DNA from: Phoronis australis
Lineage: Eukaryota > Animalia > Phoronida
Assembly (NCBI GenBank): GCA_002633005.1
Contig: NMRA01000007.1
Coordinates: forward strand, 1,846,569-1,910,568
Direction: 5' to 3'
Length of the DNA stretch: 64,000 bases
A program made the translations under genes and the position numbers. The number at the start of each line of letters is the position of its first letter. The first letter of the stretch is position 1. The notes beneath the pieces are model-generated. The model saw only the letters and a program-made list of their open reading frames with translations. It searched no databases and had not been told where the DNA came from. Below, piece by piece: positions 1 through 64,000 of this stretch.

Positions 1-889
1 AAAATCTCTTATCCTGGGCCGATTCGAAAAATTCAAAGTTGTACTCATATTTGTTTTCGCTCCTCTTTTCAAATATTACAGTAAAAACTACGTAAAACTC
101 TCTCCATAAAAAGTACAGTCTGCTAGCTAGATTGTAATCAGCTGATCATATCCGCATGAGTGAAGCCAATTATCCTCGCTCGTGACTCGATGACTAGAGC
201 AGCTTGGCGGTATCCCTTTGATCGTGAGCCGAGTGCGACTCAGCCAAGGTGGATAAATACGGTCTAGTTGAATTTTCCATACCCCACAGTTTACCTTAAC
301 CACTGGGGTTAGGACCAATCTTATTTAGTGGGAATGTTCATAGCATGCTTTGTTGCTTTATAGTAACTGGTCTTGGCTAATTATCATTTTATGGCGTGGT
401 CATCCATTCAGCCAAAAGTAGTTCCAGAGGTGGCTTATCAGCCAATTATTCACGCATGCTGACTCACAATAGAAGCCTGATAAGAGTGAAGGTGGACAAA
501 TGCGGTGTTCCTACAGTTTCTTGGTGGATGTGTTCACGACATGTTATTTTTTTAAATTTACTTTAAAATTATAAAACATGTACTTAAGCACATCCTTGGA
601 GCAATAACACAGTGTATCACATTATCACAGTTCATCCTAAGGATATACCAGACTTTAATTTTGTGGCAGTTTTGTTGAAGGATTTGTGTCCGAAATTCAA
701 TTACGAATTAAAGAACTTTTACCGTAACTCGCAAACGGGCGACAGAAATCCTTGAAATGAGGTCAAATGAATGTGCTGAAGACCTCTGCTTTTAGTTTGC
801 AATGAAATACTACAAAATTATCTCAGAAGAACTTAAATTCCTACAAGTTCAATCCCGTTACTCACTTTTTGCGCAGTGCACTTGTGCAC

Positions 890-1073
890 AAACAACTTCC
901 GAACTTCGCGCGACCTTTAATTTTTGCCACCAGATGGCAACGCATGCAGCAAGTGTGGCATTATGGGTATTATTACGTGGCATCCGAAAAGAAACTCAAA
1001 GTAAACGTAGTGCGGATTTAGTTGCGATTCTTCTTGGTTGAAAGGAATCCTCTTATCAGAGAAGTAGGTAATT
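890..1073 (+). promoter_or_regulatory. Probable SEC23 promoter and non-coding first exon (donor AG|GTAATT at 1068)
   Basis: CpG-enriched patch with an ETS-like ACTTCCG (~896) and a CTCF-like GCCACCAGATGGCA (926-939). The coding exon has an acceptor at 2830-2831 just before the ATG, so an upstream exon is required. The exact TSS is inferred. Confidence 0.5.
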
Positions 1074-1541
1074 GAGCTGTGTATTACTACTCAGTCGCAT
1101 GGTAATCATTTCATTTTGAAAAATGTTCTTCAATCCCTAAAATGTTCAAGTGTAGACATCCCGGCGACTTGCTGAGCTGATTTTTTACTAAGTTTTACTC
1201 TACTCGGTCTCTGGTTTACTTACACATGATATGTTACACGTCATAACCACCCAGAACTAGAGCAGTACATAAGACAGTAGTTCCCATGTGTGCTAGCTAA
1301 CGCTTGACAGATTCGTTACATGAAATTCTTCAAAGAAATTTGCGAAGTTCTACTTTAACAGATGACTGATGTTGAGAAACATCTTGCCTTGGCCTGCTTG
1401 GCCCTCGGGAAATTGGCTGTCGAAACTTAAATGGGAAGTTACTGAGAACCAGTCATTTGCTCTGAATAACAGGCACTAGTGGTGGTAATTGGTCAGCTAA
1501 AATGCAGGATTACCCGTTATTGGATTGCAAAAGAATCATCC

Positions 1542-1682
1542 GGTAATAGTTGGATACATGGGTTCCTGATTTGAGAACTGGTTACTCCCAATGGCACTAA
1601 ATAACACCTGTTATTCAATGGTAGTTATTAGTTTCTTTAATCATGAATTTTAAATCAGGGACCCATCTATCCAACTATTACC
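1542..1682. mobile_element. Short palindromic MITE-like element
   Basis: Perfect 15-bp TIR GGTAATAGTTGGATA / TATCCAACTATTACC. Related termini occur in the copies at 10303-10412 and 32466-32575. Confidence 0.7.
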
Positions 1683-2745
1683 AACCATCCTTGGTTCTGT
1701 TCCCCTTTTCCGTTTCTGTGAATTCCTGGTGTGATGGTGAGTCGATTAAAGGCCTCTCTTAATCGCTTGCTGACAGGAAATGTACTCCGTGGGTGATCTG
1801 TTTGGGCACTCAACTGACACATTTGCGGCCCAGGTTTGTCCGTGACCAAGTAGATTTGTGCAGAGTGCCCACAACTAAGGTAAGACCCTCGACCCTGATT
1901 CACATTAGTCTAAGATCTTGAGAGGCTGATGGGAGTTATGCTCACCCAAATAGGTGGTGATGTACCGGGCAGATGATCTTGCTTAATGAGTGACGCTGCT
2001 CAAGGACAAATTCCTAAATGCTTCCCAGTGTCGCTGAAGGGAAATTTTGTGGTGGCACAAGTGAGTGATGTTGCGATGTAGTGCCAGGTAGCTGTCCTGC
2101 TCTGCACAGTTGAGCGGAATGTTCTACAGTCAAATGAAGGGACTCTTTTCGCTAGTATGCAATTAATCTTTAGCCGATCTGTTTAAACACTCAGCTCATA
2201 TGCCGGTAGCCTGGATTGAAGTTCTTAACAGAAGAACAGCTCATGATTGATGCCAATATAACTTATTAAAAATTGCCGTTGAGTACTGCAAGTTGCCAAC
2301 ACAGACCAGTTCATTTTCATGCACTGTTGATGTTCTCAGAAATAAAACCTGAAAACAATCAGTGTTTCTATGTATTAATAAACCTGAATGAGGTTCTGAT
2401 GGGTTAAACGCAGAGCGAGGACTGGCCAAAGCTTCAAGGCTGAATCAGTTTTATTGCAGAAAAAAAAAAGAATTAAGATTGGTATCATTGTATGAAAACT
2501 ATTGCAATATGTGAGAAAACTTGCTAGAATAATTTTTACCACAGAGTCAAAAGTGTGGATACCGTCAAGGCAACATTGTGATTTTACTTTCTTTGTGTAC
2601 ACCCTGTTATTTTTATATTAATTAATTTATTTAGTTCACACAAGCTCAAAAATGTTACAAAAAACAAACAAGATTTAAAGTGAAGATTCGATAAAAAATT
2701 CAATTAAACCATAATTTCAGTTTGATGAATCTTTAGGTGACTTGA

Positions 2746-15839
<13,094 letters not shown>

Positions 15840-17439
15840 CAGTACCAAGGTTTATAGCTTTGTTGATAATGTTGAAAACGCTACATACACGTCGAGACTG
15901 AATAAAGGCTACACTAGCAATTGTGATAACATGCAGATGGTGAGGCGAGCTACAACATGCAACAGATGAAGGTTTTTGTCGGACATTTGCTCAGTGGGAA
16001 TAGACACAAGATGTTGAGAACTTTTACGTTTTCTTATAGTAGAGGTATATGAATTCTGAACATTATTTGATATTGTGTCTGTGTTTTGTTGATCTATGAC
16101 TAGTGCTGAAAGGATTAAGTTATATGGTGAAACTTTACAGGATTACCACGACTATATCTTAGATCAGTAGACGCAATAACTGTGGGAAAATACAAACATT
16201 CGTATTTATTATCACTTTGGAACATTTTTATTCATTTAGCATCATGAAAATAAATCTACAGACACATTTCTCTAATACAAGATCATCAACATATAAATAA
16301 CATTGCCAGACTATTCAACCATGACCCAAAATTTAACTACCACCATAGAGAATTCTGTATACAACAGGTTTCAGTGTGGTCATAAGGAATTACATTTAAA
16401 TTTACAAAATTGTATACTAGATTGAATCACGATTGTGTAAATGGAACAAAATGTGCGCTTACCAAAAAGTTGATCAATTTTTGAGTCAAAAATCATCCTC
16501 TGATGAGTCTCGTTTTTGTACAGTGTTTGTCAGTGTGCTGGAAAATACCCCCATCAGTAAGACATCATGACCCCATCGAGGAACATCAAACTCGAGGCTG
16601 ACTTAAATTTTTTAGTTCATTCAAACACATGTTGACTTCTTTTTGCTTGAACAAGGGGCTATCCTCCACATGATACCAACCGCAGCAAAGTAGAATCTCT
16701 TACTAGTTGATACAAGTGAATACAACAAACTTTTCACATCAAAATGCTAAACACAAAAAAACTGACAGCTTTGTGCGCAGATAATAAAGGCATACCTACT
16801 CTACATCTACCATACAAGCAACTCCATTTTGAAGCTTATTGTTCGACTAGAAATAGGTAATAAGTCTGATTTTAAAGCAGCAAAAACCCTTCTCCTAATC
16901 CCTGGAACTATCCAGATTGCTTTTCCAGTCAATCACAATTCAAGTAGGATGATTGTTTAAGTAATTTTTACCGAACACAACTCAATAGAAAAGAAATATT
17001 TAATAACTCTGAACACTTGCCGTTTCAGTATGACTGTTCAAGACTTTGAGGTCAAAGAAAACGTACCAGAGTCTCCGATATTTCAAAATCACCACTCGCC
17101 TCATTCATCAATCTTCAGGGCGTTAGTGATCAATTATGCAATCGAGAGACTAAACAGCTGATGCTAATGCCTGATTACGTCATTTTAGATAATGAAAACA
17201 CCCTGTAATAACTATGGCACTAATGCTGGTTGACACAGCCAACTCAACCATAACACTGCAAGTGAACTGCAGGGTTCAACACTTGGACACTCACAGCTCA
17301 CTGCACACATGAGCATAGCACTGGTTTTGTCACGAAGTCCTCTCACAAAAGTCCTGGATTAACGAAGGTAGCGACCAAATGTTTGTGCTGCCTTAATCTC
17401 TAATAAATATGCACAACACATTATCCTTTCGTGAATAAA

Positions 17440-20400
17440 TTAATGAAGAAACCTAATACTCATCTTCTGCTCTACATCCACTCTCTGCATGGCCTGCAAG
17501 ATAAGCAGACTATGAAAATATTACCACCATACTGCAACTAACCTTAAACAGAAAACGTTCTTCCCAGAAGCTGCCAACTGCAGGAGACACCACTAACAAA
17601 TTCATAGACAAGGTTTAGTACCCTCAGCCAGAAAGTAATTAATATCAAGCTAGGTATCCTAGCTAGCTTTGGCAGTCAAAGCCAAAATTTGAAGATGGCA
17701 CTTTCGCTAAATCTAAAGTCCTGTGTTTTAGTTCATGCAAAATAAAACACTCATCAAACTTGAATCAAAACTGACCAACTTCTAAGAACAATGAATATCA
17801 CTAGCAGTGCAATAAAACTTTTAGAATATTATCGTGTTTGCTTTGAAAAACTTAAATTTCAACTGTTTACCCAGTGTAATTGAACAAGCAGCAACATAAC
17901 GACCGAGATATAAGTTAAATATAAACACAAAGTGGGTCATTCAGATTCACAAACAATTGAAAATGAAGAATGCCTTACCTTACAGAATTCTTCAAAGGAG
18001 ATGGCCAGGTCCCCATCTGTGTCGGCTTCAGCAATTGTTCTGTCGGCTATACTCCCCAGCTGGTAAAAGAGAATGGCAATTATGCAGTGAGTCTTCACAC
18101 ATATAAACTCAAAAATTTGAAGTATGTTTTACATACAGAGCAGTTAAATAGTTCTTGAAAATGTCAAATACACGTACGTACTGTGCAAAGGAAGCACAGC
18201 ACAGGCACGTTCAATTAATATTTTGCACTTCATCAAAAAATTCAATCATTATTTAATGGATTACTGCATGACTTAAAGTTATGTAGGACTTTATTGACAG
18301 ATCTCTACATCAAGCCAAATATCTACAAAACCATAAAATTTAACTCAGCAAAAGTACACATCTTCTGAAAGAAGAAATTCTGTAAAATTTCATTTTTGAC
18401 AATCTGCCACTAATGAAGTCACTTGACATTGCTTTTGTACGAAAATTTAGCAAAAAAGAAAAGTACATTCATAGCAAAACAACAGGAACACTGATATGAT
18501 CAAATTTCGGCCATGCGCACATGTTAACGTGTAAACGCACCGACTAATGGCCCACTTAAACCTGAACACCACTGTTAAGTGTACAAATGAAGAGTCTGAC
18601 TCGATTTGCTGATACCAAAGGTGCACATTGCAAACTCACATACTGGCCAATGGTACAATTGGGGTTTGCATGAAAAGAAGCATAGCAGATTCTTTCCCAC
18701 TTCGCTTGATATCATGACAATAACCTGTTGCCACACACCAGGAATTCGCCCGAGGTTTGTAAGACCAAATGCTGGATTTCCACGGGCAGTGCTCTATAAT
18801 TAATGTGAGGTTACACAGCAAGATGGTGATTCTGTCCCACTTTTCTGCTAAGTTTGGAAATCCACAAGTGGCTTTTTGATAGAGTACAGCAATGTCAGGG
18901 CAGCAACAGGTGACTGCAGACACTGTACCTGCTCCTCCGAGATGTTGGCACCAACCATCATGTGCAAGACTGCCAGCAGCTCTTCTCGTGAGATCTTGTC
19001 GTCATTATCCAAGTCATACATTTTAAATGCAACTAGAATAAAATAGAAGATATCTAATGGCAACTGTTAAGAGTTCATCACTTACGAGACAAGCTGGAAT
19101 TTCAAATTAACACAGGGCAAACAGGATGAAAGTTCGAGCCATTGGCTTTTCACTCAGAATTTTGATACCAGGAAACAGCAACCGGTTGAGGACTACCACA
19201 GGACTGCCCTTTTCATACTCATCTGATTTAAGGGAGATAAACAGTTACATAATATGAAAAAGCTAGTCTCGAGGGCTTTGATAACGTAACAAATATCATG
19301 CTTGAAACAAAAAGTTAAATTTCCAGAGTTTAAACATAAAACGCTTAATGTCCAAAAGCAGGTAATGAAAATTTTGCAGAAGGCTCAATGCCTGAACGTC
19401 AGCTCCAGAAGACGGGGATGATCCACTCAGCTGGGCTGCTCACTAATGTCTTGGCCTCGCATCGTTTCAACCCATTTGACAAAATATTCGTAACCTGTAC
19501 TATATCTTATATACAGCTCAAAATCTCCAAAACACAAAGACTGTGCATGGCATTAAGAGATCGTCCATGGTAAAATATCACCAATTTCAAGCAAAAACAA
19601 CCGCCAAAATTCCACTTTAATAAATTTCTAAGGACTTCTAACATTGTTGAGAACATCAACAATTTTTCAAAATATTTTCAGTAGATTAAAAAAAATATGT
19701 TGAAAAATTGTTGAGATTTTACTGTAATTAAAATGGACTAATCGACATGATTTTGCAATGAAAATTGAACATTGGTAGCTTACACATCAACTTTTCACTC
19801 CTGGTATTCAGGGCATTTTCAACGTCCATCTTTTTCTTTGTGGGCCGGAAGCAAGCTAGAGTCTTCATGAACTGTTTGAAGTTCACCCGGTCTGTGTGAC
19901 TCTTTCTGAAAAGCAAAATTACAAAAGAATTTAAAAAGAACCCCAAACTGGTATTGACACAGTTTAAAGCTAGACTTGAAATGTAACAAATTTTCCAAAA
20001 TATGCATACTTACGAAGTTACTAGTTAATGATCATTACAAGGATAGTAAAAACCAAATGCTAAATAAACAGAGTTAGAACGAGATGATGATATTTGTGCT
20101 TTCTGACACAACAATCAACTTTTCCTTTATCACCAAGAAATTGGTCTCACGATGTTCATACTAGTCACATCATGGGCAATTTTTTTAGCTGGGAGAGAAC
20201 TTAGATTGTCATTGCTCGAGGTAAGGCTCTAATGGTTGGCTTGTCACAGAGGATCATTTTATGAGCAGTGCATGGTCTTGAGCAATAATAAAATCTCAGT
20301 TTTTCTACGAACCATTTCTCATCTGAGTAAGGAACAAACCGATACCAGTTTTACAGCTGCAGCAGTAAGCGGTATAAAAGAAGTTAGTTTACTCAATAGA

Positions 20401-23400
20401 ACAAGGGTTTACAGCATTATCTCACCAACTTAAGGAAAAATAACGGCCAAAATTGTGAGTGACCAGAAGTTTTCAGAATTGTGTGTAGCGGTAGGTATCA
20501 AACGAAACTTGAAAAAAAAAACAATGCAGACGGTCCAAAAGATAGACCAGACCCATTGCACAAAACACCGGATTTAAAACTCATGAAGACTCTTATGTAA
20601 ATATAGTCATTAGGATCTTGAACAAGGTGAAGTACTAAGTGTTATGTATCTTACATGAAAATATTGAAATATAAAATATCAGCTGTCAGCCATAGCTTAC
20701 TTTAAGTAACAAACAACATAATTATGACTTACCCTTCTTGAAAAAATGCATGCACAATTCTGTCTCCCAGTGGGTTGATTGCCAACTCTGGTATTCTGAT
20801 GAAATCTTCCCTCCTGGAGATAGAAATGGTACAAGTACACAAATGTCTGTTCACAGTTTGACGTGTTAAGCTTTCAACCATGAGTTTCATTACATATATG
20901 GTTATTCACACAAAGGATTGCCACTCAGGCCTTCATGCAGCGTACGTCCTGGGCGTCCAAATGGACGCCCCAGCACTAATATGGACGCCCTGGCAAGGAC
21001 GCCCAATGTATCATTTGGACGCCCACTGTCAATAGGAACCTTTCAAGTTTGGACACACACATTGTAATGATTACTAGGAAGCCTCTGAAGGCTCACAGTG
21101 GGGGCTCTTTTTCAAAGCAGGAAGAAATATACATTGTATATACTTTGTATATACAATGTTGCTATGCTCACACTTGGTTGATAGCATTGTAAAAGTCTTG
21201 GTCTACACCAATTTTTTATTAAAAATGCTCACTACAGAAGGCTGTTTTGTAAACTTAGATGAAAAACCTTGGTCTATGGATTTTTTTGTAAAAAAAATCT
21301 GTGTGTTTGGGGGGATTGCTGGGGATGGGGAGTTACGCGTCGGAATTATGGACGCCCTGGAATATTGGGAACCTCATTTTGGACACCCTATTTTCGAAAT
21401 CCTGGATGAAGGCCTGTTGCCACTCCAAATAGTATTCGTCAAAAGTGTTTTAAACGAAACTGACCAAACAAATACTCCTGTATGTAATACATGTTACACG
21501 AAGTAATATGTATATTACATGATGTAATAAATGTATTACACGATGTAATGTGTATAGTACATATATTACATGACGCAATGTTTACAAGTAAACTTATCAG
21601 AACCTTCATACATCATTCTTCTCTTAAGTGACCACATTCATCAATCCAAGTTTTACGTCACTGTGTAACAACAAAAAACAATCAACATAATTACAAATGT
21701 ACATGAAGACATCCACTCACTCTTAACATTTCTGGTAGCAGACAAAACACAATGTCGTTTCCCTTTAAACTAGGCTCTTATAGCAAGGTTTTGGCTTTTT
21801 AAAGCCAACTTACACTCACGTTTTGAGATATATACTTGCTCGACATCAAATGTACATTCAAATTTACAGCAGCATTGATAGTTTCTCTGTCATTTATAGT
21901 GGTACTTACCCTAGTGTTCCATTGTTTCCTTTGTCAAGACTAGTGAAGCGACTGTACAGACGAACAATCTGATTTCTAGAGACTGAAAAACAATACATGG
22001 AATTTAAATCTAACGTCACGCGACTGAATTACCCATGGAGATTAAAAAATACATTAGTAAAAAATCTCTCGAGTTGAGGACAAAAATGTGGTGGAAAAGT
22101 GAAATTCTATTTTCTCACATTTCTGACAAAAGTCTTTTCATTAGATTATGGTCAGAACATTATACACATACATAGTTGGTTAAGAAGCAGGACATCAGTC
22201 TTGATGTTCACATGTTGCTGTCTACCATATTTATGGCTTCGTCTTCAATGAAGGCACCAGTGCCAGTTTGGATGAAACAGTCCCAAATAGGGAGCAAACT
22301 AAGTTCCCTAAAATATCTGCATATTTGTGGACTTGTGAAAACACTGAGTCACCTTTCTTATGCTGTTTGAGTATCATTACTAAGCCAATTTTTGGATTTA
22401 ATACAAATCGAGAGTGAACTCTACGTAAAGTTCTCCATTATTGAAAATAAGTAGGGATCCTTTCATGCGACGCCCCTAGTTTAAGGACAAAGTCCCTAAT
22501 TATTTTTATTGAATTATGGGCTCAGGTTTTAGTTATATTATTAGACAATGTCATCAGACAAACAGCAGCTCATAATGAAGATAAAATGAAAGAAAAAATT
22601 TTACATTTGTGAGTAAATAATGAAACAAATACGCAGATTTAGGTCACTTAATAGAGTCCCTATTAGTGACTGTTTCGTGTAACCGGCTACTGAGCGCCAT
22701 GAGGAAATTTGACACTAATGTGACTAATGTTAATTTGCACAGAACTTTATAAAAAATTGTTAATGTCTTTAAAAGTAAGCATTTGGCTAACTGAAGTGTA
22801 TGTATTCACTCATTGTTTCCGCCACAATACTTGAATATCCGTTAATTATTCCAGTCAATCAACTTAGCAGGAGACTCGGAGGTCACAGTCAGTGAAAGGT
22901 TTCAGCTCAGTCATGCTAAATAGTACAATGCATTTCCTTGTTAACTATTGTCTGTACTCGGTTATATAAGAAATTAGTCATTGAAGCTAGCAGCATGACA
23001 TATGTCAGATGAATACACATAAACTGTACATAACACATCCTGCTTTGATGTTACTCACCACTGAAAACCGTAATATCCTTTCTGTTTCATGATTTAATGT
23101 TATGTGACAGGTAATGGTATAAAGTGAGTTTAACAAACACTGAGCAGGTGATAAAAAATGTGAACCTTTATTGACAGACCTACCAGGTAACAATCAAAAA
23201 CAGTGTCCAGATTTAAGACTGATACACAACTCAAACTACCATCTTCACATCTCACTTTCCAAATGGAATTATAGTAACTGCATGATTGTCAGCAAATAAC
23301 GCTCTTCTCTAGTTACTGTCAGTTTTGACTATTAGACTATTCCCATCTCAGAAAACCATATCTCTGTCTCACGTGACGTACAGTTGCTTAGCATTCCACG

Positions 23401-26400
23401 AGGATATGGTCAATACCTCCTCAGGTTTCTCATGTCGGACAGCACCCACAATTTCAGCCACGTCACCAACGTAAAATGGCCGGTTGATCGATTCGCTCAC
23501 ATGCGTCGAACAATATGGCGCGTTCGACTCCAGGAGCAGACGATTCCGCGGAATAGCTCTAACCGCACGCAATTGTTCTTCCTTAAAGGACTTCACAGTT
23601 GATGTCAGACCGAAGAAGCAGTTCGGCAGTTGCTCTATCCAGTGTTCCAAAACACTTTCATTGCCGTCAAATGAGACAAGGTGAATGTTCTTACCACGGA
23701 CACAGTGTTTTCTGATTAATCTTACGCAGGTGCTGTGAGCAGTGAAAGCATTACTCGCTGTGGACCGAACACGCACCATCAACACCTGACTGTAATTGCA
23801 GAGTACATCTTTGATCCATGTCTCTAAAATACGCTCAAACGCACTGGTCTGCGATTCCCACTGATCTGAAGGTAGGGTAAAGTCCAAGCCGATTTCACCA
23901 AGACAATGGACTCGCCCGTTGTCCATCAACTTGGCAAACTTTGGCCAAAATGAATCGGCAAGCAAATCGTAATGATCAGACTTCACCCCAAGAGCAACCC
24001 TCCACTTTGGATCAGCTGGGTATTCGATGTCATCGTAGAATTCGGGATCACAGAACACGGCAACTGCGCCAATTAAGTTAATGGGAAACGAAGCTGGCAC
24101 CACACTGCTTTCATCCAGGACATCGTAAACTGTTTTGTGAGTTGGATTATGCCATAACGCTCGCTTCAGTCGACTGAGATAGAAAAGGCAGTCAAAACCA
24201 TCTGTAGAGAGTGGAAGATCTGGCAAGTCCTCGAGGGTGTTAACAACAACTACTGGACTTTCTGGAGATGATGGTGGAGGGTCAACAATGTGTTGCTGCA
24301 GGTCTCGTTGAATGTGCTCAAGAACATTCAAGTAGTCTTTATGACACTTTCCAAGAAAGGCCAAGTAATCATCATAGTTTTTGGATTTGAGTTTATACAT
24401 GACAAACAAGAATACTCGCCAATGTAGCAAACAAGCTGGATGATTCAACCTTGGTCTCATTGTAAATTTAACATTCTCTATTAAACGCCATTTGATGGAC
24501 TTAAGCATTTCGCGCATAGCTTTTTCTCTCTCTCCAGAGATGGCAATCCTCCCATCAGGTAGCATGTTTTTTCTCATAGAAGGGTCATTGACATAAGCAT
24601 TCAGTCTGTACAATGATTTGGAACCGGTCAATTTCTCGGAAAGAAACTGCAAATTTCTAAACCGTAGCACATGCAGCTGCTTTACGTTAAACAATTCCGT
24701 TGTTTCATTTCCTTGAAACAACCTAGGAAAATGTTTCTTGTACACATGGCTCTTGATATGACGAGATGAGTAAGTACACCCTGGGGCAGGACATCGACTT
24801 CGCTTCCGCTCCTTCACAGGAGGAACCCAAATGTCCGCGCTCACTGACAGGTCTCCTCCCACACCAACTGACTCGACCAACTCTTTCCAGGGCATAACTT
24901 CCTTATCAAGCCAATCATTATCAAAAATTGCTCTTGCCTCTTTCCGAAATTCAACAATCCAGTCTTCTTCCTGGCTGTCATAAGCCCATCTAACTTGTGC
25001 TAAAGCCAGTCTTTGTTTAAGATGGTAGTTAATATCTGCTGACTTAAGCTTGGATATCAGTTCATCAACTGGATACAATGTCTTATCAAGAACAGCAGTC
25101 TTCACTTCGTCACAACACCAATCGCTGTTGGGAGTGCCTACAAGATAACCAAGAAGCACACGCTCAGAAATCCAACAAAGAGTCCCAACGAGAACTCAGT
25201 AATCCTGAACNTTTCTCTCTCTCCAGAGATGGCAATCCTCCCATCAGGTAGCATATTTTTTCTCATAGAAGGGTCATTGACATACGCATTCAGTCTGTAC
25301 AATGATTTGGAACCGGTCAATTTCTCGGAAAGAAACTGCAAGTTTCTAAACCGTAGCACATGCAGCTGCTTTACGTTAAACAATTCCGTTGTTTCATTTC
25401 CTTGAAACAACCTAGGAAAATGCTTCTTGTACACATGGCTCTTGATATGACGAGATGAGTAAGTACACCCCGGGGCAGGACATCGACTTCGCTTCCGCTC
25501 CTTCACAGGAGGAACCCAAATGTCCGCGCTCACTGACAGGTCTCCTCCCACACCAACTGACTCGACCAACTCTTTCCAGGACATAACTTCCTTGTCAAGC
25601 CAATCATTATCAAAAATTGCTCTTGCCTCTTTCCGAAATTCAACAATCCAGTCTTCTTCCTGGCTGTCATAAGCCCATCTAACTTGTGCTAAAGCCAGTC
25701 TTTGTTTAAGATGGTAGTTAATATCTGCTGACTTAAGCTTGGATATCAGTTCATCAACTGGATACAATGTCTTATCAAGAACAGCAGTCTTCACTTCGTC
25801 ACAACACCAATCGCTGTTGGGAGTGCCTACAAGATAACCAAGAAGCACACGCTCAGAAATCCAACAAAGAGTCCCAACGAGAACTCAGTAATCCTGAACA
25901 CATGCAGAGAATTCAGACCAATACAGATCCTTTGATGGAATCATCCTCAGCAAAGTCTTCTATTCTTGGCTCTTTTGCATCCATGGTTTTCTTGTCCTAT
26001 CTTGTCCAATTGGAGTTCAAATCATTCATTTCATATTAGAGTCTGACTACAGAAAAACACAAAAACTGCTAATGGGTTGAATCAATTAATGAGAAAACAC
26101 AACCTTATTACTGACAATATTAATTCAAATTGCAGACAAAAGTCAGAGCAATATTTGTTCCGAAACGGTGCATCATTTTCATCTACAACGTAGCAGTACC
26201 AACAGATTACAAAATCAGAAAGATAGTTGCCATGGAAGTAGATAAGTACCATATATACCAGAATTCTGTGCAACATTATGTACAAAACTGATTTTGAGTT
26301 TAATCAATCACTGAATAAAAGTAATGCATGTTATTAAGTGGAGGAAACTGGTTTTCAAAATCACAGACAAAAATATGTGACTCAAATATTACCTAAGCTC

Positions 26401-26852
26401 CAAAAAGATAGGAGCTGTATGCATTTAAATTTTGTCATTGCTTCTAGATTTTAAGGAACTTGAGATCTATGGAAATATAAGTTTGGAATAGGTATATCTT
26501 AGATTAGAATGCATCTACACATATGTTATGACTGGTAACAATCATGAGACTGTGACAAGCCTGGGACTGGAAGACACTTTTGTCAAGATGTTAACAATTG
26601 TAATGCTGTTTGCATCTGAAGATATTGCATCTGGTTACATGTGAGGATAATCTGAGTGGATCTCACTAACATAATGCGACAGTGTTGGCTCAAGTTATGA
26701 CATTTGAGGAAGTCGGACTCTTAGACTTGTTAGTCTGTCTGTTAGTCCAGAGGAGCGGAAACCCGTCTTTGCAACAAAAACTTACAGCCCGTTTCTCGCT
26801 GAATTTCATCTATTTCTTCGTCTTGAAGTTGTATTGAAGCTTTAGAACCCAT
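17440..26852 (-). CDS. CHP1: Calcineurin B homologous protein (EF-hand, N-myristoylated), 7 coding exons
   Basis: Exons (-): 26852-26786, 21982-21910, 20813-20733, 19905-19784, 19032-18929, 18059-17979, 17493-17440 (TAA). Peptide: MGSKASIQLQDEEIDEIQRETGFSRNQIVRLYSRFTSLDKGNNGTLGREDFIRIPELAINPLGDRIVHAFF...[28 protein letters not shown]...SIADRTIAEADTDGDLAISFEEF...VEQKMSIRFLH. This is typical of CHP1. Confidence 0.96.
20926..21416. mobile_element. hAT-type non-autonomous element (MITE), copy 1, in CHP1 intron 2
   Basis: TIR CAGGCCTTCAT(G/C)CAG and a perfect 8-bp TSD TTGCCACT (20918-20925 and 21417-21424). Internal GGACGCCC subterminal repeats are present. Confidence 0.9.
23369..25137 (-). CDS. 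Nested intronless ORF: C2H2 zinc finger + conserved-looking 'HWR' module + degenerate TatD-like (amidohydrolase TIM-barrel) domain; probable alternative terminal exon of CHP1
   Basis: ~590 open codons. Motifs: CPAPGCTYSSRHIKSHVYKKH (24731-24793), NHPACLLHWRV, and TatD-like CLGEIGLDF, IHLVSFDG, AIPRNRLLLESNAPY and SSWNAKQLY. Acceptor TTCTTGGTTATCTTGTAG|GC starts the exon at 25137 (25826 in the duplicated copy). AATAAA lies at 23172-23167. Confidence 0.85.
24523..25899. repeat. 688-bp direct duplication either side of a single N (24523-25210 and 25212-25899); probable uncollapsed haplotypes (assembly artefact)
   Basis: The two copies are offset by 689 nt, meet exactly at the N at 25211, and differ by 7 substitutions with no indels. 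Confidence 0.85.
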
Positions 26853-27172
26853 GACATAAACTGTACGAAACAGCTATCAAAAGTTAAGAGCAAAAGTATC
26901 AAACCCAAAAAACACTGATCATTTCAGGATTTGACTTCGGAAATAGTTTCTCTTCATCTCGTAATTAATACACAGCCGAACTACAAAAAAATAATAAAAT
27001 AACCACAAAAATATTTTATGACAATAACATGCATTATAATATTTTTAAGAAACTGTTAATACATTGTATTTCAATAGTATTGCTTTATTAAACCAGATAT
27101 TTCAGTGGTTTTTTCGAAAAGGTGGTAAATGTCAGACAGTTAGTTCCGGTTCCGCAAATTGCAAGGGTAGGT
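26853..27172. promoter_or_regulatory. Probable bidirectional promoter shared by CHP1 (-) and NDUFAF1 (+)
   Basis: Head-to-head arrangement with ETS-like ACTTCGGAA (~26934) and TTCCGG (~27144) flanking an AT-rich core. A candidate non-coding NDUFAF1 exon-1 donor AGG|GTAGGT is at 27167. The NDUFAF1 ATG exon has an acceptor at 29312-29313. Confidence 0.55.
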
Positions 27173-27371
27173 TTTCAGGTTCTTGTGACAGTGTTGTGAA
27201 GTTTTTGCTTTGCCGCTCTAATTTTTTACTGTCAAGTTGAATTTACGGTGCTCATGAATTTTTCTAGTTCCGGGACCACGTTAGACAGCCAGCTAACTCA
27301 GTAGCTGTTTGAAGACTATCGTCAAAATACAGCTAGGTTCTGTCACCACTGCACTTGCACTGTCGTAGTCA

Positions 27372-28163
27372 TACCGTCAGAGGCCCTAAAGTCGTGAGTG
27401 CCCTTAAGTCGTGAACGATCTTATTTCCTCTTCTGCGCGGTACTGCGACATCTGGCGTTGAAGTTTCCAGCGTTCGTCTGCTTACGAACGTCAAACGAAT
27501 ACCGGGACGTGTTCGTATTCACAATATGATAACAAACAGTGAGTGAGCGGCTTCTTTTTTCAAATGTATATTTCACTAATTCACTTTTTTGGGCATTTTT
27601 GGGATATATTTTCGAAAATATTTATCGTTCAGATTTACTCAAACACGCGCTCCAGGGGTAGGTTGAACAATGTATCAAACTGTCCCAGGGTTGATCAAGT
27701 TTTGTAAGGCCAAAACAATAAAATACAAAGCGATAATTGATGCTGGGTTCTTAGCGTTTTACGTGAACAACCTCATTGAAAACGTCTGTGAAAATAAAAG
27801 TTGGGTGCAAAACTTATAACAATTTATTTCAATTGAAACTGAATTGATAAACAATGCAATGCATTTTTATGTCATCTAGAGTAACTGTACGCACTGTAGT
27901 TGACTTGTGAGGTCTTACTTCGTGTATTTCCGTCTAATTGAAACGGTCACGACTTTAGGGCCTCATTCAAAACGGCCGCCAATATCAGCGACCGTTTCAA
28001 AACTCTGCTTACGGAGACAAACAAGGATTAAGATTGTCAAAACACGTATATTTGTGAAGGCTGATATATGTCCATGACATCACATGAGCAGTTGCTAACG
28101 GACATTGGGTAGTATGACAATCGGCACTTATGCTTATATTCACGACTTTAGGTCACCGGTGTA
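27372..28163. mobile_element. Non-autonomous DNA transposon-like element with repeated CCTAAAGTCGTGA subterminal motifs
   Basis: Perfect 18-bp inverted repeat at 27380-27397 / 27947-27964, with further motif copies at ~27402 and ~28140. Both ends are TA-flanked. Confidence 0.6.
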
Positions 28164-29337
28164 TACTATAGGGAGGACAACGTTTTTTTAATTTTTTTTA
28201 CAATACCCATGTGTCATACATTTTTGAAAAGCCCTTGGTGTGAGAAATGAAATGGTGCAAAAATCAGAAAAATTGGATGAGCGGTTGACAAGAAAATGGC
28301 CGATGAAACGCGATGATTATGCGTAAAATATCTGCCTTTTTACATAATTTCGTAAAAAATTAAAGAATATACATGTGCTGCATATAAAAAGATTCGTCTC
28401 ANGCCCTCCCGATAACTTGTAAGCATGTTGAGTGAACATGGGATAATGGAGAATTGATCTTTGACGCGTTTGATTGGCTACCATTTTCGGATACTTTTGC
28501 AAATTTTCAGATTCGCCAAAGAAAGTTTCGGAACACACCATAACACATGATAAAACGTCACAAAACAGCGGTGTTTCTACTAATTCTTAAGCGATCAACT
28601 TACTAAAGTTTGTGGTGGAAAAACATGTTTGTTTTTTGCGTAAGATGTCCTTACTACATGTACCAAATATCCACTACAATATCCCCGATATCGCACCGTG
28701 GCACTGGTCGATCCCTTTGTTAGTGCACAAGCCGTCCGGACAGACAATGGTGACTTAGAAATGTGCGTCACGTTTTTTTTTATCGTATAAGACAGCAAAA
28801 GGGAAAATGACAACCCTATTAATCATCAAATGACGACCACGTCTTTACTTTCAGCAAAGTAGTTTTTGAGTTGCCAAGAAATTCTCAAATCCCTTTACTT
28901 GTTTCTGGGACTATGTGCGCGAAATGTGATTTTTCTTTCACACTTTGTTGCCAACGTAAAGTGGAGGCTTACTCCAGTACTTCAAGTGCGTGAACTCACG
29001 CCTGTGCACCACTCCAAAGCTGCACATCAAAAGAGAACAGCGACAGTCCTAAATGAAAGAGTACACCGGCATTTTTGGCTCTGTTAAGCATCTGGGTGCC
29101 AGTGGCTTGTTTTGAAAACAATTGCTAGCAACGTTTTGAACAGCAGTGTACAAAGTGAGGTATCTGAAAGTTTCGTATGAAACCTAAAAGTCATCTCTGA
29201 GATATGATGTTCCGAAGTTAGCCAAACGTGGACATCCGTAGGCTCCTACAGAACATTAAACTGTAATATTCTGTGTGGCATTACCTGATTGTATGTTATG
29301 GTTTCTTTTTCAGTGTTAGTGCCTTCAAGCTCCAGCT

Positions 29338-32300
29338 ATGTCTGTATTACAGAAACTACTAAAGCCGACACATGTCTGTCGGCTACTGACGCCTCCGTCT
29401 CGTCACAAACTTCCAGTGGCAACTGTAATGGGTGTATTTGAAGAAGACAAAAAATCGGGTTACGGCAAAGATCCACCTGGAATCAAAGAGTATCCGCGTA
29501 TGGTCAAAGAAGGTTTTTCAGAACTTGGAGCTGAACTTAACATGCTTAAGGATGAATGGAAAGAAAAGCTCATGTGTGACGCAATGTGGGCGGACAGAGA
29601 CTATCTCCATGGTGATTATCAGTTGCTATGGCAGATGAATAAAGAGGAGGACTTGGATCAGTGGATTGTCACCACTGATCAAGACCACAATGAGGGATTC
29701 AGTGACGCCACTTTAACACTTGGTAAAAATAACTTTGGGGTGTTCAGTGGCCATTTGTCAAGCAGGATGCCAAAAGATGGCGTTGTGGAGAGAAGCGGCT
29801 ACTGCAACATTAGGTCAAAACCAAAAAAGGTGATTCTCTCTCTGTGTTTCAAGCATTTCTAATTAGGTGCATTCTGGGTCACATATGTTTATTCTATGGT
29901 TACAGTGTTATACAAACCTCTAATCATTTTGTACATCTTAATATTCACACCAGTTATAAATATGAACTTTAATTAAAATGGTATATCTACCAGATCAGGC
30001 CTTTATGCAGCGTGCCTCCTAATATGGACCCCTGGGAAAGACACCCAATGTATTATTTGGAAGCCCACTGTCAATAGGAACCTTTCAAGTTTGGACACAC
30101 ACATTGTAATGATTACTAGGAAGCCTATAAAGACTCACATTGGTGGCTCTTCTTCAAAGCAGGAAGAAATATACAATGTATATACAAAGTATATACAATG
30201 TTGCTATGCTCACACTTGGTTGATAGCATTGTAAAAGTCGATCTACATATTTTTTTAGGAAAAATGCTCACTACAGAAAGATTTTTTGTAAACTTAGATG
30301 TAATACCCTTGGTCTATGCATTTTTTGTAAAAAATCTGTATGTTTGGGGGGATTGCTGGGGGTGGGGGGGTTATGCGTCGGAATCATGGATGCCCTGGAA
30401 TATTGGGAACCCCATTTTGGACACCCTATTTCCGAAATCCTGGATAAAGGCCTGTACCAGATGCTATCACTTAGCCTTCTGTGACTGCCCAAATAAAACA
30501 ACTTGATTCTATAGCTGCATAATGTAATATTTTTATCACTAGATGGTGACCCAATACTTGGACAATAGTAAACTACATCTGGAGTTCTCTCATACAGTGT
30601 GGAGTGAGCTTTAATGTAGTTGAATTTTCCAAAATTTATGCAATAAGATTACTAATTATTGGTGTGGATGATAAAATGTTCATTACAAAATGTGCGTGTA
30701 TGGAAGATTGTCAACTATTCTCATCTTGATCTCCTGACATTGAAATTGGGTCCAACGGTAGTCTGTTTCGTGTATTCACAACGCTAAAGGGTTTTCTGGT
30801 ATTTGCTATTGATCAATCTGTTTCTGGTCTCAATATAAAAACAAATGGTAAGCCCTTGGACATTCATTGCTATCATATTTTCAATGCTTACTGGTCAGAA
30901 GGTTTCATTTTACTTTTTGACGTCATCACTAGAAAATGACAGACTACCAAGGCAAATAGAACAATCAGTCACTTGAAGCATCAGAGCGTAATAAACGGTA
31001 ATAAGAGAAATTTGGTCCCAAATTGTTCCTTGCTTAGATTTAATGTGATATCCAGCCTTGGAAATAACAGTTTTGTTAGTGCTTGACCTAGCAGGACATT
31101 TTATCTTGGAAGTAGATCTATCTGCGATTCAATCTTTAACCAGACATGCATGCATACACAAGCTAGGACGTGTTCTTTGTTTGAAATGGTGTATGCCACA
31201 AAATAAAAAAGGGGGTGGAAACAATTGTGTGGGTCATGCCTCTGAATTCTAGGTACAATCCCCAAAATCCCAGTCCTGGACCAGAAACACCATAATCATA
31301 TCTCTAAATTCTACATGTGCATGGAAAAAAATTATGTACGTGGAGATCAAACTCCAATGTGGCAACCATGGTCCAGTTCTGGAGTTTGGACACCAGGAAT
31401 TGATTTTTAGGGTGCTGGTATGGAATTTGATCATAGTTTTGTTTGCTAGTGCAGGAAGTCCTTGGGTTTTGGGGTCAAAACTGTAATTTAGAAGCGTGGC
31501 TACAGAATTGATTTCAGCCCTTGTATATACGTTGAATTTCATCATTAGAGGTAGTATCGCTGAGACATTTCTTTAGACTCCTCGAATTTTAATTTTGTAA
31601 ATGTTTTCAGACTACCGTATGCGATTAGATATTAAAATTAAATGTGCAACTTTGTTGATTAGATCATTTCATTTCCTGCAAAGACATTTCTATTTGTACA
31701 ACAGTAGATCTTTTTCCCTTTCAGAAGTCTTTCAAGCGCCCCATACCTCATAACCTGTCCTGTTTTACTCACCTTCTCATCCGTTGCCGTGGTGATGGGC
31801 GGCAATACACCATAAGTCTGGGTCAGGATTCATACTTTGACCTCACATGGCACGACCAATTCAACTACGTTCTCTACACTAGAGGCGGCCCCTACTGGCA
31901 GCTAACAAAGGTGACCAACAGTGCTGAAAAGTGATGTTATTACGTATGGTGTTGATTTAGGTCAAGGATTGGAAAGGAATACTTCTTGTCACTGAAATGC
32001 CTTTATTAACATGGCTACTGAAGTAATGGCCACTCAAATTATTATCCTTTTTGCCTACAAATGGATGACTGAAAACATTTGTGATCTTGTTAAAGTTTCT
32101 CAGTGACTTACTTTGCTCAGACCAGAAAATTGGGGAAAACGTGTCCACTACTAGCCAAAAATAGAAAGACCAGTCTACCGGTACTGTTTATTTAAACACA
32201 AGCACAAAATATCTACTTTTACGTGAGTGTGCATTTTTCAAGTCAGGTTGCTGATTTGCTTGCAACTCACAACGCATGGCCAGATTTGACAAGTCATTTT

Positions 32301-33241
32301 AATGGAGCAGTAAGTTTGTGGCTTCTGCCAAAAATTTACGTTTGATTTAGGCCACTTGCCATCATGAAATCAGTCTCATAAAGTTCCTTACTGAGGTTAC
32401 AAATGTTTTCGGGGCTTGAGAAGAATTATTTGCTCATTACTGCTTCAGACAAAGGCCATGAAAGTGGTAATGGTAGGATATAACGTGCCCAAATTTTGAG
32501 AACAAGTTTTCTCCACTGGATAACGGGCATCAAATTGGTTCTCAAAATACGGGCACGTTGTATCCAACTATTACCCATGAAAGTACTACTAGCTTGTCAT
32601 GGCAGGTTAATGTCAGTTGCCATGACAGTATGGCCGTCGGGGATTTTAGGCAATATGTTATAACCATTTTCTATTCAAACGATGGGTAAGAATGAGACAG
32701 TGTTGCTTTGAAAGAATGGTTACACTTGGGAAGAAAGTTGTTTTTGACATTAAAACCGGATTTATTGTGGCTTTAAGCCAGTGTATCCAAAAATTCAGTT
32801 CAAAAACACAGATTTTGTGAAAATTGGTTGCCTGAGTGTTGACGTGTTATTTCTGGGTTTGGAAACTACTGATAAATCATGGTGTTGATCGGATGGTGTT
32901 ATATGCGCCAAAAGTAATATGATTCACATCTCAATAGAAATAGGCTAGTTCCATGCCCAAACACTAGGTGGTGTTACTGGTTGCTTAGAAGCTGTAATGG
33001 TGTCTTGCTTTTCCAGATACCATTCTCCAAGTTTTTCCTCTCAGCCAAGGGTCGGATACAGGATAAACAGGAAAGTGTGCTGTTAGATAGGGTAACAACT
33101 CTTGGATTGACATGTGCCGATCAAATCGATGGACCTTTTGAGCTGGAGATTGACTTCATTGGTGTTCAAGTGGACAAGAATTATCGAGAAGAATTTGCAT
33201 ACGAGATGTATGAAGTACCCAGACATCTTATTGGAACATAA
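29338..33241 (+). CDS. NDUFAF1: Complex I intermediate-associated protein 30 (CIA30), 3 coding exons
   Basis: Exons 29338-29829, 31725-31910 and 33017-33241 (TAA). Motifs: [49 protein letters not shown]...[27 protein letters not shown]. Confidence 0.96.
29996..30454. mobile_element. hAT-type MITE, copy 2, in an NDUFAF1 intron
   Basis: Same family as 20926-21416. TIR CAGGCCTTTAT(G/C)CAG and a perfect 8-bp TSD TACCAGAT (29988-29995 and 30455-30462). Confidence 0.9.
32466..32575. mobile_element. 110-bp palindromic MITE, copy 2
   Basis: Reverse-complement match to 10303-10412, with termini GGTAATGGTAGGATA / TATCCAACTATTACC. Confidence 0.75.
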
Positions 33242-36200
33242 CATTCACTTAAATGTTGTTCTGCACATGGTGAAAAAATACTTTAAAATGTATTTCTCAA
33301 CCTCATGCGTTTGAAGGGATTGTTTTTGAAATTCAATTCGTTTTGACAATTTTCAACTTGTCTGTCAAAGTTAATGTAGGTTCAGATTTGGAATACTCAG
33401 AAAACTGTCAAAGAATAGTTTACTCTTTATTTATTTCATTCAGGTTTAATTTTAATTAAAACAGTTTTAAAAGATTACGCAAATTGTGAGTTAAATGAAG
33501 TGTATGTGGACTACGGTCAATAAGTAAATTTGTTTTATTACAGACTTGTTCCAAAATTATTCATTTCTCATTTTAATGATGAACAATGAGATGATTTGTC
33601 AGCATCCCCCCCGGAGACTCACCAAAGAGGTAGACGGCACATGCAACTCAGAGGGGTCATTTTTTTGTGACCAATTTCCTCACAAAAGGGTGCCTTTAAT
33701 CTCCTATTCTTTCTCCAACAAATCGCTTCAATTTGGGAGTTAGAAAGAAACTATAATTCCTCTTACCAACTGCAAAAATCCGCATACAGGTTTTTAAAAT
33801 AATCTAGTTTTTGGCTACAACATATAACTGAAGCATTTGTTTGGAGTTCAATCACATTCTACAAACAAAATTACTAGGGAGTAAATCAAAGTTAAGTTTC
33901 TTACCCCCCGCACCACCAACTGTCAAACTTGGGAGTGACTCAAAATATTTTGTTTGATATTTGAAAGAAAATTCAGTTGCAAATGTGACATAGACTATTT
34001 GTTGCAAAAAATAAATGTCTTGATAATGAAAGCAGACAAGCAATCTACCAGAGCAGTGACAGTATGGCAAGGGGGCTCAAGCAATATTTTATATACGGGT
34101 GGCCTATTTCTGCCAGCATCTCCCAGGACAAGCATGAATCAAGAAGTTAATTTTTTTTGTTTGTTTAGTGTACACCGAAAATTACGTCTTCCCTTTGGTG
34201 TTCAGTTTGTCATTATTAAATGTGAGATACTCCAGTGATGCATACGTGTTGTTAACTTAAGACAAGGGAATGCACATACCTAGATATAATTCTTTCGAGA
34301 GGTCTCGGCTATCAATGTTTTTGAGGTACAAGATTTTTAGAGTTGGTAATACAATGACAACTTCGCAATTTTCAACCAGTTTCATTTTTCGCAACATTGT
34401 ATATAAATAATTAAAGGCTAAGAGCATAAAAAGGTTAAAACAGTCAAAACTCAGCATTAATCAGTTAAGAATTGTGACTTGCCTTCTTCATGGTGAAAAT
34501 TGCCTGAAAATTTTTAGGAAGATGCATGTCCGGATTTGGGAGATCAAGTCTAGCGCCAGGATATGGGAAGACAGAAAAGAGACAATATTGTGACAATATG
34601 CATCCACATGTGGGTACATACCGTAAAAACGCAGCAAAAATAGCTAAGAATCTAATTTTAATAAAGTCCTCTGTCTGATATACACAATACACAGTGTTTA
34701 ATTGACAAAGTATCACAGCCTCGTCACGATATAAAGTTCAGACAAATAAATAATCAAGAATATATTGACAAATTTCACCTGAAACTCATAACATGGGCAT
34801 CATGCTGACATGCTGAGTTCTGTATAATATACAGCATGGCCCAATCCATAAGTTGGACATCCCAGGATGATTTCTGCTTAAACTATGATGAAACTGCAAA
34901 TTATAAGATTCTAAGTTTTCAACACCCACAAATTCAGTCTCTAAATAGGGTATTACGATACACATCAAAACTGTACAATACAGAAATTTAGAGATTCTAA
35001 CAATTATGTTCTGATCAAGAAATAATACACAGCATACGATGAACATTCAAGAATCTAATGCCAAAAAAGAAATGAAGACATAAAGCTTATAAAGAAGATT
35101 TATGAATCTGTAAGACGCCTTTGTTCCGGCCCTGCATATTCACAGTTGAATCCTTGTGAAAACACGAGAGACCACAAAATTCAAGAGCAAAAAAATTATT
35201 TGAAATCCAGAAGCATTTTGATGTCATGTTGTGATAGCTACAAGATGGCACTTTCAGTTGAGAGTTGATCAGGAAAGGGTTGCCATCAGAGTATCGTCAA
35301 ATGTATATTAGACTGGCAAAAAGATAGTGGCCTGCTTTCTTGCAACTGGTTCCATGTGAAGACCATGTGACATTGGATAATTCTGACATGTCAGTCGAGC
35401 CATTAATTCCAGTCAATCACGGCGCTGTAACACTGCCATTGACCTCTATTTTGGCTCAATAACGATTGTTGCTAACCGAAAGCAGAAAGTTGGTCTTTCA
35501 ATAATTAAGCCTACAACATTTACAGAGCAGATCAATGACTCAGAGAGAATAAATTAGGAAAGTTTTTATGGATATAAGAGCACGTGGCAGACCTCATGAT
35601 CATCTGAATACACGGCCACTAAAACACATCTGACTGAACAAGCAAAAAGTGAAATATATTTACTTTCCTGGCATGTCACAAATGTTTTACTTTCTTTACT
35701 GATACCAGATGAGAATCGGGCTAACAATTAAATACCTTGAACACGCGTTGGCAACACATCTGACTTTTGGAAATGTGTTTTCCCAAGCCAACACCAGACC
35801 ACCAAAGGTCAACCAACAAAACTTTAATCATGTGAGTGCTATGGAATAGCTTACCAGCGTATCCGATTGTGTCACTGAACTAACATGCAGTGCAAGATGG
35901 TTATAGAAGCTGTTTGTACCAATCTCACATCTGAATGGAGTTCAATTATTAATTTGTGAATGGGCTCATCAACTTCAAATTTCTCACCAGTGCCCTTTGT
36001 GATTGTGTGGCTCCATGGCAGTAATGGTTTCAGGGAAATATTTGGAACACATCAAAAAGAAGCTGCTACTGTAGTACACGTGCGGGGGATTTTCACCATA
36101 TCTGCTTTGTGGCAGTCAGACTTAGCAACGGTAATTATGGTAGGTGTGGCCTAACTGCCTTTATCGGAACTATCCAACATAGTAAAGTCTTTTCCATTGC

Positions 36201-38377
36201 CTTCTAAGAAAACTTATGAAAACAAAATACACATATGTACCTTTAAAACAAGGTCAAAAATGGTTCGTTCTAAAATTGTCTCTAATTATAAACATATTCA
36301 CCAACAGCCTTGTTCCTCGTAGCCATGAGCACCCAGTAGCAACTTTTCACCAAGTACAATCACATTATGTACAAAAATATTTCTTTATAAAATGCATGGA
36401 CTGAAATAACCTTTTACACACTATCCAAAGATATTCATGAGACACAACAAAGCTTTCTAACTGGGAAGCAGACACGAACCCCTGGATACATTCACAATTT
36501 ATGTTAATGGAAGATGCCTGTTATACAAATGACCTTCTTAAACTAAGAGCAAGAAATTGCCTGCTGTGTAGCAAATGTCTCCTCCAAGGATCAGCGCAGA
36601 CAGAGTGCTATAAGCCAAGCTGACTGCCTCAACTGAGCATTAGCCGAGCTGACAGCTCATATCAAAGCACGAAAATGTGACAATTGAATGAACTACAAGC
36701 AGTCGCAAGCTTATTCAATTGTTTTCGCCTTGACAGGAACTGTCAGCTCAGATATTTATTCACAAACAGTTCAGCTTGTGGCTGGCCTTACAGGATACAA
36801 AGCCAAAAGAAGCATAGTTGGTTCCAGTCTGTTTTTTATAAAATCGAGATGGTGGTGCAGTATTTTCTTAGTTGTTCACTTTTTCATAAAAAAAACAAAG
36901 TCCATCCGAGACAAGCAAAATGATGCGGGAATTGATTTGTTTACTCATTGCATGGTAAATAATGCCTTATCCTTGTTTATGTACCTTTATGCAGCTTTTC
37001 AAAAACAGCAAGAGACCTTGGCTGAAACTGATGTGGCAGGTATTTTTTTCGTCGGTGATGGTGAGAGCAGGTCTCAAAATGCGTCGGGTATATACCAGAA
37101 CCAGCTATGCTTTTTTGTCCAAATGTCCCCCACAGCAATGAACATTAACACGTTAAGATGTGTTATGCGCAAACAATAGTTCGCTGGTGGGAAACTAAAC
37201 CAAGTGACAAAGAGTTACCTGCTGTGCAGATGCAGGTTACAGCAATGAATTTTAAACATGGTGGGAAATCACCCTTGAAGAAGCACCCCAAGGTTGACCA
37301 AGCATGTATAATATTAGTGAACACTGAATTAAGTCCTTGTTTTTTCCTGAGTAAGAGTTGTCTGCAGCAGTTAATCAAGCTTAGTTGTTTAGATTTAGTA
37401 AAGGAAATCATCTTGCTGCCTGGCAGATGTACCGTGACATCCAACATTTCTGAACCGATGAATAGAGAGCTAGAGATTCAAGATTTTACAATAAATTGAA
37501 CAGTAATTTTGGACTTGCACATAATTCAAGGTATCACCCCTTCCATGCAGTCCAATGACATGAAAATCATACAAACATGAACTTGTTCACAGAGATGCGG
37601 TTTGACACAAAAGAAATTCATATTGCTGTCTTTGTTTTTGAACTTCAAAACAAAGTGAAAACTAACTTCAGCTCGATGGCACAGATGATACTGAATCCTA
37701 GTCATAACAATAATACTTAACCAGAGTTCTGGGAACAGATATCCTGGTAAAATGTATACATTTGATACAAATTCTTAACATTATATTGTTTAGGAAATAT
37801 GACTAATGCTTTGAGACCTTCCGTTTCACATCATGGCGTGTGTCAAAAAACTTTTAATTTTCTGAAAGCCCAAAAATGGAGTTGTGAAATCAGGCAAATT
37901 AACACTTCTGGTTTTCCATGGTTATATTATATTTTGAATGGGTAACAAACCATTTCATTCTTATTTTATCTTATCTTGAATTTGGTCATTTTTGACCTGC
38001 CGATGTAACTCTCAAGATAACATTAATATCAGTACCTTAAACCACGTTGTCTTGAAGACCCAGAAAGTACAGGTCAGATATTTTCTGCAAGATACAAACT
38101 GACAAAGGAAGACGTAGGTACCACCCAAATACCCAAGCAAATATATAATGAACATAGCTTACAGTTACCTTCAAGTTTTTCCTTCTTGTAATATAACCAT
38201 AGATGTAAAAAGCAAATAGATTATTGACTTCACATTCTCACACAATAAGAAGTGTCTCATAACACCTTTTACCAGGATATCGCCCATATGTCTAATGTGT
38301 TTCATGTTGTTTGTTCTTCAGGACTCCTACATTACACTCATCAAACGTTGAGGAGAATTATACAGCCAAAACAGGAG

Positions 38378-41300
38378 TCATTCTTTGAACCTCTGTACCA
38401 TGTAGTGATTATCTTCGTCCTTCTTAAAACCAAAGAGTTCGTAAAATGCTATCATCTTTTGGAAGCACTCTAATGATATCTTGTAACACCCAAGATTTAT
38501 GGCCAGGTCAGTCAGTGTTGCCAATAACCTGAAACAAATGAATTTTCAATCAGAAAAGGCAAAATCCAAGGTGAATTAACAGAGAATAGTTCCTATCCCT
38601 GCATATAATGGTCTAACTGTAAACAGTACAACCAGAGATCAAACCCTACAGTCGAACTCGAAACCTTAGATGCCTCAGCTGGGCATCAGAAATTGCAAAC
38701 TGATTACAGCTTTAAGTGTTGCAACTGATTTTAGCTACACTAAAATTTGCACAAGTTGGATTCAACCAGACCATGAGAATTTAATATCAGATTAAGGCGA
38801 AATGCGATTTATCTGAAGGCCCATTTGTACATACTTTGTACAAGTTAAGTGAAAATCTGACATGCATGCCCAATTTATGTGGGTTTTACTGTATTTATGA
38901 GGAGTGCCATTGAATTACTACAGCTTCGGTATCCAAGCTTAAACTGCTGATTAGAATGTCTTAACACTTCAGCTTGCGCATGGCTAAGGAACGGACAGCA
39001 AAACAAGTCATTTGCTTAAAAAATGCAGACAAACAACATAATTATGCTGTTCTACTGGCCCAGGCCATAATATGGGTATGCTGTTCTACTGGCCCAGGCC
39101 ATAATATGGGTATGCTGTTCTACTGGCCCAGGCCATAATATGGGTATGCTGTTCTACTGGCCCAGGCCATAATATGGGTATGCTGTTCTACTGGCCCAGG
39201 TCATAATATGGGTATGCTGTCCTGGACCTGTTAGAACATCATAAAGACAACAGTAGTTTTTGCACAATTTCAAATTTACTTACTAAAATTATAGCTGTGA
39301 ACTACAACAATTGAAATCATTACAATAAAATAAAATTATTTCAAATATCAAAGTTTTATTTAAAGAACTCAGTTAATGTTTTAACTCACAATTTCCCCAG
39401 TTGTTTCCCTCTGTGTTTTGAGCTAACGGCAACATCTTCAATCCTTCCACGCTTAAAGAATGAATGCACAAATATATCACAGTTCTCAAAGTCAAAAGCA
39501 GATTTTGATTTCATCCTGAATCTTTAAGCTACTACAACAACATACAGGTTAATAGCTAGTACTTAAAATGTCGCTAAAATGAGACACTCCATAACTTGGA
39601 GATGAGCTTATAATTATTCCTACACAGTAATGATTCCCACAGTACAACACAGAAAGTGCAATCTTTATCACAATATACAGTCCAATCAGCTATCCAGTCA
39701 GAAGATTACAAAAAGCAATTGACCTTTTTACCGATAATGAGAGATATCGCATATACAAAGGATTGTGGGATAGCGATGAGCACAAGTAGCACCATCAGAA
39801 GACTTAGATGTGTTACCTGAAGGCATCACTAAATAGCAGTACATGAAGCAGTCACAAGTTGAGTTTATCACAGATAACAGTATTAAAATCAACTTCCATC
39901 TTACTATGCAGGTGAATGCCCGCATGACACTTCCTGAATCCTGAATTAGAGGACTCAAACCTACAGACCTGTGTACCACCAAACTCCATTGGAGTACTCT
40001 GAACACCAGATTTGCAGATTTTTCAGTAATTTGCAGATTTTCACGTACAGACCAAATTTACTTTAAAATATGGGGGTGTTGAATTTTTCGCAGTGGACCT
40101 TTCACTAATTAAAAAATAAAACGGGTTTGTTCAGCATTCATAGCTTTCACCGAATTCTTGCCTCTTTAGTGGACTTTTGTCTTGCTTTCTCAGACTTATG
40201 ATCTCCAACTTTCAGAATAATTTAAGTTGTCTAGTTGAGGGACAATGCGCTTAGTGAAAAGATTCTGTTAATCAAATGTCCTTACTGAACTTAGTGGTGT
40301 TAATACATGCCTAATCATTAGGCTAATGATTAACCTATTGATTAATCACGTATATACACCTCATTTCTTAACACAAAAACATATCTGCAAAAATGTGTTG
40401 GACAAGGGTTTGCATCAGACGATATTTTATTAACCATTCACAAAAGTTTTGAATAATTATTCATTGCAAGTGTCTGTGAACACGTACCACCGTATTGCAT
40501 GCGAAAAGATCTCGAGGCTCGACTGTGGCTCGAGTATTATCGTCAGCTCGACATGCTACTAAGTCAGTGCAGTCACCATGTCCGCAAAAAAACAACACGC
40601 TATACAACTTGCAGTATAAATTCCACGGTCCCTTAAATAAGACATTGTCATTCTTTGGAATAACGCGGCAAAAAAACAGATATTCCCTTCTTTCAGAAGC
40701 TACTTTCTTTACAACACGGAATATGCAACCACATGCTTTGCAATTTTGTTAACAATACATATTTAGCCGTAAATAGCCGAAATTAAACGAAGTAAGTAAT
40801 CCACAAATCACAGAAGTCATTGCTTATAGGTTAGGCCTGTGACACACATACCGATAGAAGAGGCCTCGCAATTCGCTGATTATCAGGCTATTTCGAGAAT
40901 GAAACGAAGCAAGTTTTCCAAGTTTGTAGCCCAACTTTTTGGCTAAAATAATGATTTTACAATATTTTTTTTAATTTCTGACTTAAAAATCTTCTTCCTC
41001 ATCCGTTTACACTACAAATTGGCGTATTTATTGAGAAACAAGCGAATTAATAATCTCTTTTGAATTTGCTGAATTTGCGTATTTTGCCTGGCCGTGCGAA
41101 CTTGCATAGTGGAGGCTTGATTTCTGTACGAATTCGCATTTTTTGCGTATTGTACACAGGTCTGAACCTATCCTCTGGGATACCCATGTTTTGATTCATG
41201 CTATATGTAAAACAATGAGGACCAGTGAATACATTTGATGACTCCTGCTGCCTCCTACAGCCAAATACTTGAACTTCCCATTATAAAGCTTTGGTCATGA

Positions 41301-44300
41301 ATTACAATTTGTTCACCCTCTGACAGAAAGCATGTGTGAGCACATGACAAAAAGGGGGGTTCATAAGAATTGCAGAGCATGAGCCTGTGAGGTAGAATTG
41401 GATTTGTGGAGAAAGAACGTAATTAGTAAAAATGCTCATGGTATGCGTGAATGTGGACTGCTACCCAGACATTGGAACCTTACTCTCCAAACTGCCTTGT
41501 ATCAAACTCTTGATAATAAGAGCCAGAAAAAGATAAAGTCTAACAAGCACTTGTACTTACTGTGGCACACTTTCTAATAAACTTCTGTTCGATGACTAAC
41601 GTTGCGGTGCCTATTACTTCATTAGATTTGACGTCTTCAACGACAACCACAAGGAATGAGTTGTAGCATGCTTTCATCATTTTGAATCTATCTGTAATAC
41701 AGAGATGCAAGTCTACTTTCATCATTTTGAATCTATCTGTAATACAGAGATGCAAGTCTGCTTTCATCATTTTGAATCTATCTGTAATACAGAGATGGAA
41801 GTTGTTACACAAAACAAACTTAACAATAAAGACTTGGAGCAGGTTACCATAATCAACTGTCAACTTAACAAATCAAAAATGCAATGACCAAGAAAGTTCA
41901 TATAAACATTGAAATGCATCAAAAATGGCTAATGCTTATGAATTGACTATTGGGTGCTGTGTGCTTTCGACAGCCTCGCTTGGCTATTTACCAACCTTAC
42001 CACCACAAAGCATAGAGTCAATGTTGCAACTGTTTTACTTTAAAATAAAATCTACTTAACCATGTCAGGAAATGAATAACCGTGAACAATAGATTGATTA
42101 CAAACATACCAACAAAAGTCCAATTACTTGCCTTTCAGTGTTTTGTGATAAATACTCAAATTATGTATGTTAACTGACCAAAATAAGTCACAACATTGTC
42201 ACAGAAAAACATATTTGGCAACAAACAGCTTTTAGCACAAGGCCGAGTAAATTTTGATGGTAATAGGATTGGATCTAACTTCATCGTGAATGTTAAGTGC
42301 CAAAGGACTTAAAAAAGACCAAAGTCAATAAGCGTTATGGTAAAATCTCACCTATTTAACTTAGGACAAAAATTATTGCTAAGTCCCCTTATTTCATTGT
42401 TTAAGAGCTTCTAATATTGTAGTGAATGCCCATAACTTCACAAAACATTGTCGGATGGCAGCTATGGTTACAGAACTTGGACATAGAAAGCCACTAATTC
42501 GGTGCAATATAACTTTCATGGAACAAGTGCAAAATTAAAATTTCACTTGCTAGCTACGTTGTGTCCTAAATTGGTGAGATTTTACCGCAACTCTGGTTTT
42601 ATTGGCCTCAAAAGCTGAGTACGGCTCTCGGAGATAAGTTTCGGTTGGGAAGTTGCCATGAGGATTATCGACCTACTCGTTACTGCGCTAGCCAGTAGCG
42701 CAGGTTAGTGGACCAACCACAGTCTGGCATGACCATATTTTCTGAAGTATTACAGAATTTGAGCAATCAATCGTATGGTTGGAGCAGAGAACATCCACGT
42801 AAACACTGCCAACATGTGAGAGGATGTGATAATTGTAATTAAACTCAACTTAAATTGAGAGACTAGAGCATGTGCAAAAGTTGCTGTGTTGGCTTACTAA
42901 GGAATGTCCACCTAAACATTCTAATATTGTTAGTTTTTGTCTTTGTGTATGCAAGTATGTGTAGTGTACAAATAATGTAAAAAAGTATGAACTTTAAGCA
43001 AAAACCTTCAATGAGTGCCTGTATTTGATGCAGTATGCTCGGTACACATCCTTACAAGTTGGTATCGTAAGGCAGCTGTGCATTCTGATATCAGTATTAC
43101 TGGCAATCAATATACATTATTTTTTCTATGAGTTCAGTTTAATAAACCACTGGCATATCCAATAACCATAATATCGTGTTAGTACATATAAACATTTCAC
43201 CTGAAAACTCCTCTTCTGATATATCTCCCACTTTGGTGAGTTCAGTCAGCACATCAAGAAAACCTGTAAACAATAACAGACATATAAAGCTAGGTCATTA
43301 CCTAGGAGATGACAGAATAGTCACTAGTATGTCATTAAACAAAATGAAATTGCAATAAAATACGACAATAAATTCACAAAAACACTTACCAGAATGTGAC
43401 TATGTTTGATACATAATAAAGCATAGTACAGGAAAAAAAACTTGTGTAAAAAGAAAAGCAAAAAAGATGAAAATTCTACTGAAAGTATGGTCTAAAAAAC
43501 ATGACATGTTTTGTAAACAAGCAGCTCATATCTATGATATGCCCTAAATGTTTAGGGTTTTTGTTAAAAAATTTTGAATAAGTACAAAAACAGAGCTTTT
43601 AACAATTGGCAGTGTATTCTAATTTAAAAAAAAAAAAATTAAAATCATTAACATGATTTGCACAGGGGTGTTGCAGTGCTTTTTGTTCAAAACAGTGTAC
43701 AATGACACCTTGCATTTTACCTAACTGCAAAAATATTTAGAACATGAAACTTGAGTTAACCAGAAATATCCATAACAGTGGAGTCCAATCATTTTCTGAT
43801 GTCATATCCAATCAGACAAAGAGATGTTATTTGAGCAAGAACAAATCTAACTTATTTGAAGGGGCAAAAGCAAGATCCATACCACAGAACTTTGTACGAT
43901 GACTTCAGCAAAGATCATAGTTTTTGTATATCTTCAAATGCATGTTTCAAAGCAGTACTAGTACACGCTCTAGCAACAATCAAATGGAATTTTATGGTCT
44001 ATCGGAGGCACTTTAGAAGAAGCAGTCAGAGGTATACATTACCTCTGTGATAGTCATCAATCTCCAAGGGTCTAAGTAGCAATCCTTCACCGGGACAGGA
44101 TGGACTGAGTGAGAGGCCATATCTATCTTTCCAATCACTAGCGTCAACATTAGAGATCAGGTGATCAGAGAAAAGCTTGTTGCTTTCAACGCAATTGTTG
44201 TTCTGTCAAAGGCAAATAAACAGATATTCAAAAAACATGCTATAGCTCAAATGAGTACAATAAAAGAACTTAAATATGGTTTGCATGACAGTAAATGTAA

Positions 44301-44761
44301 ACAACCAACATTACATATGATAAAACACAATAGAACAAGCGGTATTTGTTTCAAACTTTGTCTAGATGACTGGCCTCATAGCATTAGTCCATTCAGCTTC
44401 AGACAGGTTAAATTGAGTTCGATGGTCTGGACCTATTTTACCAAAGGTTACAAGTCCAGACAGAATGTCAGCTGGAAGTATAAGAAGCAAGGGAAATTTA
44501 GTCAGATTTCATACACAATCAACTCTACAACTGAAGAGCTATTTTCAAACAAACATGGGTGCAGCTGCTCTGTATTTACGGCACAATTATTGGCTTTCGC
44601 GCTTCCGACACATTTGGGTTTTCAATTGTAGAAAACACAGAATTCTCACTTAAAACAACCAAGTGAAATTATTAAAAGCAGACGAATTTAAGCCAACACG
44701 GGCACATTCAGAAGCCGTCGAAAAAGTTCGAAAATCTTGAATCAACATTACTACTCACCAT
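38378..44761 (-). CDS. GNPNAT1: Glucosamine-6-phosphate N-acetyltransferase (GNA1), 6 coding exons
   Basis: Exons (-): 44761-44759 (ATG only), 44202-44043, 43263-43201, 41691-41561 (alternative starts at 41736 and 41781), 39451-39390, 38528-38378 (TGA). Motifs: [55 protein letters not shown]...[20 protein letters not shown]. Confidence 0.95.
39043..39220. repeat. Minisatellite, 5 x 34 bp plus a partial unit, in the last GNPNAT1 intron
   Basis: Unit TATGCTGTTCTACTGGCCCAGGCCATAATATGGG at 39043, 39077, 39111, 39145 and 39179 (one mismatch in the last). Confidence 0.95.
39964..41164. mobile_element. 1.2-kb non-autonomous DNA transposon in a GNPNAT1 intron
   Basis: 13-bp TIR CAGACCTGTGTAC / GTACACAGGTCTG, flanked by the direct repeat AACCTA (39958-39963 and 41165-41170). 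The interior is CpG-richer than the flanks, and no transposase ORF is present. Confidence 0.8.
41670..41797 (-). repeat. 3 x 45-bp tandem repeat spanning the acceptor of GNPNAT1 exon 4
   Basis: CTTTCATCATTTTGAATCTATCTGTAATACAGAGATG at 41671, 41716 and 41761. Confidence 0.95.
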
Positions 44762-45174
44762 TTCAAAAAGTATTTAAAATAAAACTCTGGTCAACGAGTT
44801 GTTGTTTACTGTGTATCTAATGTATTCAAGCCCACGATTGTTCGAGAAAATAACCAAATTTGATAATGCGTCTCACAGAACTGACACGGTTTTCCGGAAG
44901 TACGTTGACAACATGGTCGACTTGTTGTGCGCATGTCTCAATGAATTAAAAGCTCTCTGATTACTTTTGCCGCTTAAAATTAAAAATCAATTAAGAAGAT
45001 GTTGAATAATTAAATTAAAATTTTCAAAAGGTTACTTTTATGTTATATATTAAAAGTATAAATAGTTAATTAAGTATAAAACAAAAATGTTCTGAGACTA
45101 TTTTCCAACATGGCGACCTCCATAGATGACATGATTTCTCAAACATTACGAATTTAACGTACAGTTTCGTTGTA
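44762..45174. promoter_or_regulatory. Bidirectional promoter between GNPNAT1 (-) and CRLS1 (+)
   Basis: The start codons are only ~410 bp apart. Motifs: ETS/GABP-like TTCCGGAAGT (~44892), NRF1-like TGCGCATGT (~44928) and YY1-like AACATGGCG (45107-45115). Confidence 0.7.
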
Positions 45175-48100
45175 ATGTCGCTTAATTCGTTAGGCAGATC
45201 ATTTCTTAATAGTTTAAATAACCACATAATGTGTATTTATTCTGCCAAACAATCTGCTAAACTTACACATGGAACAGCATTGCGATTTTGGTGGAAATCA
45301 ACCCTTCATTCAAGGTCAAAGACAACATTTGCGGGCCTTTCTTCAAAATCAAAGAATAGATCAACGCCCAACAATACTTCCAGTTGCAGTAGAACTTATC
45401 ACTCCGAAAGTGACATTTCAAAATGCCGAAGTTTGTATCAAATACCGTACTCTACGTCTTGTGGACTTTCAAAAGTGAAGAAACTTTTTACAACTTCCTG
45501 CTTTTACTTGTCTTCCAAAGCCAATGGAAAAACGAAGGATGAGCTTGGTAGACCTCAGAAGCATGATGAAGAAATTAGTGCCAAGAAAAATATTAAAGGT
45601 CGAGTTGGAGAATTGGTGTGTAATAAGGATATTGCTTATTTCAAAACCTGAGTTATGACCGTATATAATATAATATTCTTCCTAGTGAGTGCGCAGAGTA
45701 TTTACTCATGTCTTGGGATATAGACAGGACCACCATCTTAACTGGCCGCAGTAGAGACGGTAGTCTGGTTTTGTTTGGTCTTGGAGACTTGGTGTTGGTC
45801 CAAGTGTGCTCTTTTATTTCTGATTTGGAGAAAGTGTCAGGGTGTGTGAGGCCACTGTAGTCTATGGTGTGAGGTGATTGTGGTTTATTACATAATTACA
45901 GGTATTTTTTTAATTCCAAGGCAAAGTTATTTAGTTTATGTTTTATTAAAAAGGTTAAAAACTTGGAAATGCATGTAAATTATAAAGTTTGACGTTTAAA
46001 AATAATTTAGACCAAGGCTTGAAGTCTAGATAATTTTGATAGTTATAATATAGAACTGCAACATAGGGTTAACTGGCAATTAGTTGCAAGGTGATATTGA
46101 ATTCATTCTGCTCAATGCTTATCTGAAACTGTGGTATTGAGCTAAGAATGCGTTACCACTTCTGTTCACAGGTAGAAGACATCAAGACAATACCTAACTT
46201 GCTAACCATGTCCAGAGTGGTGCTGACACCTGTCTGCGGTTACTTGGTACTGCATGGAAGTTTTAACATGGCTCTGGGTATTTTCGTCTTTGCGGGAGTG
46301 ACAGACTTGGTGAGTCATGCATGTTTGTTCATATGTCTAAATCAGTTGTTCTCTTAGTGTGTATTGTTCCGACCCATGTACTAGGAATTTCCTACTCAGC
46401 TCACGGCAGTGTAAGAATTCCTGCACAGCACAAGAATGTAGGAACTACAACAATACAGTGGGCATATTTTATAAATAATAACACTCGATGCTTTAGCATG
46501 GCTATGGGTTCTCAAATTACGTAAATTTGTTTTTCACATAGTTGAGTACTTTATTAATAGTCTGTAAACTACCTCAATGCTTGAGCTACGTGTTTATAAC
46601 AACGACATGAAAAGGACCAACATCTTTCAAGGAAGCAAAATATGCCAAAGTGACCAAAAACACCTTTGAAAAGGTGACATTCCTCTTCAGAGCTCCTTTT
46701 CCTTCATGCGCAGTCACTGTTGATCTAGGTTTGCATTTGTTTAAAATAAGACAACTGTAACGGTAATAACACATTTCTGCCAGTTAAATTGAGAGAAGTA
46801 GAAACATCTTTACAATATCATTTTAAAAATATTTTATAATGATATTGTTATCATACCCATAAAGATCGTTACAATTCTTACATTGTTGTGCTATGTAGGA
46901 ATTCCTTTATTGCCTTGCCCAATGTAGGAATATTCCTAAATCACGCAGATTCCTACATGGTTCGGAAGATAGTTACTTCTCGGTGTCATGTGACAGATAT
47001 TTGATTGGCAGTGTTGCTTTTTCAAGGATTTGTTCAAGTCACAAAAAAATTGGCCTGGTTTTCAAGTCAACCTTTTGATTTTACTTCTGCTGCTGCTGTA
47101 GATAGTAACATTGAAACTGAGTGTAGTATCATACTGCAGTGCTATTACTATTGATAAGTGTAAAGGTATGATTTTAATCATTTTCTAGTGTTTTGGTTTA
47201 TTTTAGTTTCACATGATCCCAGTAATGAGTGTTGAAGTCACAGTACTCTAAATTCCCAGCAAATGTAAGAATGCATGCACGGCTCTCATCATTTGGTCAT
47301 GGAATTGTCTATGGCATTGTGACTCTCTTTTCCTTCCGCAGTTGGATGGGTACATAGCCAGAGCTTTCCCAAGTCAAAAGTCTGTCCTGGGCAGTGTTAT
47401 CGATCCTTTAGCTGACAAGTTTCTGGTCAGTGTTCTGACTGTGACTCTCACCATGGTAAACTTAATTCCTGGTAAGATCAAAGTTGTTGCTGTTGTGACA
47501 GGATTATTGTCTGAGAAGGAACTGTGTTCACTGTGACGTTTTTGTACTTGTCTGAATTTTACCCAAGTTATGTGAGATGTCAGCCTCATTCCCAAGCCTC
47601 AAGATGGTGCTGATCGATTTAGCCATTTGAGACTTGGTTATGAGAAATGAAATGTGTCAGAATTCTGATACATTTTAACTCGCGGGATTATCACTAGTAA
47701 TATAATTTTGAAAATTTCTACAGTTTTATATAAAAATGAAAACCAACGGTATATTGCTGCTCTTTAGGTTTGGATTTTTGCAAAATGATGTATTTTGATT
47801 CGAAAACAGGTCAATTTTTATGATACTGTTATGAAAACAAATTGAAAATAAGTATCCTTTATTTCAAACAATTACCGAAACATTGCCTTCTGCTTCATGA
47901 ATGGCAACAACAACGCCTGTGAAATAATTAAAAACTGCCTTTGTTTTGATGACGTCAAGGTATTTTCCATAGACTCTATTCACGGGGCGGACATTAAAAT
48001 TCAATGCGAGGCTCACTGCGATAAACAGAGCGGAAATTTACATTGCGTGAGTTAAATGGCCGGTCTTTGGAGTACAACCTGAATATTAAATCTTAAAAAA

Positions 48101-51100
48101 TGTGTCAATAATTAACCACAGAGACGTAGAAAAATACAGTTAAAGAACAAGTCAATGCACCAAAGAGTTGTCTGACGAAAGGATATAGGTTTTTTCCGGA
48201 AAACTAGGTTCGAAACATGAAAAGTAAACATGACCAAATTGCGGCGATCGTAGTGTTACGGATTAGGTATCATGTTGAATGCAGGGTTACGTTTCTTCCA
48301 ATAAATTCTTGATAAAAATGCTTTCTACACGAACCAGGTCATCTGGTCGTATTTTTGACGAGTTGAAGATATATTCGACAGTGGTGGCTCATAGCATTTT
48401 GCTGTCATGTGCAATTAGTCTCATCTGGTTTAATTTGTTGACCAAGACTAGGCCTATTAGCTTCAAGCATAGCCTAGGTTCTGGTGAGGTAGGCACTACT
48501 GGGACTAACAGTTGATTTGTCATTGATCTGAAATAATACTTGATGTTAAAATATATTTTGATTACGATAAAAAACCAGGCTCGCAATTGAAAATAAAAGT
48601 TATATGACCATCAATTCTGCTTTCTTGGTTTTAATAATTATGTCTATTTCATGTGTTATATTTTTCAAATATCAATCTCGACCAAGTTGAATTTTAAAAT
48701 TAAAACACATAATTCTTTTGTCCAAAGCATAACCTCGTTTTAGAGCTCAATTTCAGTTAACTGGACAGAACACAGTGGCGGATTTAGGTGGGAGCCAAGG
48801 GGCCATGCCATGCCCCAGCCCCCCTAAAATTCTCCCAGATTCCGGCCATTTGGGAATTCAGGAGCGCGAATGTCTGACGNCTGGATCCCCCTGAAACAAG
48901 CATAGTTATGTTTCTTCAGAGGCCTCGTTCATATCCGAGGGGAAACGTGCCTCTGCGGCCGCGGGCCTTCTGAGAGAGGGGAACGTTTCGCCGAGTGACA
49001 GGTCAGTGAAAAATCTACTGACCTCCCGATCACCATCAATAGTACCCCGCCCTTTTGCAAGCTCTCATAGCTCTGTCTCAAATAGCATTTTCAGTGGCTG
49101 ATCTAGGATACCATAGTGAGGGGGGCCGACATCCTCGGAGAAGCGGGTAAAGCGCGATTGTATGCATGCAGGCGGCCCAAGGATGTATACCTTCTGCTCA
49201 GGAAATCTGTCGTTGGACTAAAAAAAATAAAACGGAAAGTGTTTTCCCCCTCGTCCGCTACCCGAACTCAGTATTTCCTTCCGCTTCACCGGTTTTGCTG
49301 GTTTATTTTGCTTGCGCCCGTCAAGGGGCCCCCTTAAATCCGCCTATGATTTTGTACTTTTTCAAATTGTCACCTCTGTGGTCACAGGTGATTTGAACCG
49401 TTGGAGAGAAATTTTCAATCACAAAGGAATTTTTAGGCCTCGTGGCCTGGAATTTCGCGTGATTTTTCAATATTTTGAGAGGGAATAGGGCCGATATTTG
49501 GCCCCAAAATTGAGGGATTGAGGGCCCTGTCCTTTTTGTAAAGAAAAATGCATCGCGCTTCAACCCATAGTCATGAAAACCCAGCTTGGCTGGCCGAAGA
49601 TTCTCCGGTCCTCGTTGCTATGGCGGCATCCAGTCCGAGATGCGACAAATTATGATTCAAAAACAGTTATAAATTTTACACGGACATATTTTTATTCGTC
49701 GCGGCGTATGGCAAGGACCCAACGCTTCCGAATCCCAGCGTCCTTAGGGATTGTAAAACAGAGTGTCCGTATTTTTTCTAGCTGTTCGAGCAACGCGGAG
49801 TACAACTACGCCGATAAGCCACCAGAGCTATCGTAGCGAGCCTCGTTTTGGAACGCACCTCCCGTTGGCGTGAATAGGGTCTATAACCAAGCCTCAAATG
49901 GCTAAAGCAGTCAGCGCCATCTTGAGGCTTGGGGACAAGGCTGTGTGAGGTGTGTGCCAAGATTGCTCAGCCTTGATTCTTTTTGCTTTTCTGTAGTATT
50001 ATGAAGTGTGGTTCAGTGCTTAAATTTTATTGACTGTCTTTTAAGATTGGGCTTTTACAAAAATATTTGATACATTACATGCTTTTAGAGTTAAATGTTA
50101 CATTATTGTATATTCATTCTTTGTATATTTTTTCAGTTGCACTGACTGGTCTCATAATCCTACGAGATGTTGGCCTTATTGCAGGGTCTGCCTATATGAG
50201 ATACACGACTTTGCCAGAGCCAGTAGGTGGTTTTGTTTTTAGTTTTTTCAAGTTTTCAAGAATTTCTCTGATAATCAGCTTTTTGTGTGCAATATATGTC
50301 CACCTTCACAACATAGCTGGTGAGTTTGACCTTCAACGCCGCTATCAACCATGTCTGGTGTTAAAACACCATTTTCCAATGCTACGTCATGGTATTATCT
50401 TTTGTTTGAATTGAAATTGGTTGCAATGGATTGCCTTACTATCTTGTGGACTGAAAGAACTTGTGACTACCAACTTAAAGATGTATTTGTATGTTCCTAT
50501 GTTAATGCATAGCAGGAACTAAACGACAATGTTATTTTAACATAATCTATGCTAAACAAAGCGCAGTTGTATTCATTGACAACTTGTAGATTTGAAAACA
50601 AAAAAATCTGCAAATGGGTGATCTTAGCACTAATGACGTACCTCGTGGGCTCACATAGGCCGCATCATGCAGTGTTATTCCCCCACACCATGCTTCTTGG
50701 ATACGTTTCAATGATATGCGGTGGATAATTTTTTGTCAATTTTCAATGTACTCCATATTTGCAATATCACTATATGTTTCTAACTAATTTGACTAAGCAA
50801 TCACAGATAAGGAATTAATGTGCAAGTTCCATTTTAGAGGGCATGGTCTTAGGCAATAATGACCTGTCTGTTCTTCTCAAGTCCAGAAATCATTTATAAT
50901 GTGAGTAAGGAACAAGATGAGACTGATTTTATACATGGTGACTGGCCTAAATCAAAAGTTGTTTTATGACAGAAGGTGTGGGTTTGTTGCTCCTTTAAAC
51001 ATTTGTTTACGTCATTTGTCACTTATTTGCTGCACATGTTCATAGAACTACTCCCAGCAGCCACCCAGGGCCACATGTCGGTGCTTATTAAGGAATGAAC

Positions 51101-52891
51101 AGTGTAATTTTCGGGTTTGTTAACTGCTGAGAAATTGCTGATTGTATGGAACTGTATCTCAAGAGTCTCACTTGATGAACAATAATATCAAAATGAAAAT
51201 GAAGAACGAAATTATGCTTGATTTGATAACAAGTCTCGATCAAAGCTCAGTCAAGCAGGTAGCCAGAAATTTTCAGTGCAAACTCTCGCGGCTAGTACAT
51301 AGGTCATGTGTGGAAGTTGGCATCCCAGGACTAGAGTTCTATAATATGTTTTAACTGTTGCGTGGTGGGAATTGTGTTGTTTGAAGAACAGTGGCATTTT
51401 GACTCACTGTGGTCCAACGTCATTGTTATCCAACATATAACTTGTGACTCACTGTGGTCCAACGTCATTGTTATCCAACATATAACTTGTATTGTTGTGT
51501 GCCCTGGGGAGAATTCTCTTTTGCCTATAATATGCAAATGACTATGAACTGTTTTTCAGACTGATTCGTTATTGCAGTCTGTTGTTTTTTGTTTCAGAGG
51601 TCACTTTCGCAGTTCTTTGATATATCCATACTGACATTCACTGTTCAGCCTACTGCCATTTCAAAGGTAAAATGTATATCAATTTCTATGGGTTTTGTGA
51701 ATATTCTATTTTTATCTGAATAGGTTCTGTTTGTTGTGTTTCATTATCCTATTCTTATTGTTTGCTCATTCTTAGATGAGATGCATGTAAAACCATACCA
51801 TGTCTTAGACCACATCCTGACAATGTAGACTACTGTAATAGGCTATATCTTCCTATTGCTGGTCAGTGATGAAGTTTTTGAGTACTTTATGGTCTTAAAA
51901 TATATTTCAATTCATATCTGTAGTCTTAACATTCAGTAAGTGGTGCCATTGTGAACAGGGGCAAGGCCGTTCACCTCCGCAAAAGATGAATTTGTAAGAT
52001 AATGGTGGTCTCGTGTTGTAACCTCAAGCATTGTGTTCATAATTCTCAATTGTTTGTAAACATGAATGGTCATCGCAGACTTCAGTTGTGTGCATGCATA
52101 GACTAGTTGTGGTAATTCTCCACTTTTTGTAAACAAAAATAATTGCCAAAATAGTCATTTTTACAGTTTTCAAAAGCTGATTACCTCAATGAAAGTGATG
52201 GGAAAATTACCATCTAAAACTTTCTTAAACTTTTATGGTGAAATTAAACACAATAGAATTTCACTTTTCAGCCATATTGTGTGCTGAATAATTGAAACTT
52301 ACCTTAGCCTACTGTCATGTTGTTTCACTAGCGCCACCTATTGAGTTTTGATCTGATTCCTGACAACCACTTTATATTGTTTTGACTGGCATATCTGCTT
52401 TCTGTACAGGTCAACACCAGTGTGCAATTGTTGTTGCTGGCCTCCACATTAGGTGCCCCAGTGTTTGGCTACGTGGATCATATCTACCTTCACTATCTGT
52501 GGTAATATTTAGTTAATAGCAATTTAGAAATTATTCTGTTATTAGTCAAGTGACCATTGTTCAATTTTTATGTCGATAGTTACTGAATATATTTAAATGA
52601 GAATATATTTAAATGAGCCATTTGTTTGAGGATTTTTTGTGCGCAGCTGCCATAACTATTGCAGTGGTCTCAAAGTACAAGACCCTGATGATTTTTTTAT
52701 TCATATTCGACAATACTGTCATGGAGTTTTGCTTCGCTTAATTAGGTCAATCAACTGTTTATCAACATTGTTTCTATATAGGTTACTTATTTCCTGTCTG
52801 CAGGTACTTAACTGCTGTGACCACCATCATGTCAGGGATCAGTTATCTAACAGCCAAGGATGCTATACGGCTCATGAAGAAAAAGACTTGA
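45175..52891 (+). CDS. CRLS1: Cardiolipin synthase (CDP-alcohol phosphatidyltransferase), 7 coding exons
   Basis: Exons 45175-45615, 46172-46309, 47342-47471, 50137-50222, 51598-51666, 52410-52501, 52804-52891 (TGA). Motifs: [20 protein letters not shown]...[10 protein letters not shown] (CDP-alcohol transferase signature), RDVGLI, PTAISKVNT. The basic, Ser-rich N-terminus fits a mitochondrial presequence. The start codon is less certain. Confidence 0.94.
47581..49943. mobile_element. ~2.4-kb composite non-autonomous DNA transposon in CRLS1 intron 3
   Basis: ~60-bp imperfect TIR (CAGCCT..CCCAAGCCTCAAGATGG.GCTGA...TTTAGCCATTTGAG.CTTGGTTAT) at both ends, flanked by TGT on each side. GC-rich nested fragments lie at 48773-49350, and there is an N at 48880. 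Confidence 0.8.
51400..51489. repeat. 2 x 45-bp perfect tandem duplication in CRLS1 intron 4
   Basis: TGACTCACTGTGGTCCAACGTCATTGTTATCCAACATATAACTTG occurs twice. Confidence 0.9.
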
Positions 52892-53893
52892 ACTCTGCTC
52901 ACTTTTAGGGAAGAAAAATAATGCCATTGCTTCTTGGAAAGAAAGACTTAAATGTCATTGGTTCTTTGCAAAATAAGATTTAAATGTTGTCTTGGCAACA
53001 GATTAATGAAGAACAAAATCATGTTAAGAATATTTCAATGTCATTGGATTTTTGAGAGAAAGAACTGAAGGTTTTGGTTGTTTTATAAAAAAGTTAAAAT
53101 TGCAGTTTTATTGAGAAAAACATTTTGTTAAAACATTTGGTTGCAATAGTTTCACTGCTGAAGGATAGTTATGAACAGTTCTTGCCAATGTTATGTACTG
53201 TATGTTGCGGCAGTGGAGAGTATTTTTGACTTATTCAAGACTTGTATGTCGACTCATGATGTCTGATTGTTTGTATCCTGGTGATGTCTAATGATTAGAC
53301 GAAATGTTCCATTAATATGAAGTTTTTAATTTGTGCAGCGATTGTCCATTTTTTGATATTATTCAAGAGGTATGTTTCATGAATGTTATTCAGTATTTGA
53401 TAGGCTTCGTGTGAATATTTTCAGTGGTGCTTTTGGAATGAGACTCGATGTTAACTTAATGTGCGTTATGTTCAGTTATTCCAGAAAAATTTGTGTACTA
53501 TTACATATCAAGTTGCCCTATGAATAGACTTGGTTCTGTTATGCAGTTATTGCACTCCTTCCCCATTTTACTGGTCATTGTGAGTCTTCCGACTTGACAA
53601 TAAGAGCAAGATATCTGTTTAGTTATGTGATTCATTCCTTGAATATCTATGGATGGCTTGTTCTTGACCATAATAAATCGGTGTCTTCACTGTCACCTGA
53701 AATGGAATAATGGTGAGCTGGTTAATTTTATTGACATTTCTTTTGTGTCGCTCAGGAAGTCACAAATCCAGGTTTTCTTATATAAATTTGTGTCACTGCG
53801 GTAGTATCTCACCAATATGGGACAAAAGCAATTGCCAAAATTGGTCTTTTTTCGTTTTTCAAAGGTTTTTAACATTACTTTGAATGCCTACAA

Positions 53894-54060
53894 TTGACCT
53901 ATCGCAAGCTCTGCCCCCTTGCGAAATGTCGACAAACAAACAATTTTACCCCGCAACGGGTTGTTTTTGGGGTAAAATGGCGGCTTGGAAACGAAGGTGT
54001 GTCAAGAATGCTACATTCTGATTGGTCAGTTCAGCCGTCAAGCCGTCTCCCAAAATCAAT
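53894..54060. mobile_element. Second, partly degraded copy of the MITE at 4781-4963
   Basis: TTGACCTATCGCAAGCTC.GCCCCCTTGCGAAATGTCGACAAACAAACAAT... matches the reverse complement of 4781-4963. Confidence 0.75.
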
Positions 54061-55842
54061 TCATTATCTGGTGATAGTTATGATACATACCTTTAAGAAT
54101 TGTAATACATTTATTTAGTCGCACCTATCTTTTACCAGTGAAGCAAAAAATAAAATTACACTTGTCGGCCATGTTTTGTCCTAAATTTGTGAGAAGTTAC
54201 CATTTGTTACTGATTTCATGTTGTTAGGAGGCAAAATTAATCCTTTATATTGTGATCTGTTCTCTATGAGGAGCTTGGTCACTACATAAAATACCACAAC
54301 AAAAATAAAACAAATGAAAAATTTTAAAGGTTTTGTTATCGTAATATAACCTTTCAACACAAACGAAATGTTAAACAAAGTGTTAAAGAGATGACTGGGC
54401 GTGCGACCTTTTGGATACTAGAAAAGTGGGCTCTACCTAGGTCAGTTTCCATGGAATGTCACCCTCGTTGCTGATTGGGGGGTAAATGCTTTCATTGGGG
54501 CAAGTGGGTGACTAGGGGATTGAATTGGTGACCAGCTGTTGTGCAGTGAGACTTTGTAGGCAAGTGAATATGGACGTGTCAAAACAAATGTCAGTGTTGG
54601 TTACCGTTCGTTTGAAAAGTAACAAACTTGTTGTCTTTACCATTATCCATTGGACATGTCACTGAAAAATAAAACTTTGTGATTTGAAATCTTGCAAAAA
54701 ATTTCAAGAATTTAAAAATGGCTGCTGGTGACAGAAATTCGTGTCATTCCTATTCCGTTTTAAGTTTCTGAATCTTTTTCCCAGTTTTGATTGATTTCAT
54801 TAGTTTTCAATTTTTCCAATTTTCGAAGCCGCATTCCATCCCGTTTGAGTTTAGCGGTCTCCTGGTATTGCTTACGGTGATAGGGTTCTATTTTCGTTAG
54901 CTGCAAGACGACCGCCACCATCAGCGATTTGAGAAACTCTTCACAGTTTATTGTAATTGGCCAACGCTAAAATTGCGAGTTTGAAAACAAAGTATGTCCT
55001 CATTGCGTGCGACTTGAATTGGTAACGGAATGTAAGGAATATAAAAAGACTGGTTTTATTTTCGTATTTTTTTTCAACAGGACGACGTGCAACTTTAACA
55101 AATATGTCTATTTCAGTCAAAAAATAAAAGTTGACAAAAGTAGACAGTGTGACCACAGCTTTTCTGGAGACGCTGATTAAGTTTTTTTCTCCGATCATTA
55201 GGGAATGCAAGCACACGGGGCTTAGGGGATTTTTTGTACGGGAATGGAGTATGACGATTCCTTTCGATGTATAACGTACAAGAATAGGTGGAATTTGAAT
55301 TTATCAGTCTTATTCACTGTGCTCGGTTCTAGCAACTTTAAGAATGGGCAAAGTTTTGTCAATGAAAGTTGATATGTGAACTCGCAGTTGATGTTTTAGT
55401 ACCTCGCAACTGCTTTCCAAAAAAAAGATCTCAACTTCATTATACACAAAAGTCAAGTGGGCAAAACTTGATATCCGCTTTTACACAAAAGTCCGTTGGA
55501 AAAAATTTGTTGACATTCGCTTCATCTCGTGAAGATGAGCCATCATTATTGTAAACTCGAAGATTTAGTGTCTCAATAAGTGACTCCATCAAGAACGCTC
55601 CCCCCAGGTGTCTCTCTTGCTGTATATCGATCTAGTACTTGTTGGGTGACGAATGGTTGCAATAAACTATAAATCGAAACTCCGGGAATACTCAACTAGG
55701 CGCGCGGTATCGGTAAGTTCACAGAAGTTACGATTTACAGTTTATTGTACTTCACCTGGGTCACGATGATGTTCACTATCTAATCTTGGGTGGTGAATTT
55801 CTGTTAATCTATATGTGAAAAATGTGTAGCTGATCCATTGTA

Positions 55843-58800
55843 TTACCTTAAGCCGCTGATGTTGTCTTGAGAAAACTTGGGGACCAACAAGTCGGCTAGT
55901 ATTGTTTCTTCTGACTGAAAAACAAATTGACAACCGTTAGCAAAATTGTGGAAAAGTAGTCGTCTGCGCAGTGTTACATGTTTCCATTATTATTATTATT
56001 ACTCTACACCAGTCATGTTGAAGTAAACTTATTTTTATCCTTACGGTCGTAGCGGTGTCCATCCCACTGAGAGGTTCGTTTGTGTCAAATACCACGCTTT
56101 TCTTGGAAACGGTTTCTGTGGCTGACGGTGGTTCATTCTTTTCAGAATTTTCTTTCGGTTGGAGGTTGTCAGAGTCTGCAAATGCATTTTTACATTGCCT
56201 TGTCAGATCATTAATTGCTGCAAGTTTCTAAAACGTTTTAATAACGTATGTATGTCGTGCACGTACAGGCGTGTAGGAGGTCTTCTGAGACCACGTACGT
56301 ATAGAGGTCTGTTCCTGAAGAGTCTATAGCAAAAAAAGTGGTTTGTTTTGTTTAGTCTTTTTTCTTATAGTGTGCTGCCGTTCAGGCTGGTGACAAATTT
56401 CTTTCTTTTGACTTCCGAAAAGTAGACAGAGTTTTTACTTTAAACTTTAGCCTGATTTTGCAATCAAAAAACAACAGACCTTCGAGAAACAAGCCGCAGA
56501 AAACGGGACTGTTTCGGCAAAAAAAAATCAATCTCGAGCCCAACACGAAGTGAGCCGAATTTACCTCTTTGGTTGGCCAGATAAGTTCGGCTATTTGAAC
56601 CTGTTGACTTTCAATGTAAATTGCACTGTTGTAATTGCGATGAGATCATCAATTGAATATGTAAAGAGAAATCCTTGAAATTTCCTAAGTTTTTAAAAAC
56701 TAGTTTTCAAAAATTGAATGAGCTGAGACATTTAATTGTCAGGAATTTCTCATGGTGCTGGTGAACTAAGATACCGTTCCCACTAGGCTGGCAAGTTCAA
56801 CGTGGCATTAAACCCGAATTTTGATTTCGCTACTTACCAATATGAAATTGGTCTCATACTGGAGACCGTGTGGTTTTTTTGCGCGGGTTTGAAAAGAATG
56901 GGGGTGCCAGCTCGTTCTTCAGATCAAGGGCATAAATTTCAGGTCACGCTGTGGTTTAAAGAATTGAACAGTCAGTTCTTGAAACCAGTTTCATAGTCAA
57001 CCTGCGAAAATCAGCAATTTTAGGTTTGATGGCGATCAAAGTCACGTTAGAACCTGGCAACCACCGTTAGAAGTGGCCCTACCTTGAAACTTGGGGGCCT
57101 ACCAAATCGAAATATGCACCGTTTCCAGTTTGATTAAGGAACGATTTCAGACCAATTTCATAACGGTAAGTGATCAAGTTGTTTTTGTTGTGAAAGGGCT
57201 ACTCGAACAACACTGCCACTGAACCTTGGCTCTAGTGAACCCAAAGATATAGACCCCTTGTGAAACAAGGCCACCGGACCCGGCAGTGAGATCGTAATCC
57301 GGTGATGCGGCTCACCGACCGCCACCGACACGTACATGGTGCCGCCGGAGAGACTTGCAACTATTGAGTTAAACAATCGTGCGCCGTACCCAGTGGAGTC
57401 ACAAANNNNNNNNNNNNNNNNNNNNNNNNNNNNNNNNNNNNNNNNNNNNNNNNNNNNNNNNNNNNNNNNNNNNNNNNNNNNNNNNNNNNNNGGGGGGTGA
57501 ATAAACAATGCATAGGCCCAGAACAAACCCCGTTTACCGTTTTTTTTTTTTAGTCAAAAGGTCCGCAAATCCAAAAATTCGAGACCCCTGCATCCCTACA
57601 TTTTAGGCTGGGCGAGCGCGTCTGCCGAAATTCTTGTTATTCCTGTGCCCTGCCCCCCCCCAACTCAAAATCCTGGATCCGCCCCTGAAGACGCCTCATG
57701 ACTGACTCCGTATCGTTGGGTGGTCACGAAGAACCGTGTGTTTGTGAGTCCACGGGCAAGAGTTTCCTGCGTGCATAATGAGTCCTGCTTTGTGAATTCT
57801 GCACAGTTGTTTGACTACAGGTTAGAGGCCGTGTATTAAGACCGGTGTGCAAGTGACTCGGTAAACTGAGTTTCGGGTTCGTCCGCAAACCGCATGGTTA
57901 TAGCGAATGGGGAACTGTGTTCATGAATACCATCGCCGTGTTGTTCGTGTACCCTAAATGCGCATTAGTAAAGGTACCGGGTTTTTGTCTCTGGAATGTT
58001 CCTAGTACACCTCCGTGGATAATTCTGGTTCCTTTCTCGCGCAGGATGGCTTCTTTTTCTAGGTCTGCGAACTCCTTGCATACCTGAATTCCCTGTAAAT
58101 TTAACCCGCGTACACATTCTAAAAAAATATAAGGCTGACATTAATTAAAACATCAGTAATCATGTCCCAGTAGATGAATACACAAAAACTATAGTTAATC
58201 GAGACTAAATGACCTGTCTCTGTTCCATTTCGAATTTTAATCTGTCCAGAAAATCGTAAGTAACAATTCCCTTTCGAGAATAACATACTGAGAGTGACGC
58301 ATACTGTCTGAAAGGGTCATATGAATTCGATCGACCTGCGACATGACGCTCCGAAGTTGGTCAAATTTGGCCGTTTTCTAGTGGGATCCTTCACAAGATG
58401 TAAGAAGTTTTATGTCAAGACGAAAGTACTGTAGGACGTGGTTTGCGTCAGTGTTTCGAATTCAGCGAGTACAAAAAGAGGCCCAATTGTAGGAAAAGTG
58501 TGATGTATAGTTACAACCGAGGTGCTATAGCTAAGGCCCTGACTCTTCTACGTATCCAAATGGGAAATTCCAAATTCACTGAGTGTCGCAAATGAATCAA
58601 TGGACCTTCCCACATAAATGCCTGTTTTCAGGTAAATCACGTGGTATGAAGCGCCAAAGGTTCTTACATTCTACTCGTTGAAATGTGTTTAATCTACGCG
58701 TTCTCAGACCCTTAGCCAGGGGGGTTCGGGGGCTCGGGGTTCGATCGAACCTCCCACCCACCGCGGAAAATGTCCAGCCCCGGCCTATCCGTTAAAGATG

Positions 58801-61800
58801 GGATATAGATGGACAACAACAACAAAATTGTACTGGTACTACTAACTATGTCTATACAATGATAACTAAGTCAGTAATACTTAATTTAGTTCACGTAATT
58901 TTCGGGTTGCACCCGGTTAACTTCGCCCGAATGGCCGTGCTTTAGGATCATGCAGACGATGAGAGGAGGCTTGGTATTATTCGTCGGCATTGAACGCGCG
59001 CGGTGGCTACAACACGAAGTCTAAAAGTAAATGTCTATGCACTGTATAGATAGGTTATAAAGCAGCGAGAGAGCTCCCAAAAAGTAATGCCGTATGAACG
59101 TCTTAAAAATTGACCAAGAAACGAAATAGCAGAGAGCAGGTTTATCTCAGTGCAATTTAATAGTGGTAGAGTACGGTAAAGTGCAGTCATTTTGAAATTT
59201 TCCACTTTGGCTGTGGATTGGTGGATGACATGAATTCGTGTAGGCTACACGTGTGTGGAACTCCATTCACTATAAGCAGCCCCACTTTTTTCAGTGCTGC
59301 GCCACCCATCGGCGGTGCACCCTGAAAGGGGGGGGTATGACACGACTCACTTTTTTCAGTGCTGCACCGCCCATGAACTACCGTATTTTCTTGCACTAAG
59401 AAAACCCCGACTAGCATGTTCATATTACTAGGGAAAATAGGTCTAGACCTAATAAAACTTTGGTCAATGATGAAAGTCTTCTCTCGTCAATCAGTGCAAA
59501 TGGCGCACAGCCTCCGGCCTCGCAGGCGCCACATGAGCAACAAACTTGATGGAAAAGATTTCCAAGGTTACATGTCACTATTCCGACGATTCACTTTTCC
59601 GAAAGACCACTACTCCGAAGTTACTGTGAAGGTTTGCAACCTTAGAAAGTTCACTATGACTTCGAATGTCCACAATTCCGATAGTCCATTACCGGCTGTG
59701 ATTGTCTGCTGACGAGTCGGAACTGACATGAGAAAAGTAGACCTTATGTATTTCTGCCCATTTAGTAACTATTTAAAGGGTGTACAAAAGTTGAATAATT
59801 CTTAAAACATTGATTACATTGTTTACAAATGAGCTCAGTTCTGACTGCCAAGGCAATCTAAGTAACGACTCATTCAGTCTCAAGCAGGGGCAACATCGGG
59901 TCAGGACTTCAGCGACCAATAGCGGCGGCTGAATGGGACTCTCAGACTTCGTGAATGGCAGCGGCCCTAAACTAACTCAGTCACGCAGTGAAATGATGCG
60001 ACCTTGACATGGATTTGATGATGTATCGTGGTTGATAATTCATCAATGTTCCTACGTCATAATCTTTTAAAAATTCAAGTACTTACTCATTTTCTCTATT
60101 CGAAAGACATGCGGGTAGTCGCATGCGCATGAAATCCAGGCGCTGTTTGAGCATAGGTACACCACCTAGTGCATCTAATAACCCCAGTGTTCGATTTATG
60201 CGGTTCACGGCAAAAGGGGATATCTGATACACCCAAGTCCGATCTTTTCGGGGTAGTGAACCTTCGGAATAGTGAACCTTCAGATCAGTAGTGAGCCTTT
60301 GGAATACTGGACTTTTTCCCATTTCCAGCGATGTAAACAAGTTAAGTATTATCACGCAAAGATCAAAATATTCAAGTCGATCATCCTCCGATTAAATATT
60401 TCCGTCCGATTGTGTAATGAGATGTAATAACTCATTTAATCACGCCCGAGGTTTAAAAGTTTGGCAGGGGTAACGCGGGAACATTCTCTTTCTGGACCAC
60501 ATTACATCCGAATCTGGGTCCCGTTCTTTGTGAGCAACTGTCAGGGCATCCTCATTTCTGATCTTGGGAACATAAAGCTGAGAGTCTTCGTTGTGTACAT
60601 AGATTTCCCTCCCCCTAATTAAACTGCGTCAAAGGGCCTTATCAAAAACTCTACAGTGTCGACGTTTGCAAAATATCAAGGGTCCAACGTACTAGAAATT
60701 CGAACCACCCCCGCGCAATGCTGGCTACGGACCTGGTAGGCCTACTTTTGTTAAAACTACGGGTACTTTTAATCAGATCATATAGTCCAATCACGCCCGT
60801 GCTCTCAAATTAATTAAGAGCAGAAAGATGATCGTTTAAGAACTAAAAGTACGCGTAAATTAAGCAAAAGCACACGTAAATTAAGGAAAAGTACGCGTAA
60901 ATATAGCACATGTCAATGCGTAGAAATGTACTAGGAGTTAGGAACTCTTTGGCGCTACATTACGTGGAACATTTATCACACGAAGGCCTCTATGCTGATG
61001 AACTATCTACTCTATTCAAATGTAAGAAAGAGGAATATCGTTTTGCCCATTTAATGAGTTGTGCTCTGACATTTCTAATTACGTCACAGTCGTGCGCACA
61101 ATACGCACCTCATATGCATTAGCCTACATCTTAATAGTTTCTGTAGGACATATTACGTACGTCTACATGTCCACTGTACGACCCAGTACACCTGATAATA
61201 TTGAGTAAACGTAAATGCGTAGGCTACGCTGTCGTGGATCTCGTAAGCTGCAGTGCCGCCACAGGTTTCGTATCGGTCAGGAACAGCACGAGTATGCCAT
61301 GTTTTTATTGCCGCCGTATCGCGCCAGGTACGCTGGCGACGCTCGTCCCGTACATTGCATACGCAGCTATTCTCATCAAGAAAACATAGCGCCGCGCTCT
61401 TCATGGGGTAAATCATGCAAATGGTACGCATGATATGCGACACACACATTAAGTAACTGATTTTTTTTTAATTTTGCCGGTGCGTACATATGTCTGTGTA
61501 TTTAAGGAAACAATTATAAGGAACTAATTTGATGTGATCAAAAGTGTGACAGGGTCTTCATCGGACTGCATCAGCCAAGTATTAAAAGTATTGGCAGTGT
61601 TATTTTAGAGGGTTAGCCCTTGGTTCTAAGTTACTTGACGACATTCTTGTGATAAATCACGAGTCAGAAGAGCTTAGAATCGGAGAGTCATTTTTAGGAA
61701 TTAGTTTACACGTGACTGCGATGTATAAACACGACGCTCTAATTTTAAACGTACAAAAATTCCAACTCTCCTGAATGCGAAAGTAGTCCTTTCGCGTTTT

Positions 61801-63786
61801 AGTTGACTGCGTATCAGATAGAAAAGACAAAAGATACGATGGTATATTAGTTACCACTTAGCGTATTGCCTGGTTACGTAACCTACCGTCAAATCCAAGA
61901 GCTGGAGAGTGTTCTGGCCAGTAATTATCTTCTTGATCAGTGAAAGGGCCCCTGTAGCTTGAATCGGGTTATTGGCAACCTTGCACAGGAAGAAAATACA
62001 AAACGGAGTGCAAAAATCGTTAATTCAAACCACAAACTATATCGGTAATCTGGCGTTCTCTATGAAATAGCATTCATGAATGACCTTTAAAATACTCCCA
62101 AAGTAACTTTTATGCTAAATCATTTGAGTAAAATTAGGTCTATCGTTTTCGTTACAACACCGCGGCGGGGTCGAGGCCTTCTAAGAAATACACTGAAAAC
62201 ATACGGCTCAACAAGGGTAGAGTTCAGTAACGCTAGAACCTCGCTAAAAAGCAAGACTTCGTGGAGGTTACATGAGATGTTGCCGTGTATTTTAAATGAA
62301 AACATGTGATTTTGGCTACATTTTAGCGAGGTCCTAGCGTAGGTCTTAGCGTACTGAACTCTATCCAGGGTCGTGTTCTAAGTTTTCCTTAAAAGAATAC
62401 TTAACCCGATTTTAGGTAAACAGCAGACTGATACTAATTACCTTGCTAAATTGAGAAGTGTAACTAACGGTTCAAGTCAGACACAGGACAAAGACCTTCC
62501 ATCTCAAAACGGACTATTCACTTAGTGGCGCAGTGGGGAAGTGTCTTATTTGAATAATTCTTCTATCGCTCAGGAGACCGGAAGTACCGGTGGTGCATCA
62601 GCAGATGACCGAAACAGCAATTGGTGGGATCACCAAAACCGGGCTTAGAAAAATTTTATTATTAGTTGACTTATTTAAATTGCTATTTTTTAATTTTCCT
62701 TGAAGTTGTTCTTTCCGCTTCATTTCAGTTAAAAAAAATGATTAGACGGATTTTAGCACAAGTTAATTCTCTCGAAACGTAAGACCAAATAACGCTCACT
62801 CAAGGCAACTCCAAATATTTTCAAACTTACCTGAATTTAATATAAGTTTTTACTTTAATTCATATTTTGGTGGTGCACCACCACCTAATATGGCCGCTGT
62901 AGTGACTGACAGCTGGCACACGAATTATGGGTACTTACTTAACGGCCGTCAAAAATAAAAGTGCATAGTAAAATGAAGCTAGCATAAACAGGACTAGAAG
63001 TCACCAAATGTTTACATTTTAGTGATTTAAGTGACGAAAGTCATCCTGAGTTCTAAATTGGTGAACTTAAAGAAAATGGTATCTTTAAGGTCTTCTTATG
63101 TTAAGAAAAACCTTTTAAGATTTAAAAATTTTATCTTCAGTCCCGAAATTCACTCTCCTAATCCAACTAAGATATTCCTTAACTTTTGTTTAACTTTAAG
63201 GAAGCTTGACAATTCCTTTTCATATATTTGGTAACTTTTGAGACAAAATGGCCTCATGTGGTCGCGCTTTGTTTTTTTGAAATTTAAATTACGGAATAAG
63301 TGCCTTTGGATGAGCAGTCATCGAAAACCTCGTGTGTATTGGTTGGTCAGCGTTCTTGTAAAACTTGACGACTAAAACGAGACAAAGCAGGCAACTTGAT
63401 ATCATTATCTGCACTCATAGTCTGTAATTCATGGGCGGCGCAGCACTGAAAAAGTGGGGCTATAGCCCCCCAGCTCCCTGTGGTGCGCCGCCCATGTAAG
63501 TACTTGTGAAGCCTGTAATCATTCAGCACATTGTTTCGTGACAACGAAATAAAATTCTGATACTTCTGCACGAAGTGATTGGACTTCTTACGACTAATTC
63601 CTTGAGCGACGCGCTATCAGCCATGCCAATCGCGATGGTGTTCGCTCCCTTCGGGGATAGGTGTGTGAATCGTATGTCCAGATGCTCCAACGTTTTGTTT
63701 TCCCGAAGAGCCTTCGTCATGGACACGGCACCCTCGTCACTAATTCCGTTGAAACCAAATTTGAAAATTCTGAGTCTGTTGTTCAC
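55843..63786 (-). CDS. Leucine-rich repeat (RI-like/LRR_6) protein, LRRC74-like; 3' exons only, 5' end outside the window
   Basis: Phase-0 exons 63786-63592 (VNNRLRIFKFGFNGISDEGAVSMTKALRENKTLEHLDIRF...), 61979-61887 (VANNPIQATGALSLIKKIITGQNTLQLLDLT) and one starting at 58092 (GIQVCKEFADLEK...IIHGGVLG). Tentative downstream exons are ~56176-56046 and ~55914-55843. The LRRC74 assignment rests on remembered motif similarity, and the last two exons are uncertain. Confidence 0.7.
57406..57491. other. Assembly gap (run of N); single-N joins also at 25211, 28402 and 48880
   Basis: N characters in the sequence. Confidence 1.
59161..59398. mobile_element. Degenerate MITE-like element in an LRR gene intron
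   Basis: Imperfect inverted termini TAGTGGTAGAGTACGGTA / TACCGTATTTTCTTGCACTA, with an internal repeat CACTTTTTTCAGTGCTGC x2. Confidence 0.45.
62120..62450. mobile_element. Foldback element in an LRR gene intron
   Basis: Inverted repeat TAGAGTTCAGTAACGCTAGAACCTCGCTAAAA (~62218) versus TTTTAGCGAGGTCCTAGCGT...GCGTACTGAACTCTA (~62321-62363). Confidence 0.5.
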
Positions 63787-64000
63787 CTATTCAAAAGTTG
63801 CAGCAGAGGTTTGAAAGAACGCGTTCCACATGTTACTTTATGAGAAAAGCAGGTAAAAGGAGATGATTTTACTACTTTAAGATAAATTTGAAACAAAGGA
63901 CACAAATTATTTATCACTAATAAAGTGCATTTCCAAACAAATTAGGTTGTTACTAGGAACAGTGTTCGTAACATTATTCGAGAGATTTCTGAACACATGT

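Follow-up and report, generated by a model that had tools for sequence, protein, structure and literature searches.

An element's open reading frame lying in a host intron can become an alternative 3' terminal exon, as in CSB-PGBD3, where the frame has its own acceptor and a downstream AATAAA and is joined in frame (PMC2268245). Exon-trapping domestication is known for transposases, namely CSB-PGBD3 and SETMAR (PMC2268245). The bdelloid LTR retrotransposons Juno and Vesta carry a host-type 3'-5' exonuclease as ORF3 in the env slot, and the ORF3s of Gypsy-like elements are typically made from spliced messages (PMC5408684). Loss of E593 or E705 (E. coli E91 and E201) abolishes the activity of human TATDN2, and a mutant of its Asp keeps low activity (PMC10711561). 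Replacing single His residues of TATDN1 by Ala has mild effects (PMC10085689).

We describe a TatD frame within 64,000 nucleotides of Phoronis australis DNA (contig NMRA01000007.1; hereafter the window). Literature searches on TatD with retrotransposons, gypsy, mollusc transposable elements and pseudoenzymes showed no description of retrotransposons of this kind, which supplements, Repbase and Dfam may contain. Our literature searches found no domesticated non-env ORF3 nuclease, and TatD is absent from the main text of PMC6238403, PMC8220671, PMC13524379 and PMC5408684. The domesticated form of the Gypsy-TatD ORF3 proposed below is new here.

The TatD barrel and its active site

The TatD domain (278 translated residues, free of stops) matched Pfam TatD_DNase (PF01026) with E 1.8e-21 and 77.2 bits against a cut-off of 27. 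A single-sequence fold (pLDDT 47) was set aside, and an alignment-based AlphaFold2 model with a mean pLDDT of 85.5 was used. This model matches TatD, YcfH and TATDN structures by Foldseek, and its residues 304-588 align to YcfH 1yix with a VIA Z of 28.4 and an rmsd of 2.7 A over 250 residues. The TatD fold and intact reading frame proposed in the earlier note are upheld by these comparisons.

Active-site positions were placed by alignment with 152 homologs (Table 1). The motif changes read in the earlier note were all borne out: DxHxH to DCLFY, the HxR His to Arg, the HcF His to Val, ETDxP to ESNAP with its Glu kept, and GEIGLD retained. Its count of four His and the Asp was correct for the Asp but one short for His; the GxHP His, replaced by Lys, had been overlooked. 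The class II motif H-x-H reads L-F-Y, the class I motif G/AxN is also absent, and both second-metal His are replaced. Among 125 homologs complete at the seven ligand sites, 103 have all of them intact and 10 have lost at least three. The Phoronis domain keeps 1 of 7 ligand columns versus 55 of 66 other columns conserved in at least 80% of the family (Fisher p 4e-4), so that, judged from the alignment, the ligand loss is selective; the scaffold, as the earlier note had it, is preserved.

The domain is likely catalytically inactive on sequence grounds, and likely only, because both glutamates essential in TATDN2 survive. For the same reason, and because the TATDN2 Asp mutant retains low activity, the earlier description of systematically lost metal ligands holds for six of seven positions but is too strong as a whole. 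The protein could instead be a domesticated but attenuated Mg2+-dependent nuclease, with the two Glu and the Asn holding one metal for weak RNA or DNA 3' exonuclease activity. We consider this unlikely, given six simultaneous changes, two to bulky basic and three to hydrophobic or aromatic residues, in a family of class II (HxH) proteins; in TATDN3, also, the Asp mutant loses 30-fold (PMC10085689). The retained equivalents of E91 and E201 do speak for it, as only these two residues are strictly required in TATDN2, for which the authors suggest that one Mg2+ may suffice (PMC10711561); TATDN1 is moreover active without HxH and tolerates H149A, H174A or D222A singly (PMC10085689), and the Phoronis domain still has the His that the family conserves two residues ahead of the missing strand His. 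The second Glu, however, is 98% conserved with ligand-poor members included and may therefore be structural.

Table 1. Positions of the features in the window
Feature	Position	Strand	Basis or remark
CHP1 (calcineurin B homologous protein 1, p22) exon 1, coding part	26786..26852	-	Met-Gly start, 22 codons + one base
Assembly artefact: second allele of 24523-25209 across a single N	25212..25898	.	repeat D2
Candidate phase-1 acceptor (3' splice site): pyrimidine tract, then TAG	25138..25157	-	second allele has its copy 689 bases higher
Intronless ORF3-derived exon, 588 full codons + stop	23369..25137	-	first Met only at residue 81
N-terminal helical domain common to Gypsy ORF3 proteins, upstream of first in-frame Met	24902..25114	-	
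Zinc-finger-like motif C-x4-C-x9-H-x4-H, all four ligands kept	24731..24793	-	alignment
Helical module ending in family motif N-x-P-A-x-L-x-H-W-R	24416..24730	-	alignment, model
TatD barrel, 6/7 active-site positions replaced, two Glu kept	23372..24205	-	Pfam, alignment, model
HxH first His to L	24185-24187	-	alignment with 152 homologs
HxH second His to Y	24179-24181	-	alignment with 152 homologs
GxHP His (phosphate-binding) to K	23981-23983	-	alignment with 152 homologs
GE Glu (bridging) kept	23894-23896	-	codon positions
HxR His to R	23771-23773	-	alignment with 152 homologs
HcF His to V	23675-23677	-	alignment with 152 homologs
ETD Glu (E201-equivalent) kept	23528-23530	-	codon positions
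ETD terminal Asp to N	23522-23524	-	alignment with 152 homologs
AATAAA, candidate polyadenylation signal, ~200 bases past stop	23167..23172	-	motif scan; weak, AT-rich DNA
CHP1 exon 2, main partner of exon 1	21909..21982	-	RNA reads join both exons

Origin of the frame in Ty3/Gypsy retrotransposons

The TatD domain makes up the C-terminal half of a frame that extends further (23369-25195) and lies in animal DNA. The earlier note had overlooked the Gypsy ORF3 origin, the host intron and the splice context.

The family to which the protein belongs is the ORF3 behind pol in Ty3/Gypsy LTR retrotransposons, and most of its members keep the full TatD site. Of 26 metagenome loci retrieved by their zinc-finger-helical module, 14 have pol directly upstream on the same strand, among them all 12 with more than 1.6 kb of upstream sequence, and one further locus has gag downstream. 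By Pfam, gag of the ORF3-bearing loci comprises HHH, Retrotrans_gag and zf-CCHC, and pol comprises protease, RT, RNase H, integrase and PHD. Two loci (L017 and L022) are circular whole elements in whose letters a purine tract, a TG start and a PBS-like site can be read. The Phoronis protein has the N-domain, zinc-finger/helical module and TatD domain of the ORF3 clade, and the tree of 130 rows places it within that clade (support 99), with two TATDN2-like proteins as its sister group. A profile from 15 family N-termini matched it with E 1.4e-10, while 200 shuffles gave E 0.14 at best. The block pLDDT over residues 11-70 is 83-93, and the zinc-finger C/H columns are 96-99% conserved in the family. 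ESM Atlas matches to the fold of the N-domain and zinc-finger module were all under 0.9. Members of this retrotransposon family cluster with many invertebrate genes annotated as 'YcfH-like', 'TATDN2' or 'TatD family hydrolase', two of which carry the name of a bacterial MAG.

Around the Phoronis copy there is no trace of gag, pol or LTRs. At an identity of 90% or more it occurs once, and its variation is mostly synonymous. No gag or pol match below E 0.46 was found anywhere in the window, and CHP1 intron 1 yielded neither a pol-end/PHD profile match nor a direct repeat that would mark LTRs. DNA depth over the frame is about 7, equal to that of the unique flanks. An intact Ty3/Gypsy element was rejected on these grounds. 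A PHD-like remnant suspected upstream of the acceptor was unsupported in a profile search against window controls, and viral-contig scans spoke against a viral origin, returning 10 ordinary TatD loci and one weak match with unrelated neighbours. An apparent tandem duplication at 24523-25898 (~687-689 bp) was ruled out: one 1196-base DNA contig (218 upstream, 687 repeat and 291 downstream bases) fits both copies, which are two alleles. No ortholog was found, the best identity being 34% in full-length searches and 33% in the TatD domain search.

Other members have also lost ligands. A ligand-poor oyster clade (Ostrea edulis LOC130052597, Saccostrea echinata LOC133176619 and three clusters) has 5 of 7 site positions replaced, with 59-69% identity between clusters. 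In the FastTree tree, two long branches of ligand-poor members grouped with the Phoronis protein (4 changes, support 83). A single origin of the ligand-poor members was rejected: with the ligand columns removed, 44 of 140 rows gave 8 changes, at least 3 of them forced, and 32 of 500 shuffles were as low.

The frame in CHP1 intron 1 and its candidate splicing

CHP1 exon 1 was recognized by a 22-residue match to p22 residues 1-22 (E 0.0017), and reads leaving 21982 with exon 1 letters number 27, 24 and 87 in RNA runs X5, X6 and X7. The ORF3 frame lies in intron 1 in sense orientation. Its candidate acceptor is the most pyrimidine-rich of the 10 YAG sites listed in the 5' region of the frame, and it is in frame with CHP1 exon 1, whose donor is likewise phase 1. 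It sits where intact ORF3s carry theirs: five of 10 elements have an acceptor no more than 45 bases ahead of the ORF3 ATG, versus 434 of 3000 random places, and the other five fail the strict acceptor rule. Features of exon trapping are present, namely sense orientation in a host intron, an in-frame acceptor and a downstream poly(A) motif, at which no reads mark a 3' end. Conservation of the N-domain upstream of the first Met, in a frame with no start codon of its own there, supports a spliced upstream start.

No junction from exon 1 to the frame is among those listed in X5, X6 and X7 (threshold of 3 reads from 2 starts, with about 18-19 in 100 of each RNA run read). The frame has a mean depth of about 0.8, 0.3 and 1.6, against 42, 37 and 116 over exon 1, and does not exceed two intron-2 bins (0.04-6.9); X5 shows no contrast between frame and intron. 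X7 reads cover 15 of the 16 frame bins but none of the seven repeat-free intron bins upstream. The X7 depths fit two reads, possibly one molecule, deduced from bin depths with their upstream half out of view, and the only mean end allowed is 25137.

The missing junction would also suit a nested gene without CHP1 fusion, expressed in an unsampled tissue. Such a gene would have a separate promoter or some other upstream exon, and might begin at Met 81 or in an intronic exon that escaped notice. Low X5 depth upstream at 26174-26601 and a further acceptor-like tract in the sequence near 26040 agree with such a gene, but we judge it a rather improbable arrangement, since the N-domain upstream of Met 81 is conserved, X7 is empty in those upstream bins while its reads appear to end at the acceptor, and the short upstream ATG frame has, by eye, no phase-1 donor.

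Of the nine listed segregating variants, eight are synonymous, with p between 4e-5 and 5e-4. One or more further differences between contig and window fall in the frame outside that list, and 8 of 10 or 8 of 11 would still give p <= 0.005. The probability of six ligand changes without a stop under neutral decay is bounded at 3e-7. By these measures the frame is under purifying selection, and the earlier proposal that it was kept for a role other than ancestral catalysis gains support. It is accordingly very doubtful that the copy is a now neutral relic of a sub-lineage whose ORF3 was already ligand-poor while mobile, even with ligand loss recurrent in the family and RNA depth near intron background; 588 codons stay open while neither flank retains any trace of pol, PHD or LTRs, and DNA depth is that of a single copy.

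The reading we favor, with about even confidence, is a solo Gypsy ORF3 under purifying selection in CHP1 intron 1, likely spliced to exon 1 as an exon-trapped, domesticated pseudo-nuclease and putative binder of nucleic acid or retrotransposon particles. After a sense insertion, the phase-matched CHP1 donor would probably have captured the ORF3 acceptor, the element's own ATG would have been lost, and the frame would have become a minor last exon, perhaps in about 2% of exon-1 joins in one run. The product would be a 611-residue protein, probably N-myristoylated, as CHP1 carries myristoyl on Gly2 (PMC12415208), and predicted to bind rather than cut. With five His and the Asp gone there is quite likely no two-metal site, and the Lys and Arg at two positions would suit phosphate binding. 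Such binding by a crippled barrel is not assured, because TATDN2 depends on its N-terminal region to bind R-loops and its E593A mutant binds them weakly (PMC10711561). The weakest step is a membrane-tethered decoy acting against its source Gypsy family, which we put forward only tentatively. For the decoy of active relatives suggested in the earlier note, those relatives are retrotransposon proteins; a function as decoy, or as the nucleic-acid sensor also suggested there, is putative. That marine invertebrates repeatedly captured and stripped Gypsy TatD ORF3s as anti-retrotransposon decoys, the CHP1 start and myristoylation signal serving here only as a membrane anchor, is a speculative extension that we think unlikely.

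Repeated selective site loss would yield natural pseudo-enzymes with which to probe the binding partners of the zinc finger and barrel, and these may show what TatD cargo does for the retrotransposon. The fusion also predicts an unannotated CHP1 isoform having only the myristoylated N-terminus in common.

Comparison with described systems

The oyster clade belongs to the same TatD family, but it has different replacements, two zinc-finger modules and its own Met; its proteins gave no match to the N-domain profile and do not group with the Phoronis protein in trees. Like TATDN2 and other class II TatD proteins, the Phoronis domain has the fold, the motifs and both key glutamates of PF01026 (PMC10085689, PMC10711561). 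Unlike TATDN2, it has the HxH, three more His and the Asp replaced, is intronless and retrotransposon-derived, and has a structured N-domain and zinc-finger module where the described N-terminus of TATDN2 is disordered. The ORF3s described for Juno and Vesta still belong to elements and encode DEDDy or GDSL enzymes whose sites are intact (PMC5408684), whereas the Phoronis cargo is TatD with two extra domains, in a copy now outside its element. CSB-PGBD3 shares the change of a catalytic Asp to Asn on domestication (PMC2268245), but there the donor was a DNA transposase and, in the account given, one site residue changed; the Phoronis donor is an accessory ORF3 of an LTR retrotransposon, and six residues changed. 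In the Phoronis fusion, which would be rare, CHP1 would contribute only 22 residues, that is, a start and Gly2.

The TatD domain and its active site

The TatD domain is the terminal portion of a longer open frame (see table for coordinates). The TatD-like assignment of the earlier note was confirmed by a Pfam TatD_DNase match (E 1.8e-21), and in the comparison with TatD/YcfH structures that it suggested, the predicted structure (folded with a 143-sequence alignment; mean pLDDT 85.5) matched YcfH, TatD and TATDN1/3, with Z of 25–28 for the top nine chains and 18 for the next. Relatives at E ≤ 0.001 number 1101 in the representative library, the best full-length one listed having 34% identity; the homolog set analyzed (n = 152) comprised 150 listed of these and two from another search. 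Against this set the replaced positions named earlier were borne out, one further His is also replaced, and six of the seven site positions are changed. Of the homologs with complete sequence at these sites (n = 125), 103 retain all seven residues. The ligand loss is selective: one of seven ligand columns remains, against 55 of the 66 further columns of strong conservation, and each of the four zinc-finger ligands is retained. The TatD fold is present, but the domain does not match the class II active site.

That most of the metal ligands are lost stands; the label of pseudo-nuclease is less secure, since both glutamates strictly required by TATDN2 (PMC10711561, in part) are present. Because these are kept and single His mutants of TATDN1 had mild effects (PMC10085689, section 15), we only infer that the domain is catalytically inactive; residual one-metal nuclease activity, which the same glutamates would favor and the six replacements would disfavor, is a rival reading.

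At least three site residues are lost in 10 of the 125 homologs. The ligand-poor label requires at least three separate changes in both trees, a number that rises to eight when the tree is built without the ligand columns. A ligand-poor clade shared by oysters (59–69% identity, same replacements in 5 of 5 aligned rows) is probably a second domestication. Members of this clade (P0027, P0047, P0160, P0164–P0166) have a doubled zinc-finger/helical module, and in sequencing-run assemblies the clade forms clusters of size 32 and 89.

Features of the window
Feature	Position	Strand	Remarks
TatD domain	23372-24205	minus	278 residues, stop-free
Stop-to-stop frame	23369-25195	minus	608 codons
Candidate phase-1 acceptor	25138	minus	65 bases before proline
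5-base insertion relative to assembly	26892-26893		CHP1 5' UTR; most RNA reads and DNA contig
High-copy repeat	22205-22688		within intron 1 of CHP1, downstream of frame; summed DNA depth reaching 5000
Very high-copy repeat	27244-28400		between CHP1 start and opposite-strand CIA30 (NDUFAF1-like) gene; summed DNA depth 2000-6400 versus ~7-15; RNA on both strands
Dispersed repeat, short palindrome	20988-21417 and 30030-30455		two copies, 86-93% alike; introns of CHP1 and CIA30 gene
Short tandem array, 34 bases	39009-39257
Short tandem array, 45 bases	41671-41805
Short tandem array, 36 bases	11480-11623
MITE-like dispersed inverted-repeat element	4805-4965 and 53892-54040
MITE-like dispersed inverted-repeat element	10290-10412 and 32465-32588

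Origin in a Ty3/Gypsy lineage

Named relatives and cluster mates come from bivalves, abalone, brachiopod, sea urchins and hemichordate. A metagenome scan with the zinc-finger/helical module yielded 26 fetched loci, of which 14 have a same-strand pol immediately upstream; these include 12/12 whose upstream sequence exceeds 1.6 kb, while the remaining 12 have ≤1.2 kb there. By Pfam, the elements encode a gag bearing HhH and a zinc knuckle; the pol comprises protease, RT, RNase H, integrase and PHD. A tree of 140 rows places the window protein within the ORF3 clade (support 99), and the sister group is TATDN2-like proteins (P0003 and P0004, so labelled from their motifs). From the pol-adjacent relatives and the tree position, we identify the protein as the ORF3 of a Ty3/Gypsy lineage. 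L017 (1-8929) and L022 (1-9035) read as circular whole elements with purine tract, TG start and PBS-like site, and are the best examples of a Gypsy lineage across L011–L036 having HhH-bearing gag, PHD-tipped integrase and TatD ORF3. In L025, pol and ORF3 share a single open frame. In the P0079 cluster, members of this animal retrotransposon family bear a bacterial symbiont MAG name on contigs of 1.8–2.5 kb, probably through host contamination.

The window copy is not an intact element, and no gag, pol, PHD or LTR traces were found across the window or intron; homolog searches (full-length and domain) found no ortholog.

The host locus, selection and expression

The window comes from an animal genome and contains spliced genes; Pfam found pieces of Sec23 and CIA30. 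RNA joins 26786 to 21982 (27, 24 and 87 reads in the three runs; 71 in X7 from the other side), and the exons at this joint and exon 18929-19030 match CHP1/p22; this places the frame within intron 1 of CHP1, in the sense orientation. DNA depth over it is ~7, as in the unique flanks. A repeat of 689 bases that straddles the N at 25210 (24523-25898) was considered as a tandem duplication and rejected: it represents two alleles, because one 1196-base DNA contig spans upstream flank, single copy and downstream flank. Other single Ns, such as that near 28403, may be similar false joins.

The frame is under selection. Seven differences between the alleles and two more in a DNA contig fall within it, and eight of the nine are synonymous, versus an expected share of 0.22–0.31 (p 4e-5 to 5e-4; still p ≤ 0.005 were up to two unlisted differences replacements). 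A neutral retrotransposon remnant is an improbable rival; the joint probability that neutral decay yields six ligand changes and leaves the frame free of stops is no more than 3e-7. The earlier proposal of a protein kept for a non-DNase role is partly supported.

The family N-terminal domain is conserved in the frame (E 1.4e-10) upstream of the first Met, so the start must come from another exon. CHP1 exon 1 has a phase-1 donor, and joining it to the candidate acceptor gives a single open frame of 611 residues. In the window the candidate acceptor lies 65 bases before a proline whose counterpart is 67–107 bases past the acceptor in five elements (hand count). Under a strict rule, an acceptor precedes the ORF3 ATG in 5 of 10 elements, a set that includes near copies L018 and L020, versus 14% of random places; L018 and L025 have CAG at 0–1 base, with fewer pyrimidines. 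In X7, two reads spanning ~25049-25137 reproduce five bin depths, 25137 being the sole mean end that a two-read model permits, and depth is zero in seven repeat-free bins upstream. These indirectly deduced reads (~2 versus 87 ordinary joins) perhaps reflect a single molecule, and X5 and X6 added no support. No exon 1-to-frame joint is among those listed from the RNA runs, and RNA depth on the frame is 1–2% of exon 1, not above intron 2. A promoter of its own for the frame is a rival reading.

Proposed function and comparison with known systems

Most likely, CHP1 exon 1 took over the splice acceptor that the element carried for its ORF3, and all other element sequence decayed. The protein would have lost its catalytic residues but held on to its zinc finger, N-domain and barrel. 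Exon 1 would provide Met-Gly, and the predicted product is a lipid-anchored binder; in human CHP1, Gly2 carries a myristoyl group (PMC12415208, in part). The product would most naturally bind what the ancestral ORF3 bound, such as RNA, cDNA or particle proteins of retrotransposons, and interference with the parent retrotransposon family is therefore the preferred, albeit tentative, function.

The ligand loss is real, the frame is under selection, and the domain is better explained than in the first reading. Searches of paper listings and main texts turned up no account of TatD carried by Gypsy elements, and none of a pseudo-enzyme with this fold. TATDN2 is described as conserved (PMC12709183, in part), and an annotated 'TATDN2' lies beside transposon-derived genes in a squid Hox cluster (portions of PMC6962438). 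The ancestor of the window gene resembles the DEDDy ORF3s of rotifer elements (as in parts of PMC5408684). The gene itself would resemble CSB-PGBD3, in which an intronic transposase with an Asp-to-Asn change is an alternative last exon (sections of PMC2268245), the proposed arrangement being likewise an intronic mobile-element exon used as an alternative last exon.
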